Origin: a virus
Taxonomy: Duplodnaviria > Caudoviricetes
IMG/VR virus record: IMGVR_UViG_3300046460_000097
Direction: 5' to 3' (one strand)
Length of the DNA: 64,000 nucleotides
Below the pieces are notes generated by a model that worked only from the letters and a program-made list of their open reading frames with translations, made no database searches and was not told the DNA's origin. Each line of letters starts with the position of its first letter. Position 1 is the first letter of the stretch. Shown here piece by piece: positions 1-64,000 of this stretch. The position numbers were made by a program, and so were the translations under genes.

Positions 1-1
1 C

Positions 2-658
2 ACCAACCAGCACTTCATGCTGTTGGACAAGTTCGGTACGGATATGTCGGCGCAGTCGTTGCCGATGGCTAACCCATTCGGGATGCCAGCCAAGCTGAAC
101 GAAGCCAACAAGTACAGCAGTTATCTGCGGGCGATCTGGAACCGGAACTCCGGTGAAACTGAAACTCGTTTGCGAGTCAGCCAGGTAGGTGCCAAAGAAA
201 CGGTCAAGCAATTGGCCATGGGGTACTCTCCTGAACTGCGGAACCGTATGGCACAGCGTATCATTCGTGCTGACGATCCGATGAACATCAACCAGATCAT
301 CAAACCTGATGAGTACGGCTACAACCGAGCAGTCCGTATGTCTTCGAGCATGCTGTCTGACTCTGGCTACACTCTGCGACATGAAGTGGAGTCTGACCGG
401 ACTGAACCTAATCTGGTTATGGCAACACAGATCCCAATCGTTGAGGACCTCAGCAAGCTGATTCAACCTGAGAACCTAGCGCCTCCTGCGCCCAAGCTCC
501 TCGAGGATCACAATACGTTGATTCGACATGAGCGCCTGACCGCTCCAGTTGTCAAGGATAAGGTCAAGCGTAACCCAGCGCCAGCGATCGAGGCGGATGT
601 ATTGGAACTCATCGAACAGTTGTCCAATGAAAACGACGTACTGGAAGGAATCAATTAA
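2..658 (+). CDS. Non-virion RNA polymerase beta subunit, C-terminal part (5'-truncated by window; phiKZ gp71-73-like)
   Basis: Frame is open from the window edge. HFMLLDKFG and RNSGETETRL resemble the beta C-terminal YxLKLxH and GQRFGEME motifs. It abuts the beta' gene (TAATG overlap). Confidence 0.72.
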   Translation, partial: TNQHFMLLDKFGTDMSAQSLPMANPFGMPAKLNEANKYSSYLRAIWNRNSGETETRLRVSQVGAKETVKQLAMGYSPELRNRMAQRIIRADDPMNINQIIKPDEYGYNRAVRMSSSMLSDSGYTLRHEVESDRTEPNLVMATQIPIVEDLSKLIQPENLAPPAPKLLEDHNTLIRHERLTAPVVKDKVKRNPAPAIEADVLELIEQLSNENDVLEGIN

Positions 659-2652
659 TGGCCTTGGAATTTAACCTTCGCGAGTTTGCTAATCTGTCGG
701 AAGAGAAAGCTCTCCGCTGGAGAGGGTTCCGACTGGCTGTCGAGGTCACGGATGACTTCGGCGAGAAAATGATGACGGACACGTATTCCCTGTTGCTGAC
801 TTGGCAGGGAATGATGCTGCACCGCATCTACGACAAACTTCCTTACTCGATCAAGGAGATCATTCCGGCTGGTAAGGAAATTGTCTATAACGACAAGACC
901 CTCGCAATCCCGATGAACTATACGTTGGGTGAAGTGGGTCCGGATATCCACGACCCAGCCGAGTGGGACCGCAACAAACGCGTTGTCCACATGTGGCAAA
1001 CCAAGTTGAACAATCTCATTGTGGTAATGAGTGAGACTTCAATTATCTCTGCAGTAGCAGAGTCTGTGGATGACCTGAAGGCCGATCCTGGGATTGCTGA
1101 GATCAAGCGCAAGGTTCTGGCCAAAGAAGTGACGATCGACGACGGGGAGATGCTGTTCAGCGTTTACCTGAAAGAAGCCGAGAGTCTGAACGACAACACT
1201 GTGGCACTGTTGGCACGTACAGGTGGTGTGAGTATCAACCAAGCGTATCAGACTGCGATCATTCGTGGTTCGGTATTCGACCTGAACAACACCATCATGC
1301 CGAACGCGGTAACCTCCAACTACGCGGAGGGGATCGTTAACCTGGTCGACTCCTTGGGGGACAGTCGCGGTTCTGGTAAGTCGCTTAACTCTAACGGTCG
1401 TGGCCTGAAGGACTCCGAGTGGTTCCACCGCAAGATTCACTTGTTCACTGCGGTTATCCATTCGATCGGTCACGTCACCGACTGTGGTTCTTTGGAGACG
1501 GTTCCAACTCGGGTTGCTTCTACCGAGATGGCCACTTCGATGTTGGGCAAGTACAGGATCCTAGATGACGGTAAGCTAGACCTGATCACCAACAAGAACC
1601 TCAAGACAATCAAGGCAGGCGATCTACTCAACCTGCGTTCGGTTGGCTTCTGTAACAGCCCACCGGGTAGTCCGTGTGGTGTGTGCTATGGCATGATGAA
1701 GTCGGCCATTCCGTACAACACCATCATGGGCAAGGATGCGAACATCGGGATGTATTCCGGTACGACCATCTGTAACCCGTTGGGTCAGAAAATGCTGTCG
1801 ACTAAGCACTTCATCCGAAATGCTGTCAGCAAGAAGTTTGTACCTCACCAACGGGATAAGGACGTTATCCATTCCAATGGTGACGAAATCTTCTTGTCGG
1901 GTGAACTGTGTAAAGAAGGGACACGACTGATCCTCAAGTCAGTCATCGTGAAGGACCTTTCCGATTTGCGTTCGTTGGATGTATTGGACGAAGTGTCGTT
2001 GGATAAACTGCCTTACTTCGGCGAAGTAACGTTCCAGTATGAAGTCGAAGACATCATGGTGGGCGGCACTACTACTCAACAGCACCCAGCAATTACGTCA
2101 GTATCTTCTCGCCACGCCCGCTTTTCTATGGGATTCCTCCGGTATATTCTGGAGAATGGCTGGACGGTACAGGACAAGAAGTTCATCTCGGTGGACCTCG
2201 CCAACTGGAACTCGATCGACCCAATGTTCGTACTCCCATATGTCCGTGAGGACTTGGATGCGCACCGGGCTCGGGTAGAGAACTTCCTGACGTTCAACAA
2301 ACGTAACGCAGCTTGGAAGAAGCAAGTGGTCACGCCTAAGATCTTCGGTGAAGTCATGACCGAGTTCTGGACTCTGATTAACGCAGAGACCAAAGGTATC
2401 AACATGATCCACGTGGAAATGATTCTGGCATGTGCTTTGGCTAAGGATCCGGCAAACAACTCTTACGCATTGGCTACGCAACCGGGCGAGAAGTACTTCG
2501 CCAGTTTCATTAGTTGCATCGATAACCGCGGCAGTGGCGGGATGATGATCTTTGAGCGTCAACAGAACACCATCAACATCCCACGCACCTTTGCTGTGAA
2601 AGATCGACAAGCCAGTCCGTTGGAATGTTTCCTCCATCATGGAGTGTCATAA
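658..2652 (+). CDS. Non-virion RNA polymerase beta' subunit, C-terminal half (phiKZ gp74-like)
   Basis: 664 aa with beta' hallmarks: TDCGS, LRSVGFC, CGVCYG zinc site, and IGMYSGTTICNPLGQKMLSTKH (trigger-loop region). Confidence 0.88.
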   Translation: MALEFNLREFANLSEEKALRWRGFRLAVEVTDDFGEKMMTDTYSLLLTWQGMMLHRIYDKLPYSIKEIIPAGKEIVYNDKTLAIPMNYTLGEVGPDIHDPAEWDRNKRVVHMWQTKLNNLIVVMSETSIISAVAESVDDLKADPGIAEIKRKVLAKEVTIDDGEMLFSVYLKEAESLNDNTVALLARTGGVSINQAYQTAIIRGSVFDLNNTIMPNAVTSNYAEGIVNLVDSLGDSRGSGKSLNSNGRGLKDSEWFHRKIHLFTAVIHSIGHVTDCGSLETVPTRVASTEMATSMLGKYRILDDGKLDLITNKNLKTIKAGDLLNLRSVGFCNSPPGSPCGVCYGMMKSAIPYNTIMGKDANIGMYSGTTICNPLGQKMLSTKHFIRNAVSKKFVPHQRDKDVIHSNGDEIFLSGELCKEGTRLILKSVIVKDLSDLRSLDVLDEVSLDKLPYFGEVTFQYEVEDIMVGGTTTQQHPAITSVSSRHARFSMGFLRYILENGWTVQDKKFISVDLANWNSIDPMFVLPYVREDLDAHRARVENFLTFNKRNAAWKKQVVTPKIFGEVMTEFWTLINAETKGINMIHVEMILACALAKDPANNSYALATQPGEKYFASFISCIDNRGSGGMMIFERQQNTINIPRTFAVKDRQASPLECFLHHGVS

Positions 2653-2656
2653 GCGA

Positions 2657-2680
2657 GGGGTCTCCCGTAAGGGGGACTCC
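2657..2680 (+). terminator. Hairpin after beta' gene
   Basis: GGGGTCTCCC-GTAA-GGGGGACTCC: 10-bp stem (2 G-U) with GNRA loop. The downstream U-tract is weak. Confidence 0.5.
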
Positions 2681-2712
2681 GGTCCCCTTTAAATGGTTTA
2701 GAGGCTTTTTGT

Positions 2713-5007
2713 ATGCGGTATGTGGCGACTATCTCGAAGGCCCACAACTACCTGCGTATTTACGGTTACTACGATGACTTCTGTGCAAAGGTGATTGTGC
2801 CTTTCTGCAAATCTCATCTGTACAGGACCGGGAAGGTTCCAGTTCCTGGGACCAACCAGCAGGTGTGGAAAGTAACCCATGTGTTCGCTCGGTCTAATCA
2901 CGATAAGACTGAGTACCGAATTCCGAGTAGCCTCCTCAAGGAATTGATTGAATTCGCCCAGTATCGCGGCTATAACCCATCACGCATTCAACAGCATGAT
3001 GAGCCAGAGATCGTGGGTGCAGATTGTACGTTTAAGTTGAAAGCAGGCTTTGAGGTTCCTCGTGAGGGCCAAAAGGAATGGATCGACTATCAGTTAGCTG
3101 ACGGTGCTGTCAAGATTAACAATGCCGCCACAGGTTACGGTAAGGCACTGGCCAACGATACACCGGTCAGAACAATACACGGTTGGAGGCCTATTGGTCA
3201 GATCAGGGTTAATGACCTTGTGATGGCTCCTGACGGCTCCCACACGTACGTTACAGGCGTTTACCCACAAGGCAGGACCAAGGCCTACCGTTTGACGTTT
3301 GAAGACGGCAGGACGATCGTAGCGTGTCCTGAGCATCAGTGGGAAGTACGACCGGACGGCAGCAATCAATGGCGGGTAATGACCACTCAACAGTTGTTGG
3401 ATAACCCGGACCAAGTCTGGCGCATTCCTTTAACAGCCAGTGAGCGTAATGTGGACCGTTGGGATATCCACGACCCTTACCTCATTGGTAAGACCGATCG
3501 GGTCTTGGGTGAGAAGTATCTGGAAGGTTCCCATTCTCAACGGATGGGGTTGCTGCGCGGCCTGATGGATAATGGTGGTGAGCCTCAACCTGATGGTGCA
3601 ATTGTGTTCCGTAGTCAATACGGGATTACAGCCAAGATGGTTCGGGATCTGGTGCGAAGTGTTGGTGGCGTTGCCAAAGCAGTCTTCAAGAACTTTGACA
3701 ACGTTGTTGCTATCAGACACCGGACTCCAGAGATCTTCTTTACCGATGAGGCGAAGATAGATCAACTGCGGGGTAAAGAGAATCGTGATCTGGCACTGAA
3801 GATTGTGTCCATCGACGAAACCATCCGCGTAGAAACTACCTGCATCTCTGTAGAGCATCCGTCGCACTGCTTCGTTGTCAAAGATTACATTGTGACTCAC
3901 AACACCTACATGGGGTTGTTCACGATGGTCAAGTTGGGTAAGCGTGCGTTGATTACCATACAACCTCGCTACATCACAACCTGGCTCAATGACATCGCCA
4001 AGATGATTGAGGTTAGACCCGAGGACATCTGTGTCTGGGAGAACGCCTCACTGCCACTATTGGGAGAGCAAATCGAGAAGGGGATCATCAATCCGAAGAT
4101 TGTCATTCTGCCGATGACACGCATCTCCGGTTACCTGCGTAATACCCGCAAAGATCCACTTGCGGTTCCGTTGGATACTATCTTCCGGAAGATCAACGCT
4201 GGTTATCGGATCATCGACGAAGGGCATGAGTCTTTCCATGAGGTCAGTCTGTCTTTGATGTATGGTAACATGAGGAAGGTTCTCCTGTTGTCCGCAACGT
4301 TGAAGGCAGACGATCCATTCATGGACAAGATGTATCGGATCATGTTGCCGGTGAATCTCAGGCTTAAGGAACCTGATGCCGAAAACTACATCGATATCTA
4401 CGCATACATCTATCACCTGTGTCAGCGCAAGTTCTTCCTGAAGACTGTACAGTTCGGGATTTACAACGACATGGCGTTGGAGGCGTCGATCCTCAAGTCA
4501 CCGATCTTAACCAAGTTCTATTTCCATATCGCCAACAAAGCGTTCCGGGAGTATTACTTGGATGTGCGTGAAGAAGGGACTAAGTGTTTGTTCTTCTTCT
4601 CTCGAATTGATATGTGCGAGACCATGCTGGCTATGTTCCAAAAGGAATATCCTGACATGGACTTCTGTACGTATCTGGGGACGAAGGATAAGAAGACACC
4701 GACGAAGTATCTGGAACACGAGATCGTTATTACCACTCCAGGTAGTTGCGGTACCGGTAAAGACATTCCAGGGTTGGTGACGACCATTTGTTTCCACACT
4801 GTGTTCTCAATTCAACGTAACAAACAGATGATTGGTCGGCTTCGTGCGTTGCTGGGTAAATTCGGCGATCGCATCACACCTCGGTTTGTATTCCCTGTGT
4901 GTAACGATTTGGGCAAGCATCAGGAATGCTTACAGAAGCGCAAGGTTGCGTTCGAAAGTAAGCAGAAAAGCTTCAAGCTGATTGAATCGAGCTGCTCCCT
5001 CAATTGA
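2713..5007 (+). CDS. SF2 DExH helicase interrupted by an intein (phiKZ gp75-like)
   Basis: Walker A ATGYGK|T is split by the insertion. Motif II IIDEGHE, motif III SAT and motif VI QMIGRLR are present. Confidence 0.88.
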   Translation: MRYVATISKAHNYLRIYGYYDDFCAKVIVPFCKSHLYRTGKVPVPGTNQQVWKVTHVFARSNHDKTEYRIPSSLLKELIEFAQYRGYNPSRIQQHDEPEIVGADCTFKLKAGFEVPREGQKEWIDYQLADGAVKINNAATGYGKALANDTPVRTIHGWRPIGQIRVNDLVMAPDGSHTYVTGVYPQGRTKAYRLTFEDGRTIVACPEHQWEVRPDGSNQWRVMTTQQLLDNPDQVWRIPLTASERNVDRWDIHDPYLIGKTDRVLGEKYLEGSHSQRMGLLRGLMDNGGEPQPDGAIVFRSQYGITAKMVRDLVRSVGGVAKAVFKNFDNVVAIRHRTPEIFFTDEAKIDQLRGKENRDLALKIVSIDETIRVETTCISVEHPSHCFVVKDYIVTHNTYMGLFTMVKLGKRALITIQPRYITTWLNDIAKMIEVRPEDICVWENASLPLLGEQIEKGIINPKIVILPMTRISGYLRNTRKDPLAVPLDTIFRKINAGYRIIDEGHESFHEVSLSLMYGNMRKVLLLSATLKADDPFMDKMYRIMLPVNLRLKEPDAENYIDIYAYIYHLCQRKFFLKTVQFGIYNDMALEASILKSPILTKFYFHIANKAFREYYLDVREEGTKCLFFFSRIDMCETMLAMFQKEYPDMDFCTYLGTKDKKTPTKYLEHEIVITTPGSCGTGKDIPGLVTTICFHTVFSIQRNKQMIGRLRALLGKFGDRITPRFVFPVCNDLGKHQECLQKRKVAFESKQKSFKLIESSCSLN
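3145..3903 (+). mobile_element. Class 3 intein (253 aa, Ala1, WCT triplet) with degenerate LAGLIDADG domain
   Basis: Starts ALANDTPV and ends YIVTHN before Thr+1. Block B is CPEHQW, block F is TTCISV, block G is VTHN. Remnant endonuclease motifs are DPYLIG and LLRGLMDNGG. Confidence 0.88.
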
Positions 5008-5033
5008 GGGAGTCATCTCCTGTGGGACTAATC

Positions 5034-5486
5034 ATGAACAATGAAACCCAACCGAAACTCGTGGCTCTAGTCCTGGAGTGCCCCGACCTTAATAAAGCAA
5101 ACACTGTTGTTTTAAGTGTGTTCGAAGATTTGTTGGCTGACTTTGTCCTGTACTACGAACACGACGATGAACGTATCGACGACAAGTGGTATCGGGATCA
5201 GATTTACGATAGAGTTTACAACGAACACGGCGAGATAGTGTTACCATGGTCATTTACGTTTGAGGAGCAACAAGCCTTCATTCAAGATCCCATGGGACAC
5301 ATCATGCGTTTCGCTGGACAAGTTGAAGACTACATCAGGACAGCTACCAGCCTCAATGAGGAACAGATCGATTGCATGCATCGGACCATGGCAGTCGACT
5401 GTATTACGATAAGCCAAAAACTCAATAACCACGTAACACTGCTTGTGAGAGGAAATTACCATGGCGTTCCGCACCGAGTTCGTTAA
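5034..5486 (+). CDS. Hypothetical protein
   Basis: Acidic 150-aa ORF in a co-oriented run after the helicase. ATG 5034 was chosen over TTG 5004. Confidence 0.65.
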   Translation: MNNETQPKLVALVLECPDLNKANTVVLSVFEDLLADFVLYYEHDDERIDDKWYRDQIYDRVYNEHGEIVLPWSFTFEEQQAFIQDPMGHIMRFAGQVEDYIRTATSLNEEQIDCMHRTMAVDCITISQKLNNHVTLLVRGNYHGVPHRVR

Positions 5487-5838
5487 GACCCCTGGCATTG
5501 AAACCTGCCGCAACTACCACCTCGTTCAGCGCCTCATTCAGGAGCGTATTCGTTCCGTGCTGATGGGTGATCCGTTCGTGGACCAGTCTCAGTTCCTGGC
5601 CGCCCAGTTCCTGGAAGCTCCCGCTGCTATCATCTCCCCTGATGAAATGCGCAAGCACTTCCAGCAGGAAGGCAAAGAAGTACTGGCGGCTTTCCACCAG
5701 TACGAAAAGAACCCTGAGTACGCCGAGAGCATTCGTTTGCTCAAGCAGTACGAAGGCAAGATCTTCAACATCACCAACACCACGATGTCTGGTATCATGG
5801 TTGTTATCGATACCGAAGAAAACGAAGCGGTTGCCTGA
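5461..5838 (+). CDS. Hypothetical protein
   Basis: 125 aa with strong codon bias and GAGG upstream of the ATG. Confidence 0.75.
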   Translation: MAFRTEFVKTPGIETCRNYHLVQRLIQERIRSVLMGDPFVDQSQFLAAQFLEAPAAIISPDEMRKHFQQEGKEVLAAFHQYEKNPEYAESIRLLKQYEGKIFNITNTTMSGIMVVIDTEENEAVA

Positions 5839-5840
5839 TA

Positions 5841-6380
5841 ATGGCGGCTACCTTCGTTATAAAGGTCGATCCACAAGTTAGGGAAGAACTCTACTCAGAT
5901 ATTGCTCTGGAGTTCTTGGACCTCATCTTCATTGAGGGACTCTTCGTAGTTATTCAGATGACCAAACCATTTGAATGGCCAATCAGCGATGACCCGTTGT
6001 ATTATTGTGACGACCCTGAGTCTCAGTTCGAGAGCTCTGTCGAGTACTTGTTGAGCATCTTGCACGACAAGAACAAAGAGGACGGGGTGCAGTTACCGGG
6101 TGACGAGCTAGTGGAGTATTGCCCGCAGTATCGCGAAGCAATCTGCATCAAGCTGGGGATGATCGTAGATTCGATCCGTGACTTCAATGACATCAGCGAA
6201 ATCATGGCAATCAAGAGTGTGCTCGAACAGCCTGAGTTCTCTAAGCGGTTTGAGCATGCCTCGATGCATCTAACGGACAGGGTGATGTTCACCATCTATC
6301 CTGACACTTCATTCTCCTTTCCGGTGTTACCCCCGGGCGCCCCTCTTATCGGTTTAGAGCCGCTCTTTGCTCCACTATGA
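5841..6380 (+). CDS. Hypothetical acidic protein
   Basis: 179 aa, tightly coupled to the previous ORF and followed by a hairpin. Confidence 0.7.
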   Translation: MAATFVIKVDPQVREELYSDIALEFLDLIFIEGLFVVIQMTKPFEWPISDDPLYYCDDPESQFESSVEYLLSILHDKNKEDGVQLPGDELVEYCPQYREAICIKLGMIVDSIRDFNDISEIMAIKSVLEQPEFSKRFEHASMHLTDRVMFTIYPDTSFSFPVLPPGAPLIGLEPLFAPL

Positions 6381-6399
6381 CCTGTACCAGCCATAGCGT

Positions 6400-6449
6400 C
6401 CCTAACAGCCTGTGAGGGCTGTTAGGGGGCTTAGGTTGTTTATTTTTTT
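6400..6449. terminator. Bidirectional terminator between convergent genes
   Basis: CCCTAACAGCC-TGTGAG-GGCTGTTAGGG: perfect 11-bp stem, then a T-run. Confidence 0.75.
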
Positions 6450-6450
6450 G

Positions 6451-7746
6451 CTACTTGATTGCAGTCTTGAGGTTGAGGACCACTGTGTTCGAACCGGCTT
6501 GGTGGTGCGCCTTCATTCGTTGCAGCATCATCTCAGTTGGTACGCGCACCACTTCAGCAGACAGACGGGTAGCAATCTTGCTCAAGCCTTCGCCCAAGCA
6601 GGTCTTGCAGTAGTCACCATCAACAGTCAGACAGAACTGAGGAACCCGCATAGCCACAGGCTTGCCAATGATCTTGTTCAGTTCTTCCTTGTCAATGAAG
6701 ATCACTTTGCCATTGGAGATATAACTGCTACCCATCCAATAGCTGGCGCTGTCCTTCAGGACGATCTTCATCTCGCCACGAGGAGTACCGCAGTCAGTGC
6801 CTTCTACCTTGCTACGGCCAATCAGACGCAGTGTTTCTTTTACAGCAGAACCACCTTCACCTGTAGCCATGGAACGGGAGTAGGCACCGGAGACCGCAGT
6901 GTTCACCTGAGTAACGATCTGCTCAGGGTCAAGGCCTTGGTCCAGAGAACGCGGCAACGCCACCCAGCCAGTGCTGGTAGGGTTCTCTTCAATACCGAAC
7001 GCAATGAACATACGTTTACGCGCAGTACCAATGAACTTGTCGTTAATAAAGAAGTTCTTGGACTTGCCCTTCATCATCTCTGCACGGTCCATTGCCACCA
7101 GCTCATCCAAGATGGCAGTGAAGACAACAGGATCGTTCAGTTCGTGGGCGTGTTGCTTCAGGAGTTCGTCCTTACGCTTGAGGATCTCCTTGGACACAGT
7201 CAGTGCATCCACACCGCCCGGCTTAACGAAGTGAGCACCCAGCCCTTCGAGGTAGTAGCAGTTCTCGGTGAACTTCAGACAGTCTGCAACCGACGCCTTA
7301 CCTTCAGGAACAGTTTCCCCTTCCTTAGGGTTGTCCACCATCAAACGACTGATGTGACCCTCGATAAGCTTCTTGGTGAAGAACGTGTTAACGTAGTCCA
7401 CCTTACCCATGAAGGGTTCCCACCACAGGATCACGTTGAACAGCATGAGCCCGAAAGTAGACTCAACAGCTTGATCTTTGAGGATAGGGTGGAAGTCACC
7501 GGGGAAGCTGAACTTGGTGTCCATTACCGCGAAGGGTTCTTCCACATTACCTTCTAGGGTGACTTGCTCACCGTCTAGCATGGCGTGGAACTTACCCTTC
7601 TCTACGAACACCGCCCCAGGGATCTTCTTGAAGGCGCCAGCTGAGTCTTCATCATCCAGCTGAATAGCAATGACAGACTGTACAGCTGCCTTGCTTCCAT
7701 ACGCTTTCATTTCGAACCAGCGTTTAAAGAAGTCGATCTTAAGCAT
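6451..7746 (-). CDS. Virion RNA polymerase beta' subunit, C-terminal fragment (phiKZ gp80-like)
   Basis: 431 aa containing ATGEGG, TDCGT, MRVPQFC, CKTCLG and MMLQRMKAHH, paralogous to motifs in 658..2652. Confidence 0.85.
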   Translation of the reverse strand: MLKIDFFKRWFEMKAYGSKAAVQSVIAIQLDDEDSAGAFKKIPGAVFVEKGKFHAMLDGEQVTLEGNVEEPFAVMDTKFSFPGDFHPILKDQAVESTFGLMLFNVILWWEPFMGKVDYVNTFFTKKLIEGHISRLMVDNPKEGETVPEGKASVADCLKFTENCYYLEGLGAHFVKPGGVDALTVSKEILKRKDELLKQHAHELNDPVVFTAILDELVAMDRAEMMKGKSKNFFINDKFIGTARKRMFIAFGIEENPTSTGWVALPRSLDQGLDPEQIVTQVNTAVSGAYSRSMATGEGGSAVKETLRLIGRSKVEGTDCGTPRGEMKIVLKDSASYWMGSSYISNGKVIFIDKEELNKIIGKPVAMRVPQFCLTVDGDYCKTCLGEGLSKIATRLSAEVVRVPTEMMLQRMKAHHQAGSNTVVLNLKTAIK

Positions 7747-8647
7747 AAGTGAGCTCTTCCAATTTTTCCACTAACTGCTCAATGGCAATCAGCGCAAGGT
7801 GATCGGTCACGACGTTGTTCAGATAGACGAGGAGTTGCTCACGCATCTGCTGATCATTCAATTCAGAGATCAGATAAATGGCGATGACTTCCTTACCATA
7901 CTGTACGAGGTTGTCGTGATCGGGATAGTCGATGAGCTTTTGCAGCTCAGGCTTGAAGAAGGACAGCAATGTATCTACTGAGCTCCCTACGCGACCGTTA
8001 GAGGTGACGTGCTGAAAGGCGTACGTACCACGGATGTTCTCGACGTTGGCCCGTATACGCTTGATCAGGGTCTCTGGGATACCATCTTCAACATCGGCCT
8101 GCTTCAGGTTGTCACGAACCGCCTTCAACGTCACTTCACTGACGTCTTCGATCAGCAGTTCATGCTCGCCGAGGTCAGCGTTGTCGCCCAGATACTTCTG
8201 GAGGATCAGTAGGAACCGACTAACAGGGGGAATGTCAGTAGAATCCAGAACATCACCCAAACCAATGAGGTCTTCATAGTTGTCCATCTCGTAGAAGAAG
8301 TTGCCGATCTCGATCAACTGCTCAACGCGCTCATGAGTAACTTCATCGAGGTTGATGATGAAACCCATTTTGGTAAGTACGTCGATTATATTGTTGGTGA
8401 TCAGTTCATAGATCTGTTTCTTCTTGATGTTCGTGTCGTACTCTTCGCCGATGAGTATCTCGGTGATGACTCCCGGCATTAACGACTCAGGTTCAGACAA
8501 CAGAATTAAATTGAACCCATCGGTCAATATTTTAGCCTGAGGCGCGGGGACAGCGTCCTTAAAGCTAACCCAAATACCACCGAGGAGGGTGGCTGCAAAG
8601 TCTTCTCCTTCGCTTACAATAACTGCTTCGTTAGTCTCGATGAGCAT
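7739..8647 (-). CDS. Hypothetical protein upstream of vRNAP subunit
   Basis: 302 aa acidic helical ORF; its stop overlaps the next start. Confidence 0.75.
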   Translation of the reverse strand: MLIETNEAVIVSEGEDFAATLLGGIWVSFKDAVPAPQAKILTDGFNLILLSEPESLMPGVITEILIGEEYDTNIKKKQIYELITNNIIDVLTKMGFIINLDEVTHERVEQLIEIGNFFYEMDNYEDLIGLGDVLDSTDIPPVSRFLLILQKYLGDNADLGEHELLIEDVSEVTLKAVRDNLKQADVEDGIPETLIKRIRANVENIRGTYAFQHVTSNGRVGSSVDTLLSFFKPELQKLIDYPDHDNLVQYGKEVIAIYLISELNDQQMREQLLVYLNNVVTDHLALIAIEQLVEKLEELTYA

Positions 8648-8686
8648 TGAGGCTATCCTATTAGATTAATCAGGGAATCATAGCAT

Positions 8687-9502
8687 ATGTCTAGCAATAA
8701 ACAAGCCAAGCGTGCGGCAGCTTCGAAACAGAAAAAGAAAGCTGCGAACATCGAGCGTGCCAAGACACAGCAACAGCTGGGACGCCGACAAGAGCAACAG
8801 GACCGTCGTTCACCACAAGCCAAAGCCGCCCGTAACGCACGCGTCGGTTATGCCGTTGCCACCAAAGGCGTGATCGACACAGCCAAAGAACTCCAGAAAG
8901 ATCCTGAGTTCGCCAAGACCAAGATCAAAGCGCTGACCAACATCGAAGTGCTCACCGGCATCAACGAAATGATCCCGGTCCTCGGCGGTGTGCATGGCGG
9001 TATCGAAATCGTTACCCGTCTCAGCGACATGAAGAAGTACGACATCCTGCCGCATCAGGCCGAGATGATCGAAGCCTTCGACCGCAAGGTGATCTCGATC
9101 TCGGAAGACATCCACGCGATGTACGAGTTCATCAACGCCGAGAAGCAGGTCGAAGATTACATGCCGATCTTCATCCACTACATCGACACTCTGGCCGACG
9201 TTGTTCAGTTCGCTATCCCGGAGCTGATGGAAGGTCTGCTGCAGCCGATCGAAGCACTGATCAACGAATACGTGAACGAGCACAAGGCAGAAGGCGAACA
9301 CTCCTCTGCGTTCGGCGCACGCGTCTCCGACGAGCGTATCGTTCGTATCGCTCCTGAATACCGCACCATGCGTCCGCTGGAAGACTTCCTGCCAGACGCT
9401 GATGCTGAAGGCGAAGCAGAACCGACCCCACTGGTAGGCGAACTGCAGCAAGTCGACGAAGCTGGCGCTCTGGAAGCTTCGCTGGCCAAAGAAATCCTCT
9501 GA
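8687..9502 (+). CDS. Hypothetical protein with basic N-terminus and acidic C-terminus
   Basis: 271 aa with highly biased codons and a K/R/Q-rich first 50 aa. Confidence 0.8.
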   Translation: MSSNKQAKRAAASKQKKKAANIERAKTQQQLGRRQEQQDRRSPQAKAARNARVGYAVATKGVIDTAKELQKDPEFAKTKIKALTNIEVLTGINEMIPVLGGVHGGIEIVTRLSDMKKYDILPHQAEMIEAFDRKVISISEDIHAMYEFINAEKQVEDYMPIFIHYIDTLADVVQFAIPELMEGLLQPIEALINEYVNEHKAEGEHSSAFGARVSDERIVRIAPEYRTMRPLEDFLPDADAEGEAEPTPLVGELQQVDEAGALEASLAKEIL

Positions 9503-9524
9503 CCATTAACAAGGACTTATCTTC

Positions 9525-11294
9525 ATGACTGATACTCCTAACACCGACAGCACAGGTACTGAACTGAGTGGTGCTGTCGGCGAAGCTGGTATTGTAGGCC
9601 AAGCATCTGCGCCAGCACAGCCTGCAGCCCCTGTGCAACCTGCGGTAGCGAAAGCTACCCACCAGGACAAGCACAATGCTGCAAACACCACCATGACCAA
9701 CATGGTGCCTCCTGCATCCCCTCTGCTTGCCGAGCTGTCGGTTGCTGAGCGTGAGGCTGGCGGTTACCTGACTGTCTTCTTGGGCAACAGCAAGAAAGAC
9801 GTGCTGGAAGCTCAACAGCTGATCGGTAAGTGGTTCACGTTCAATAGCTTCGTGTCGATGGCACAAGAAGGGCGTGTTAACCAATCGACCATGAACAAGG
9901 CCAATGCCGACTGGGAACAGTACGTTGCAGAAACCTATCCTGGTCGTACTCCGAAAGAGATCGCCGATCATGCTGCTGACCTGTATGCGTACATGTCGGA
10001 GATCCAGGACGAGATCAAGGTTCGTAGTCACGTCTGCAACGAAGCGGGTATCACCAACCTCAGCGATCGTGGCGGCAACTACGTTACTGGCGACATCGTC
10101 GGTAAGAAGCCTGCTCGTTCTACCAAGGGTTTCTCTGCAGCTGAAGTAATGCGTCGCTCTGCACTGCGTTCGAACGGCGACAAGCTGATCTTCGACGTAC
10201 TGCTGCGTGACTCCTTCGTCAGCCTGTCGTTCACTCGTCCTAACCGTCTGGAAATGGGCGACCTGCTGAACGATATCCGTCGTACCATCGTCGGCTATGT
10301 GCGTGAGATCAACAACAACAGTGCGGTCCTTGCTCGCATTGCGTCGATCCGCGTCATCTGGAACTTCCTGGCCACGCGCATTACCTCGTGCAGCGTCTCG
10401 GACATCAGCGACTTCCGCCAACTGGCCAACGTTATCACCCTGAACGATATGGAACAGTTCGTGGTGGCGTTGATCGAGTCCCTGAACACCAAGGGTGTCA
10501 ACCTGAACCTGCGCTGCTTGGCACCTTCCTGCAAGTGGGATGCTTTCCACCTGGTAGAGCCGAGCAAGCTGGTACAGATCCGTCCTTCGCTGCGTGTTCC
10601 AGAAGAGCTGGCTATCTATGCCAACCTCATCAACGGTCATGCGAAGTACACCATCGAAGAAACGCTGGCAATGAGTCGTGCGGCGACCTACGGTTTGGAA
10701 ACGAACCGTGTCTACAACGACGACAAGACCATGTGCTTCCTGATTGCGCCACCTGTGTTGACCGAAGCGTTCAATACCTTCGACTACTTCATCGGCCGGG
10801 TTAACCCTCAGCTGTTCGACATCCGTCAAAAGGTTGTTGATCCAGACGAGTATGCAACCCAAATCACCATGGCTCACAACGAGCTGGGTTCGACGGAATA
10901 CATCCACTGGGTATCGGGTTACATCAACCTGCCAACTCCAGGTACTGACGAAGAAGAGATCATCATTCTTCGTAAGGACACGGATGACACCGAGTTCAAC
11001 GAAGGCGTGATGGCGGTCATTCTGGATCACCCAGACATGAACCGTAACCTGACTCGCTTTATCCTGAACAAGACCCCGTACATGTCTCGCACCTTCATCG
11101 GTGTGCAGAACTACGTGTGCCCTGTGTGCAGCAAGCAGTCGGGCGACCTCCAGGACCCGGAACACTTCCTGGACCGCAAGTTGGGTTATACTCCTATTGA
11201 CCCAATCATGAGTTTTTTTACCCTCACCCAGTTGGCGATGCTGGCGCAAGCGGTGGAGTCGGGCAGAGCCAAGTCCGAAGCCCTCTCCGAATAG
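9525..11294 (+). CDS. Putative tail/baseplate assembly chaperone (G-like, 0-frame product)
   Basis: 589 aa with CLAPSC and CPVC cysteine pairs and PIMSFF over the slippery T7 run. The function is inferred by analogy to T4 gp26 and gpG. Confidence 0.55.
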   Translation: MTDTPNTDSTGTELSGAVGEAGIVGQASAPAQPAAPVQPAVAKATHQDKHNAANTTMTNMVPPASPLLAELSVAEREAGGYLTVFLGNSKKDVLEAQQLIGKWFTFNSFVSMAQEGRVNQSTMNKANADWEQYVAETYPGRTPKEIADHAADLYAYMSEIQDEIKVRSHVCNEAGITNLSDRGGNYVTGDIVGKKPARSTKGFSAAEVMRRSALRSNGDKLIFDVLLRDSFVSLSFTRPNRLEMGDLLNDIRRTIVGYVREINNNSAVLARIASIRVIWNFLATRITSCSVSDISDFRQLANVITLNDMEQFVVALIESLNTKGVNLNLRCLAPSCKWDAFHLVEPSKLVQIRPSLRVPEELAIYANLINGHAKYTIEETLAMSRAATYGLETNRVYNDDKTMCFLIAPPVLTEAFNTFDYFIGRVNPQLFDIRQKVVDPDEYATQITMAHNELGSTEYIHWVSGYINLPTPGTDEEEIIILRKDTDDTEFNEGVMAVILDHPDMNRNLTRFILNKTPYMSRTFIGVQNYVCPVCSKQSGDLQDPEHFLDRKLGYTPIDPIMSFFTLTQLAMLAQAVESGRAKSEALSE

Positions 11295-11758
11295 ATCCGC
11301 GTGGGCGAAGAGGGGAAATAGTCTTCAGTCCTGTTTACAGACAGGTCTACAGTCAGTTGGTCGGTGTGTCTACCGCTCACTTGCCTGAGGAGTCAATGGT
11401 GTTCAGTGAGTCAATGCTCCACGACTTAAACATGAACTACTACAACACCAAGACTAAGACCCCTTTCTCGTCGGTACAGTACTTCAAAGAAGAGCACGAG
11501 TATTATCACCCGTGGTCTCTTAAGTCGAGTGGGAAGATGTTCGGGTTCCACAAGCTCCATGAGGTTATTAGTCTCAAAGACTTCATGGAGTGGCCGATGT
11601 GCGTGACCGATGAGTTGCTGGACGGCATTACGGAGGGAAGGAATGAACGGGATAAGCTGGACAACCCTAACCCTCCGGATGCCGATGGTAAGTCGTCTAC
11701 CAACAAAGATCTTAAAGCAATTATGCAGCAGCTGGGTTTGGATAAAAAGCTCTTTTGA
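11219..11758 (+). CDS. -1 frame partner ORF (T-like part of a predicted G-T fusion; ORF track starts it at 11357)
   Basis: The frame is open from 11201 to 11758, with no ATG/GTG/TTG before 11357. It contains HEVISLKDFMEWP, similar to chaperone-T/gp51-type motifs. Confidence 0.6.
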   Translation, partial: YPHPVGDAGASGGVGQSQVRSPLRIDPRGRRGEIVFSPVYRQVYSQLVGVSTAHLPEESMVFSESMLHDLNMNYYNTKTKTPFSSVQYFKEEHEYYHPWSLKSSGKMFGFHKLHEVISLKDFMEWPMCVTDELLDGITEGRNERDKLDNPNPPDADGKSSTNKDLKAIMQQLGLDKKLF

Positions 11759-11796
11759 TTAATACCCCGGGGGCCTTTGGGTTCCCGGGGTATTAA
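11759..11796. terminator. Long inverted-repeat terminator
   Basis: TTAATACCCCGGG...CCCGGGGTATTAA: 13-bp perfect arms. Confidence 0.7.
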
Positions 11797-11800
11797 CCGT

Positions 11801-11808
11801 ATTTTATG
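11801..11808 (+). promoter_or_regulatory. Candidate late promoter (ATTTTATG)
   Basis: TATG core, known for phiKZ nvRNAP late promoters, 57 nt before ATG 11865. The same octamer occurs at 15562 and 41507. Confidence 0.45.
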
Positions 11809-11864
11809 TCGCGACGGCTTTACCAGACACCCTTATTTAAATTCTCATACGAAAGGGCCCTTTC

Positions 11865-12506
11865 ATGAGCAAAGACACCTTTACCTCTCCTCAGGTTACT
11901 GACCTGAGCGGGAAAGCGCCGGCTGAAGCCGAAGCTGCTCCAGTGGTTACCAAGGAAGTTGCACCAGTTGCTGCTCCTCCTGCTGCCGCTGCCCCTGCTA
12001 CCGCCGAAGCTTCCTTCGTGCCTAAGCAAGACGTTATCGCCATTAACAAAATGGTGAACGCCAAGGGTACCGTTACCACCGACGTCATTGTTGCTCGTAT
12101 CAAGCAACACATGGAGTTCTTGTCTGGCGCCAAGCGCTACAAGAGCAAGGAAGAAGAAGTTCAGGAACAAGTGAGCTTCATCGAGACCGTCGGCAACACG
12201 CTGAAACTCGACTTCCCTCAGTACGCCCTGGTGACTGACGAACTGTTGAACGCCATCCGCGACAACAAGGACGTCTTCCAGAAAGGCACCCAGTTCCGCT
12301 TCACCATGGGTCTGGACAAAACCTACCCTGCTCAGTACATCCGCACCTACCAGGTCTACATGACCTTCCTGGCGATGGTTGCGAAGAACTGGGTGTCCCG
12401 CTACAAGCTGGACAAGTTGGTTGACCTGGCTCACGTGATCCACGACTTTGACCGTAAAGGCAAAGAGAACCTCACGCAGTACTTCCGCTACCTGACCCAA
12501 GTCTAA
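11865..12506 (+). CDS. Putative virion/head protein
   Basis: 213 aa with an Ala/Pro-rich N-terminus and very strong codon bias. Confidence 0.7.
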   Translation: MSKDTFTSPQVTDLSGKAPAEAEAAPVVTKEVAPVAAPPAAAAPATAEASFVPKQDVIAINKMVNAKGTVTTDVIVARIKQHMEFLSGAKRYKSKEEEVQEQVSFIETVGNTLKLDFPQYALVTDELLNAIRDNKDVFQKGTQFRFTMGLDKTYPAQYIRTYQVYMTFLAMVAKNWVSRYKLDKLVDLAHVIHDFDRKGKENLTQYFRYLTQV

Positions 12507-12552
12507 CCACGGCCGTCAGTTTAACCCAACCCTCCTTGCAAGGAATAGATTC

Positions 12553-13635
12553 ATGAACGAAGAATACCAACCGGATGGCGACGGCTTCGGTTTGCCAGAC
12601 AGCCCGCACATGGAAATCATGTTCGATTCCCTGACCGACACCGTCGACCAGATGGACATCGCGGGTACTGAGTCCCTGACTCTCACTCCAGCCCAGCACT
12701 ACGCTCAAGGCGTTCTGAGCGCTGCTGGTATCGTTTCCGCTGCCCAGGTAACTGGTAACGAAGGCATCTTCTCGGCCATCGGCGACGGCTTCAAAGCGGT
12801 GTATGACTACATCGTTAAAACCTTCAAGTCCATCTGGGACTTCTTCTTCAACCGTGACAGCGCCAAAGAAGCAGAAGTGGCCAAGACTGCGGTTGACGAG
12901 AACACCAAAGAACTGCAGGCTGCTGAAGCCGGTACTCAGACCGAAGAAGAAGCCAACAAGCAGATCGCTGCTATGGCTACCGTTGCCAACGCTGAAGGCG
13001 GCGACAAAGCTCTGGCTGAAGATCTGGCCGAAGCCAAGAAGGGCGACCTCAAGGAAAAGCGTAAAGCTATCCATGAAGCTCTCAAGACCCTGCCGAAGCT
13101 GAAAGGCGCCGCCAAGCACAACCTGGAAAAGACCATCGAAAGCGCGGTCAAGGTGAAGATGGCATTCACCACCAAAGGTCTGGGCGGCGGCGACAGCAAA
13201 GCTGAAGGCGACGCTGCTGACCACCTGATGGGCAGCAACAAAACCGCCAACGACCTGGTCGACCTGACGGCTGAGATCACCAAGTTCACCATCAAGGACG
13301 CACACTTCATTACCGCTCTGAAGGGTGCTACCTCGATCAACAGCATCGACAAGGCCATTGCGTTCAGCAAAGCCTGCTCGGCCAACATCCAGATGGTGAA
13401 AGAGTTCTCCGACGTTGTCAAAGGCAAGAAGTCGAAGATCGAAGCACTGCTGCATGCTGCTGAAGCCAAGATGAAGTCCGCCAAAGACGGCAAAGACAAA
13501 GACGCACTGTCGAAAGACATCGCCGCTCTGCGTCTGATCGTTGTGATGGGCACTCGCCTGGCCAAGCTGATCGAGCAGAACTACATCAAAGTCAAGGCTG
13601 CTTCGGAAGCCATGAACAAGGTGTTCTGTATCTAA
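12553..13635 (+). CDS. Internal head protein with acidic propeptide
   Basis: 360 aa. GTE and GNE sites are followed by the amphipathic helix GIFSAIGDGFKAVYDYIVKTFKSIWDFFF. Confidence 0.7.
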   Translation: MNEEYQPDGDGFGLPDSPHMEIMFDSLTDTVDQMDIAGTESLTLTPAQHYAQGVLSAAGIVSAAQVTGNEGIFSAIGDGFKAVYDYIVKTFKSIWDFFFNRDSAKEAEVAKTAVDENTKELQAAEAGTQTEEEANKQIAAMATVANAEGGDKALAEDLAEAKKGDLKEKRKAIHEALKTLPKLKGAAKHNLEKTIESAVKVKMAFTTKGLGGGDSKAEGDAADHLMGSNKTANDLVDLTAEITKFTIKDAHFITALKGATSINSIDKAIAFSKACSANIQMVKEFSDVVKGKKSKIEALLHAAEAKMKSAKDGKDKDALSKDIAALRLIVVMGTRLAKLIEQNYIKVKAASEAMNKVFCI

Positions 13636-13651
13636 ACCGTGCAGCATGAAT

Positions 13652-13688
13652 AACCCTACCCACTCCCGACAACGGAGTGGGTAGGGTT
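13652..13688. terminator. Bidirectional terminator
   Basis: AACCCTACCCACTCC / GGAGTGGGTAGGGTT: 15-bp perfect stem between convergent genes. Confidence 0.75.
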
Positions 13689-13697
13689 TATGGCTGC

Positions 13698-15548
13698 TTA
13701 TGCTGCTTTCTTCATTTCTTCTACGGTTGGTTCTACTGCTGGTGCAGGAGTAGGGAACGATACTACGTTGTCAACGCTAACTTCTTCTGGCAGGTTTGCG
13801 CGCATCTCTTTAACCAACTCACCGAAACCTTTGTTGATCAGAGCAGCTTCGAACACTTGCTTGATCTTGTCGATTTCTGGGAAGCGGAACAGGTCATGGC
13901 ACAGACCAATCGCATTCGCCTGCGTACTGGACGCATAGTTAACTGCGATCTCACGGAACTTCGATGGACCAGCCCCTTGGATACCGTACACTTCCATTTG
14001 GGTTGTGTAGTTACTGGCGTTGTTAGCCAGAGTACCGGTTGGGTAAGCACCTTCAACGTCAAGGTCAGAAGTACTGCTACGACCCGAACTGATAACGTCA
14101 TCCAGACCCACAAACAGAGCACGACCCTTGGTGGCGTTCTTCTCAGTATCGAGGAGAGCAATCCAGTCGTCCAGAGTAGGTAGCTTATCGGTGAAGGACT
14201 TATCACGCTGCGAAGGAGTGCTACCCCAGACGTATCCGTTATCCTTGGCAATAAACGACAAGGTGTCCGAGATAAGGCTAGGCTGCGAAACGAAGTTGAA
14301 GTACTCCGAGTAACGAAGCAACATTGGAATCGACAGAGTGAAGTCCAGAGTCTTTTCGTTAATCTCTTCAATTGGGAAGTTATCCCCGATGTTGTATGAA
14401 GAGTACAGATACTTGTACTGCCGTTGCATGTTCCGGTGCCACTGGCCGCTACCCGGGCCCCAAGACATGCCTTCCTCGGTATACAGCTTACCTTTAACGT
14501 TTTCACGCTGAGAGATAGCTTCTAGGCTGTAGCTTTCCAGCTTACCGAATGGGAAACGTTTAATAGCGTAACCCGACATGGCATCCGCCCACTGCCATTT
14601 AGCCATGGTGCGAACGGTAGGGAACTTCTCTTGTGGTTCCAGAGGAGTACGGTCGCCGTTCTCCTTAACCTTGTGAGTACGACCGAGGTTAAGGTTGTAG
14701 GTACGGAACTCTTTTGGAATGCTTGGATCGCTGTAGACGTCTGGAAGGTTGTACCCGTCAGCAATCAAAGCGCGCTCACAGGCTTCCATGTCATAGCTTG
14801 CGTTCCAGCTCAATACCCAGTCAGGCTCCCACTCGTGGAACTTCTGAATACAGGCATAAGCCACTTGGCCCGGAGTATCGAACAACTCGTAAACAACTGT
14901 GCACTTACGACGCTCCAAGTGTTCCTTCAAATACTTGTCTTCTGCTTCCTTGAGCTTACGGAAGATAGTCTCATCATCCGGTTCGTCATACCAACTACGA
15001 ATCGCTGCGAAGTAAGCTTTGTTCTTCATGGTGACAGACGCCATCATGATTGGCTTGTTCTCACCCGGGAAGTCCATGTCCGCTTCAACGTCGAAAGCTG
15101 CTACGGTGTACGGTTCCTTCTCCTGATACTCCCCATACTTCTGGAAGAACTTCTGCTTGAAGTGAACAGGGGTGGTTTGGTCTAACCCGAATACGAACTG
15201 ATGACCCGGGCAACCCTTAACGTCACGAATGGTAGCCTTATAGTCAGCTGCCCCAAACAACTGCTTCTTGACTTCAAACGGAATCTTGCAACGTGGAGCC
15301 TTGTACTCTCTTACCAAACGTTCTTCGATGTAATCTTTAGGCTGGTTAAAACGACGATGGTCATCTTTAACGATCCAGAACGGTTGCTTGTAATTCTCTA
15401 ACGAAATAAACGAGTTGCTGCGGCTACCATCTTCGTGGACGTTAGTAATTTTCGCACACAACAGGTCTTTGCCTTTATCGAAACGACTCATCGCATAAGC
15501 CGCATGCTTGCAAACTTTTGCGATAATAGGTGAAGTGTTTTGTGTCAT
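13698..15548 (-). CDS. Family B DNA polymerase, N-terminal part of split enzyme (3'-5' exonuclease plus motif A; phiKZ gp82-like)
   Basis: Exo I AFDVEAD, Exo II SWNASYD, Exo III YNIGD and polymerase motif A DLDVEGAYP...NNAS. No motif C DxD is seen. Confidence 0.8.
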   Translation of the reverse strand: MTQNTSPIIAKVCKHAAYAMSRFDKGKDLLCAKITNVHEDGSRSNSFISLENYKQPFWIVKDDHRRFNQPKDYIEERLVREYKAPRCKIPFEVKKQLFGAADYKATIRDVKGCPGHQFVFGLDQTTPVHFKQKFFQKYGEYQEKEPYTVAAFDVEADMDFPGENKPIMMASVTMKNKAYFAAIRSWYDEPDDETIFRKLKEAEDKYLKEHLERRKCTVVYELFDTPGQVAYACIQKFHEWEPDWVLSWNASYDMEACERALIADGYNLPDVYSDPSIPKEFRTYNLNLGRTHKVKENGDRTPLEPQEKFPTVRTMAKWQWADAMSGYAIKRFPFGKLESYSLEAISQRENVKGKLYTEEGMSWGPGSGQWHRNMQRQYKYLYSSYNIGDNFPIEEINEKTLDFTLSIPMLLRYSEYFNFVSQPSLISDTLSFIAKDNGYVWGSTPSQRDKSFTDKLPTLDDWIALLDTEKNATKGRALFVGLDDVISSGRSSTSDLDVEGAYPTGTLANNASNYTTQMEVYGIQGAGPSKFREIAVNYASSTQANAIGLCHDLFRFPEIDKIKQVFEAALINKGFGELVKEMRANLPEEVSVDNVVSFPTPAPAVEPTVEEMKKAA

Positions 15549-15561
15549 CGGTATACCCTGC

Positions 15562-15569
15562 ATTTTATG
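15562..15569 (+). promoter_or_regulatory. Candidate late promoter (ATTTTATG)
   Basis: TATG lies 60 nt upstream of ATG 15629, at the head of a structural operon. Confidence 0.45.
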
Positions 15570-15628
15570 CCCGCTTTTAGCGCTATACTAATAGTGCCCC
15601 AGTACTAAAAATAGAGGAGTACTCATTA

Positions 15629-17038
15629 ATGATCTCGATGGATTTTTTGAAACACTCAGTGTCAGGTATGGAGTTCATCGACTTCCAGAGCTCTGACTTT
15701 TACACCAAGCTGTCGTCGTACCTTGAAAGTCAGATTGATGCGGAAGGTTTCCTGTCGCCTGAATCAGCAAAGGGCATCAAACCCCTCATCGCTGAATACA
15801 CTGGTTTCAAGAACATCGACATCAAGTTCGAACAGTCCGGCAACCTGTCTGTTGACACTGGCTACTTCTCCCCGAACCACGTCCTCAACAACGACATGGT
15901 CGACGAACTGCTGAAGACCACGGAGACTACATTGTACCGTTGGTTCACGCAGAACACCGATAAGCTGTTCCGTGGCGGTATCGACTACAAGACCGGCAAG
16001 GTTACGGGTAGCTTTCAAACAGTCCCTGTTACCCTGCGCATCAACGTCAACCTGAATCAGACCTTCCCAAAAGATAAGGTGGGTAAGTTCGGTATCCCGT
16101 TGCAAGGTATTCTGTGCGGTGCTATCGCTCACGAATTGGGTCATGTGTTCAGCGGCTGTATGATGATGTCCACAGTGGTATCTGACAACTTGACCGCCAA
16201 GGCTGCCCTGCGTTTCTATCGCACTTCGAATACCGAAGAAGATCGGGTCGTGGTGCTCAAGGATATCGGTGCTCTGCTGGATGTCCCTGCTGCCAAGCAA
16301 GCCGAACTGCAACGTCTGGCTCAAGACCCTGACGATAAAGCAGTGTTCATGTACTTCGACAAAATGGTGTCGCAACGTAATATGCGTCGCAGTCTTTCTG
16401 TCGGCGTAGAACGTATGTCGTCTGAAGTAGTGGCCGACATGTACGCCATTCGCATGGGCTGTGACAAGGGTATCATTGCGGCTATCTCCATCCTGACTGA
16501 CCACGGCTGCATCCAGACCGTAGTCAACAGCCTGCTGACCGCAACCATGTTCACCCTGCTGCTGTTCCCATCTGCCCTGATGATGAGCCTCGGTGCTGGT
16601 GGTATCGCTGTGGCATTGATGTTCAGCTTCTTCACGTTCACGTTCGTCTTCGTGATGGACTATTTCAGCAAGGGCTACTCTGGTGTGTACAACGCCGACC
16701 ACCGTCGTTTCGATGACGCTGCTCGTCAGTTGATCCAGAAGCTGAAAGAAGACAAATCTGCTCCTGCTAGCCAGAAGGCGCAGATGGTTAAAGAAATCGA
16801 TCAACTGATGGTGCACGCTAAAACCCTGCGCCCTTGGTACGAGTCGACTGTTATCCATCGCTTCATGGGTTGGGTGTTCAGTCAGAGCGATTTTAAATTG
16901 CAAGAGATCGAGCATTATACTGGGGTTGTGGCAAACCATGAGGTCAACACCTTCTCGCATAAACTCCAAGCTCTTAAAGCACGCCGTGACCCTGATAACC
17001 GGGGTGAACCGGAAACCGACAAGACTTACGAATTCTAA
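15629..17038 (+). CDS. Head-operon protein with HExxH zinc metallopeptidase motif and two hydrophobic helices
   Basis: AIAHELGH...SEVVADMYA. Hydrophobic segment LLTATMFTLLLF...ALMFSFFTFTFVFV. N-terminal SGME site. Confidence 0.65.
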   Translation: MISMDFLKHSVSGMEFIDFQSSDFYTKLSSYLESQIDAEGFLSPESAKGIKPLIAEYTGFKNIDIKFEQSGNLSVDTGYFSPNHVLNNDMVDELLKTTETTLYRWFTQNTDKLFRGGIDYKTGKVTGSFQTVPVTLRINVNLNQTFPKDKVGKFGIPLQGILCGAIAHELGHVFSGCMMMSTVVSDNLTAKAALRFYRTSNTEEDRVVVLKDIGALLDVPAAKQAELQRLAQDPDDKAVFMYFDKMVSQRNMRRSLSVGVERMSSEVVADMYAIRMGCDKGIIAAISILTDHGCIQTVVNSLLTATMFTLLLFPSALMMSLGAGGIAVALMFSFFTFTFVFVMDYFSKGYSGVYNADHRRFDDAARQLIQKLKEDKSAPASQKAQMVKEIDQLMVHAKTLRPWYESTVIHRFMGWVFSQSDFKLQEIEHYTGVVANHEVNTFSHKLQALKARRDPDNRGEPETDKTYEF

Positions 17039-17062
17039 CCACTATCCCCAGGAGTACTACCC

Positions 17063-17461
17063 ATGTCTCATTTGATCCACGTCCTCGACTACAAGAAGTA
17101 CCTGACCGAACAAGGCATCACCTGCCCTGTAGAACAAAGCGCCATCCTGGTGGAACCATTCGCCCGTGCGCTGATCCGTCACGCCTACCGCACCGGCGGC
17201 CAGTGGACTTCTGCTGTCGACGCCAAGGCTTGGACCATGCTGGAGAAGTGGAACAGCGTGTCGCCGATCAATGCCCCTCTGGTTCACCAGAAGGCCCTGT
17301 GGCGCATCAACAACCTGAACGGCGCCATGGCCCAGACCGGTACCCTGCCAAAGGCTGAGGAATACACCTGCGTCATCAACGACAAAGATGTAACTCAGAA
17401 CGAGCAGTTCAACACTCTGGTGGCTTACCTGTTGAAAGAGCTGGAGGCCGGCCGTGAGTGA
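17063..17461 (+). CDS. Small putative capsid-associated protein
   Basis: 132 aa with AGGAG RBS and strong codon bias. Confidence 0.75.
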   Translation: MSHLIHVLDYKKYLTEQGITCPVEQSAILVEPFARALIRHAYRTGGQWTSAVDAKAWTMLEKWNSVSPINAPLVHQKALWRINNLNGAMAQTGTLPKAEEYTCVINDKDVTQNEQFNTLVAYLLKELEAGRE

Positions 17462-18959
17462 ATCGCAACTCGACTCCTACTTCCAGCTGGGTAACAGTGC
17501 GCCTACCGACGCCTACCAGCCAGGTGAAGACAAGCAACGTATTGACCTGACCGAGTTCTATCGGGACAGTGATCAAGACAACGCAACTGTTATGGTCATG
17601 GGTGCGGAAGAGCTGGCGCTGGGTAAGTTGTCCAAGCGTACCGCTATCCTGCTCAGCCTGTCGGGTACTGAGAGCTACGATCCGTTCCCATCTGAGCGTA
17701 ACGCACGCATGGGCACCGAAGGCTTCTTCAGCACCATTGCAGAGGGTTTCAAGAAGTTCATTGAAACCATCATCAAGTACATCCGCATGGCCATCGACTG
17801 GGTTATCGACCTGATCCAAGGCATCTTCGGTTTCCGTAAGAGCGCCCGCATCAACGAAGAGATCAACAAGTCTCTCGACGAGATGAAGATCGAGTTCGCC
17901 AAGACCCTGAACGGTTTGGGCTTCCCTGGCAACGTGTACAACGTGGAAACCTTCTTGGGTGACCTGCCACCGAACCAAGACCGCCAAGCGCAACTGCACC
18001 TGCTGCGTAGCAAGTTCGACAAGGACAGTGATCAAGTCAAGAAATTGTCTGACACCGTTCCCCTGTTGCAACAGGCCATGGGCAAGATCAAGCAGATCGG
18101 CGAGCGGGCTGAGCGTACGTTCAAGACCTTCAAGAAGACCTTGGGCGAAGAGTTCAACCGTAGCAAGGTTCGTCACCACACCGCCAACAACACCGCGCCG
18201 CTGACCGAAGTCAACCGCGTGATGAAGGCTATCGAGGAAGCTACTCTCGCGCTGGATTCGACTGAGCTGGTGGGTCTGGTGTCGAAGACCTACAGCACCC
18301 TGTTCGGTATCACCTTCACCAACGAAGAGCTGACCAACGGCTTCACTGAAGTGCAGAAGAAGCTTCAGGAAAACGTCAAGCTGGAAGTGGTTAAGCTGGA
18401 CAAGGTCAATGTGGGCGAGACCCTGAGCAACATCCAGGATCTGAACACCCGCTACATGGGCATGGTCAGCGACGAGATCGATATCTCCAAGGTCAACTGG
18501 AAGGCGATGGGTACCATGATCGACCGTTCGGATGCCGAGAAGGTTGAGCTCATGTCGAAGATGTACAACGCTCCGACCATGTTGGCCAACTATCAGAAGC
18601 TGTCGTTGAACATCCGCAACTTCACTCAGTTCTGCTTCTTCGTAACGAACGAGCTGCGCCGGGTAGAGAAGCAGATCACCGACCTGATCGAATGGCACCA
18701 GCGGACCCATGCGTACTACTACGCCGGTTTCGTTAACGACCTGGATAAGCTCAAGGAGATCGTTCTTGATGCTCAAAGCAAGGGTCACGCGCCTTTGATC
18801 GGCAACGATCACATGGTCTTCATCAAGGCGGCCGACGCACAGACCTTCATGGAGAAGCTCTCGGCTAACATTAACTTCGGTCTGGAGAACGATATCGGTG
18901 GTCTGAAGACTATCGTTAACAACTTCTCCAAACAGACTGGTTGGGGTAAACTGATATGA
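17454..18959 (+). CDS. Internal head protein
   Basis: 501 aa, GTG start with GGAGG. GTE sites precede GFFSTIAEGFKKFIETIIKY. Confidence 0.72.
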   Translation: MSESQLDSYFQLGNSAPTDAYQPGEDKQRIDLTEFYRDSDQDNATVMVMGAEELALGKLSKRTAILLSLSGTESYDPFPSERNARMGTEGFFSTIAEGFKKFIETIIKYIRMAIDWVIDLIQGIFGFRKSARINEEINKSLDEMKIEFAKTLNGLGFPGNVYNVETFLGDLPPNQDRQAQLHLLRSKFDKDSDQVKKLSDTVPLLQQAMGKIKQIGERAERTFKTFKKTLGEEFNRSKVRHHTANNTAPLTEVNRVMKAIEEATLALDSTELVGLVSKTYSTLFGITFTNEELTNGFTEVQKKLQENVKLEVVKLDKVNVGETLSNIQDLNTRYMGMVSDEIDISKVNWKAMGTMIDRSDAEKVELMSKMYNAPTMLANYQKLSLNIRNFTQFCFFVTNELRRVEKQITDLIEWHQRTHAYYYAGFVNDLDKLKEIVLDAQSKGHAPLIGNDHMVFIKAADAQTFMEKLSANINFGLENDIGGLKTIVNNFSKQTGWGKLI

Positions 18960-19714
18960 GTCGTGAATCCCTGTGGGCGGAAATCAGCCAGCTTAAAGCG
19001 GTTGCTACTACCGTATCCCAGCAAATGGCCGACGAGACCGTTCAGCTGACCAAGAGCATGGAGGATGGGATTACCCTTCCTGTGGCTCTGCGCATCGTCA
19101 ACACGATCTGGGGTACTCATACTCAGTCGTCGCAGAAGCTCAAAGTTCAGTTGTCGGACACGTTCCCGAAGACCAACCGTGACGTTATTCGTTACACTGC
19201 GTTGCCTGCGGATGAGCTGCGCAAGCTCACTGGTGAAATGGAAGAGGTAGTGTCTTACTTCGGCCTGATCCACGAGTACATCGAGAAACTGGTGTGCGCT
19301 ATCACCGCGGCGTTGGTTAAGGGCGAGCCTACCCCTGAAGGCCAAGAAACTGTTGACGAGTTCCGTCGTAACGTGTTGCAGTACTGCTGCTACATCAACG
19401 GCTACTTCTACGAAGTCAAAGATATGGTAAACGACGAGGCCTGTACGGCTTGGGACCATATCCGCATCGTACCAACTGGCGTACTGGATGGTGACTACCT
19501 GTTCATCCAGTCTTTCAAGGATCAGTTGGCGACAGACCACGCAGAATTCCTCAAGCGTACGTTCTTCCGTCAAGAACGTGATTACTGGTCGCTGGAAGAT
19601 ATCAAGTGGTCCTCGGATCGTCTGGTGCCTTTCATCAAGTTGCCGTTCCTCTTCGCAGAGTGGCTGAATGCTACCTACGCAGACGTTGTACTCGCAGAAC
19701 CTGCTGGCGAATAA
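18956..19714 (+). CDS. Hypothetical protein
   Basis: 252 aa; ATGA overlap with the previous stop. Confidence 0.75.
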   Translation: MSRESLWAEISQLKAVATTVSQQMADETVQLTKSMEDGITLPVALRIVNTIWGTHTQSSQKLKVQLSDTFPKTNRDVIRYTALPADELRKLTGEMEEVVSYFGLIHEYIEKLVCAITAALVKGEPTPEGQETVDEFRRNVLQYCCYINGYFYEVKDMVNDEACTAWDHIRIVPTGVLDGDYLFIQSFKDQLATDHAEFLKRTFFRQERDYWSLEDIKWSSDRLVPFIKLPFLFAEWLNATYADVVLAEPAGE

Positions 19715-19730
19715 GCTGTACCGGCCATAT

Positions 19731-19762
19731 CCCCTCCTATCCCTTTGCGGGGATAGGAGGGG
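19731..19762. terminator. Bidirectional terminator
   Basis: CCCCTCCTATCCC-TTTGCG-GGGATAGGAGGGG: 13-bp stem. Confidence 0.75.
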
Positions 19763-19778
19763 TAGGCTTATAGCTGCT

Positions 19779-22715
19779 TTACACCGGACCCAGGCTTACC
19801 ATGGATACGTCGTGTGGCAAGAAGACGATGTCAATGTCTTCAACGATGGACAACAGCCCATCAGAACTTTCCTGCAACAGTTTACGCACACAGAAGCCAG
19901 TCAGACTGTCGGCGTTACTGATAACGTCAACCGAACTGTCACCAGCCAATGCACTCATCTTCACCGATACCACTTCACTCGAAGTACCGTCCTTCAGCAA
20001 CTTGGTTAACCCACTCACGTCGATGGTAGTAGCACCGAACAACGCTTCGTTGATGACCTGAGGGGTGCTGGCGGTAAGCGCGTCTTTGAGGCTGACGTTC
20101 TTGTAGCCAGTTGCAGTAAGGTAGAAGGTTACAACAAAGCCCAGGTCCTGTTTGACGTAGGACTGATAGTTGCTGTTGACCACCACCTTCTGGTAACCCA
20201 TCTTGTTGCGTGGCTGGTACATCAGTGTGGTCATGTCGAGCAAGGACGAGTTGAACGAGTCCATGTCCTGACCGATGTGGTTGACGAAGTAATCTTTGGT
20301 CTGCTGAGCAAACTCCAGATCATAATCGTCTTTGGTGAAGTAGTACGCACCGTCGAATGCGATGAAGTCCCAGTGGTACTGCAAGTCACGAGGAGCGACT
20401 TCCACATATTGACCTTCGTCATCCAACACGAAGTCACCAATGCTGTACTTCAGGATAACCTGAGGTGGCACGGTGTTGGTATACATGACGTCACCTGCTT
20501 TATGCAGGATAACCGGCTTACCGTCGACCAGATCCAGTTCGCCGTTCTCTTTACGCTTGAGTACAGTGGCGGGATAGGTTTCAGGAACCGGGGTGGTGTG
20601 ACGTTTGTACTGCGCTTCACCGATGAGAGGCCGTATACGGCTGTACAGGTTGCCCAGCTTCTGACCCAGTGTAACCGCGTACTGGGTTTCGATGATCGCC
20701 ACCATCGGCACTGTGAACAGCGTAGGATCGATCTTCTGATCCGACAAGGTACCAGTGTTGGCGCTATCGCCTTGCATGGTGAAGATAAACGTCATGCCCA
20801 GATTCAGCGGAGTGCCCGTGTTAGGCTGCACACTGCCGAACTGCGAGAAGTTGGTGAAGTAGATAACGTCGTTGACATCCACATCGAAGTTGGTATCCAA
20901 CGCAAACTGCCAGATCCGCTCACCGCCTTCCGTTTGCCCGTAGTACGTAGCCCCTATGCTAGCCAGGCTGTTCGAGTCCTCGGGTTGGATAGACAATTGT
21001 ACGCCCACCTGAGAGTCATCCAGGTCTTTGTAGCTTTTGCCAGACTCAGTAACCAAGGTAACAAGATAGCCACCCTCGCGTTGTTCAATGTTGATTTGCC
21101 CAACGCCTACTTCGATGCCCAGTGTGCTGTTTTCAGTCACAAAGGTCTGGTTGTTAACAACCGGCTCATCGAGATGGTAGGTACGCAACACCGCTTGGGT
21201 GTTTGTCAGGTCCATGACGTAGTAGAAAGGCGTGTAGACCAACGTCTGGTCCGATACCAAGTCTACCAGCGCAGCGTTGCTCTTAGCCGCGTAGGAGGCC
21301 TTGATGACCGCGTTAACCAAGACAGTGCTTGGCTTACTGATGTCGAACAACACGTTGTGAGGAATGGTGATACGCTGACCGTTGTCAATCACCACACCGC
21401 TGTCGATCAGGTTATTCACCGAGCACAGGTAACTGCCCACGAAGCACGCCATTGGAGCGAAGAACTTGGAGTTGTCAGGAATCGGCAGCTCTTTGGTCAG
21501 GGAGTACTTACGGCCGGTCGTGTAGTCGATGGTCTTGACAGAGTCGTAACCATAGTTCTCAACAGTACCGGTCAGGTTGTTCTGTGTGATTGGCAACACA
21601 CGCTGACGACGACCCTGAATGAAGGAAGCCTTCAACTGAGCAAAGGACTTGGCATTGCTACCGCCTGTGGTACCGTTGATAGCACGCCATGCCACACCAC
21701 CCGTGTTCTTCAGGGCAGAGGAGTAAGGACCCAGAGTACCCGCACCAAAACGATAGTCTTGGTAGTTGATGCCCACCTCATCCAGCTTGACCTCGGTAAA
21801 GTCCTTGGTCAACTCACCCTTGGTCGTGTAGGTATAGATGTCAATCACACCGATACCCGAACCGTTGGCGATATAAACGTCAGGGATCTCGTAGTCGAAA
21901 GACCCATTGCTAACGTTTAGGTTAATCGACAGAGTTACAGTCGACGGGTTGAACACGTCTTGGTCGTAGGTCACCAAGATCTCGCGTTTAACCCCGTTGG
22001 TGGTCATGAACGCACGAACGCCGTACAGGTCGTCTTTGAAGTTGATGGTACCGTTGCAACCAGAACTCAAGTTGGACGTCAAGTTCTCGGTAGGCTTGCA
22101 AGCGATCTGACGCGCGGGGATAACGATCGTCAGGTAGACGTTGTCATTGATCTCACGCAGCGCTTTCTTCAGCAGGTTGGTAGAGATCGGCGCAATCGGG
22201 TTGTTGGTAGTGTCGTCGTATACCACTTGATAGCTGGTCTGTTCGCTGTAACGGATTTCAATACCGTTCTCAATAGCGAAGGTGTAACCATTGAACTCGA
22301 CTTCGGTGTCCTTCGGCAGCAACAGCATTTTGTACGTGAAGGACGTCTTACCCGACTGTACCGTTACGTCTTTAGCCAGCGACAGAAACACCGACTCCAG
22401 AATAGCGAACTGCAACTGCACGATCGACGGGTTACCGAACATACCGTACTGTTCTTCTTCCGACATGTGGCGGCTGAGATCAGAGGTAGACCGTGCGTGC
22501 GCTGGGAACAACTTGGCAATGGCGTCGTCTACCCGGTTAAGGATACCATAGCCAGTACCGAGGATGAGGTCGGTTGCGTAGATGAAAGGGTGAGACTTGC
22601 TGTTCTGCGAGATGGCTCTGTCGAACCAAGCGGTCTCGAGATCGTTAACGACAGTGTTAACCCCACGGATAGGGTTGTTGGCCAGACTGACCAGTTGGTC
22701 TTGAGTTAATGCCAT
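19779..22715 (-). CDS. Large virion structural protein, possibly baseplate wedge
   Basis: 978 aa from MALTQDQ (TAATG coupling), beta-rich. The role is inferred from synteny with phiKZ gp87. Confidence 0.6.
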   Translation of the reverse strand: MALTQDQLVSLANNPIRGVNTVVNDLETAWFDRAISQNSKSHPFIYATDLILGTGYGILNRVDDAIAKLFPAHARSTSDLSRHMSEEEQYGMFGNPSIVQLQFAILESVFLSLAKDVTVQSGKTSFTYKMLLLPKDTEVEFNGYTFAIENGIEIRYSEQTSYQVVYDDTTNNPIAPISTNLLKKALREINDNVYLTIVIPARQIACKPTENLTSNLSSGCNGTINFKDDLYGVRAFMTTNGVKREILVTYDQDVFNPSTVTLSINLNVSNGSFDYEIPDVYIANGSGIGVIDIYTYTTKGELTKDFTEVKLDEVGINYQDYRFGAGTLGPYSSALKNTGGVAWRAINGTTGGSNAKSFAQLKASFIQGRRQRVLPITQNNLTGTVENYGYDSVKTIDYTTGRKYSLTKELPIPDNSKFFAPMACFVGSYLCSVNNLIDSGVVIDNGQRITIPHNVLFDISKPSTVLVNAVIKASYAAKSNAALVDLVSDQTLVYTPFYYVMDLTNTQAVLRTYHLDEPVVNNQTFVTENSTLGIEVGVGQINIEQREGGYLVTLVTESGKSYKDLDDSQVGVQLSIQPEDSNSLASIGATYYGQTEGGERIWQFALDTNFDVDVNDVIYFTNFSQFGSVQPNTGTPLNLGMTFIFTMQGDSANTGTLSDQKIDPTLFTVPMVAIIETQYAVTLGQKLGNLYSRIRPLIGEAQYKRHTTPVPETYPATVLKRKENGELDLVDGKPVILHKAGDVMYTNTVPPQVILKYSIGDFVLDDEGQYVEVAPRDLQYHWDFIAFDGAYYFTKDDYDLEFAQQTKDYFVNHIGQDMDSFNSSLLDMTTLMYQPRNKMGYQKVVVNSNYQSYVKQDLGFVVTFYLTATGYKNVSLKDALTASTPQVINEALFGATTIDVSGLTKLLKDGTSSEVVSVKMSALAGDSSVDVISNADSLTGFCVRKLLQESSDGLLSIVEDIDIVFLPHDVSMVSLGPV

Positions 22716-23788
22716 TACAGAGGACTCCAGTATTCCATTTCCATGCTGTTCACGTTGATCCATGGATAAGCAGCATAACCACCTTCGAAGTATTCGCTTA
22801 CCTTCAACTGGCGGAAGTTCTGTTCACGGACCTGAGCACTCATGTTTGGGTTGAAGAAGAGAGTAGTGCGGTTGAACATATCCGCAATACGAATGTTGTT
22901 GTAACGGAAGGCGATACTTGGGAAGGTGATCTCTACTTCATCCTGCCCTTGGCCCCGCAGACTGTTCTGTGTGCGGTCGATAGCGCTGAACGCACCCGAT
23001 GGGTAGGTGTTAGGCCAAGAGTAGCCGTTACAGAACAGACCTTCGATACTGCGCATGTTCTTGTTCATGATGACATGGTAGATGCGCATGTCATAATCGC
23101 GGTAATTCTGTAGCAACGCTTCTGGATAAGGTTCCAGCCCTTCATCGCCCAGCGTTACCCCTTCGATGTAGTGGTTGATCACGTCGAAGATAAAGGGAAC
23201 GAAGTTAGGCTTAGGGTTGTGGAAGCTCAAACGCATGTCGTAGTCATAGTTGACTTTGAGGATGCCGCTCACGTACTGGTAGACTTCCTTACGGATACCA
23301 GGTTGCGACTTCTCTACGTTCAACGACACGTCTGGGAAACCAGAACTGACTTTAAGACAGTTGGTCAATCCAGCCATCCACGGGTACATCGGGTCATGCA
23401 GCGCATCGTTACCACTGTTTGCTCGACCCCATACAGGGTCCAACAATCCCTTGACGTAATGCTGTAACGAGTTGCGAGTCGGTTCATAAAGCGGCAACAG
23501 TTGAGGGTGTTTTATCACGTTTTCATCGGATAAGTTCAACAGCGGCCGGTTAATGAAGACTAATCCTATGGTGTCGTCGGGGATGGGAGCCATCTGGTTC
23601 CCGGGACCTAAAATACGGACGCCCTTGAGCATGTTGACCAAAGCACTGTTGTACCCCGGACCACCGTTTTCTCTGAAGACGTATTCTCGCCATTCTTCAA
23701 CAGTGTTCGAGTCGAGTGCAATAGTAGGTTGTTCATTTCCCGGGGTCTTATCGTACCATCCATCGTAAAGATTCGGATCATCAGCCAT
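22715..23788 (-). CDS. Virion structural protein (tail/baseplate region)
   Basis: 357 aa, divergent from the inner-body operon; synteny with phiKZ gp88. Confidence 0.6.
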   Translation of the reverse strand: MADDPNLYDGWYDKTPGNEQPTIALDSNTVEEWREYVFRENGGPGYNSALVNMLKGVRILGPGNQMAPIPDDTIGLVFINRPLLNLSDENVIKHPQLLPLYEPTRNSLQHYVKGLLDPVWGRANSGNDALHDPMYPWMAGLTNCLKVSSGFPDVSLNVEKSQPGIRKEVYQYVSGILKVNYDYDMRLSFHNPKPNFVPFIFDVINHYIEGVTLGDEGLEPYPEALLQNYRDYDMRIYHVIMNKNMRSIEGLFCNGYSWPNTYPSGAFSAIDRTQNSLRGQGQDEVEITFPSIAFRYNNIRIADMFNRTTLFFNPNMSAQVREQNFRQLKVSEYFEGGYAAYPWINVNSMEMEYWSPL

Positions 23789-23823
23789 GTCGTTGGCTCC
23801 CGTTATTAAGAGGTGAAGTATTC

Positions 23824-24942
23824 ATGATTAACCAAATTGTAGGTCTGGGGTCTTTCCTGCTGGACATTGCGGCAAAACTGTATCCCGACAGTAAAGACAT
23901 AAACTCCGCTGCCAACGTGGCAGGTCAAGTACGACGTTCATACAATGTGGTTTCTACCACCTCGGTCCATGAGAGCGCCAACCGCGCAATCATTGCTCCA
24001 ATGGTGGCCGTAGAAGCCTCGCTGTTGCACCAAGAATTCATGTCGGACTTGATGCAAATCGTTATGCTGCGAGATATCGTCGCTACCCTGACGCACATCG
24101 CACTGCAAGGCTCTGTGGGCCTCGGCGTGAAGGTTGAGAACATCATCGGCGGTATCAACCCTAACCGGGCTGGCATGATGTCTCTGGCTGGCTGTGAATC
24201 GCTGGATGACAACATCCGCGCTGTTACTGGTAACGAGGAAGACGACAAGGCCAAGCTGCCTGAAGTTGACACCGTTCGTATCGACGGCAAGAACGTTCCT
24301 GATATGGCTGAGTACACCCCACTCGCCGTCGGTAAAGTGGTTATGGCCACTCTGTACAACGACAACGGCACCAAGATCGACTTCCCGTTGACCTTCCGCC
24401 AGATCCCAGTTCCGTTGCCGGCCAAAGACCTGAAGCGTATCTTCAGTGCGGCCAAGATCGAAGAAGGTTTCTTCGCTCGCCTGCTGATGGCCAAGACCAA
24501 GGAAATCACTTATCCTGAATTCCTCTCCGGTCGTGACATCATCAAAGACCGCTTCAACATCCGCAACGAAGAGATGTCCGGCTATTACAAGGAAGCGCAG
24601 AAGCGCGAGAACGGTAACAAGCTGGCTGCTGTTCGTACTGGTCTGGTTAGCTTCAACAGCATGGCCAACACCTTCATCATGTCGAAAGATGCGGCTACTC
24701 AGCTGGAACTCGACATCGGTAAGCGTTTCAACAACGCCTCTTCCCGTGAAGGCATCTTCAAGGCCGTTGTAGCCAACACCATTGTTGTCTGCGACGAAGA
24801 CCGTGGTATCTACACGTTCTACACGCACGGTAGCGATATGCACGAGACTTACACTCGTAAAGACATCGCCATCAAATCCAAAAAAGATTCGGGTTCCAAC
24901 ACTTTGGCGGACCTGGTCAAGTTGCTCAACGGAGGCATGTGA
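23824..24942 (+). CDS. Abundant inner-body/head protein (phiKZ gp89-like)
   Basis: 372 aa with GAGG RBS and internal GCE/GNE sites; synteny. Confidence 0.65.
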   Translation: MINQIVGLGSFLLDIAAKLYPDSKDINSAANVAGQVRRSYNVVSTTSVHESANRAIIAPMVAVEASLLHQEFMSDLMQIVMLRDIVATLTHIALQGSVGLGVKVENIIGGINPNRAGMMSLAGCESLDDNIRAVTGNEEDDKAKLPEVDTVRIDGKNVPDMAEYTPLAVGKVVMATLYNDNGTKIDFPLTFRQIPVPLPAKDLKRIFSAAKIEEGFFARLLMAKTKEITYPEFLSGRDIIKDRFNIRNEEMSGYYKEAQKRENGNKLAAVRTGLVSFNSMANTFIMSKDAATQLELDIGKRFNNASSREGIFKAVVANTIVVCDEDRGIYTFYTHGSDMHETYTRKDIAIKSKKDSGSNTLADLVKLLNGGM

Positions 24943-25823
24943 TGGATATCACTCAATACGTCGGTGGCGTCAAGACGGTCAAGCAGAACGAAATCCTTTC
25001 CACTATCCTCAACGTGGAAGTCGCTGCGGCTGATCTGGATGCTGGTCTGGAAAGCATCATCAACAACAGCATCGACCTGTCGACCCAGATCGAGAAGTGG
25101 GTTCTGACCAAGGGCGTGAACAAGGCGATCCATCAGGCCGGCTTTAAAGCTGATACCCTGATCGAGTTCACTCGTCACGGGCTGGGTGTTATCAAGGCGC
25201 TGAGCCCTGAGATCACCAAGATGGTCAAGAGCTACAAGGAAACCCTGTGGGACGGTAAGCTGATGTCCGTCAAACAGGCTAACGTCCTGAACGTCATCGA
25301 GTACATGAACTTCTGGGTCAAGTACTCCCGCATGATGTACGAAGTTCTGCTGACCATGAACAACGAAGGTGTTGAGCCTTCCAAGTACCTGACCGGCATG
25401 GACCTCAAGTGGATGAACGGTAGCGAGATGTTCTACCGCATGTTCACCATCGACCTGATGAAGGGCGGCCGCTACATCCTCGACAACATGGCCAAGCTGC
25501 CAGACATCGAAGTGTCGCCGACCTCTCTGGACGTGCTGAAGGCCTCCGAAGGTAGCGGTCATATCGACGTCCTGAACAAAGGCTTCGGTATCCACAACGT
25601 CAACCCGCTGTTCTGGCTGGGCCTGGGTATCAGCAAGATCCAGGGCATGTGGATCGACAAGCTGCGTCGCGACAACGAATACTTCGCTATGAAGATCTCG
25701 CAAGCGATCAACAAGCGTAACGGTTCGCCTGATCCTGATCTGGATCGTCGCATCGAGATCTACCAGGACAAGATCATCAAGAACGATCACTCCATCTCTG
25801 AAATCGAGGCCCAATATGCCTGA
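24942..25823 (+). CDS. Inner-body/head protein (phiKZ gp90-like)
   Basis: 293 aa, TGATG coupling, AGLES site, strong codon bias. Confidence 0.65.
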   Translation: MDITQYVGGVKTVKQNEILSTILNVEVAAADLDAGLESIINNSIDLSTQIEKWVLTKGVNKAIHQAGFKADTLIEFTRHGLGVIKALSPEITKMVKSYKETLWDGKLMSVKQANVLNVIEYMNFWVKYSRMMYEVLLTMNNEGVEPSKYLTGMDLKWMNGSEMFYRMFTIDLMKGGRYILDNMAKLPDIEVSPTSLDVLKASEGSGHIDVLNKGFGIHNVNPLFWLGLGISKIQGMWIDKLRRDNEYFAMKISQAINKRNGSPDPDLDRRIEIYQDKIIKNDHSISEIEAQYA

Positions 25824-26334
25824 GTATCGGATTACCCCAAATGGTTACGCGAATGCTGCCCTGGGTGACTCCGATCTTGGGGTGATCTTCAAGAACCTTC
25901 AGTGTCTGCGGAACGACGCTTACGTCGACTTCGATCTGATCATGAAGGGCGCAGTAACCATCGAAACCCTGCGTGAAGCTAACCTCCTCACCGGTCGTTC
26001 CTTTGCTCAGTTTCTGGAAGTCAACTTTGATTCCGGCAAAGGACCCTTGGCCAGTCTGGTACGCGACATCGTTCATTATCTGAATGGTCGTTGCGGTCAC
26101 CAGACTATCATCACCTCGCTTAACATCGAGGAGAATAAACTCCGCAGTCTGACTAAGGCTCGCCATGGCACTTACACGCCAGCGATCCGTAGCGGCGGCG
26201 GGGAGGCTTTCCTGAAAGATCAGGACAAGGTTTACGACAACGATCTGTACCGTTTGATGTCTGGCGTTGGTGCCGGCGTGGTCGGGCGGATCCTTTTGCT
26301 CCTAGGAGGAGACAGCTACTATGGGTCAAATTAA
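25816..26334 (+). CDS. Small virion protein
   Basis: 172 aa overlapping both neighbours within the head operon. Confidence 0.65.
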   Translation: MPEYRITPNGYANAALGDSDLGVIFKNLQCLRNDAYVDFDLIMKGAVTIETLREANLLTGRSFAQFLEVNFDSGKGPLASLVRDIVHYLNGRCGHQTIITSLNIEENKLRSLTKARHGTYTPAIRSGGGEAFLKDQDKVYDNDLYRLMSGVGAGVVGRILLLLGGDSYYGSN

Positions 26335-27631
26335 TCAGGACCTGCAGTTGGCTGCTGAAATGGCGGCGGTCTCTGTAGTCAAGTCTGAAGAAATCGTTAG
26401 CTTGGCTCGCGACACTGGTCAACTGGACCGCTTCCAGCAACGACTGGACGATTCGAAAGACCGTGTTGCTATGGTCAGGTCTGTGTTGCGTGATACCGAG
26501 CCGCATCAGGTCACTCCTGAGCTCGCTTCGGCCATGGACAATGCACTGGTACGTTCTGAGGTGGACATTCCGCCTGTAGACGGTCTGGAGCACGTTCAGG
26601 GCGCCGAAAGCCTTGGACGCACTCTGATGCCTAGCCAATTCATTTTCACGCGTCTGGTGGGCTGTGAGAACTTCCTGGGGGATTTCATCAAGAAGTCCCG
26701 TGAAGTAATCCTGCGTTCCAACATCGCGTTCAAGGAAGCTTACATCGTTTTCACTCAGAACCAAGAGTCTCTGACTGAAGCGGTAGATGCACTGGAACGT
26801 GGGCTGGAAGCGTCGGGTTCCTTCGACAATAAGGAAACCCTGCTGCTGGGTAGTCGTCTGTTCAACCTGTTCAAGATCAACGGTAAGGTCTCCGAAGACT
26901 GGACTGGTGACGTGAGCAAGCTGAGCCGCACCATCGCTGCGTTGTCGGGTAACTACTACCTGAACAGCAAGAACGCCATGAACGCAACCATGAGCTACTT
27001 CGGTGGGTTCGCTGGTAACACTCAGGAAGAAGCATTGTCTCGCTTCCTGCTGCTGCCTGTGTCGATCCCTTCGGAACGCTTCAAGGAATGCACCTACCCT
27101 AACAAGGAACACACTACTGCGCGCATCACCGCCCGTCAGTCTGTGGAACTCATGGGTGGCGCTTACTTCATCGATGCCCGTCAGACCAAGCCTGCTTATA
27201 AGGCTGATACGACGGATGACGTGGATAACTATCTGCGCCTGTATCTGGAAGAAGAATACACCGGCTTCCAGAACAGCTCCGAAATCATCTTCCCTAAACT
27301 GGGCAATGAAGTGAAGAGTCTGTCGTCCGGTCAGTGCAAGGCGATCGGCAAGCACCTGCATGAGCTGTTGAAAGAATGGCGCAAGGCCTTCGACAACGGC
27401 GACAAGTACAAGTTGGCTGACAGTGACTACAACGATATCACCAAAGGTATCTACGAGTCAGAGATGTCCGACGAGTTGAAGGATCAAGTGCTTACAGCGT
27501 TCTCTGCTGTTGTGCGCAAGAACCAGATGGAACTGTTGACACTTCGTGCTTCGGTTACCAACTACCTCACGCTGATCATCAATGGGTTGATCGAACTGAG
27601 CAACCTGTCGGTCAAGGCAAACACCCAGTAA
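26321..27631 (+). CDS. Internal head protein
   Basis: 436 aa with GGAGGAG RBS and GLE, GAE and GCE sites. Confidence 0.7.
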   Translation: MGQINQDLQLAAEMAAVSVVKSEEIVSLARDTGQLDRFQQRLDDSKDRVAMVRSVLRDTEPHQVTPELASAMDNALVRSEVDIPPVDGLEHVQGAESLGRTLMPSQFIFTRLVGCENFLGDFIKKSREVILRSNIAFKEAYIVFTQNQESLTEAVDALERGLEASGSFDNKETLLLGSRLFNLFKINGKVSEDWTGDVSKLSRTIAALSGNYYLNSKNAMNATMSYFGGFAGNTQEEALSRFLLLPVSIPSERFKECTYPNKEHTTARITARQSVELMGGAYFIDARQTKPAYKADTTDDVDNYLRLYLEEEYTGFQNSSEIIFPKLGNEVKSLSSGQCKAIGKHLHELLKEWRKAFDNGDKYKLADSDYNDITKGIYESEMSDELKDQVLTAFSAVVRKNQMELLTLRASVTNYLTLIINGLIELSNLSVKANTQ

Positions 27632-27646
27632 GGGTCGGGGGTCAGG

Positions 27647-28672
27647 ATGAGTAGCACGAAACGTCTGTATCGTGAAGGGCTGGAGTCACACACAGTCCTG
27701 CGTGAAGATCAGCGTGAAGTCGAAATCCTGGGCAAGCTGCTACTGGAGGCCCCACACCGGCTAACAGTAGCAGTGGCTGGTAACGAGGACTTTAAAGAGA
27801 CCTTGGTTACTGGCATGAAGGATTTGGGATCCGGTCTGTTCTCTGTGAGCAAATGGGTTGGCGGTACTACTGTCAGTTTGTTTGGTAAGGCACTGGGCGC
27901 TGCTGGTAATGGGCTCTACAAGGCTTTCAGCGAGAACGACGTACTGATCAAGAAGCTGTTACAGAACTTTAGCAAGGTAGAGGATCACGAGCTTAACCTC
28001 TCGAAAGAAACCATTGCCTTGTTGACGTCTGAAGGGGACATAGACCGTATCGGGCATGATATGGATCTATTGCTGCGTGCGTTGGATATCCTGGATCAAC
28101 ACAGCAAGGGCTTGTTGAGCTTCCTGGATAAGCAGTTGATCGTAGCACGCAAGTTGAAAGGTGTTAGCACAGCTGAAGGCATCTTCGCCGTGGTAGAGGA
28201 GTTCCAAGGGCTGAAGTACCCAATGTTTAATCTGCCCCACTCCAAAGGTGATACCCATAGCTCAGACGTACTGCCAGGTGGCAAGACGTGGGAGTTCGTG
28301 TACAACGAAGGTAAGTCACCTAAATATCTTATAGGCGGAGACGCACCTGCAGAGGCAGGATCTGGTGTCACCTTCTCGCGCTCCGAAGTCAGCTCATTGC
28401 TGAACAAGCTCGATAAGGTTAACTCTATGCACAAACGCTTGAAGACGTCGTACGACAGTTACCTGTCTTTTATCAAGTCGTGGTCAGAAATGGTCAAGGC
28501 TGTCGACACTAACCTTAGCAAGTTGGATAAGGTTAGCTCAAGCGCAATGGCTGAGGGTGAAAAGATCCTGGCTGGAGAACCGAACGCTCTGGCATTTTAT
28601 AGCGGATTCACTCCACGAGTGGTTAGCTACACTGACAGGTACATTCATGGTGTGCTTGGTGTTTTCGCCTAA
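27647..28672 (+). CDS. Internal head protein (phiKZ_IP-like paralog)
   Basis: 341 aa with GLE and GNE sites, followed by an amphipathic helix. Confidence 0.68.
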   Translation: MSSTKRLYREGLESHTVLREDQREVEILGKLLLEAPHRLTVAVAGNEDFKETLVTGMKDLGSGLFSVSKWVGGTTVSLFGKALGAAGNGLYKAFSENDVLIKKLLQNFSKVEDHELNLSKETIALLTSEGDIDRIGHDMDLLLRALDILDQHSKGLLSFLDKQLIVARKLKGVSTAEGIFAVVEEFQGLKYPMFNLPHSKGDTHSSDVLPGGKTWEFVYNEGKSPKYLIGGDAPAEAGSGVTFSRSEVSSLLNKLDKVNSMHKRLKTSYDSYLSFIKSWSEMVKAVDTNLSKLDKVSSSAMAEGEKILAGEPNALAFYSGFTPRVVSYTDRYIHGVLGVFA

Positions 28673-28724
28673 ACTGTTTAATTAAACACTCAATTTTCCT
28701 TCGTTAACGAAAAAGGATGTAAAG

Positions 28725-29984
28725 ATGAATCTTCTCGATATGTACGCTGGTGTTGAAGACCTGGAACTGGGCGCTGCTGCTGGCGACGTGGTTGAAGCTG
28801 TTGAAGAAGCAGTGAAGACCGAAGTGGCCGAAGTTGCCGTCGTCATCGAAGAGCAGTCCAACCAGATCGAACAACTGGTTGAACAAGTCACCGACCTCGA
28901 AGAAGCCGTTGAAGAAGCGGTCGAAGTTGTTGACGGCCTGGAATCCCTGCTGGGCTCCGGCAACTTCAACAGCGTTGCGTTCTCGCAGCTCTACAACCGC
29001 GGCGTGAAGCTGGCGAACAAACTGGGCGGCAACATCCAGGGCGATCGCATGGGTGCTGAATCCATCTCCGACGCAGCCACTGCTCAGCTGATGGCGCGCA
29101 CCGGCATGGAGTCCATCATGGACACCATCAAAGAATACGGTCGCAAAGCGATCGAATTCATCAAGCACATCTTCAACACCGTGATCAACTTCTTCGTGTC
29201 GATCTTCAACCAGGCCGATGGCGTGGTACGTCGCACCGAGCAGCTGCGCAAGCGTCTGAACGACGGCGCCAAGATCAAGGAACAAGTCAAGCTGGGCGGC
29301 TGGAACGTCTACTTCGACTACGCCAAGAACGGCCTGAGCGGTTCGAGCAAAGCCAAGCCATGGGACGCTACCCAAGACGCCGTTGCTGCACTGGCTACCC
29401 TGGGCAACAACGTTTCGGGCATCACCCTGGAAGGCTTCAAGTCGGCTTACGCCAGCGTGATCTCGGCCATCAAGTCCGACGCCAAAGCTGCCGGCAAGTA
29501 CAACGAGAAGAAGTCGGGCAACACTGACGTCCTCATCTCGATCGACGCCGGTATCCGCGTTCAGGCGTCCTTCGCCGACAACGAGATCAAAGATCTGGGC
29601 GACGCAGCTACCCACGCTCGCAGCCTGAAGATCGTGATCATGAAAGACCCAGAAGCCAAGAAATTGTCTTCCGGCGAAACCAAGGCCAAGCTGGACAAGT
29701 CGGCTCTGCTGGGCATCCTGGACCACAACAAAGCAGCTGCCAACGGCACCCGCGGCGACAAAGTGGCCAAGAAGTTCACCAACGCAGAGCGTGACCGCGT
29801 TGTTGGCAGCCTGAACGCCATCAAGGCTTCGGACAGCGACAAGACTGCCGAGATCAACAAGCAAGTGACCCTGGTTAAAGCGATCTTCGCTTCGGCTGCT
29901 TCGGTTACTCAAGCGGTCTCCAAGCACACCATGTCGACTCTGAAAGCCAGCTGCGACGGCGTTGCTGCTCACCTGTCGTTCTAA
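28725..29984 (+). CDS. Major internal head protein, phiKZ gp93/95/97 (phiKZ_IP) family
   Basis: 419 aa. An E/V-rich propeptide ends at RTGME, followed by SIMDTIKEYGRKAIEFIKHIFNTVINFF. Extreme codon bias. Confidence 0.78.
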   Translation: MNLLDMYAGVEDLELGAAAGDVVEAVEEAVKTEVAEVAVVIEEQSNQIEQLVEQVTDLEEAVEEAVEVVDGLESLLGSGNFNSVAFSQLYNRGVKLANKLGGNIQGDRMGAESISDAATAQLMARTGMESIMDTIKEYGRKAIEFIKHIFNTVINFFVSIFNQADGVVRRTEQLRKRLNDGAKIKEQVKLGGWNVYFDYAKNGLSGSSKAKPWDATQDAVAALATLGNNVSGITLEGFKSAYASVISAIKSDAKAAGKYNEKKSGNTDVLISIDAGIRVQASFADNEIKDLGDAATHARSLKIVIMKDPEAKKLSSGETKAKLDKSALLGILDHNKAAANGTRGDKVAKKFTNAERDRVVGSLNAIKASDSDKTAEINKQVTLVKAIFASAASVTQAVSKHTMSTLKASCDGVAAHLSF

Positions 29985-30016
29985 TCCGGCCGGTGCTGCT
30001 GTAAAGACGTAAAGTA

Positions 30017-30048
30017 ACTACTATCGGGGAGCAATCCCCGATAGTAGT
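30017..30048 (+). terminator. Terminator
   Basis: ACTACTATCGGGGA-GCAA-TCCCCGATAGTAGT: 14-bp perfect stem with GNRA loop. Confidence 0.75.
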
Positions 30049-30123
30049 CTTTATGGCTGCAATTTGTTTTTTCGAAGGATGCTATAGGTTCAGCCTATAT
30101 TTATAACCCAAAGGTATTCTCAC

Positions 30124-31179
30124 ATGACTACGTCGGTACTTGCTCGTCGTTTTGTTAATACCCCTACAGTGATGGAGCTTTACGAGAGCGAAGCCGGTGG
30201 GGATCAATTGCCAGTTGCAGAGAAGGTCGAAGACAAACTGTCTGATGAATACGACCAAGTCGATGGTAGCGAAGGTTACTACCGTTATACCTTGCAGCAC
30301 CTGCCACGTGCTCACGCCGATCTGGACGGTGTTGTTGGTAACGAAGGTTTGATCCAATGGGTCAAAGACACTGTGGGTACTCTTATCCAAGCGGTGAAGA
30401 ACTTCTTCAAGTGGTTGTTCAGCTTCTTTACCAGCAAGAGCAAGATCGCTGAGACGAAGATGAAGAAGCTGGAAGCCGCTCTGGACAAGAACGGTGTTAA
30501 GGGAGGCTACCATGCTTACCCTCCGGTTTACATCAACCTGTGGGCCAGTAAGGCCAAGGTACCGGATCATCTGGACTGGATGGCCAAGTCGCTCGATACA
30601 CTTGAAGCAGCCATCGTTAAAGGCCAGGAATACGTCAAGGCTATCGAGTGGTTCTCTAATGACACTAAGCAGACTGTTCTGGCTCACGGTCAGCTCAGCA
30701 AAGCTTGGGAGCACTACCAAGACGGTGAGAAGCAGTTCCACGACAAGCTGGAGAAGATCTTCGGTAAGGAGAACTCCCTGTTCATCGGCGGTACTCACGT
30801 TACCGTTATGGCCGGTGGCAAAGTTCAGATCGATCCGGATCCTGAATTGCTCGAAGCAGATAAGGAAGGGAAGTGGACCACCAACGATACCACGGTCCGT
30901 ACCCTGTTCAAGAAACTCGATCGCTGCAACACCGCGTTCGACAAGTTGCTGACAGACATTACCAAACTGGAGTCTGAGTTCATCAAGACTCTGGAGAAGA
31001 CTGTTACTGCCGCCAACGAAATGGAACAACTGGATCTGCTGAATGCGGACAAGGTTGTCTCCGGGGTTAAGAAACAAGTCTCTCAAGCGATGGCCAGTAT
31101 CAAGGTATTGGAAACGCTGTTCCTTAAGGTCATCAGCGCTGGCATTACCGTAGTGACCGCCACTGTTAACCAAGGGTAA
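30124..31179 (+). CDS. Internal head protein paralog
   Basis: 351 aa; VVGNE is followed by GLIQWVKDTVGTLIQAVKNFFKWLFSFF. Confidence 0.72.
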   Translation: MTTSVLARRFVNTPTVMELYESEAGGDQLPVAEKVEDKLSDEYDQVDGSEGYYRYTLQHLPRAHADLDGVVGNEGLIQWVKDTVGTLIQAVKNFFKWLFSFFTSKSKIAETKMKKLEAALDKNGVKGGYHAYPPVYINLWASKAKVPDHLDWMAKSLDTLEAAIVKGQEYVKAIEWFSNDTKQTVLAHGQLSKAWEHYQDGEKQFHDKLEKIFGKENSLFIGGTHVTVMAGGKVQIDPDPELLEADKEGKWTTNDTTVRTLFKKLDRCNTAFDKLLTDITKLESEFIKTLEKTVTAANEMEQLDLLNADKVVSGVKKQVSQAMASIKVLETLFLKVISAGITVVTATVNQG

Positions 31180-31184
31180 CCACC

Positions 31185-31670
31185 ATGCGTCTTAATTGCT
31201 TGAATCGCACCATCATTGTCGGGGGCAGTCTTGAACGTCTGCGCATTACCGACCTGAATCCACGTTTCGGTTTGGCTCTCGAACTGGATGCCAATACGTT
31301 CAAGTATTCGGTACTGGGTAACGAGGGCACCAAGGGTGTCATTATCGATAAGGTTAGCTTGAATGACCTGTTCGATGGTATCCCTCAGGACATCACCGGT
31401 ATCAACTTTGATTTTGTAACGGGGTCTGTGGCTCCGGGGTTTGATATCGACCTTGCTGTAGAAGAGCCGATCATCGACGACGTCCCTCTTGAAGAACCGG
31501 GGACACACGACGATGCGCTGTCTGTGCACTTCTGCAACTGGAAACGGTTGGTGGGGTTGAATGACCTGAGTCGCGCTGAAGTCGACTTGGGAACCGCGGA
31601 TGACTACCTGTATGTAGAAGCCCGCAAGTCTACTATCTATCGCGGCTCAGTTGCGATCAAGATCAAGTAA
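31185..31670 (+). CDS. Hypothetical beta-rich virion-region protein
   Basis: 161 aa in the head operon. Confidence 0.62.
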   Translation: MRLNCLNRTIIVGGSLERLRITDLNPRFGLALELDANTFKYSVLGNEGTKGVIIDKVSLNDLFDGIPQDITGINFDFVTGSVAPGFDIDLAVEEPIIDDVPLEEPGTHDDALSVHFCNWKRLVGLNDLSRAEVDLGTADDYLYVEARKSTIYRGSVAIKIK

Positions 31671-31681
31671 GGAGTATCGCG

Positions 31682-33118
31682 ATGAGCCTTTATTTTGAAT
31701 TAGGGTTAATCGGTATCTTGTTGTCGGGTAAAGAGAAAGCCCTGACAGAAGAAAGCAACCCGGTGATGGTCAATACCCTGCGTTCCCTGGGTTACGGTTA
31801 CGTTGTAGACGGCGGTGGTGATATTGCTGCTGTTAAAGAGCGTCTCTACGCCATCACTGCCGCGCTGGAAAGTCGACTGGCTTACTACGATTCGTCGGAG
31901 ATGCTGGTTAACACTCCACTGAATCAGTACCTCGGTGAATTGCTGGCTAATGCAGCCAACGGTTCTTTCGATCCTTCCAAGAACGTCGCTATGATGATCT
32001 GTGCGCTGGGTAACAAGACCAGCGAAGGCATGAGTGGCGGTGCGGTTGAAGAATGGCTGGAGCACGCTTACAAACGCATCCAGTACTTCGTTGAAGTGTA
32101 CGAAGGCCACGAGCCTGCACTGATCGAAGGCTTCAGCGTAAACATCCGTCAACTGGAATACGCTGACAAGATCCTCCAGCTGTTGGACGTGTTCGTTACC
32201 ACTCGACTCGGCATGCTGGCTGGTGTGGAAGAGTTCTCTCCTGCGTCGGTAGAAAACCGTACTGAAACAGATGATCCCGATTTCGAGATCGCTGAACAGT
32301 GCGCTCAGTCTGATGACTGTGGTTGCGGCTGCAAGCTGGATCACGCTTTGACTCTACTGCAAGGTATGGAAGACTTGCTCAATGGTCGCGTTACCTACGA
32401 AGCCCATTATGCACACGGCGTGGCTATGGCCAACAACGTGCGTCCCTTCGACGCTGTAACAGGCACTGAAGGTGCAGTCCTTGACGCACTCAAGGATCTG
32501 GGTGAAAAGGCCTGGGAAGCGATCAAGGAGTCTTTCAGCGCTATCAAAGAACTCATCAGTCCTGAAGAGGATAAAGAGAAGGGTTCTGACGCGAAGAACA
32601 AGGCCGACAACAACAAGAAGTCGTTGCAGGCTATGGAAGACAAGTCGGCGCAGATCAACGATGCGGCGAAAGCTGGTATCTTGGCCCTGTGTGACAAGGC
32701 CGACCCAAGCGGCGAGATGAAGAAAGCCATCAGCGGCCTGAACACTGCTGGTGACGGCCCTCGTACCCTTGATGCTCTGTTGGGTGTTCTCAACAAAGAG
32801 ATCAGTAGCGGTAGTGCTTTGCAGGAAGCGTTCAAGAAAGGCGAGAAAGCTCTTGCTGATCTGAAATCGGCGAACGGCAAGGTCTCCGGTGCAGACGAAA
32901 AGAACAAGGATGTCGTGGCCGCCACCAAGGCGCAGGTCAACGACAAAATTGCTCAGGCTAAAGAAGCGCTGAAGACTGCCCGTAAAGAAGTGGGTGATCA
33001 CAACAAGCGTGTCAATGCCATCGTCAAGGCCATCAGCGGTATCAACGAGAAGATCTTCTCCAAGAAGAGCTATCCTGCCGATAAGAAACCGAAAGAAGCT
33101 GCTGCAGCTAAGGAGTAA
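31682..33118 (+). CDS. Head protein with long propeptide and K/A-rich helical C-domain
   Basis: 478 aa with AAGGAG RBS. GVE, GME and GTE sites precede GAVLDALKDLGEKAWEAIKESF. Confidence 0.7.
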   Translation: MSLYFELGLIGILLSGKEKALTEESNPVMVNTLRSLGYGYVVDGGGDIAAVKERLYAITAALESRLAYYDSSEMLVNTPLNQYLGELLANAANGSFDPSKNVAMMICALGNKTSEGMSGGAVEEWLEHAYKRIQYFVEVYEGHEPALIEGFSVNIRQLEYADKILQLLDVFVTTRLGMLAGVEEFSPASVENRTETDDPDFEIAEQCAQSDDCGCGCKLDHALTLLQGMEDLLNGRVTYEAHYAHGVAMANNVRPFDAVTGTEGAVLDALKDLGEKAWEAIKESFSAIKELISPEEDKEKGSDAKNKADNNKKSLQAMEDKSAQINDAAKAGILALCDKADPSGEMKKAISGLNTAGDGPRTLDALLGVLNKEISSGSALQEAFKKGEKALADLKSANGKVSGADEKNKDVVAATKAQVNDKIAQAKEALKTARKEVGDHNKRVNAIVKAISGINEKIFSKKSYPADKKPKEAAAAKE

Positions 33119-33123
33119 GGGCA

Positions 33124-33825
33124 ATGGGTTTGGAAAAAGTTCATCCACAAGTGCTTACCCGGGTTAAGGATCAACTGCCCGAGGGCTACACCTTGGTGGA
33201 TGCAGTAGCCACTTCGGAATCGGTAGCGGTCTTCACAGTAGAGAAGGACGGTGTCTTGGGCAAAGCAACAATGCCTAAGGTCAACCTGCTGGACCTGCTG
33301 AAAGGCCGGGTTATTGACATCACCGCTACTCAGGGTGAGTCACTGGACAAGGTTGTGTTGGAACTCGCTGACAAATACCGGATTCATTTGGTGTCTGGCA
33401 CTGACTACGATGTGGGTGACCAAGTCGTGGACTTCCAAGGCGGTTGCTCTTATCAGGTCTCTGTCCCAACACTCGCTTCTAGCGTCAGTGTGATGGGTGT
33501 GTTGATCTTCGTCGTTCGTGATGAAGTTCAGCCTTGCTCTGCGCTTGAGCATACGTCGTTCGATGTAGAAGGTGCTCGCGTTCGTTTGGCACTGGCTGGC
33601 AAGATCTTCAAGGTCGAAGCACCAGAAGTGGCCGAAGACGGTCTGTCGATGACGCTCTGTGAAGACGCAGCTGCATTCATTGGCGGGCTTGGTTTCGACT
33701 ACAAGCCAACGGTTGAAGACTTCTTCGACGCCAAGGTGCAGGTTATCACCAAAGACACGGTCAGTGACTTGGCCATTGTCCAGTTGCCTTCTGGCTTGAT
33801 TGTACCCGTTCGTTTCGCTGTTTAA
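33124..33825 (+). CDS. Putative virion decoration/structural protein
   Basis: 233 aa with two apparent beta-rich modules. Confidence 0.62.
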   Translation: MGLEKVHPQVLTRVKDQLPEGYTLVDAVATSESVAVFTVEKDGVLGKATMPKVNLLDLLKGRVIDITATQGESLDKVVLELADKYRIHLVSGTDYDVGDQVVDFQGGCSYQVSVPTLASSVSVMGVLIFVVRDEVQPCSALEHTSFDVEGARVRLALAGKIFKVEAPEVAEDGLSMTLCEDAAAFIGGLGFDYKPTVEDFFDAKVQVITKDTVSDLAIVQLPSGLIVPVRFAV

Positions 33826-33835
33826 TCCACAGTTG

Positions 33836-33860
33836 GTAATGGGGGTTCTGCCCCCATTGC
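33836..33860 (+). terminator. Terminator
   Basis: GTAATGGGGG-TTCTG-CCCCCATTGC, with a T-run downstream. Confidence 0.6.
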
Positions 33861-33893
33861 TGACTTCACTATTTTTCTTGTGGGTTTACGCTC

Positions 33894-35444
33894 ATGCTTA
33901 AATCAACCGTTATGTCGGAAGATGACTACAAGTCATTCCTTCGGCCTGCTATTTACGATTCGCTCAAAGCTGTACTGAAGTACTACGGCCTAGAGAACGC
34001 TTCTCAGATTTACTATAACGGTGAGAATGAGATCGCTAAACTCGTAGGGAGCAACGCCAACGATGGTCTCCGTGGTGACATGTACACCGACGGGGTGTTC
34101 CGTAACAAGATTTACATTGTACCCGAGATTCAGCAAACCGATTTCAACAACGGCAATGCTAACCAGCGTCGCCAGCCTACCGAACGTCCTGTATGGATGA
34201 ACGATGACGATCACACCCCTGCCATGGCACTGTATCCTGGCTTCAGCGGTGTAAAGATCGAAGTCACGGTAGCCGCTACATTCAACAGCAGTAAGTTGGC
34301 AGAACACTATGTTCGTCGTATCAATCGGTTGCAATCAAACCAAGTGACCGACATGGCGTTTGATGCCACCGTACACATGGGTCTCAATCCATGTCTGCTG
34401 GAACTGTTCTCTGATGTCCACGGGCTGTTGAAGAAGAACGATCCAACCACTCTCGATTTCGGTGATTGGTTCAGTAAGTTCTGCAAGGTGCCGTTTACCA
34501 CCATTATGAACGTGGCGGGTAAGCACAAGCGGTTGGTGGTACCGATCTGTTTGACCAACATCGGGATTCAGTTTACTGAGCCGTTGATTGCCCGTGCTCG
34601 TAAGGGTGACACATCGGGAACGTTTACTGCGGAGTTCAAGTATTCCTTCTATTTCAATGAGTTCACTCACTGGGAGATTGAGTACCCGTTAAACGTCTGG
34701 CAGGACCAGATCCCTGCGAAGTGGATCAGTGCCCCTAATGCGGCGTTTAAACGTCCCTACGCGATCCGTGTGGCCCCTGAGACGGCTTGGATCAACCAAG
34801 GCGTTGAGACACGTGCTGCTCAGGCTCCGTATTACCTTAAACTGCCGGATCATGATCCTTGGACCATGCCGAAGCAGTCGTGGGTACAGCCTATTGTTCA
34901 GGCTCGGTTGGCGCTACAGGATTTGCCTACCCAACAGCTGGGTAACATCTTCGAGATTCCCGGCTTCAAATGGAACGAACAGGTTAAGAACTATATCCTG
35001 CGTCGTCGTGAGTGGGCATTCACTCAGTTCTTCACGCCGTTTGTGATCTGGGTGTACAGCGACAACATTCGTGTGCTGCCTACTCAGCTGAGTATGGATG
35101 AGACTGGCATGATCACTCTCAACCGTGCACCGACCATGCAGAACACGTACCGTATCGTGGTGACTCTGGATTACGCCATCCGAGATTACACCAACACGTT
35201 CTGGGATGACCTCGTTAAGAACAAGGACGACATTAACTTGTTGCCTGCTATCTTCACGTGGTACGACTGGGCTTCGCTCCCTCAACCTTGGCTGGAAGAC
35301 ATTCCTCGTATTCGTCGTGAGATCGATAAGGGCCGTGGCTTGCCATTTGACGGCACTGGCATTAATCGATACATGATGGACTTGGGTCTCCAAGCGCATC
35401 GACTTCTTTTGGTAGAGGACCTCCGCCATGTCATTCGCAATTAA
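33894..35444 (+). CDS. Virion structural protein (neck/tail region)
   Basis: 516 aa; synteny with phiKZ gp98. Confidence 0.62.
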   Translation: MLKSTVMSEDDYKSFLRPAIYDSLKAVLKYYGLENASQIYYNGENEIAKLVGSNANDGLRGDMYTDGVFRNKIYIVPEIQQTDFNNGNANQRRQPTERPVWMNDDDHTPAMALYPGFSGVKIEVTVAATFNSSKLAEHYVRRINRLQSNQVTDMAFDATVHMGLNPCLLELFSDVHGLLKKNDPTTLDFGDWFSKFCKVPFTTIMNVAGKHKRLVVPICLTNIGIQFTEPLIARARKGDTSGTFTAEFKYSFYFNEFTHWEIEYPLNVWQDQIPAKWISAPNAAFKRPYAIRVAPETAWINQGVETRAAQAPYYLKLPDHDPWTMPKQSWVQPIVQARLALQDLPTQQLGNIFEIPGFKWNEQVKNYILRRREWAFTQFFTPFVIWVYSDNIRVLPTQLSMDETGMITLNRAPTMQNTYRIVVTLDYAIRDYTNTFWDDLVKNKDDINLLPAIFTWYDWASLPQPWLEDIPRIRREIDKGRGLPFDGTGINRYMMDLGLQAHRLLLVEDLRHVIRN

Positions 35445-36717
35445 CCCGTTGGGGCAAGACGTTCCTCCAGAACCAGAACGCCCCAAGATTTACAGCAACA
35501 CGTACAAGCACACCATCGTTGATTCTTCTTATCAGCCTGAGACGTCGCTGCTGACGATGGTTACTGGTATTCCACGTCTGCTGGAGTACTACCGTCAGTT
35601 CCTCGGCCCTGATGAAGAACCCGCTTCGTTCGCTCCTGATAATGCTCCGACGTACCAGAGCTATCAACGCATCAAGCAAATGATCGGCAAGATGGATGGG
35701 AGTGGTTCCTTTAACTTCGATCCCCTCACTGGTCAGAGTTCCAATACGTTCGAGATGTGGTTGGCTTTCGACCTCACTCCTGTGCGTTGGGACGTGTTCA
35801 TTGTTGATATCGGTGAAGGTCGTGCTGGTCTCGGTCACATCAAGGAACAGCCAGAGATCCGTAACAACACGTCGAACAAGGTTTACCTGTGCACGTGCGA
35901 AATCCTGTGCATCCTGACGGAGGATATCTTCGCCAAGCTGAACAGTCGTGTTGTTGATGAGTTCGTGTACGCTAAGGACTCTGCACTGCACGGTGGTATC
36001 TCCGTAGTGACTCCTGCCGAGTTCGATACGGCAGAGAAACTGTTCAACTGGCGGTTGACGATTGCCAACTCGATCATGAACACCTTCTACTGGAATGCCG
36101 AGCGAACCATCGCTTGGGAAGATGACGTGGGTCGCAAGATCTACGACCAGTATCTGGTGAAGTTCCTGTCGGCGGTAATCGAACCGGATCTACGTAACAG
36201 CTATCCTCCGATCGCTACGTTCTCCACGCAGTACGGCGGTCGTGAGTATGGTTCGTATGGCACCATCAACATCTGGGAAGTATTGATGCGGGGTGATTTC
36301 AACCTCCTACCTCAATGCAAGAACAACGACGCGGTGATCATCGCTACCAACCGTCTGATCAACACCCGGACGTACGGTAACCTGCGTTCCAGCAAGTTCG
36401 ATTGGTTTGTAGCAACCGATCCCGATAACTACCAGCAACTCAACATGTACTTCAACTACGACGGCTTCCCTATCTTGCACACCTCTCCGGAGCACAAGGT
36501 AGCCTATCTGTTCTCTCCTGAGTTCTACACAGGGGTTCCACAGACAGAGTTCGAGCGTATCGTGGTGGACGTCCTGAAGAACAAGTTGGTGGATCGCCAG
36601 CGGCTCCTGACATATTGTGAAACCTATTTCTCTTTGGAGAAGTGGCAACAACTTTACTACGGTGCGATCTTGATCCTCTTGATTCAGATCAGCCGTAAAC
36701 TCGGATCCCCACTATGA
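35428..36717 (+). CDS. Virion structural protein
   Basis: 429 aa with GAGGA RBS; synteny with phiKZ gp99. Confidence 0.62.
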   Translation: MSFAINPLGQDVPPEPERPKIYSNTYKHTIVDSSYQPETSLLTMVTGIPRLLEYYRQFLGPDEEPASFAPDNAPTYQSYQRIKQMIGKMDGSGSFNFDPLTGQSSNTFEMWLAFDLTPVRWDVFIVDIGEGRAGLGHIKEQPEIRNNTSNKVYLCTCEILCILTEDIFAKLNSRVVDEFVYAKDSALHGGISVVTPAEFDTAEKLFNWRLTIANSIMNTFYWNAERTIAWEDDVGRKIYDQYLVKFLSAVIEPDLRNSYPPIATFSTQYGGREYGSYGTINIWEVLMRGDFNLLPQCKNNDAVIIATNRLINTRTYGNLRSSKFDWFVATDPDNYQQLNMYFNYDGFPILHTSPEHKVAYLFSPEFYTGVPQTEFERIVVDVLKNKLVDRQRLLTYCETYFSLEKWQQLYYGAILILLIQISRKLGSPL

Positions 36718-37460
36718 GCCAAATGCTGCCCACCCGTTATACAACAGTGCGGGAGAAGATCCTCACACTGTTTAACATTTTGAACAACCGTCAGTTCCCG
36801 GTGTGGATTGCCCCGAAGACCCTGATGTCGACCGAACAACTCCGTGAACGTTACGAGCTGTCTCAACCCGGCTTCGCTAACGACCACGGTTACTACGGCG
36901 ACCCACAGCTGCGCAAGATGAAGATCCCGCAACTGTTGGACATCATGGACAACATCACGTCCCATGAAGACTTGGGGTTCAACAAGGCTGTAGACGTCGT
37001 CACTGAGATCTACGAGTCAATCCAGGAATACATCGCCCTGTGGTGTGAGCTCATGCGTGCTCAAGCGGTAAGGGATTACCCACCACGGGAGGAGCTACGT
37101 AAACTGGAGAGCTTGGCTTTCCTGATCTTCCCGTTGTACAAGAGGATCAAACCGTTCAAGGTTAACGAAGCGATTCGTCAAGCGGGTAAACAGGACAGCA
37201 AACTAATGGGTCAGGGCTTGGCCACCATGGGGATGCTGTTTCAGATCGCCCGTATGGGGTCTGGCCCGGGAGAGACCGAGATCAGCTTCATCAGTCACAT
37301 CGATACCCTCGAAGGGGCTGAGATCAACGATTACAACATCGAGCACGGTCCAGTCAACATGGGTAACTTCTACCCTTCCGCCATTTCCCCAATGTCGGAC
37401 AGTCTCATGAGTGTTGACACTCTGCCAGACAACAACGACTGGATCTTCAAGGCGGATTAA
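36714..37460 (+). CDS. Hypothetical protein
   Basis: 248 aa; ATGA overlap. Confidence 0.7.
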   Translation: MSQMLPTRYTTVREKILTLFNILNNRQFPVWIAPKTLMSTEQLRERYELSQPGFANDHGYYGDPQLRKMKIPQLLDIMDNITSHEDLGFNKAVDVVTEIYESIQEYIALWCELMRAQAVRDYPPREELRKLESLAFLIFPLYKRIKPFKVNEAIRQAGKQDSKLMGQGLATMGMLFQIARMGSGPGETEISFISHIDTLEGAEINDYNIEHGPVNMGNFYPSAISPMSDSLMSVDTLPDNNDWIFKAD

Positions 37461-37463
37461 CCC

Positions 37464-38804
37464 ATGGAACTTCCAAAGCCCATAGCCAACATCATTGCGC
37501 ACGCCAATGCCATTGATGCAACGGGTACGGAGCGTTTGTTCAATGTGGATGCCAACATCATCACTCCTACCCAGCAGATCCCGTTGTTAGTTCCTAACGG
37601 GTTTGCTCGGTTGAGTAACTTTGCTGGCGCTAACAGTGACGATGCTCGGCTCAAGGCGCAGATCCAACCCGGTGTTTACATGCGGGACGTATTGCCACAC
37701 AAAGACAACCTCTACATTGAGGTGATCGAACGTGTGGGCTTCAAACAGGTTATGAAACGTTATCGTTGTGTACCCCTGGGGGATGGCAACCCTGAACAAC
37801 AAGGTGGTAACTCCTCGTTAGCGGATCTGGGCACCAAAGATGACATCAACATGGTGACGGTGACTTTCCAGTTGCTGGAGACCGGCTTCGCTTTGTTGAA
37901 GAACGAAATGGTGGCTGACGTCATGCTCATGCCTACTCTCTACGACGTAATGCACGGGCAGTTAACCGAATACGGGGTTAAGGTTACCGTAACGGGTGCG
38001 GATGCGTTTAAGGGAGTGGACATCGAACGACCGGTTGATAATGAACGGTCATTCAGCCATGTGGCTATTGGTCCTGCTGTGCCTCTGGTTAAACTGGGGA
38101 GCTGGTTGCAGGAGCATGACGAGTTCGGGGTGTACTCGACAGGTCTTGGGCAGTACTACCGTAAAGGTATGTGGTGGATTTACCCACTGTACCGTCTAGG
38201 ACGCTATGAGACGGCGCCTAAGGTGCTTAACATCTATCGGGTGCCCGAGAACGTCATCCCTACCTTGAAACGTTCCTACTTCGAAGATGGGAAGGCTATA
38301 ACCGTTCTGTCGACAGGTGGGGGTAGCCAGAAAGACGGTTCTGACATCAAACGTCAGAACGTTGGTACTGGTAAACGAGTTATTAGTTCTGATGCTGTTA
38401 TGGGTGAAACCGGTCGGTACTACAACAAGGGTCAGGCAGTTACTACACGTCAAGACTCTTTGTCGGAATATCAAACGGCTAAGCGAGCCAGTGGGGAAGA
38501 GATGGTTCCTTTCCACGGGACGCCTACCAACAACATCTGCAAGATGCTAACGCAGAATGCTAAGAACGACGGTAACTCGATTCAGGTTGCTTGGCATAAC
38601 TCTGACAGTTCTTTGATTGTTCCTGCTATGCCTGTTCGTTACTACTACATGAGTGGGAGTGACAAGCTGGTGTATCGGGAGGGAACGACTCAGTACATTC
38701 GTTGTGAGTGGCAGATGGATACTGAGAACGTAGGGCAACCTGTGTTCAGGGAACACTCGGCCATTGGCATCTTCCTAAGCGATGAAGAACTGGCTGGCGA
38801 GTAA
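37464..38804 (+). CDS. Putative baseplate hub-like structural protein (phiKZ gp101-like)
   Basis: 446 aa; the assignment rests on synteny only. Confidence 0.55.
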   Translation: MELPKPIANIIAHANAIDATGTERLFNVDANIITPTQQIPLLVPNGFARLSNFAGANSDDARLKAQIQPGVYMRDVLPHKDNLYIEVIERVGFKQVMKRYRCVPLGDGNPEQQGGNSSLADLGTKDDINMVTVTFQLLETGFALLKNEMVADVMLMPTLYDVMHGQLTEYGVKVTVTGADAFKGVDIERPVDNERSFSHVAIGPAVPLVKLGSWLQEHDEFGVYSTGLGQYYRKGMWWIYPLYRLGRYETAPKVLNIYRVPENVIPTLKRSYFEDGKAITVLSTGGGSQKDGSDIKRQNVGTGKRVISSDAVMGETGRYYNKGQAVTTRQDSLSEYQTAKRASGEEMVPFHGTPTNNICKMLTQNAKNDGNSIQVAWHNSDSSLIVPAMPVRYYYMSGSDKLVYREGTTQYIRCEWQMDTENVGQPVFREHSAIGIFLSDEELAGE

Positions 38805-38903
38805 TTCGTCAGTCATGTCCCTATGCCTATGTTCAGAAATGAATACTCTTCTGTGAAAGCAGGGGGGGGGGATGTGTGGGAGATATTTTCAATATAAACT
38901 AGC

Positions 38904-38927
38904 CCTACCTTCCGTTAGGGAGGTAGG
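38904..38927 (+). terminator. Hairpin
   Basis: CCTACCTTCC-GTTA-GGGAGGTAGG: 10-bp stem. Confidence 0.55.
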
Positions 38928-38962
38928 TTCCTTCTATGCTCTAGCCTTACAGGAAACTAGAT

Positions 38963-39100
38963 ATGTTAAATAGCTTAGCAATCAAAGTACTCAAAGTAGT
39001 TATTCCCAAACCAGTCAAGAAAGAAAAAGACGCGGAGCGCATGGCTTTACAGAAGGCTGACCACGATCGCTTGATTGAACAGACACTCGCAGTGATCTAG
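38963..39100 (+). CDS. Small ORF, 45 aa (not in ORF track)
   Basis: AGGAAA upstream; MLNSLAIKVLKVVIPKPVKKEKDAERMALQKADHDRLIEQTLAVI. Confidence 0.45.
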   Translation: MLNSLAIKVLKVVIPKPVKKEKDAERMALQKADHDRLIEQTLAVI

Positions 39101-39110
39101 GGATGTTCTA

Positions 39111-39290
39111 ATGTTGTCGTTCATTAAGAAGATCCTGCTGCTGTGTTTGGGGGAGCCTACTAGCCATTGGCGAGAGGTAAAGGTATTACGCCCACTCGAT
39201 CCACCTCCTGCTCCGCCTCCAGCGCCTGCTAAACGCACAACAGTCGTAAAGAAGTGTGCTGGTCAGGGGTTACACCGTAAAACGCTTTAA
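39111..39290 (+). CDS. Small basic Pro-rich ORF, 59 aa (not in ORF track)
   Basis: MLSFIKKILLLCLGEP...DPPPAPPPAPAKR...; followed by a terminator. Confidence 0.4.
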   Translation: MLSFIKKILLLCLGEPTSHWREVKVLRPLDPPPAPPPAPAKRTTVVKKCAGQGLHRKTL

Positions 39291-39328
39291 AACGCTTTAC
39301 ACGCGGTTGCAGCATGTACCGGCTATAA

Positions 39329-39369
39329 TTAATACCCTCCTAGCCCTACAAAGGCTAGGAGGGTATTAA
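39329..39369. terminator. Bidirectional terminator
   Basis: TTAATACCCTCCTAGCC / GGCTAGGAGGGTATTAA: 17-bp perfect arms. Confidence 0.75.
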
Positions 39370-39393
39370 CACTATTCACGTTTAACTACACTT

Positions 39394-40926
39394 TTAGAGA
39401 TGATCCCAGTCAGCTACCATTTGTCCATTGTCGTCGAGGCGTTGTGTCAAACTACGGCGGTAAGCAGGTTTCTTGCCGATATCGTGTACCAAGCCTTTGT
39501 CAGGATCGAGGTCGTAGATACCAAAACGTTTCTCAGGTGCACAGCCTTCCCCACGCTGTTTACCTACGCAATAGGTGAAGTAGTTCTTGTAAGAAGTCTT
39601 GGCAACGTGAATGGTAATCTCCACATCCACTTCGTTAGTAATCTTGGTAGAGGTCTCCGTCAAGGACTTACCAGCAACTTCACGAGCAAAGTAAACTTCT
39701 GACTCTTCATCAGACTCTTGCAACTTCATCTTCGCAGCTGGGGACAGCTGATGAGGCGTAACAAAGCAAATACCGCGAGCAATAATGAAAGCCCTGATCT
39801 TCCGGAAGTGCAATTGCAGCTTATCGGATTTTGTTTCTCCAGGAATCTTGTCAATGTTTTGCAGACCACAGTAGTCGTATGCGTACCAAATGATTTCGTG
39901 GCCTTTCATTTCCAGACGACGAACACGAGCGAACATTGCCGCAGCAGTATCCTTACTCGATTCGATCTGGTTAATGATCAAGTACCAGCCATTGTCTTTA
40001 AAGCAACGAACAATGGTCTCAACAATGTTTTCTTTATCAGCAGTCTGGAAGTCACCCGCCATGTCATGCTTGGCCATTACCGCCAGCTTGTACATCCGCA
40101 TGATGATCAGATCCATCGTGTCTTCTGCAGACTCCATCAGGATCGTTGCAATCTTCGCCTTGTTACGCAGCAGAGGCTTGTTGTACAAACCTACACCAGC
40201 AGTAAGGTGGCCCATGGTGAGAGACTTACCACGGTTGGTCAGGGCGTTAACCAGATAGAACTTGCTACGACGGAAACCACCATCAGGTTCCAGTGCTTCG
40301 TTCAAACCTTGCAGCGGAGACTTGATGATACCTTCAACGCTGTTTTCCTTCTGAGCCATCTCAATGACTTCATGGAAGGACTCAGGTGTCTCGGAAGTAA
40401 CAGTGTGAACAATCTCACTCTGGCGTTCTTCCGAAACAGTAGCCATCTGTTCGTTGATCAAGTCGGCGAGGTTAGACCAGTCGGCCATCTCCATTTCGCC
40501 AATGTCCTTGAAGTAGAAATCCTTCAATGACTTCTTGAACCGCTTGGCAAAGTCTTCACCCTCAGAGTTCAGGCGGATCTCTGTGATGTGTTGATAGACA
40601 ATCTTGCGGGTCATCTCTTCCGATTCGAGGTCTTCCAAACCGGCAGAGATAGTGTCACGTAAACCCTCGTCACTCTTCGCAAACATGTTGACACGTTGCA
40701 TCAACAATGATTTTATGACAGGTTCGTCTTCCGGCTGCTTCAGCAGCCAATGGATAGTCGCTTTGATGCTATCGCGAATACCCTTATCTTGCGTGAACAC
40801 ATCTGCGTTCGGAGCTGGCAACTCGTTAAGGGTGTCTACCAATTCCGTGATGAGATTCGTGTCCTTAAGTTTCTTGGCCTGATAAAGGGCAGACAAAATC
40901 TTAACCAGTACCAATAAATCGTTCAT
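39394..40926 (-). CDS. dnaB: Replicative DnaB-like helicase (phiKZ gp118-like)
   Basis: 510 aa with GFRRS-x-FYLVNALTNRGKS Walker A, YAYDYC Walker B, VTPHQLS and VGKQRG. Confidence 0.85.
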   Translation of the reverse strand: MNDLLVLVKILSALYQAKKLKDTNLITELVDTLNELPAPNADVFTQDKGIRDSIKATIHWLLKQPEDEPVIKSLLMQRVNMFAKSDEGLRDTISAGLEDLESEEMTRKIVYQHITEIRLNSEGEDFAKRFKKSLKDFYFKDIGEMEMADWSNLADLINEQMATVSEERQSEIVHTVTSETPESFHEVIEMAQKENSVEGIIKSPLQGLNEALEPDGGFRRSKFYLVNALTNRGKSLTMGHLTAGVGLYNKPLLRNKAKIATILMESAEDTMDLIIMRMYKLAVMAKHDMAGDFQTADKENIVETIVRCFKDNGWYLIINQIESSKDTAAAMFARVRRLEMKGHEIIWYAYDYCGLQNIDKIPGETKSDKLQLHFRKIRAFIIARGICFVTPHQLSPAAKMKLQESDEESEVYFAREVAGKSLTETSTKITNEVDVEITIHVAKTSYKNYFTYCVGKQRGEGCAPEKRFGIYDLDPDKGLVHDIGKKPAYRRSLTQRLDDNGQMVADWDHL

Positions 40927-40949
40927 TAGGATACTCCTAGGAGCTGAAA

Positions 40950-41498
40950 ATGATTCTTAAGACCCCGCAAGGGAAGTCCTTTCGTGTTTTGTTCTTGACC
41001 AGCTCCATGCGCGACGTGCTGGTCAGTCAAGCTATTCCGTTCAGCGATGTTTCCAAACTCGCATCATATCATCAGAAAGTAACATTCTCTGAGATAGCGC
41101 ACATCCTGAAGTTCCAGTATGTCGTTGCTCAACAGATGGGCGTTCCGCTTCTCGACCCGAAACATTTGTTCGGGGAAGGTTACAACGGCGGAATGGTTGA
41201 GCGTTCATTCAATGACATTGACAGTGAAACGTTAACCCAGATTTACAAGTCCACGAAGAGCTTTGCTTGTCTCGACGCGGGCATGAATACCCTCATTGTT
41301 CTATTTAATGGGGAAGACGCTTCTAAAGTACCCGGCTGGGACTCACTGGAAGCACAAACATTCTCTGGCGCATTGCTAGAAACAGTTTTTGCCAAGGTGG
41401 GATACATGGAATCTCACAACGGCAAAATCCCAAAACCTAACCTGGGTGAATTCACTCTGGCAGAGGTTTACAAACTGGTTAGTATTGAAAACCCTTAA
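40950..41498 (+). CDS. Capsid-associated protein upstream of MCP (phiKZ gp119-like)
   Basis: 182 aa with AGGAG RBS; synteny. Confidence 0.65.
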   Translation: MILKTPQGKSFRVLFLTSSMRDVLVSQAIPFSDVSKLASYHQKVTFSEIAHILKFQYVVAQQMGVPLLDPKHLFGEGYNGGMVERSFNDIDSETLTQIYKSTKSFACLDAGMNTLIVLFNGEDASKVPGWDSLEAQTFSGALLETVFAKVGYMESHNGKIPKPNLGEFTLAEVYKLVSIENP

Positions 41499-41506
41499 TC
41501 CACTAT

Positions 41507-41514
41507 ATTTTATG
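41507..41514 (+). promoter_or_regulatory. Candidate late promoter for MCP (ATTTTATG)
   Basis: TATG at 41511-41514, 61 nt before the MCP ATG. Confidence 0.5.
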
Positions 41515-41574
41515 TGTAGCGCTACTTACACAAACAAATATATTTGTTAACATCCTCAGTAAAGGATTTGAGTC

Positions 41575-43743
41575 ATGGCCTTTAAAACAGTCAATGCGGC
41601 GCTGAAGAATACCGGTAACCTCTTCCACGCCGTCAAGCAAGCCCTGGGTTCCCAAAAGCTCAACTCCGTCGTTGGGGCTGAGTCGTTCGAATCGTTCCAA
41701 CAAGGTCTCGGCGGTGTTGCCGGGATGGAAAGCCAGCAACTGACCACCCTGATGGGCAAGGTCACCGGCAAGACCTACGACGCGTTCGCCGCATCGCTGG
41801 GTCGTGAAGGCATCCCTTCCGCCGAAATGCAGGTTTTCGAAGAAGCCGGTAAAGCCCTCGCCAGCGTTGCTGGTAACGAAGGCTTCTCCATGCAGAACTT
41901 CAAGGGCAGCGAGACCGACATCAAAGCGGCCAACCTGACTCTGAACGCTCAGTCTCACCTGCAGACCGAAGCGGCCGAAGCTCTGTTCTCCACTATCACC
42001 GTGCGTTACGAAGACGAAGGTGCAAACCTGGTTGTTCGTGCCGCTGGTATCGGTAGCTACGCCTACGGCAACAGCGCCTGGCAGTCGGCTTCCGAACTGC
42101 GCCCGATCTTCGGCCTGCTGCGTACCGGCGAAATGTTCAAGGACGAAGTCCTGGACCTGTTCCCGGTTTACCCGGACGACGCTCAGGACGACACCCGTCT
42201 GTTCTTCGTCGACGACACCCTGATCGCGCCGACCACCGCTACCTACCCTGAGGCTGACGCCTACGGCCGTAGCTCGCACGCCACTCAGTACCTGAAGGTT
42301 CCTGGCACCGTGCCAAACCTGCTGGGTCTGTGCCAAGCTCCTGGCCAGCGCGCCTGGACTTCGACTGACGAGATCGAAAGCAACTCGATCACCATCAAGT
42401 CGGTAGCTGTCACCCTGAAACTCGGCGCCACCGCCGGCAAGTTCTTCGTCAACACCAAGTCGATGTCGAACAACACCTTCGGTCCGACCTCCCAAGGTCA
42501 GTCGTCCGACGACCGTGCAATCAACATGCACATGCGCGACCTGCCAGGCTTCTCGGTTCAGAACAAAGACGGCGCTGCTATCGGCGAAACTCTGTTCGCA
42601 TCGTTCAAGACTGCCGGTTACGAGCCTCTGCTGAACATCAGCCTGAGCGGTAACTACCAGCGTCAAACCAACGAGCTGCGTCTTGCTTCCGGCCAAGCGA
42701 CCGTGCATTCCCTGCGCGAAATCGCTACCGGCAACACCATCTCCGTTGCTCGCGCTGACAGCACTCAGAAAGCTCTGATCCGCAGCATGACTGAAGGCGC
42801 TGTAGTTGGTCTGGACGCTGGCTTCAACGTGTCCAACACCAGCCGTGGCAACTTCGGCTACCGCATCGAAGTCTTCGACGCCAACAAGCGTCTGAGCGTT
42901 CGTCGCAACAGCCCGGTGTCGGTGAAGTACCCAATCTCTGCTGACGACGTTAACCAGGGTTCCCTGGACTTCGCCATCCAGCAGATGTCGATCGCGATCA
43001 ACAACCAGTGCTCCAAGAAGGCGTTCGACGTCGCTCAGGAACACTTGAAGTACATCACTTCGATCGACGGCGCTCCAGTTGTCGGCAACAACCAAGGTTC
43101 CAACGTGCTGCCAGGTCAGCACTACGTTACCGCGGCTGCTGTCAACCGCAGCATCAAGCTGGCCGACCGCGTGTCGTCCATGGACTCGATGGACGTGTTC
43201 GACAACGTCTCTGCTGTGTTCCTGAACGAAATCAGCGACATCACCTCCGCACTGAACACCAAGTCCGGCCTGGCGGCTATCGCTGAATACGGCGGTACTG
43301 ACAAGATCGAATGGACCGTCGTGGTTCACCAGAACTTGAGCCGCTTCCTGATGCGTTCGGGCGATGCTCGTAGCCTCGGCCCTACCGTGCCGATGAAAGT
43401 GGTTGAGACCAACTTCGACAGCCAGATCGGGCAAATCCTGATCGTGCCGAAGAACAACTCCACCAACGAGTTCATCAACCCGCTGGGCGGCATCGGCGTG
43501 AATGTCTCGAAAGAGAACATCCTCGTTCAAGGTAACGTGACTCGTGACCAACAGGACTTCGGTGTCGTAATGACCCTGCCGACCTTCCGTCACTGGCCGC
43601 TGAACCCGATCATCGGCTCGCTGATCATCGAAGATGCGCGTGAGTTCCTGGGCGACAACGGTCTGCTGACCAAGCTGGCTGTTCAGCGTGTTAGCGTTCA
43701 AGGCGTTGTTGATACCAACGACACCACTCCCCCAAACCCGTAA
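41575..43743 (+). CDS. Major capsid protein (phiKZ gp120-like)
   Basis: 722 aa with extreme codon bias, a propeptide with GAE/GME/GNE sites and the DnaB-gp119-MCP order. Confidence 0.9.
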   Translation: MAFKTVNAALKNTGNLFHAVKQALGSQKLNSVVGAESFESFQQGLGGVAGMESQQLTTLMGKVTGKTYDAFAASLGREGIPSAEMQVFEEAGKALASVAGNEGFSMQNFKGSETDIKAANLTLNAQSHLQTEAAEALFSTITVRYEDEGANLVVRAAGIGSYAYGNSAWQSASELRPIFGLLRTGEMFKDEVLDLFPVYPDDAQDDTRLFFVDDTLIAPTTATYPEADAYGRSSHATQYLKVPGTVPNLLGLCQAPGQRAWTSTDEIESNSITIKSVAVTLKLGATAGKFFVNTKSMSNNTFGPTSQGQSSDDRAINMHMRDLPGFSVQNKDGAAIGETLFASFKTAGYEPLLNISLSGNYQRQTNELRLASGQATVHSLREIATGNTISVARADSTQKALIRSMTEGAVVGLDAGFNVSNTSRGNFGYRIEVFDANKRLSVRRNSPVSVKYPISADDVNQGSLDFAIQQMSIAINNQCSKKAFDVAQEHLKYITSIDGAPVVGNNQGSNVLPGQHYVTAAAVNRSIKLADRVSSMDSMDVFDNVSAVFLNEISDITSALNTKSGLAAIAEYGGTDKIEWTVVVHQNLSRFLMRSGDARSLGPTVPMKVVETNFDSQIGQILIVPKNNSTNEFINPLGGIGVNVSKENILVQGNVTRDQQDFGVVMTLPTFRHWPLNPIIGSLIIEDAREFLGDNGLLTKLAVQRVSVQGVVDTNDTTPPNP

Positions 43744-43794
43744 GCCTGCCGTCCACCTATTACGGTGAGTTATCACCAGGTGGGTGAGTCAGGC
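43731..43794 (+). other. Predicted -1 frameshift signal: C_CCA_AAC, 6-nt spacer, nested stem-loop
   Basis: The heptamer is in frame one codon before the stop. Stems: GCCTG/CAGGC, CCACCT/AGGTGG and GGTGA/TCACC. The -1 frame reads PVSLPSTYYGELSPGG-stop (TGA 43785-43787). Confidence 0.7.
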
Positions 43795-43825
43795 TAACGA
43801 GTGAAAGGAAGCGCCGTAGATTCCT

Positions 43826-43857
43826 CCTCCTACCATGCCTTAGGGTGTGGTAGGAGG
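43826..43857 (+). terminator. MCP terminator
   Basis: CCTCCTACCATGCC-TTAG-GGTGTGGTAGGAGG: 14-bp stem with T-rich tail. Confidence 0.75.
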
Positions 43858-43893
43858 TAGGGTCTATTTTGCATTTTGTTATTTCAGTAAAGA

Positions 43894-43911
43894 TTTTCAA
43901 ACCTACATTAT
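43894..43911 (+). promoter_or_regulatory. Candidate early (vRNAP) promoter
   Basis: TTTTCAA-ACC-TACATTAT aligns with TTTTCAA-GTC-TATATTAC at 49235. It precedes the operon with an nvRNAP subunit. Confidence 0.55.
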
Positions 43912-43962
43912 CAGTCGGACTATGTATTTACTATGACTTCTTAAAGTCAAGTGGAGGATCCG

Positions 43963-45102
43963 ATGGACGGCGTTGATATGAATTGTTTCCGGTTAGATTA
44001 TCGGATCACCAATATTTCAGCTAAAGAGATTATCGTTAAGGTAAAGGGAGGACTGAGCTACATCGTTAAGCGCAGTAACCAACCGACCTACCGTACCGAG
44101 CATCAAGTACACATCTGCATCCAAGGGGTCTATCTGGAAAACCTTCAGGTGGACGAACGTGCGGCACTGACTAAACTGGATAAGACAATTCTGGTGGAGG
44201 TTAGTAAAGAACGTGCTAGGCTGCTGAAAGTAAATGAACAGTATCACACCTCGATGCCTACTGATTTGATGGTCACCATTAACTTGGGTCCAAGCATGGT
44301 AGAGCGCAACGATGCGATCCACAGTGAGTTGCTGGGCGTGACAATGTACATCGGGATGGAAAACCTCGATAAGCCTTGTCTGAACACTCCTGGCTACACA
44401 CTGCAAGAACTGTTCGACAACTACGACCGCGAAGCAGAGCACTCCAGCGGGATGCATTGCTTTATTTACATGAACGATCCACAGCGGGTCTCCAATACCT
44501 ACTACACGAATGTCATGGGTAAGTCGACTGAGGTCCCGATCGACTATGACAAGACCAAACAACCCGGATTGTATGTTGGTATTTCTCGCGGTATTGAACC
44601 ACGGGAGACCCAATATTACACCTTTGCCAGCTTGGATAATGCAAAACTAGAACAGCTAGGGCTGTTCAAAACCAAAGCTGAGTGTGATAAAGGAGGCAAT
44701 ACAGAACGCTTCTTGGCGGCAGAGGCCAAGATAAAGGATCTGCAAAAAGACAACGGCACCTTCAAAGTACAGCTTGACACCCTGTCAGAAGCCTTAGTCA
44801 AAGCAGAAACCAATAACGTAAGGCTCAGCGGCGAACTCACGAAAGTGAATGATTCGCACAAGACTGAAATCAATCAGCTAAAGCTCGAGCACCGAATGGA
44901 AGCCAATCAACTTAAGAACAGCGGCAAGATGACTGCTGACATGTTCAAGTTCGAATCCAAGATAAAGGACACGGTTACTAAAGCCAATTTAGATATTGTT
45001 AAACAGAAGGGAGCCCATAACTCCTGGGGGGACTTCGCAAAAGCAATTGGCACTCTGGCAGGTGTTGCTTTTACGGGGTACAAATTGCTAACGTCAGCTT
45101 AA
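43963..45102 (+). CDS. Conserved hypothetical protein with C-terminal coiled coil and hydrophobic tail
   Basis: 379 aa from the ATG with GGAGG; ends WGDFAKAIGTLAGVAFTGYKLLTSA. Confidence 0.72.
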   Translation: MDGVDMNCFRLDYRITNISAKEIIVKVKGGLSYIVKRSNQPTYRTEHQVHICIQGVYLENLQVDERAALTKLDKTILVEVSKERARLLKVNEQYHTSMPTDLMVTINLGPSMVERNDAIHSELLGVTMYIGMENLDKPCLNTPGYTLQELFDNYDREAEHSSGMHCFIYMNDPQRVSNTYYTNVMGKSTEVPIDYDKTKQPGLYVGISRGIEPRETQYYTFASLDNAKLEQLGLFKTKAECDKGGNTERFLAAEAKIKDLQKDNGTFKVQLDTLSEALVKAETNNVRLSGELTKVNDSHKTEINQLKLEHRMEANQLKNSGKMTADMFKFESKIKDTVTKANLDIVKQKGAHNSWGDFAKAIGTLAGVAFTGYKLLTSA

Positions 45103-45112
45103 GGGAGCGTAC

Positions 45113-46774
45113 ATGTCACTGAAATTGGCACAGGCAATTGACGCGTCAATGCCACGGTTTAACCAAACCATCGTGGAGGGATTCCACCAGAAAGAGTTTG
45201 AAGGCGGATTCCACTACTACAACAACGCCCTCAAGATGATCTTCAAGAGCATCGAGAAACGAGGGGTCTACTATCGGGATCTCGTAAAGGTTTCGCCACG
45301 CGAGTACATTGACAACCTCGTCAATAGCAGTGGTAAACTCTTCGACATCCACAAGGAGACGTTGTACCCGGTACGATTGTTGTTTGAATACCGTAACAAA
45401 GCTGGCGAGCTCATTCCGATGAGTACGATCGTCATGCTGCCGTATTGTGACATCTATGGCGATATCTTCCTGCGGGATACTCACTACAGTCTGCAGCTTG
45501 TACTGGCAGAACGTGGGTTGCCCGTTACGAAAGAAAACGCCTTGTTCGTTAAGGTCTTGGGCTTCAAGTTCAAGATTGGGGTTGAGCACTTTAAGTTCGA
45601 TCAGGTATTTACCGAGACAGGACACGTGCTGTCCAAGACGGTGGATATCAACCTGGCGGCGAACCGGTTCTACAGCCCAACGGAATCTCGGAAGATCACC
45701 GACAACAAAACACCTATGCCCTTGCTTGGATGGTACATCTTTGCAAACATGGGCTTCAGTAAAGCCATGGACATCTACGGGGAGTGCGATTACGAGATCG
45801 GCCCAGTAGACGTACTGGTCGCTGAATGTCAGCCGAAAGACCGCTGGGAAATCTTCACCCGTAGCAGTTCTCCCAATAGCCGGCACCTTGGGGAGTTCCT
45901 GCCGCACGATCTGGGTATTGCTGTACGCAACAAATCCAGCAAGCGTAAAGAACTCAGTTCCATGGGTTTGCAATACGCCTGCTCGTTGTTGTTCATTATC
46001 GACTGCTTGTCGTCGTACTTCGACATTGACTGCATCGATAACCCGGATTACTGGAAACTCATTATTGGACGCTGCTCGGTTAAGTCCGGTGACAGCAACG
46101 ATTACATCATGCGCTTGATGCATGAACACTTCGATTCCATCAACGAGTATCTGGATGAAGATTCCATCAAGAAGTTCGCCAGTCAATCGATCGTAGTAGC
46201 GAACATGTTTGATCTGTTCAACTACATCATTGCCAACCGGAGTGAAATCGTACAAACGACTGATCGCGCGTCCATGTTCTATAAAGAGCTGGCGAGTTTG
46301 GAGTTTACGTTGGACAAGCTGATTACAGCCGCCAACAAGTTCAAACACGAGATCAAGAATAACAGTGAACTATCACAGAAGAAAGTCGCCCGTTTCTTGA
46401 CTAACAACTTTCACATCAAGGAGATTGACAATGCTCGCACGACCAATCTCATTCAAGAAGCGACACCGACTGACAACCCTTATGTAGATTACATGCTTGG
46501 CTGTATGCCTCAGCACCGTGTCTACACCAACTCGACCAAAGCTAAGAAGCGCGGAGAGTTCGATACCAGCGACAGCGCCGGTTTCGCACACGCATCACTT
46601 CCCTTCGTTTGTAGCTATCTCAGGGTAACTGGACCCTATCCTGATGGTCGTGGTTATTTAACCCCATGCGTTTACCTGATCGGTGGCAAGATCACTGGAC
46701 TGGATCCTCAGTTCAAAGAGCTTTACGAGAAATCAGAGAAACGTTTGCGCTATCGTGACCCCAAAGCTTGGTAA
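45113..46774 (+). CDS. Non-virion RNA polymerase beta subunit, N-terminal part (phiKZ gp123-like)
   Basis: 553 aa with VMLPYC...FLRDTHYSLQLVL, like the beta N-terminal region; synteny two genes after MCP. Confidence 0.72.
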   Translation: MSLKLAQAIDASMPRFNQTIVEGFHQKEFEGGFHYYNNALKMIFKSIEKRGVYYRDLVKVSPREYIDNLVNSSGKLFDIHKETLYPVRLLFEYRNKAGELIPMSTIVMLPYCDIYGDIFLRDTHYSLQLVLAERGLPVTKENALFVKVLGFKFKIGVEHFKFDQVFTETGHVLSKTVDINLAANRFYSPTESRKITDNKTPMPLLGWYIFANMGFSKAMDIYGECDYEIGPVDVLVAECQPKDRWEIFTRSSSPNSRHLGEFLPHDLGIAVRNKSSKRKELSSMGLQYACSLLFIIDCLSSYFDIDCIDNPDYWKLIIGRCSVKSGDSNDYIMRLMHEHFDSINEYLDEDSIKKFASQSIVVANMFDLFNYIIANRSEIVQTTDRASMFYKELASLEFTLDKLITAANKFKHEIKNNSELSQKKVARFLTNNFHIKEIDNARTTNLIQEATPTDNPYVDYMLGCMPQHRVYTNSTKAKKRGEFDTSDSAGFAHASLPFVCSYLRVTGPYPDGRGYLTPCVYLIGGKITGLDPQFKELYEKSEKRLRYRDPKAW

Positions 46775-46804
46775 AAGATAAGGGTCATTAGGAGTTATTT
46801 GTTC

Positions 46805-49141
46805 ATGAACGACGGTATCCTTCGCCCTCGAAACCCAGCCGCTGTACAACTGCCCGATAACAATATGGGTACCGCACCAGGGATGGGTGCGCGCCCAGGT
46901 ATGGGGGGAATGATGAACCCAAGTATGGGTGGCATGACTCCTCAGATGTCTGGCGCGGACATGGTTCGCAACATGTTGCAATCTGGCCTCAACACTACCA
47001 ATACACAATCTGGTGGTGGCTTCAACTGGGGTCAGTACGGGACTACCTTGTACGAAGACGAAGCACTTCGTGCTCTCAAGGTTACGCCTGAGAACGACCC
47101 TCAATCGATGGCTTATTACATCGAGCGTGTTGCTGCCGCTATGCAACAGTTCATTTATCAGATCTACCATCGTGCAGGGCCGTTACACGAAGAGTACAAG
47201 AAGTCCCGTGAAAGCTTTCGCATGAACGAAGCGGGACAGGTGGATGAAGTTTGTAACGCATTCATCGACGATGTAAACAAGCAAGCCGACTTTACCCGGA
47301 TTGTGGCAATCAACGGCGCGCCATTCTTCGGTAAGGGACTGATCGAATTACTCCGGCAGGGGAACCGCGATCAGTTGACCCAGCAGGAATACTTGAACTG
47401 TACGTTTATTGCAACGCGCAATATCCTGTTCTTCGAACTGATTAACTGGCTGATGAAGGCACCGACCGGTAAGCAGTATTGCTTGCGGCTGCCACAACGC
47501 CTGCAAATGCGCATCGCTAACTTGGAGAACTTCAAGGAAGCTACTAGCGCAGTGTTCGAAGTGTTCAACCAGACTTCGCCGTACGCGAACCTGGAGTTCA
47601 AGCGTCCTCAATCGACCCGTCCAGATTTTGCTATGCTGTACGGTCCTGCGTCCGAGTATGTACACCAGCCGTTTGAGCAGAACAACCAAACTAACCTGCC
47701 TCCTGCTACTGATTCGTTTCACGATATCATGGACATGGTTAACCGTAACGCTGCTCAGAAAAATAAACCTGCTTATCAACAACCACGCAAAGAGTTTTCG
47801 ATGGGAGGTGAGCCTATGAGCAACTGGGATGAAGTACGTAAGGACTTTAACAACCTCACTCCGCTAAACCGGAAAGAGTTCCAACTCAACCGTTTCTTCC
47901 GCAACATCGGTAAACAAGACCACTACGTTATTCCTGAAAGCGATTGGACTAAGATCAAGCACGCGTACACCAAGCATTCCGAAATGGGCTTGGAAGAAAC
48001 GGTTATGCCTGGTTGCTTCCGTATCGTGATCATGGACCTCGAAGTGGACAATGGCTGGTTCAGCACCATCGTTCGAGCAGAAGGGCTCAATATGCAAACT
48101 GTTCTGACAGATCCAAAGAAACTCCTGCCACTGCTGGAAGATCCGTCCCTGGAAGATACCTGGGTCGTGAAGCCAGTTGAGCTGGAAGAAGTAAACGGCG
48201 GCGCCGGTCTCGACATCGAAATCGAAACTGTTCGCAAGCTGGAACAAGCGCTGCCGGTAATCGTGGTTAAGGATCCAGTTGTTTCGCAAGCTTCGGCTGA
48301 TCTGGAATCCACCATCAACAGTGTTAACCAGCGTCTGACTAGCCAGTTCACCAAAGAAAGCGCCGTGGGTTTCTGCGCAGTTCCTTGGGATGTGTACGTT
48401 TGTGCCACTCCTGAAGAAAAGCGCCGTCTGCATAACGATCTTCCGTTCCTGTTTAAAGACAACACGGAAACCGTTAGCTTCATGAATGCCTGCGCTGCAA
48501 TCACCCGCTACAACGATCAAGGCCTGATCAGCTCCGAACTGATCAATTTCATCGACGCCCGCTACACCACTCTGGTCAATGACTGGCTGGTGAACTGTGC
48601 TGGCTACGAAGGCCGTAAGAACGCCAAGCGTCATTTGTCTGTTACCAGTGCGTTCAACGATTTCCGTGCACTGCTCGAATTCCTCAAGGAACGTGATCCA
48701 GAAACTGGTGCGTACCTGGTAGAGTCCGAGAAGGTTAACTACCTGAACGAGCAAGTCAAGATCTTCGACTTCGAAAACCCGTACCGTAAAGGTCAGGCTG
48801 AAGAATCCGAAATCGACAAGCTCAAGCACGAACTCGAGTTGGTTGTAGCACGTCCGATGTACATCAACGTCATGAACAAACGTGGCGGTCCTTCTCACTT
48901 GGAAAACGATGTTCCTATCGTTATCAAGCGCAGCAAGTTCCCGGAATACTTCAAGATGATTGAAGACGGGTTTGATGTAACCATGGGCGATAACTATATG
49001 TCGGAATCGACTGACAAACTGCTGAAGTTTGACGAGTCCGGTAACATGTGGTTGTTCAGCTATTCCATTGTGGACCGTAACGTAGCTACTCTGCGTTTCG
49101 TAACCCGCAGTAAACATCTGTGCCTTCTGGCACTGAGTTGA
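46805..49141 (+). CDS. Large conserved hypothetical protein with Met/Gly-rich N-terminus
   Basis: 778 aa with AGGAG upstream. Confidence 0.75.
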   Translation: MNDGILRPRNPAAVQLPDNNMGTAPGMGARPGMGGMMNPSMGGMTPQMSGADMVRNMLQSGLNTTNTQSGGGFNWGQYGTTLYEDEALRALKVTPENDPQSMAYYIERVAAAMQQFIYQIYHRAGPLHEEYKKSRESFRMNEAGQVDEVCNAFIDDVNKQADFTRIVAINGAPFFGKGLIELLRQGNRDQLTQQEYLNCTFIATRNILFFELINWLMKAPTGKQYCLRLPQRLQMRIANLENFKEATSAVFEVFNQTSPYANLEFKRPQSTRPDFAMLYGPASEYVHQPFEQNNQTNLPPATDSFHDIMDMVNRNAAQKNKPAYQQPRKEFSMGGEPMSNWDEVRKDFNNLTPLNRKEFQLNRFFRNIGKQDHYVIPESDWTKIKHAYTKHSEMGLEETVMPGCFRIVIMDLEVDNGWFSTIVRAEGLNMQTVLTDPKKLLPLLEDPSLEDTWVVKPVELEEVNGGAGLDIEIETVRKLEQALPVIVVKDPVVSQASADLESTINSVNQRLTSQFTKESAVGFCAVPWDVYVCATPEEKRRLHNDLPFLFKDNTETVSFMNACAAITRYNDQGLISSELINFIDARYTTLVNDWLVNCAGYEGRKNAKRHLSVTSAFNDFRALLEFLKERDPETGAYLVESEKVNYLNEQVKIFDFENPYRKGQAEESEIDKLKHELELVVARPMYINVMNKRGGPSHLENDVPIVIKRSKFPEYFKMIEDGFDVTMGDNYMSESTDKLLKFDESGNMWLFSYSIVDRNVATLRFVTRSKHLCLLALS

Positions 49142-49168
49142 TTTAACTGGCCAGTTAAATTAGCGTGG

Positions 49169-49218
49169 CCTAGGAGGGGGAAACCCTTCCTAGGTTACTA
49201 TGTTTATTTTTTTTTGTT
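49169..49218 (+). terminator. Rho-independent terminator
   Basis: CCTAGGAGGGG-GAAA-CCCTTCCTAGG, followed by a long T-run. Confidence 0.75.
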
Positions 49219-49234
49219 TTTTAAGTTACATTCT

Positions 49235-49252
49235 TTTTCAAGTCTATATTAC
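49235..49252 (+). promoter_or_regulatory. Early promoter (TATATTAC)
   Basis: Exact TATATTAC (phiKZ early consensus) at 49245-49252 with an upstream TTTTCAA. Confidence 0.7.
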
Positions 49253-49306
49253 TTGTGGGATAAAGATAATCAATATCTTTCACTTATATCTCTGGAGTAA
49301 TACATT

Positions 49307-49654
49307 ATGAACGCACGTCTCTCTGCTGCTGACCTCGCTGCCATCAACTCGATGAACATCGAAGGTTCCCGCGATAGTGGTATTAACGTTGGTCAAGTTT
49401 GTGGCGTTGTTGGCGGTGTCCTCGGTGGCCTCGCTGCTGTATCTCGTGGTGGTTCTGTCGGTGGTGCAATCGCCGGTGCCGCTGCTGGCGCGGCTGTAGG
49501 TTACGCTGCTGGTACCGTATTCGGTCCTGCTGAATGGTTCGGTACTACTGGCAAGATCCTGTCTGGCGCTGCTGCTGGTCTGGTAGGCGTGGGCGTAAGC
49601 TCGAACGTTGCCGCACTGGTTGACTGCTTTGTAAACCCAGACGTAGCTATCTAA
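49307..49654 (+). CDS. Small glycine-zipper membrane protein
   Basis: 115 aa with GGAG RBS; repeated GxxxG/GxxxA in hydrophobic helices. Confidence 0.75.
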   Translation: MNARLSAADLAAINSMNIEGSRDSGINVGQVCGVVGGVLGGLAAVSRGGSVGGAIAGAAAGAAVGYAAGTVFGPAEWFGTTGKILSGAAAGLVGVGVSSNVAALVDCFVNPDVAI

Positions 49655-49667
49655 AGAACATAAAGAG

Positions 49668-49699
49668 TAAAAGGAGGCTAACGCTTCCTTTTATTTTTT
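49668..49699 (+). terminator. Terminator
   Basis: TAAAAGGAGG-CTAACG-CTTCCTTTTA followed by a T-run. Confidence 0.65.
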
Positions 49700-49719
49700 G
49701 TCTAATAATAGGTGATGCC

Positions 49720-50079
49720 ATGCTGCTCAAATTACACACCGCTACTGCAATGGGTGCAAGTGTTATTGATCAGATCGTCGATTATTTCAAAGGCTTGATC
49801 TTGACTGATAACTGGCCTGAGTTAATCCGCAAGCCAGATGAATTGATCACTGAGTTAGATGCTGTAGTCACGGCAGACGACTTTGAAGCTGTATTAGAGA
49901 ACCACCATGCCTTCTTGTACGTCGGTACTAAGGAAGCGCTCCCACGAGCCTTTGCGACCTTCTACAAGGATCAACCGTTTAAAGATTGGATCATTCTGTT
50001 CAAACGGAAGGATGACAAGCAAGCCGACCCAATCTACGTGTTCTCTACACAACCGCTACAGCAAAGAACATTACATTAA
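49720..50079 (+). CDS. Hypothetical protein
   Basis: 119 aa with AGGTG upstream. Confidence 0.65.
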   Translation: MLLKLHTATAMGASVIDQIVDYFKGLILTDNWPELIRKPDELITELDAVVTADDFEAVLENHHAFLYVGTKEALPRAFATFYKDQPFKDWIILFKRKDDKQADPIYVFSTQPLQQRTLH

Positions 50080-50083
50080 GTAA

Positions 50084-50127
50084 TAGACCCTGGGTATCCG
50101 GGGTCTACCTTTTAGTTTATTTTTTTC
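50084..50127 (+). terminator. Terminator
   Basis: TAGACCCTGG-GTAT-CCGGGGTCTA followed by a T-run. Confidence 0.65.
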
Positions 50128-50191
50128 TGCATCTAGCCTTTTATAGGAAACACGAGTTCCTATCTCCTCAATCGAATAGAGAGAAGTATCC

Positions 50192-50809
50192 ATGTCCCTC
50201 AGCGAAAAATATGCACACCTTACCAACAGCGAAGTTGCCCAACTGCTGGCCAACCAACGCTTCGTGGCTGTCGGTCAACGCGAACGTCGTTTCGAAAACA
50301 TCCTGATCCCTTTCGGTGATCAACTGAACGAGCTGGCGCGTTTCCGCCTGACCGCTCAAGCTACCCCGACCGTACCGACCCCGATCGAAGTTCCACTGAT
50401 GACCGTCGAAGCTGTGCTGTCGCAGATCGCCGGCCTGGAAACTCTGGACGATCTGGCCAAAGCCTACATGACTCTGCTGATCGAACAGTCCCCTCAGTCT
50501 GCCGACAACACCGACGTTGTCAGCGCCATCAGCGACATGAAGAGCCGTGCGCTCAGCGTGATCGAACTGGACTTCAAACCAGAGCCGGTAACTCCTGCTC
50601 CGACTGAAGAAGAACTGGTTGCTCGTTATGAAGCAATCACCGATCTGAACACCCTGGAAAGTGTGCTGTCGATCGGCGAGTCTGATCTGGTGCAATCCAG
50701 CGTTACCGAGATGGCACTGCGTGTACACGACGCTGTAGTGGCTTCCATCCCTGCTCCAGAAGCACCAGTTGAAGAACCAACTGGCGGTGAGGAAGAGCCG
50801 GCTCAGTAA
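50192..50809 (+). CDS. Hypothetical acidic protein, highly expressed codon style
   Basis: 205 aa with Pro-rich linkers. Confidence 0.75.
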   Translation: MSLSEKYAHLTNSEVAQLLANQRFVAVGQRERRFENILIPFGDQLNELARFRLTAQATPTVPTPIEVPLMTVEAVLSQIAGLETLDDLAKAYMTLLIEQSPQSADNTDVVSAISDMKSRALSVIELDFKPEPVTPAPTEEELVARYEAITDLNTLESVLSIGESDLVQSSVTEMALRVHDAVVASIPAPEAPVEEPTGGEEEPAQ

Positions 50810-50829
50810 TCCGGTCAACCGGCCATAAG

Positions 50830-50863
50830 GCTACCCCTACTCCTTTGCGGGAGTAGGGGTAGC
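50830..50863. terminator. Bidirectional terminator
   Basis: GCTACCCCTACTCC-TTTGCG-GGAGTAGGGGTAGC: 14-bp perfect stem with the same loop as 19731. Confidence 0.75.
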
Positions 50864-50885
50864 TTCAGGTCTTTTCTTTTTTGCT

Positions 50886-53870
50886 TTATGCACCTTTCCA
50901 AGGGTTGTAGTTAGGATCGGTTGGATCGTCACTACCCGCTTTGGAACCATCGACAGGAGGCTCTTCTTCTCCTTCTGCCTTCTCTTCACCCTCTACAGGT
51001 TCAGCAGGTGGCTCTTCACCGTCTGCTGGAGGAGTCTCACCATCAGGCATCGGTGGCGGCTCATCTACATTGACAGTGCTGTCATCAGGCTCACCAGTGC
51101 CAGCGAGGTCGTCGTCACCCGTAGGCTCCACGTCATCCGGTTCACCAGTACCGCCTAGGCCGCCTTCGTCACCCAAAGGTTCTTCAGGTGGAGCGTTGGC
51201 TGCCAGCTTCTTGTCGATCTTGCCTTTGTATTCCTTGAGCAGCTTGCCGTCAGCATCGGAACGCTCAATGATAAGCTTGGCCACAAAGTCAGCAACGTTG
51301 TTACGCTGGTGAACGATATGGTGTACCAAGGAAGCAATACCACCGCCTTTACCTTCGTTGACAATCTCATCGAACGGCATTGGCAGGTTGAATCGCTTGA
51401 AGGCCTCAGTCTTCAGTACAGACTTGATCATGGCCTTGATCTCATCCGCAGAGAAGTCTTCTGCCTCAATACCCAGCAACTTGATCATCTGAGCCATGAC
51501 CACCCCAGTACCCGACAGCTCTTCCCACGACGCCACCAGCTTATCTACCGCTTCCAGACTCTCAATGAGTTTGTTGGTGGTTTCAGTGCTGGTAGGTACA
51601 GGCAGCGTGCAGTAGATGGAGTTGAAGAAGTCAGCCAGAATAATCTTGACCTTAGCTTCATCCTCACCTTCAATCACTTCCTTACTGTCAGGAACCCACA
51701 TCTTCTTGTTGTCGAGAACACACTGTACCAGCGCTTGCATCAACGGACCGTTTACACGAGCATGCTTACGCTGGAAGTCGATCACGAAGTTAGCGATCTC
51801 GGTCTGCCAGTTCACCGCTTGGTTGAAAACCATTTGGTGTTCGGTAATAGCTTCGATCTGGAAGTTGTTCTGATCGTCGCTCACATCCAGCCATGCACGA
51901 GGCAGGTTGAAGTAGTTGGCGATCGAGTTCAACACAGCATCACGGCTAGCGGTATCTACCGCGTGGAAGTTGTCCTTCTGCTTACCTGTGGTTTGAATGT
52001 CAGGAGTAGGCAGGTGAACGTTATCCCCGGCATTAACCTTTACCGACAACGAGGATTCTCGCAGGGCATCAACAATAGACGGAACAGACAACTGAGCCGT
52101 AGACAACAGACTGTGCAACCGCGGGTTAGCCTCAAAGAAGGTAGCCCGAGCAATAGCAATGGTGGCCTCAGGGTCCGCATCCTCCTTCTCCACGTTGATA
52201 GTCATCTCGGTGTGAGGTTGGGCGGCTTCAAGGTTAGCCAAGGCGTCAGCGAGGTCGTAGGCAGCCAGACGAGCGATGTGCATCTTGGCCGACTGAGTCA
52301 ACGACTGACCAGTACCCAGGCGGTTGAACTTCAGAGCGCCGTAAGTAATAGCCTCACCTGGAACATACAGGCAGCGCACACCCTGACGACGCCAGAGACG
52401 GGACAAGAAGATCTTGTTGGTTTCTTCGTCAATAGTGACACTGACGGAGTCGCCTTTACCGCTCACGACTGAAGACACGAACCGACGGATCAGACTGCTT
52501 TGCGCAAGGTCGATGAACTCGCGCATGTCGAAGTCACATGGCTTGCCTTCCTGAACCATCCGCAGACTGGAGATCAGACTGTTGTCGCTACCGTTCTTGG
52601 GCTTGTTAGCCACTTGATCGGCTTGGGCCTTGGTTGACTGATAGAAGTCAGGATCAACCGTGGTCTTCAGGAAGTTACCCTGATCGTCAAGCAGAATGAT
52701 GTAGTCGTCGATCTGACGGCTAGAACCGTTGTGGTGAATTGGGATAACCGCTTCACTAGGAATGTGCCAGCTCAGGCCACGACCGTAGGGTGCTACCGAC
52801 AGAGTGTCGATTGGCTTAACGTACTGCATGGTCTGATGGCGGATATCACGAGCCTTGTAGATCTCGCGGTTAATCGCTTCCATCTGATCTTCGGTCAAGT
52901 TCTGAGTAGTAGCGTCAGGACCGTCTGCCGTCTTCGCTTTCTTCTTCTTGTCACTTTGCATGGCAGAAGAGATAACGAGGTCGAAACTCTCGACACCCAT
53001 GATCGAGTTAATGTCCTGATCCCGCACTGCTTCGTTGAACTTCTGCAGATAAAGGATAGCCGGGTTATCGGTCAGGGTGATCTTGAACAGGTTGTCCGGA
53101 TCTTCTTCTTTACTGAAGATGTTGAACTCGGTGCCGTTGTAAGCAGGACGGTCACCCAAGATCGCTTCCAGACCACTGACCGCATTCTTGTCAGCAGCCG
53201 AATGCGGATCACGAACGAAGAAGCCTTTGTTACGCGCTCGCTTGACACCACTGACATCCACGAACTCGTGGTCAAGGTGTTGCTTAGCCTGTAGGCGGAA
53301 GGCTTCGTTACCCGTACGACCTTCAGGGCTATTTGGATCAGCGGCAGAACCGTTAATCAAATAATCCAGACCTGGACGACTGAGGTTAAACAGAACATAA
53401 CTCCCTGTATTCCACAGGATGTCATTGATCATTTTACCCAGTTCTGGCTCGATCTTATAGTCGTTGGTGAAGTAATTATCCCACACCGTCAACAACTCGG
53501 CGTGGAGACCAGCATTCTTCAGCTTCGTCGTTTGAGTGTCGTAGGTCAACACTTTGTCTTGCTTACCGTTAGGGTAGAGCAGGATGGTGTTCCAAATCAG
53601 CTCAGCTTTATCAATGTACGGCGTGATAGCCCGCAGATCGGTACTGGCATTGATGTTGTTGCTGATGATGTCACTCAAGCGTTGCAGCTTGTAAGGATTG
53701 ACAGTTTCTCTACCTTTGCCTTCATTGGCATCAGGAGTTTGGCCATTTTTGGGAACCGCGTTGCGCAGAGTGGCAGCAATGGCGGGGGATACGGATTTAA
53801 GATCTTCACGAATTCTCGTGTAGTCAACCCGTTCATTCCCTCTTGTCGTACCGCGTGTTTCGAACCCCAT
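50886..53870 (-). CDS. Probable portal protein (phiKZ gp129-like) with acidic C-terminal tail
   Basis: 994 aa from MGFETRG (GAGG RBS; the track's upstream extension overlaps the divergent gene). The assignment comes from size and synteny. Confidence 0.6.
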   Translation of the reverse strand: MGFETRGTTRGNERVDYTRIREDLKSVSPAIAATLRNAVPKNGQTPDANEGKGRETVNPYKLQRLSDIISNNINASTDLRAITPYIDKAELIWNTILLYPNGKQDKVLTYDTQTTKLKNAGLHAELLTVWDNYFTNDYKIEPELGKMINDILWNTGSYVLFNLSRPGLDYLINGSAADPNSPEGRTGNEAFRLQAKQHLDHEFVDVSGVKRARNKGFFVRDPHSAADKNAVSGLEAILGDRPAYNGTEFNIFSKEEDPDNLFKITLTDNPAILYLQKFNEAVRDQDINSIMGVESFDLVISSAMQSDKKKKAKTADGPDATTQNLTEDQMEAINREIYKARDIRHQTMQYVKPIDTLSVAPYGRGLSWHIPSEAVIPIHHNGSSRQIDDYIILLDDQGNFLKTTVDPDFYQSTKAQADQVANKPKNGSDNSLISSLRMVQEGKPCDFDMREFIDLAQSSLIRRFVSSVVSGKGDSVSVTIDEETNKIFLSRLWRRQGVRCLYVPGEAITYGALKFNRLGTGQSLTQSAKMHIARLAAYDLADALANLEAAQPHTEMTINVEKEDADPEATIAIARATFFEANPRLHSLLSTAQLSVPSIVDALRESSLSVKVNAGDNVHLPTPDIQTTGKQKDNFHAVDTASRDAVLNSIANYFNLPRAWLDVSDDQNNFQIEAITEHQMVFNQAVNWQTEIANFVIDFQRKHARVNGPLMQALVQCVLDNKKMWVPDSKEVIEGEDEAKVKIILADFFNSIYCTLPVPTSTETTNKLIESLEAVDKLVASWEELSGTGVVMAQMIKLLGIEAEDFSADEIKAMIKSVLKTEAFKRFNLPMPFDEIVNEGKGGGIASLVHHIVHQRNNVADFVAKLIIERSDADGKLLKEYKGKIDKKLAANAPPEEPLGDEGGLGGTGEPDDVEPTGDDDLAGTGEPDDSTVNVDEPPPMPDGETPPADGEEPPAEPVEGEEKAEGEEEPPVDGSKAGSDDPTDPNYNPWKGA

Positions 53871-53891
53871 ATAAACCTCACGAGTTAAACT

Positions 53892-56174
53892 ATGAATAGT
53901 GTCGATCTTGATCAGTATTATGCGGACACTTTCAGCCTTGTTCGGACCATGGTTATCAAAATCGAGGCCTTGGCCGACAGAGATAACTTGGTACTGACTA
54001 AAGCTGGGCATCCCGTATCCACGGATAAAACATCGTGGCGTTATTACATGAACTTGAATGGAGACTACCACCCCACCGATGAGGTGATGTGGATCAACTC
54101 CATTGATACCGGTGAGCAGATTGTTTTCAACAAGGATAGCTTGTTGCTGCACCTCGCAACGAATCGCGAGTACAGTAAAGGAGGCTATTGGTTCAACCGT
54201 TTGGTCGAACGCTATCCTGGGCAGTCTACTCTGATTAACGGCATACTCTCGCCCATCCCGTACTCCGAGACGATCGAGGCTAAAGACTATAAGATCCTGC
54301 GCTACAACAAGAAATTAGTGTTGTGGAACGAGGATCAGCTCATCAAGAAATTGCAGCTGTTTGTGGACAGTGACGTGAGTCATTCGTTCAAGAACGACTA
54401 CATTACGACTGATGACTTGTTCTTGCCGTTGATGATTGAGAAGTTGCACATCGATGTCATGGGTGCAATTCATGCGATCCGCCTAGAAGATTGTTTTACT
54501 CGGCATACGCACGAGTTCTTCATCTGGAGCCACATCGATTCTTTCGGTGATTTCTCCCAGTACAAGGCCAGTCTCTCCAAAGAACAGACCATGTGGCTGT
54601 TCCGCAACATCGCTTGGATCCGCAACAACCCAGGCCAGCAGTACACCTTTAATAAGCTGATGCACAACATACTGACTCGCGCCAGTGTGCCATTGGCTAA
54701 GTTCGACATGGTAGAGTCCACTGAAACTCAGTTGGAAGATTTAACCCCTACCCCTCTGTACCGTCGGATGCAGATGAACCTTATCGATACTTACGGGCGC
54801 GCTGCCACGTTTATCGATACCGAAGCCATGATCCTGAAGCAACAGATGGAGGCTACGGAGAACTACGACCAGACCGCTACCTATCTGGAAGATGCTCTGG
54901 TCAAGGGTACGTACAGTCTGCACTCTGAGCTGCCTACCAAAACGCTTGAGTCGGCTATGGCTGACTACACCAACCGACACATCGATACATTGATGAAGGT
55001 GGTGTACAACGAGTGGATCTACTTGGCGGGTAAGAAGGTCTATCAAGGCAACATCATTACCGTGGACCCCAAGACGGGTAAACAATACCGTTTCCCGGTA
55101 GCTGACGCCTACCACATCTGGAAGTTCCTCGTCGAGCACAGTAAGGGTGAAAGCCCCCTGCGTATCTGCAAGGTCTACTACCAGAACGTGTTGAAGTTAA
55201 AAGCACCAACCGTTGAGCAGCTCATTGAGATCGGGGGTCCCGATTTCATTCGTCCTTATGTGGCTCAGGACATTCGCAATATTTGGGCGCCTGTTACCCC
55301 ATTTGTGTCCCCGGATTATCTGATCCAGTACTCTACCGAAGTCTACACGAACATGTGGAAACATCGGAAGCTGTACAGCAAGTGGTATGACTTGAACCTG
55401 CGGGCAAGGGCCAAGAACACCTGTGACTTCATGTACGACTCGGGGATCATCAAACTCGGGAACTACACCAATTACGACTCGTTGCTGGAAACCTACGAGC
55501 TCGACTTCAGTGAATACACTGCGGCCGAAGCCAAGGCCTTTGCTTGGGACATCTTTAAACGTGTCACAGGCTGGGATACCAACCAGCATCCGTCTACTCG
55601 GGTCAAACAGGCTGACTTGATTGCGATCATGACACAGCTGTCGTCTTACACCGTGCAGTTCGTTAAGAAGATTGACGACGGTACGGATCAGACAGAGCTG
55701 AAGAACGATCTGTTCGTTGGCGATAGCCGTTGGGTGGGCCAAGGTAACGGTAGCTATGGCGATTTCAAACACGTCATGCTCAACGTGGACACCAACAACG
55801 ACGCAAGCAACGCCCTGAAGTCTGTTACAGCTGTTATAGACTCTTACCAGCCTAAGCTAGTCGTTGATATGGCTGCGAAGGCAACGATCGTTACACACGA
55901 TCTGGTGAAGTCTGTCGACGTCATCAAAGACCTGCGTATCAATGCGTTGAAGTTCCCAAACACTGGACACATCCGAATCCTCACGGAAGAAGAGTTCCAG
56001 CCTAAGGAGATTCCAGGTACGTACTACGGCGAACTGTTTGCTGACCCAGTCGAAATCCCAGGCACCTATTACGGGGAACTGGAAGAAGACGTGATGGGTG
56101 CTTACCAGTACTCGTTCCCTGAAACGTATTACAAAGTCCTGAAAGCTAACGGCGACCTTGACCTCGGAGAATAA
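53892..56174 (+). CDS. Virion structural protein (phiKZ gp128-like) with C-terminal PxTYYGEL repeats
   Basis: 760 aa, divergent from portal; ends EIPGTYYGEL...EIPGTYYGEL...SFPETYYKVL. Confidence 0.7.
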   Translation: MNSVDLDQYYADTFSLVRTMVIKIEALADRDNLVLTKAGHPVSTDKTSWRYYMNLNGDYHPTDEVMWINSIDTGEQIVFNKDSLLLHLATNREYSKGGYWFNRLVERYPGQSTLINGILSPIPYSETIEAKDYKILRYNKKLVLWNEDQLIKKLQLFVDSDVSHSFKNDYITTDDLFLPLMIEKLHIDVMGAIHAIRLEDCFTRHTHEFFIWSHIDSFGDFSQYKASLSKEQTMWLFRNIAWIRNNPGQQYTFNKLMHNILTRASVPLAKFDMVESTETQLEDLTPTPLYRRMQMNLIDTYGRAATFIDTEAMILKQQMEATENYDQTATYLEDALVKGTYSLHSELPTKTLESAMADYTNRHIDTLMKVVYNEWIYLAGKKVYQGNIITVDPKTGKQYRFPVADAYHIWKFLVEHSKGESPLRICKVYYQNVLKLKAPTVEQLIEIGGPDFIRPYVAQDIRNIWAPVTPFVSPDYLIQYSTEVYTNMWKHRKLYSKWYDLNLRARAKNTCDFMYDSGIIKLGNYTNYDSLLETYELDFSEYTAAEAKAFAWDIFKRVTGWDTNQHPSTRVKQADLIAIMTQLSSYTVQFVKKIDDGTDQTELKNDLFVGDSRWVGQGNGSYGDFKHVMLNVDTNNDASNALKSVTAVIDSYQPKLVVDMAAKATIVTHDLVKSVDVIKDLRINALKFPNTGHIRILTEEEFQPKEIPGTYYGELFADPVEIPGTYYGELEEDVMGAYQYSFPETYYKVLKANGDLDLGE

Positions 56175-56177
56175 CAC

Positions 56178-56582
56178 TTGAACATACAGGTGCTAAGTCT
56201 TATCAAGCAGCGGTATTGCGAGGACAACGCCATCAGTGACCCTGAGTCGATTGCAATGTCCTTCTGCCAAGCGGAGAAGGGCACCGGCAACCCCATCATG
56301 TTTGTACTACGTGATGGGAAGTCGTCGACCTACGTTCACCAGCGGATCGACCTAGCAGGTTTGTCCGCTCATCGGGCTTTGGATATTCCTGCCGCATTCC
56401 GCAACGTTAAACAAGCCGATCTCAGCAAAGTGTTCATTGCAGATTGGGTTTACCAGTTCACGGGACACCGTATTCTGGTTGAAGACATACAAACCATGGC
56501 GCTAGAGAAAAAGGCTATTCAGGTGATCATTTCACCGGATTCTATGCGCTTTAAAAATAGCTTCCAGCTAATCCGTCTATAG
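56178..56582 (+). CDS. Small hypothetical virion-region protein
   Basis: 134 aa, TTG start with GGAG 8 nt upstream. Confidence 0.55.
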   Translation: MNIQVLSLIKQRYCEDNAISDPESIAMSFCQAEKGTGNPIMFVLRDGKSSTYVHQRIDLAGLSAHRALDIPAAFRNVKQADLSKVFIADWVYQFTGHRILVEDIQTMALEKKAIQVIISPDSMRFKNSFQLIRL

Positions 56583-56595
56583 GGATTTTTTCATT

Positions 56596-57525
56596 ATGGC
56601 TCTTTCTGCAACAGAAATTCAAGACCAGAACCGTTCCGAGGTTCCTACTCAGTCGGTAACCAACACTGGCTGGGGGAACATCATCACCAAATGCGTGGTT
56701 ACTCGCCAACCGTTTAACCTCCCACAATACACCACGCTGAACGAGCGCTACAACATCCTGGCGACCCAGTCCATCGGGCCGAAGAACGGTAAGGACTTCG
56801 AACTGAAGTACTTTGGTGTGGGTATCCGTGGTTCCGACTGCGATGGCAAGAACCTCCTTGGCGCTACCAAGATGAAGGTCAACCAGCACCAGCCGAAAGA
56901 CGCCAACCTGTTCGTGCCGATCCCGTTCGCCTGCCGTCCAGTTGCCAGCGACTTCGACAACGTCAACCGCGGCAAGTACCGCATGCGTACCGTTCAAGAC
57001 GTCAACGGTGTGGCCACCGCGTTCTATTGGTTGAAGCTGATCAGTTTCGCCAACTACAACCCGCAGGTCATGGTTATTACCCGTGACGAGAACAACAACG
57101 AAACGCCAGTTCCGTACATCCCTGAGAAAGACGACCTGTTCAACCCAACCCCGGTCGACTTCATCAGCACTGGCTCGGTGCCTATCAGCAACGTCTACAT
57201 GAACAGCTCCGCTATCCTGGACTGCTCGTTGGACCAAGCCGACCTGACCGAAATGGAAAACGCCTGCCGCATTCTGTACGGCGATGCTTCCCTGGCTGCA
57301 CCGAACGAAGTGGGCATTGCCTACGGCATCGACACCCAGACCGACGGCCAGATCGGCCAAGGCGCCGTGATTCGCTACACTGAAGTACTGAGTGCTGTCT
57401 ATGCTCACTACATCACTGAGCGCGATGCACGTTCCGCCCTGAACAACGTTCGTCTGCAATACGCATTCGACCACGGCGCCAGCGAACCAATGCTGTTGCA
57501 CACCAACGCCACTGTCGCACCTTAA
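56596..57525 (+). CDS. Virion structural protein
   Basis: 309 aa, beta-rich with strong codon bias. Confidence 0.7.
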   Translation: MALSATEIQDQNRSEVPTQSVTNTGWGNIITKCVVTRQPFNLPQYTTLNERYNILATQSIGPKNGKDFELKYFGVGIRGSDCDGKNLLGATKMKVNQHQPKDANLFVPIPFACRPVASDFDNVNRGKYRMRTVQDVNGVATAFYWLKLISFANYNPQVMVITRDENNNETPVPYIPEKDDLFNPTPVDFISTGSVPISNVYMNSSAILDCSLDQADLTEMENACRILYGDASLAAPNEVGIAYGIDTQTDGQIGQGAVIRYTEVLSAVYAHYITERDARSALNNVRLQYAFDHGASEPMLLHTNATVAP

Positions 57526-57541
57526 TCGGGAGAGTTCATAA

Positions 57542-58162
57542 ATGAGCATTCCTGATATCCTGAAAGGGGGCGTTCATTTGCCCCTGACGGTTAGCACCAC
57601 TTCGGCTCAAGCTATCGCTTTGGCTAACGGGTTCTACCAGACCGAGTTAGATGTTAACGACTACAAGGAGACACAAGCCTTCTGGGGAGTCGATAACGTC
57701 TTACAGCTGGATCTCATCGATCCGGAGTCTGGCGAGGTGCTGGAGAGCTTCTACAACCGTTCTACGGGGAATAAGCTCAGTGCCGCAGCAGAACCAATGC
57801 TGATGCTCAGTAATCCAATGGATCCAAGCCAGTTTGTTTCCTGGATGGGTCCTGTGATTGTCGTGCATGACGCAAAGGAGCTGGAGTTCCTCAGCGGATT
57901 GGGCTCGGGTAATACCTATCCAATCTTCGGCGTAGACAACAACATTCCGTATCAGTTGTCGTCTTTGCTGAACTCCTACCAATTTATTGGTAGCTGGGTG
58001 TCCGGTACTATGGGTGAATATGCAACTGGTGGTTTCACTCTGGTCTATCTCGGCCCAAGCAGCGAAGCCCCAGAAGAACTCCTGGTGGACTACTCCCCCA
58101 ACATTGCCGTGATCCAAATCAACCACGGTGAACAAAAAGGATACATATGCCTGAGGACGTAA
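57542..58162 (+). CDS. Hypothetical virion-region protein
   Basis: 206 aa with GGAG upstream. Confidence 0.65.
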   Translation: MSIPDILKGGVHLPLTVSTTSAQAIALANGFYQTELDVNDYKETQAFWGVDNVLQLDLIDPESGEVLESFYNRSTGNKLSAAAEPMLMLSNPMDPSQFVSWMGPVIVVHDAKELEFLSGLGSGNTYPIFGVDNNIPYQLSSLLNSYQFIGSWVSGTMGEYATGGFTLVYLGPSSEAPEELLVDYSPNIAVIQINHGEQKGYICLRT

Positions 58163-58737
58163 AAGTCCCCCACACGGTAAGGGTCATGGGAATTGACCCT
58201 TCTCCGACCAATACGGGGGTGTTCGTTGTAGATGTCAACATCGCTGAGCCAGCCCCGTTTGTTATGGTGTATGGCAACACATTGTTCGGCGAGAAAGTTC
58301 TCTACGACGTTCCTGTTCAGTTTGATGACACCGCTTCAACGGGTGTCAGTGCGCGTGGCTTTTGTTTAGCGCGCTCGTTAGGTACCCTCATCGAAATTTA
58401 TCAACCCGACGTTGGTATTTGTGAAGATAACTACTTAGGGGTTTCTGCGGGAACCTTTAAACAGTTGATTCAGTTCGTCGGACTGGTGAGGGAAAGCTTT
58501 AACAACAATGGCGTGCATTTGTCCTATGTACTACCTAACTTGGCCAAGGCAATTGTCGGGGCTAACTTCAAGGGATCGCAGAAAGAAGATGTCCGTGCAG
58601 GGTTGCTGAAGTATCCGCTGTTAGATGCAAATGGGTTTGACCTGTCACTGCTGGATGAGCACTCCGTCGATGCTGGCGCGGTAACTCTCTATCGGTGTGA
58701 ACAAATTGCCAAAAACTATGGGGTGTATCATGGCTAA
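58147..58737 (+). CDS. ruvC: RuvC-like Holliday junction resolvase
   Basis: VMGIDPSPTNTG, GICED, K-x-D region (SQKEDV) and DEHSVDA match RuvC catalytic motifs. Confidence 0.82.
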   Translation: MPEDVKVPHTVRVMGIDPSPTNTGVFVVDVNIAEPAPFVMVYGNTLFGEKVLYDVPVQFDDTASTGVSARGFCLARSLGTLIEIYQPDVGICEDNYLGVSAGTFKQLIQFVGLVRESFNNNGVHLSYVLPNLAKAIVGANFKGSQKEDVRAGLLKYPLLDANGFDLSLLDEHSVDAGAVTLYRCEQIAKNYGVYHG

Positions 58738-59128
58738 GTTAGAAGATCCCCCGCCAGAAGTCACCACCGACCCTCCGAGCGTGGATCCGGTCTCTGGTGG
58801 GATTGAGCGTGAGCTCTTTGGTATGTGGACCATCCTCCTGCGCAACGTAGGCGGTTTTACCGCAGTCATTACTGCGTGTGTTATTGCTGTGTTCAACGCC
58901 TTCACTACTTACCAATCGGTTAAGAGTGGCGGGCAGTGGCCATCTGAGATGTCGTTGTTTATCACCAACATCGGCCCGGTCATCGTGGGCTGGACGTTCA
59001 TGAACTCCAGTAAGACGATTTCAACTATCATGCAGGTTAAGGGTGTTACTGACCGACTGCGTAATAGCTTGTCTACCGCACTCGCGACTAAAGACAAGAC
59101 AGATCCACCTCCACCGCAACAAGCGTAG
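58730..59128 (+). CDS. Small two-TM membrane protein, candidate holin
   Basis: 132 aa with hydrophobic segments GFTAVITACVIAVFNAF and MSLFITNIGPVIVGWTFM, a charged C-tail, and a position next to spanins. Confidence 0.45.
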   Translation: MAKLEDPPPEVTTDPPSVDPVSGGIERELFGMWTILLRNVGGFTAVITACVIAVFNAFTTYQSVKSGGQWPSEMSLFITNIGPVIVGWTFMNSSKTISTIMQVKGVTDRLRNSLSTALATKDKTDPPPPQQA

Positions 59129-59143
59129 CAAACATATCTTAAC

Positions 59144-59178
59144 CCCCTCCAGGAGCCCTTGTGAGGCTCCTGGAGGGG
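59144..59178. terminator. Bidirectional terminator
   Basis: CCCCTCCAGGAGCC / GGCTCCTGGAGGGG: 14-bp perfect stem. Confidence 0.75.
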
Positions 59179-59237
59179 TTATTAAGGTATTGCTTCCCGT
59201 TATTACCCGTTACATCCTGTTACGTTCAATCACGGTA

Positions 59238-59909
59238 CTACTTCGGCGGATCACCCAGTGAGTTTCTAGGTACTGGGAGTTCACGCTGTACCGGGGCCAC
59301 CGGAATGGCCTGTTCTGGGACCTTAGGTCCGGGCTGATCGGGCATAGGGTTTGGATTAACCGCAGTAACAGTTCTCGATATCATGGACTTGACACTGTCG
59401 GGTATCGTGGAGTTGTTCTTTCGCTCCAGTCCTTTAATGATCGTGTTAATGTTGTCCGTCAACTGACCTATAGTTCGCTTGGCAGCCCAATTATTCAGAG
59501 AAGCGTCATCAAGTTGTCGCGTTACATCAATCAGCCTCATGAGCGTCAATTGGTAACAATACTTTTTGTCGGTCGCTGTAAGGCAATCATTGCTAGCTAA
59601 GAAGGCTGCCAAATCCCCAGACAAACTAGCTGGGGGAAGCGGACTTGCGTTCTGAAACTGGGGAAGCACCTCGGTCAGTCGGGTTCTCGTAGCTGCCAGC
59701 TGGTTTTTGTAGCTGTCGATCTCGACTTGCAGCGCCTGCGCCTGAAGGTATGTCGTCGCTTCGGACACGGTTGTCTGGTGACTGCACGCCGATATTGATA
59801 ACAGTAGGAGTAGGAGGAGGCCCGCCAGGATTGTACTGGTGACCGCCCGGGTAAGAGTCGATATCGATAGTGTCGGTCCCATAGCGACCGAGAAGTTGTT
59901 TGTAAGCAT
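59238..59909 (-). CDS. Lipoprotein, candidate o-spanin (Rz1-like)
   Basis: Signal peptide ILAGLLLLLLLSISA-C with ISAC lipobox, two further Cys, coiled coil and Pro-rich tail. GGAG RBS lies inside the upstream gene. Confidence 0.6.
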   Translation of the reverse strand: MLTNNFSVAMGPTLSISTLTRAVTSTILAGLLLLLLLSISACSHQTTVSEATTYLQAQALQVEIDSYKNQLAATRTRLTEVLPQFQNASPLPPASLSGDLAAFLASNDCLTATDKKYCYQLTLMRLIDVTRQLDDASLNNWAAKRTIGQLTDNINTIIKGLERKNNSTIPDSVKSMISRTVTAVNPNPMPDQPGPKVPEQAIPVAPVQRELPVPRNSLGDPPK

Positions 59910-60174
59910 CACCGCGCTCCGATTGTTGGAGGGCTAACGTCTGGCTCAGAGTCGTATTGAGACTGGCCGTCAGCTTGCCCTGGGATTCCAGATTGTCGGC
60001 TGCACGCTTAACTTGCTCGCCGACTTCCTTGAGGGTCGAAAGTGTCTGTTTATCCAGCGTGCTATCAGAATGCCGTGGGAAGGCCCACGAAGCCAAGATA
60101 GCACCCAAGATCAAAGTGCCAAGCAGTAAGCTGGCAATCGATCTCAACTTGTCCGTGAAAAACATATCTCTCAT
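59626..60174 (-). CDS. Candidate i-spanin (Rz-like)
   Basis: 182 aa from MRDMFF (GAGGA RBS), with a single N-terminal TM (SLLLGTLILGAILASWAF) then a coiled coil. It overlaps the lipoprotein gene by 284 nt. Confidence 0.58.
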   Translation of the reverse strand: MRDMFFTDKLRSIASLLLGTLILGAILASWAFPRHSDSTLDKQTLSTLKEVGEQVKRAADNLESQGKLTASLNTTLSQTLALQQSERGDAYKQLLGRYGTDTIDIDSYPGGHQYNPGGPPPTPTVINIGVQSPDNRVRSDDIPSGAGAASRDRQLQKPAGSYENPTDRGASPVSERKSASPS

Positions 60175-60178
60175 GTGG

Positions 60179-61417
60179 TTAGTCCTCTTGGATAAGGCCA
60201 CGTATATAAAGAAAATATCCCTCATGCAAATTGCAGGGGACATACCGGTTGGTGTACCCATGATAGAGGTCGCCCTCGTTCTGAGTACCTGTTGTTTCGT
60301 TTACGTATTTACGTTGTACACCGATATCGATGTCCAGTAGCCTCCTGTTGATAATCTGACGGGTAAAGTACTTAGGAAAGATACCGCCGCCAGTCATGAA
60401 AGGCAGGGGGCGAGTTTCTTCCGTGTGGTACGTGTATGGATACTGGTAAACTACCAGCGGTTTAGCCTCAACATAGAGGTGCGGGTTGTCCAACACAATC
60501 AAGAAGCTTGACAGGTCGGTCAGAAGCTTGGTGAAGAAGTCTGCAGTACTGAAGAAGTCTGCCGGCACTACTTCTCGTTCGAGATCGATAACAGCGCTCA
60601 GGTCGATCAGTTGCTTCGAGTCAAAGACCCGGGAGAACCAGTCCACCTTCTCGGTGTTAATGGCAATCGAGTTGTCACTGTTCACCTGTACGACGTCATT
60701 GAAGTAGAGACGCCCGCCAATCGACATCCACACAGTCTTGCCCTTGAGGGAGACTGGTGATTTGATGTGGACGAAGTTGTACGTCGGGAATTCTTCGATC
60801 TTGAGATTCGCCGCAGTGAGCGGGTAGGTCTTCAGGTTCGATACAGTGTTGAAGTTCATGCAGTTGATATGCACGTTATCGTCAACACGGAAATGCTTAC
60901 CGGCATTCAGCAGGTAGATACATTCGTCACCCAATACAGCGCGGGTCAAGTGACCATTGATGTTCCACAGGCAGCGGTCCACCAGCTTGCTGTAATCAAC
61001 ATTGGTGCCGTCAGTCTTGGTCACACGGATGTCAGGAGCATTCGAGGTTGTCAGCAGATCTTGCTTGTCGTCACCCATCAACGCGTTACCCGGCTTCAGT
61101 GAGAACCACTTGTACTGGATGTCGTGTTGAGTAACGTAACGGTATTCGGTGCCCGGCAAGACGTTGGAGGTTTTCAGGGGGACAGTCGCTCTAGCCGTCA
61201 ACCAAGCCTGAATGGTACCAGTGAAGGTCGTCATCTCATTTCGGTAGACGATTGCCTCCAATGCCACGTCTTGAAAGGTCAGCCCATCAGTGATCACAAT
61301 GATGAGGTTTTCAAAATTGGTGAAAAGATCCTTCGTGAGGATAGCACTGATGTCTAAAAGTTCTTCTCCTTTTGGATCGAGTCGGTTGATCCCGACCGCC
61401 CTTTTATACGTATACAT
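60179..61417 (-). CDS. Virion structural protein (phiKZ gp130-like size)
   Basis: 412 aa with GGAG RBS, beta-rich. Confidence 0.65.
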   Translation of the reverse strand: MYTYKRAVGINRLDPKGEELLDISAILTKDLFTNFENLIIVITDGLTFQDVALEAIVYRNEMTTFTGTIQAWLTARATVPLKTSNVLPGTEYRYVTQHDIQYKWFSLKPGNALMGDDKQDLLTTSNAPDIRVTKTDGTNVDYSKLVDRCLWNINGHLTRAVLGDECIYLLNAGKHFRVDDNVHINCMNFNTVSNLKTYPLTAANLKIEEFPTYNFVHIKSPVSLKGKTVWMSIGGRLYFNDVVQVNSDNSIAINTEKVDWFSRVFDSKQLIDLSAVIDLEREVVPADFFSTADFFTKLLTDLSSFLIVLDNPHLYVEAKPLVVYQYPYTYHTEETRPLPFMTGGGIFPKYFTRQIINRRLLDIDIGVQRKYVNETTGTQNEGDLYHGYTNRYVPCNLHEGYFLYIRGLIQED

Positions 61418-61536
61418 GGGGTTAGACTCCTTACGATTCTATGAAAAAACTGGCCCCTACAGGCTACTGTAGGCACCGGTATCACTATGCTGGGCAGGTC
61501 ATAAGATGCCCTTTTATTGGACCTAGGAGTTATGAA

Positions 61537-62283
61537 ATGGCCAACATCGTTTATCAGTGGAACCCGTTCCAACAACGCATCGACAACCGCATTACACAAG
61601 AGGTCATCAAAACCTCCACGGTAAACGATCGAGTGGAATTCGTTCCACGTGCTGCACCCTTCTTCGGGCGTAACTTCAAACTGTTCCGTCAGGGCAACGC
61701 TACTCCCCTGATCCTGGGCTTTGACTACTGCTTCGCTCACCAGTTCGGTGGGTTCATCAGTAAGTACAACCGTAACGTGTTCGGCTCGGTGATCATGCTG
61801 CGTCCTATTGCTGGCGACGTACTGCTGGCCGACTACGACACCATTGGTGCCGGTTTCGTACTGGATCAGGTAGCGTTTGCTGAACTGATCGCCAACATCG
61901 TTAACGCCCCTCGTGTGGCCGATTGGAGCGAATTGGATGGGCCTACCATTCCTACCGAGTTCCCGCCTGATCCGCACGACCACCCAGCTTCGCAGACTTA
62001 CGACTACCTGGAAATGATGGACGCCGTTAAAAGCCTCATCCTCGCAGTCACCGACAGTACTCAGAGCGTATCGCTTAAAGAGCTGTTGGAAGAACACATC
62101 TCCAAGCCACTGACGGAAGCCCACGCCGCCAGTAAGGCGGACATCGGTCTCCCGTTGACCCCCAACATGAAAGCAGCGACTGCAGCCGACCTCGTAGGCA
62201 ATAGCGGCAACCTCCTCATTACGGTTGACGTACTGAAGACTGCCCTGCGCCAGCTGTCTGACGGCACGCTGAACATCAACTAA
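61537..62283 (+). CDS. Baseplate/tail-fibre-associated protein
   Basis: 248 aa from the ATG with AGGAG. Motifs VPRAAPFF and EFPPDPHDH are shared with the next ORF. Confidence 0.65.
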   Translation: MANIVYQWNPFQQRIDNRITQEVIKTSTVNDRVEFVPRAAPFFGRNFKLFRQGNATPLILGFDYCFAHQFGGFISKYNRNVFGSVIMLRPIAGDVLLADYDTIGAGFVLDQVAFAELIANIVNAPRVADWSELDGPTIPTEFPPDPHDHPASQTYDYLEMMDAVKSLILAVTDSTQSVSLKELLEEHISKPLTEAHAASKADIGLPLTPNMKAATAADLVGNSGNLLITVDVLKTALRQLSDGTLNIN

Positions 62284-62293
62284 GGAACGGGAT

Positions 62294-64000
62294 ATGCACT
62301 TTCCTATTGTCCAACAGTACAAGACAGACATTGACGGTAATAATCCGGAGAACGTCATCATTGACGAACCCAGAACCGTCGAACCGGGCCTGTGGACTCG
62401 GGTAATCGTTCCGCTCCACGCGCCGTTCTTTGTTAAGTCGTTGGTCATGAAGAAGCCTAACGGCGAGCCACTGATCTACGACAAGGACTACCGCATCCAC
62501 CGCCTCATGACACGACTGACAGAACACTGTGCTGAACCAGTTGCGTGCATGATCGAGTTGATCCCGGAAGACCTCACTGACGTTCTGATGGACTACAAGG
62601 TTGTAGGTGAGTTCTCTCTCATCGATAACAGCATGCTGCAGCTCATCACGTCCGCTGTAGAAGACGATCGTCCTGTGTGGTGGGAGAACATCGAGAACAA
62701 GCCTGTCGTGTTCCCACCAGTGCTACACAGCCACAGCCTGATCCGCGACATCATCGCGTGGCAGGACATGATCGACTGCATGGACATGTACTTGGCCATG
62801 AAGCAGGCTAACGGCCGTGAGCCGGTACAAGTTCGTATCGACCACTTCTACAACCTGCTGACCAACTACGTCAACGTCTACGGCACAATGTTGTCGGAAT
62901 ACCTTGCCAACCACTTGGCGGCGTACAACGCCCACGGTATTACCGCTACACAGATAGGCAAAGAGAAGGTTGACAACTTTGCCACCGCCTCTGTGAGTAA
63001 CGTAATGCAAGCCCGCAAGGACATGCACCTTACTCCACAGTCGTTGGAAACCATCGTTGAGAACTACGGCTTTAATAGCGAAGAGTTCTTGCAGGCTGCG
63101 TTGCTGCCGTTGTCTCGTTTCGGTAACACCAACTTCATCCCTCCGTCGATTGACGGTTCGTTTGAAGGGTTGGGCAGTAAAGCAGAGACTTGCTCTATCT
63201 GTCAGGAAGACGACGGCACGCTGGTAATGGTGGGCAACCGTCTGGATGGTCGAGTTAACGGGTTGTATTGCTCGGTAATTAAGGACTACGACACGCCAAA
63301 CCCGAAGCAGACCTTCTCTGCATTCAAGTGGACTCACCCGAAGTTCATTCAGGACGGTGCTAACGTTGACATGGTCGTTAACGGCAGTAACGACCAGTGC
63401 ATGCTGGTAGGTGACTCGGTTAGCCAGCAGTACTACATCGGTATCACCAACGGCACCATGAACCCGTCGAAGCACGTTTACTGTAAAGTAGACCTGCAAC
63501 CTCTGGTGGCTGCTGTTTGGAGTGACTGGGCCTCGCGTAAGGTCAGTACTGAACTGTACCTAGCGAGTGTTGCGGTTATTGGGCAGTGGGTTTACATCTT
63601 CCAAGCGCACTATAACGGTTTGCCTGATGATCCGAACGGTTCGACTTTCCCAACCAGTTATAACTACCGTTATTTCTGGCGGGTGAAGATCTCCGATATT
63701 CGTCTGCTGAATCCGGTCGTACCTGAGCGTGTTAACATGACGTTCGCCGATCTTGATGGCGTGCAGTGGAACAACTCGAACGTATGGCGCTGGGGCACTC
63801 GTCAGATCCTTGACTTCCCCACTCGTAAGACGTCGAAGCTCCTGTTCCCGATCTCACCGTATGACGACCAAGGCGCGCGTGTTAGCTGGTCGCAGAATAC
63901 CTACGCCACTCCTAACCCGAATGGCAACGGTAAGTATGCACTGAAGTTCACCAGTTACTACTACACGGGTATGGTGTCGACGGGTCAGTTCTGTTATGCC
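62294..64000 (+). CDS. Tail fibre/tail-tip-like protein, 3'-truncated (missing from ORF track)
   Basis: I translated 569 codons with no stop to the window end. AAGGA RBS. Motifs VPLHAPFF, WENIENKPVVFPPVLHSH and AHGITATQIGKEKVDNFATAS. Confidence 0.75.
   Translation, partial: MHFPIVQQYKTDIDGNNPENVIIDEPRTVEPGLWTRVIVPLHAPFFVKSLVMKKPNGEPLIYDKDYRIHRLMTRLTEHCAEPVACMIELIPEDLTDVLMDYKVVGEFSLIDNSMLQLITSAVEDDRPVWWENIENKPVVFPPVLHSHSLIRDIIAWQDMIDCMDMYLAMKQANGREPVQVRIDHFYNLLTNYVNVYGTMLSEYLANHLAAYNAHGITATQIGKEKVDNFATASVSNVMQARKDMHLTPQSLETIVENYGFNSEEFLQAALLPLSRFGNTNFIPPSIDGSFEGLGSKAETCSICQEDDGTLVMVGNRLDGRVNGLYCSVIKDYDTPNPKQTFSAFKWTHPKFIQDGANVDMVVNGSNDQCMLVGDSVSQQYYIGITNGTMNPSKHVYCKVDLQPLVAAVWSDWASRKVSTELYLASVAVIGQWVYIFQAHYNGLPDDPNGSTFPTSYNYRYFWRVKISDIRLLNPVVPERVNMTFADLDGVQWNNSNVWRWGTRQILDFPTRKTSKLLFPISPYDDQGARVSWSQNTYATPNPNGNGKYALKFTSYYYTGMVSTGQFCYA

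Follow-up and report, generated by a model that had tools for sequence, protein, structure and literature searches.

A baseplate wedge gene beside the portal gene

The window, meaning the whole stretch of 64,000 nucleotides analysed here, carries a 760-aa open reading frame whose product ends in ...KEIPGTYYGELFADPVEIPGTYYGELEEDVMGAYQYSFPETYYKVLKANGDLDLGE, together with a portal gene that diverges from it, a gp139 ortholog, two small neighbours and a major capsid gene (Table 1). When PDB chains were searched with phmmer, the 760-aa product matched PHIKZ128 (9xqs_C) over residues 2-595 with an E-value of 2.4e-72 and two further jumbo-phage chains with E-values of 1e-81 to 1e-82; it also matches phrog_3222, and its tblastn match in phiKZ (128529-130316) is PHIKZ128. 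Judged by these similarities, it is a baseplate wedge protein, orthologous over its body to phiKZ gp128 and Goslar gp35 and corresponding to T4 gp7, and neither a portal nor a neck protein, so that of an earlier placement at "the portal/neck or baseplate region" only the baseplate half stands. We take the wedge role of gp128 and gp35 from the phiKZ and Goslar cryo-EM papers; proteins of this type, the analogs of T4 gp7, are present once per wedge, in a heterotrimer with two subunits of the gp87/gp6 type. The phiKZ paper describes gp128 as rich in helices, which fits the AlphaFold2 model of the window protein, where residues 1-590 are mainly helical and modelled with high confidence. From about residue 590 onwards secondary structure is nearly absent, and the last 170 or so residues are predicted to be disordered.

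The surroundings of the gene are likewise those of its orthologs. Portal and wedge genes diverge in phiKZ (gp129/gp128) and Goslar (gp36/gp35) too, and the neighbourhood of gp128 and gp35 contains the same portal, wedge, small-protein and gp139-type genes. In the known systems the wedge links outward to gp139, gp32 or gp8, with its C-terminal part directed toward the outer baseplate, and the same would apply here; phiKZ gp139 itself is dimeric and forms a band linking the wedge with the outer baseplate.

Table 1. Features of the wedge and capsid loci, with positions in the window
Feature	Position	Strand	Basis or remark
Major capsid protein gene, phiKZ gp120 type	41575..43743	+	Pfam PF25620, E 9.6e-146
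Overlapping slippery heptamers C_CCA_AAC and A_AAC_CCG	43731..43740	+	Abut the TAA stop of the capsid gene
Predicted capsid -1 frame extension, ...PVSLPSTYYGELSPGG then stop, one tag	43737..43787	+	Lacks its own start codon
Portal protein gene, divergent from wedge gene	50886..53870	-	phrog_3004, E 1e-229; gene call in L019
Baseplate wedge protein gene, 760 aa, by similarity	53892..56174	+	Ortholog of phiKZ gp128, Goslar gp35, EL gp104
Acidic, predicted-disordered C-terminal tail with three tags, residues 696-760	55977..56171	+	AlphaFold2, charge count
Tag copy 1, EIPGTYYGEL, residues 706-715	56007..56036	+	Docked on small-protein body in best complex run
Tag copy 2, EIPGTYYGEL, residues 721-730	56052..56081	+	Differs from copy 1 by six synonymous bases
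Tag copy 3, degenerate SFPETYYKVL, residues 741-750	56112..56141	+	Read from sequence
134-aa neighbour, syntenic	56178..56582	+	Weak PHROG match only, no other family
gp139 ortholog (DUF7208)	56596..57525	+	PF23838, E 6.4e-97; PHROG of phiKZ gp139; PHIKZ139 (PDB), E 7e-36
206-aa neighbour	57542..58162	+	phrog_20103, function unknown

Tandem tags in the wedge tail

The wedge protein ends with two copies of EIPGTYYGEL and a degenerate third, SFPETYYKVL, whose prolines are encoded from 56013, 56058 and 56118, just as the earlier note had read them. That note had also remarked that the repeats diverge at synonymous positions in an acidic and probably disordered tail, and both observations are borne out: the two intact units differ at 6 of 30 bases, all six of them synonymous, and residues 696-760 contain 15 D/E against 3 K/R and are modelled by AlphaFold2 with pLDDT values of 40-56 and next to no secondary structure. 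Across all six frames of the window P.TYY turns up in four places, namely the three wedge copies and position 43749, which is in the -1 frame immediately past the stop of the capsid gene; it is the sole copy outside the wedge tail and the one previously assigned to a -1 extension of the capsid protein. The longer pattern P.TYYG.L occurs three times in the window and in none of 100 base shuffles.

Among 120 wedge orthologs, 77 have a tail with one to five copies of [ILV]-P-x-T-x-Y-G-x-L, starting near residue 708, and copy 3 is often degenerate in them as well. Over 165 tag instances the core is nearly invariant (P in 151, T in 159, Y in 163, G in 165 and L in 159), while the linkers differ in both length and make-up and the copy number ranges from 0 to 5; the spacing has a mode of 17 residues, with nearly all gaps between 15 and 23. 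The motif is therefore conserved among orthologs where its linkers are not, as would be expected of the short linear motif that had been proposed. The tail of phiKZ gp128 differs in having no tag, and the tandem tags are an addition to the wedge made in the EL/RisingSun clade. They are missing in some members of that clade: lineages without wedge tags, such as G006, still have the capsid tag and the small protein described below, so that the wedge tags are dispensable.

Three other readings of the motif were considered and rejected. The prohead protease of phiKZ cleaves after S/A/G-x-E, and most variants of the motif have no glutamate after the glycine. A sortase-like LPxTG signal is at odds with the capsid tags of one subclade, which have no L-P-x-T, and a structural YG or choline-binding-type repeat is at odds with the variable length and composition of the linkers and the predicted disorder of the tail.

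A predicted frameshift adds the tag to the capsid protein

At the end of the capsid gene the heptamers have the form X_XXY_YYZ in the 0 frame, and the -1 frame stays open to 43787. An equivalent slip site is found at the end of the capsid gene in every relative examined, and in 15 of 15 distinct capsid gene ends from relatives, those of EL and RisingSun among them, the -1 extension carries a T/A-x-Y-G-x-L core and then a stop (these ends are 63-80% identical; two further loci, identical to the window, were counted apart). The motif core that the earlier note had seen on this extension is thus shared throughout the set. The extensions of the relatives end within about 20 codons and use varied codons, and some relatives have two 0-frame stops and a -1 stop five codons upstream that limits where the slip site can lie. 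Preservation of the core across genes of 63-80% identity, with varied codons and an early stop, would be hard to explain if the peptide were not translated, and we predict a -1 ribosomal frameshift at this site. Searches of the literature turned up no account of such a frameshift in the capsid gene of a jumbo phage. In published work on RisingSun, peptides covered 75% of the capsid protein (PMC6034870).

A third carrier of the tag

The two-protein picture of wedge and capsid from which the analysis set out holds but is incomplete, since a third carrier is encoded elsewhere in the genome, outside the window. This is a protein of about 195 aa belonging to the EL gp147 family (phrog_18233), the sequence of which we took from a contig of the identical strain (G014, locus L105). 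It ends in a single tag; six-frame scans place a tag at the C-terminus of such a protein in five of five complete relatives, and the tag persists even where identity has fallen to about 25%. The gene immediately follows the chaperonin gene in EL (gp146/gp147), G003, G006, G011 and the strain of the window, while the RisingSun paralogs are found in the tail-fibre cluster, at a distance of 8-18 kb, and larger paralogs of the RisingSun type have an extra domain inserted between the body and the tag. Searches found neither a gp147 homolog in phiKZ nor literature on EL gp147. The 134-aa neighbour of the wedge gene has no profile similarity to this family (hhalign probability 0.3), which gives no support to its being a tag-less relative, and an Atlas look-up with it returned nothing usable; the same look-up with the 206-aa neighbour gave weak beta-trefoil lectin-like leads, below 0.9.

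Variants of the tag are also found. One wedge ortholog (P0050) has P-T-P-L-G-x-L and two small proteins (P0160 and P0163) have T-D-L-G-x-L; as these come from contigs of different samples, they cannot be paired as an independent event of co-variation.

The AlphaFold2 model of the small protein has a mean pLDDT of 92.6, and its coil tail, residues 171-190, is modelled at about 88, which suggests that the tail docks on the body and that the tag is probably held there rather than free. The earlier note would have counted it against its reading if the motif folded as a buried structural element; in the small protein docking of this kind is probable, but not in the wedge, whose tags lie in the tail predicted to be disordered.

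The body of the small protein is the predicted reader of the wedge tag

Complex prediction with the body of the small protein (residues 1-176) and the wedge tail (residues 696-760) gave ipSAE values of 0.84, 0.84 and 0.88 in three runs, against 0.21 for the best of three controls; 58 of the 80 complexes with solved structures reached this mark, while among 110 mismatched pairs 2 did. The wedge tag is thus predicted to bind the body of the small protein. The earlier note had postulated a common partner for the motif and sought it among small neighbouring proteins: a reader is indeed predicted, but the best candidate is the body of the third carrier and not one of those neighbours. In the best run it is tag copy 1 that sits on the body, with an interface formed by wedge residues 702 and 704-720, and the tightest predicted contacts join body residues 71-75 and 9-17 to wedge T710-L715. 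The partner was modelled with a pLDDT of 47-50, and contact agreement between the three runs is at least 0%, so that no contacts are guaranteed to be common to them, which may reflect either the three alternative tag copies or uncertainty of the model. Because the socket was modelled without its own tag, the score may reflect only the likeness of the wedge peptide to the family's own tail, and that tail may occupy the socket permanently in cis.

Co-variation between tag and body points to the same surface. In all seven family members with a tyrosine-less tag, body position 10 is L rather than F, and in six of these there is no F/Y at body position 17 either; both residues are among the predicted contacts, and the co-variation rests on few independent events. 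An extension of the tag, L-x-[YF]-[PK]-E, is present on both wedge and small protein in EL, G007, G009 and G013, and on the EL capsid extension too, and is missing from all carriers in the subclade of the window. Co-variation among the carriers is imperfect, as several genomes have T-D-Y-G in the capsid and small-protein tags and T-Y-Y-G in those of the wedge.

In its fold the body resembles the N-domain of DUF7941 proteins. Among PDB structures it is most like phiKZ gp127 (Z 6.3, rmsd 4.2 over 126 residues; next match 4.2), and among Atlas clusters most like DUF7941 (TM-score 0.47, next 0.30); each score stands out from the next but is itself middling. The Pfam DUF7941 model (PF25613) matches phiKZ gp127 and gp126 but, with E-values as high as 10 admitted, matches neither the small protein nor its type-B paralog nor RisingSun gp197; canonical DUF7941 has no match in three complete EL-like genomes, and a homolog search with phiKZ gp127 returned gp127 alone. 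The body probably has the DUF7941 N-domain fold, with a homology that is suggested by a middling fold score. The N-domain shared by phiKZ gp131-135 appears, by eye, to belong to a different family.

A tag-and-socket model and its alternatives

We think it fairly probable, though well short of certain, that the tandem motifs are docking tags, and that a tag-and-socket system anchors the same adaptors or filaments on the baseplate and on the head. The tag would be the linear peptide [ILV]-P-x-T-[Y/D/N]-Y-G-x-L, and the socket the body of about 175 residues of an EL gp147-family protein that itself ends in one tag. The wedge protein, six per virion, would display two to five tags (three here) on its flexible acidic tail, holding them at the base of the outer baseplate, and a fraction of the capsid subunits would acquire one tag by the -1 frameshift at the last codons of the gene. 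Socket-bearing proteins could then dock on the tags of wedge and capsid, and, because each carries a tag of its own, could cap themselves or form head-to-tail chains. The filaments anchored in this way would probably serve host recognition, in the manner of the DUF7941 'fibre cloud'. We infer that chains form, that the capsid tag is exposed on the outer surface and that the system plays a part in adsorption.

Another baseplate protein might read the tags instead, either the neighbour at 56178 or 57542 or, as the best candidate, the gp139 ortholog (DUF7208), in which case each tandem tag would hold one DUF7208 dimer. In phiKZ, gp139 dimer A touches gp128 and five dimers form the band, a number that the two to five tags of the wedge resemble, and in the window the gene of the gp139 ortholog is the second one downstream from the wedge gene. 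We nevertheless consider this unlikely: gp139/DUF7208 and the wedge body are conserved in tag-less chimalliviruses, phiKZ among them, DUF7208 is retained in lineages whose wedge has no tags, and the tags of capsid and small protein would go unexplained. The neighbouring chaperonin gene suggests a different role for the small protein, that of a cofactor or adaptor of the phage GroEL-like chaperonin, for which the tag would be the docking signal and the wedge and the extended capsid protein the clients. The cofactor and cognate substrate of the EL chaperonin are not known and an unrelated cofactor is possible (PMC7185714); if the reading were true, a viral chaperonin would for the first time have a named cofactor and named cognate clients. 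The adjacency is weak evidence, since gene order is broadly conserved in the clade, and it is lost in the RisingSun paralogs; the small protein has a fold resembling that of a baseplate protein, and a requirement for folding is hard to reconcile with a tag that would be confined to the few capsid subunits made by frameshifting. We regard the chaperonin reading as highly improbable.

It is also conceivable that the wedge repeats form an ordered element of the baseplate, with strands that pair with each other or with neighbouring wedges, and that they have no partner in common with the capsid, where the -1 peptide would either not be made or resemble them for some other purpose. The tag is rich in beta-formers, its spacing is fairly regular, the small-protein tag seems docked rather than free, and the frameshift is a prediction. 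Against this stand the changing linkers and copy number of the wedge tail, the disorder predicted for that tail on its own, and the -1 peptide, the core of which persists through the divergence of the capsid genes; we judge an ordered element to be quite unlikely.

Relation to known attachment systems

If the tag-and-socket model is true, it bears on a question that the Goslar and phiKZ structures left open, namely at which sites, and by what means, the virion holds its abundant DUF7941 'fibre cloud', to which the EL/RisingSun clade would give an explicit answer. A nine-residue tag would be shown 12-30 times per baseplate, with the dose on the capsid set by frameshifting, and the conserved frameshift in the capsid gene would gain a functional reason. 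A divergent DUF7941-like domain would be the reader, which would extend the DUF7941 idea to a clade that is invisible to the Pfam model and provide a peptide-domain pair open to simple binding assays, as well as a handle for engineering display on both head and tail of a jumbo phage.

The closest counterpart is found in Goslar, where a disordered segment of DUF7941 proteins is predicted to dock on the N-domain of the next protomer and gp22 filaments have been seen in EM (PMC13742148, November 2026). The system proposed here would be the EL-clade version of this head-to-tail docking. As in the DUF7941 system (Goslar gp22/gp23; phiKZ gp126-gp127), a small globular N-domain is followed by a flexible segment for which docking is predicted; the DUF7941 proteins occur at the periphery of the baseplate, and each genome encodes a number of paralogs, of which some have gained domains for host recognition (PMC13742148). 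What is new in the EL clade is that the predicted docking segment is a sharply defined nine-residue C-terminal tag, and that this tag is also carried by proteins outside the family, in tandem on the wedge as proposed anchor sites and, by predicted recoding, on the capsid as a frameshift-added anchor, neither of which is in PMC13742148.

Two more distant parallels are unrelated in fold and sequence and have neither tandem linear tags nor recoding, although attachment is modular in both. In the branched tailspike adaptors of G7C and CBA120 one protein offers docking sites to several others, and in the donor-strand exchange of chaperone-usher pili each subunit lends a peptide that fills or completes a site on its neighbour. 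For the capsid, the parallel is gene 10A/10B of T7 and T3, where ribosomes slip into the -1 frame shortly before the major capsid gene ends, and a minority of the subunits likewise acquires a short extension at the C-terminus. To our knowledge, the 10B extension of T7 has no identified partner and is dispensable. The predicted extension in the window differs from it in bearing a motif common to two other virion-related proteins, and its slip site differs from that of T7 in directly abutting the stop codon.

Tandem tags on a baseplate wedge protein

The 760-residue protein ends in two exact copies of EIPGTYYGEL followed by a degenerate SFPETYYKVL, and translation of its ORF confirmed the motifs and proline positions that an earlier note on this DNA had reported. 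The exact copies differ at 6 of 30 bases, all six synonymously, as that note had also observed. A six-frame scan of the window for P.TYY returned a single site beyond this tail, at 43749, in the -1 frame directly past the major capsid gene's stop codon (peptide ...PKPVSLPSTYYGELSPGG, then a stop), in agreement with the view that the capsid extension holds the only other clear copy in the window. P.TYYG.L did not occur in any of 100 base shuffles of the window; the tandem-tag observation is real and far above chance.

The source of the window is a phiKZ-like jumbo phage on the EL/RisingSun branch; the capsid gene matches Pfam PhiKZ_MCP with an E-value of 9.6e-146. The nearest cultured relatives of the 760-residue protein are gp104 of Pseudomonas phage EL (57% identity) and the proteins of Erwinia phages RisingSun and Joad (52%), and its phiKZ ortholog is gp128. 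Because it matches PHIKZ128 among PDB sequences (E 2.4e-72), and because the gene neighbourhood matches too, with the portal gene upstream and divergent and a gp139 ortholog downstream, we identify it as a baseplate wedge protein. The earlier note had placed this carrier at the portal/neck or the baseplate; the baseplate assignment stands, while gp128 orthology and gene neighbourhood rule out the portal/neck. In phiKZ, each heterotrimer of the baseplate wedge consists of one gp128 and two gp87 subunits, and the outer face of gp128 touches the outer baseplate at its first gp139 dimer (2026 structural atlas, PMC13250141). The Goslar ortholog, gp35, has been equated with T4 gp7 (PMC13742148).

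Rather than lacking conservation in orthologs, the outcome that the earlier note had named as telling against its proposal, one to five tag copies were found in 77 of 120 wedge relatives from public metagenomes and genomes, the first near residue 708. Across 165 instances the core residues are nearly fixed (P 151, T 159, Y 163, G 165, L 159), I, L or V precedes the proline in 160, and Y, D, N or F fills the position that separates T from Y. Spacing between wedge tags peaks at 17 residues, with nearly all gaps of 15-23. No tag was seen in wedge relatives below about 44% identity or in phiKZ gp128, and several in-clade lineages terminate at about residue 700-709, just short of the tag region; about a dozen orthologs are tag-less in this way (including L024, P0011, P0026 and P0039). 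One of these genomes, G006 (source of L024), has no tag downstream of the wedge end in any frame and nonetheless retains a capsid tag and a tagged small protein. The tags are thus specific to the clade and dispensable, having been added to a wedge body that is itself conserved. The RisingSun wedge tail also has a second peptide, DLGDI(T/A)(S/T)KQ, in common with the type B fibre-cluster protein gp201, so these proteins may exchange peptide modules of more than one kind.

Features and peptides discussed in the text (coordinates refer to the window unless a genome or locus, L, is named)
Feature	Location	Strand	Detail
Wedge ORF	53892-56174	+	760 residues
Tag prolines	56013, 56058, 56118	+	from translated ORF 53892-56174
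gp139 ortholog (DUF7208)	56596-57525		same PHROG as phiKZ gp139; PDB PHIKZ139, E 7e-36
206-aa ORF	57542-58162		after gp139 ortholog
Hairpin	43826-43860		G+C-rich, then T run
-1 peptide, window			...LPSTYYGELSPGG
-1 peptide, one subclade			...VAAAYYGVL(D/S/T)PE
-1 peptides, other relatives			...LPDTYYGVL..., ...SPTDYGQLTV...
-1 peptide, RisingSun			...IPSTNYGRLG
-1 peptide, EL			...SPANYGRLEYPELP
Chaperonin/small-protein gene pair, own strain	L105:2425-3579
Chaperonin/small-protein gene pair, EL	149158-151626
Type B paralog, own strain	L110:1486-2064
Type B paralog, EL	NC_007623 163313-163927	-
Wedge ortholog P0050	L121:3001-5370
gp201, RisingSun (G012)	179457-181163		type B
RNase H-like protein, RisingSun (G012)	120461-121009		182 aa
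Post-gp120 stretch, phiKZ (NC_004629)	L036:3271-3355		past TGA

A tag at the capsid gene end, predicted to be added by recoding

We compared the ends of 17 capsid genes on viral contigs, together with that of EL; two equal the window, leaving 15 distinct relatives at 63-80% identity. All 15 have, beyond the capsid stop, a brief open -1 frame that encodes the shared core before it terminates. A slip sequence (C_CCA_AAY, A_AAC_CCG or CC_CCG) abuts the capsid stop in each gene end; some relatives have two 0-frame stops, with the slip site bounded by a stop in the -1 frame five codons upstream. The -1 frame has no start codon of its own in any gene end examined, and the invariant block of the DNA alignment is TACGG, the Y-G codons. 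From these sequence features we predict a frameshift at the end of the capsid gene.

The hairpin lies about 40 nt past the end of the -1 extension and, because an equivalent is kept in all aligned relatives, probably serves as terminator of the capsid operon. Past the gp120 stop of phiKZ, the 0 frame stays open for 27 codons, reading AGKGYRYLENGTIRYLEDGNARKLEE, in which the unit RYLE[ND]G is repeated; this could be a readthrough extension paralleling the -1 extension of the EL clade.

A small protein as third carrier and predicted reader

Six-frame scans located the tag at the C-terminus of a protein of about 195 residues in all five complete relatives (EL gp147, phrog_18233; own-strain end ...VIPPTDYGVLTNPT). 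With the wedge and the capsid extension, this makes three carriers of a conserved linear tag. The family keeps it down to about 25% identity. In the tail-fibre cluster of RisingSun lie three tagged paralogs, gp197 (583 aa, containing an inserted domain), gp205 and gp206. Each genome also encodes a paralog, type B, that shares the N-domain and has a different C-terminal end, ...KYDGTYKYDGTITY, which was found on no other protein. In EL the type B gene opens the tail-fibre operon, and its annotation seems too short (gp158, 330 nt, against a 204-aa open frame). A RisingSun RNase H-like protein has a tag-like end, ...SATDTDYGYLK, lacking the I/L-P prefix, which may be chance.

The small protein was modelled at a mean pLDDT of 92.6, and its coil tail (residues 171-190) reaches about 88, which implies that the tag is docked on the body. 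Its best PDB match is phiKZ gp127 (9xqd_0; Z 6.3, rmsd 4.2 over 126 residues; next match 4.2), and its best Atlas cluster is DUF7941 (TM 0.47 versus 0.30 for the next). The Pfam DUF7941 model did not match the family and had zero matches in three complete EL-like genomes, against three in phiKZ.

We then predicted the complex of the small-protein body (residues 1-176, own tag removed) with the wedge tail (696-760), both with alignments. Three runs gave ipSAE values of 0.84, 0.84 and 0.88 (best of three controls, 0.21), a mark that 58 of 80 solved complexes attain, as do 2 of 110 mismatched pairs. The interface of the best run comprises wedge residues 702 and 704-720, the first tag, with the tightest pairs between body residues 71-75 and 9-17 and T710-L715. 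Partner pLDDT was 47-50. Guaranteed contact agreement between runs was 0%; this disagreement may arise from the three alternative tag copies, but it is a real caveat on the predicted complex. Recall of a solved complex is unlikely, as the PDB holds no such complex (only the gp127 N-domain is modelled).

As an independent check, the family alignment was read at the predicted contact positions. All seven members with a tyrosine-less tag (T-D-L-G-x-L or P-E-G-x-I-M-x-L types) have L rather than F at position 10, and six of the seven are non-aromatic at position 17; this co-variation probably represents only two or three evolutionary events. The wedge ortholog P0050 has P-T-P-L-G-x-L repeats, with L in place of tyrosine, and some small-protein relatives (P0160, P0163) use T-D-L-G-x-L. 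Were these from the same phages, they would constitute an independent event; they could not be paired. At clade level, wedge and small protein both carry an extension, L-x-[YF]-[PK]-E, in EL, G007, G009 and G013; the EL capsid extension has it as well, and no carrier in the window's subclade does. The shared docking system proposed in the earlier note is supported in outline, with a predicted common reader, and corrected in detail, one carrier being a baseplate wedge and a third having been added. Tag binding and function are predictions, as is the frameshift.

Alternative readings

The gp139 ortholog could instead read the tag, as the phiKZ gp128-gp139 contact and the nearby gene would fit; however, it is also conserved in tag-less phages, and it would leave the capsid and small-protein tags unexplained. 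The phage chaperonin could likewise be the reader, given that in EL, G003, G006, G011 and the own strain the chaperonin gene has the gene of the small protein immediately downstream, and that the EL chaperonin is without known cofactor or client (PMC7185714). In RisingSun, however, a tail-fibre cluster lies between the two genes; the small protein resembles a baseplate protein in its modelled fold, and a tag borne by only a minority of capsid subunits would suit a folding signal badly.

The wedge repeats could also be an ordered structural element with no partner in common. Against this, copy number varies, the linkers differ in sequence among relatives, and the tail is predicted to be disordered: in an AlphaFold2 model built with 65 relatives, residues 1-590 form a helical body, while residues 590-760 have a pLDDT of 40-56 and nearly no secondary structure. 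This accords with the acidic, likely disordered tail described in the earlier note, the final 65 residues containing 15 acidic and 3 basic.

Comparison with the Goslar DUF7941 system

Chimallivirus DUF7941 proteins combine an N-terminal globular domain with a disordered segment predicted to dock on the N-domain of the next protomer as an added beta-strand (Goslar paper, 6 November 2026, PMC13742148). Goslar gp22 filaments were seen by EM, paralogs with carbohydrate-binding domains exist, and a fibre cloud held at about six peripheral-baseplate sites, beside gp139, was proposed (PMC13742148). The tag system of the EL clade, with binding here predicted, would work in a similar way through a domain that resembles DUF7941 in its modelled fold. 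There are four differences: the family has diverged too far for the Pfam model to match it; docking relies on a nine-residue tag, sharply defined and C-terminal; the wedge protein also bears the tag, in tandem; and the capsid protein is predicted to gain it by recoding. In the literature we found no description of such a nine-residue C-terminal tag, of tandem wedge tags or of a recoded capsid tag. The 206-aa ORF that follows the gp139 ortholog sits at the position held in Goslar by the DUF7941 protein gp31, and gave weak language-model leads to beta-trefoil lectin/inhibitor families (scores of 0.84-0.87, under the 0.9 line).
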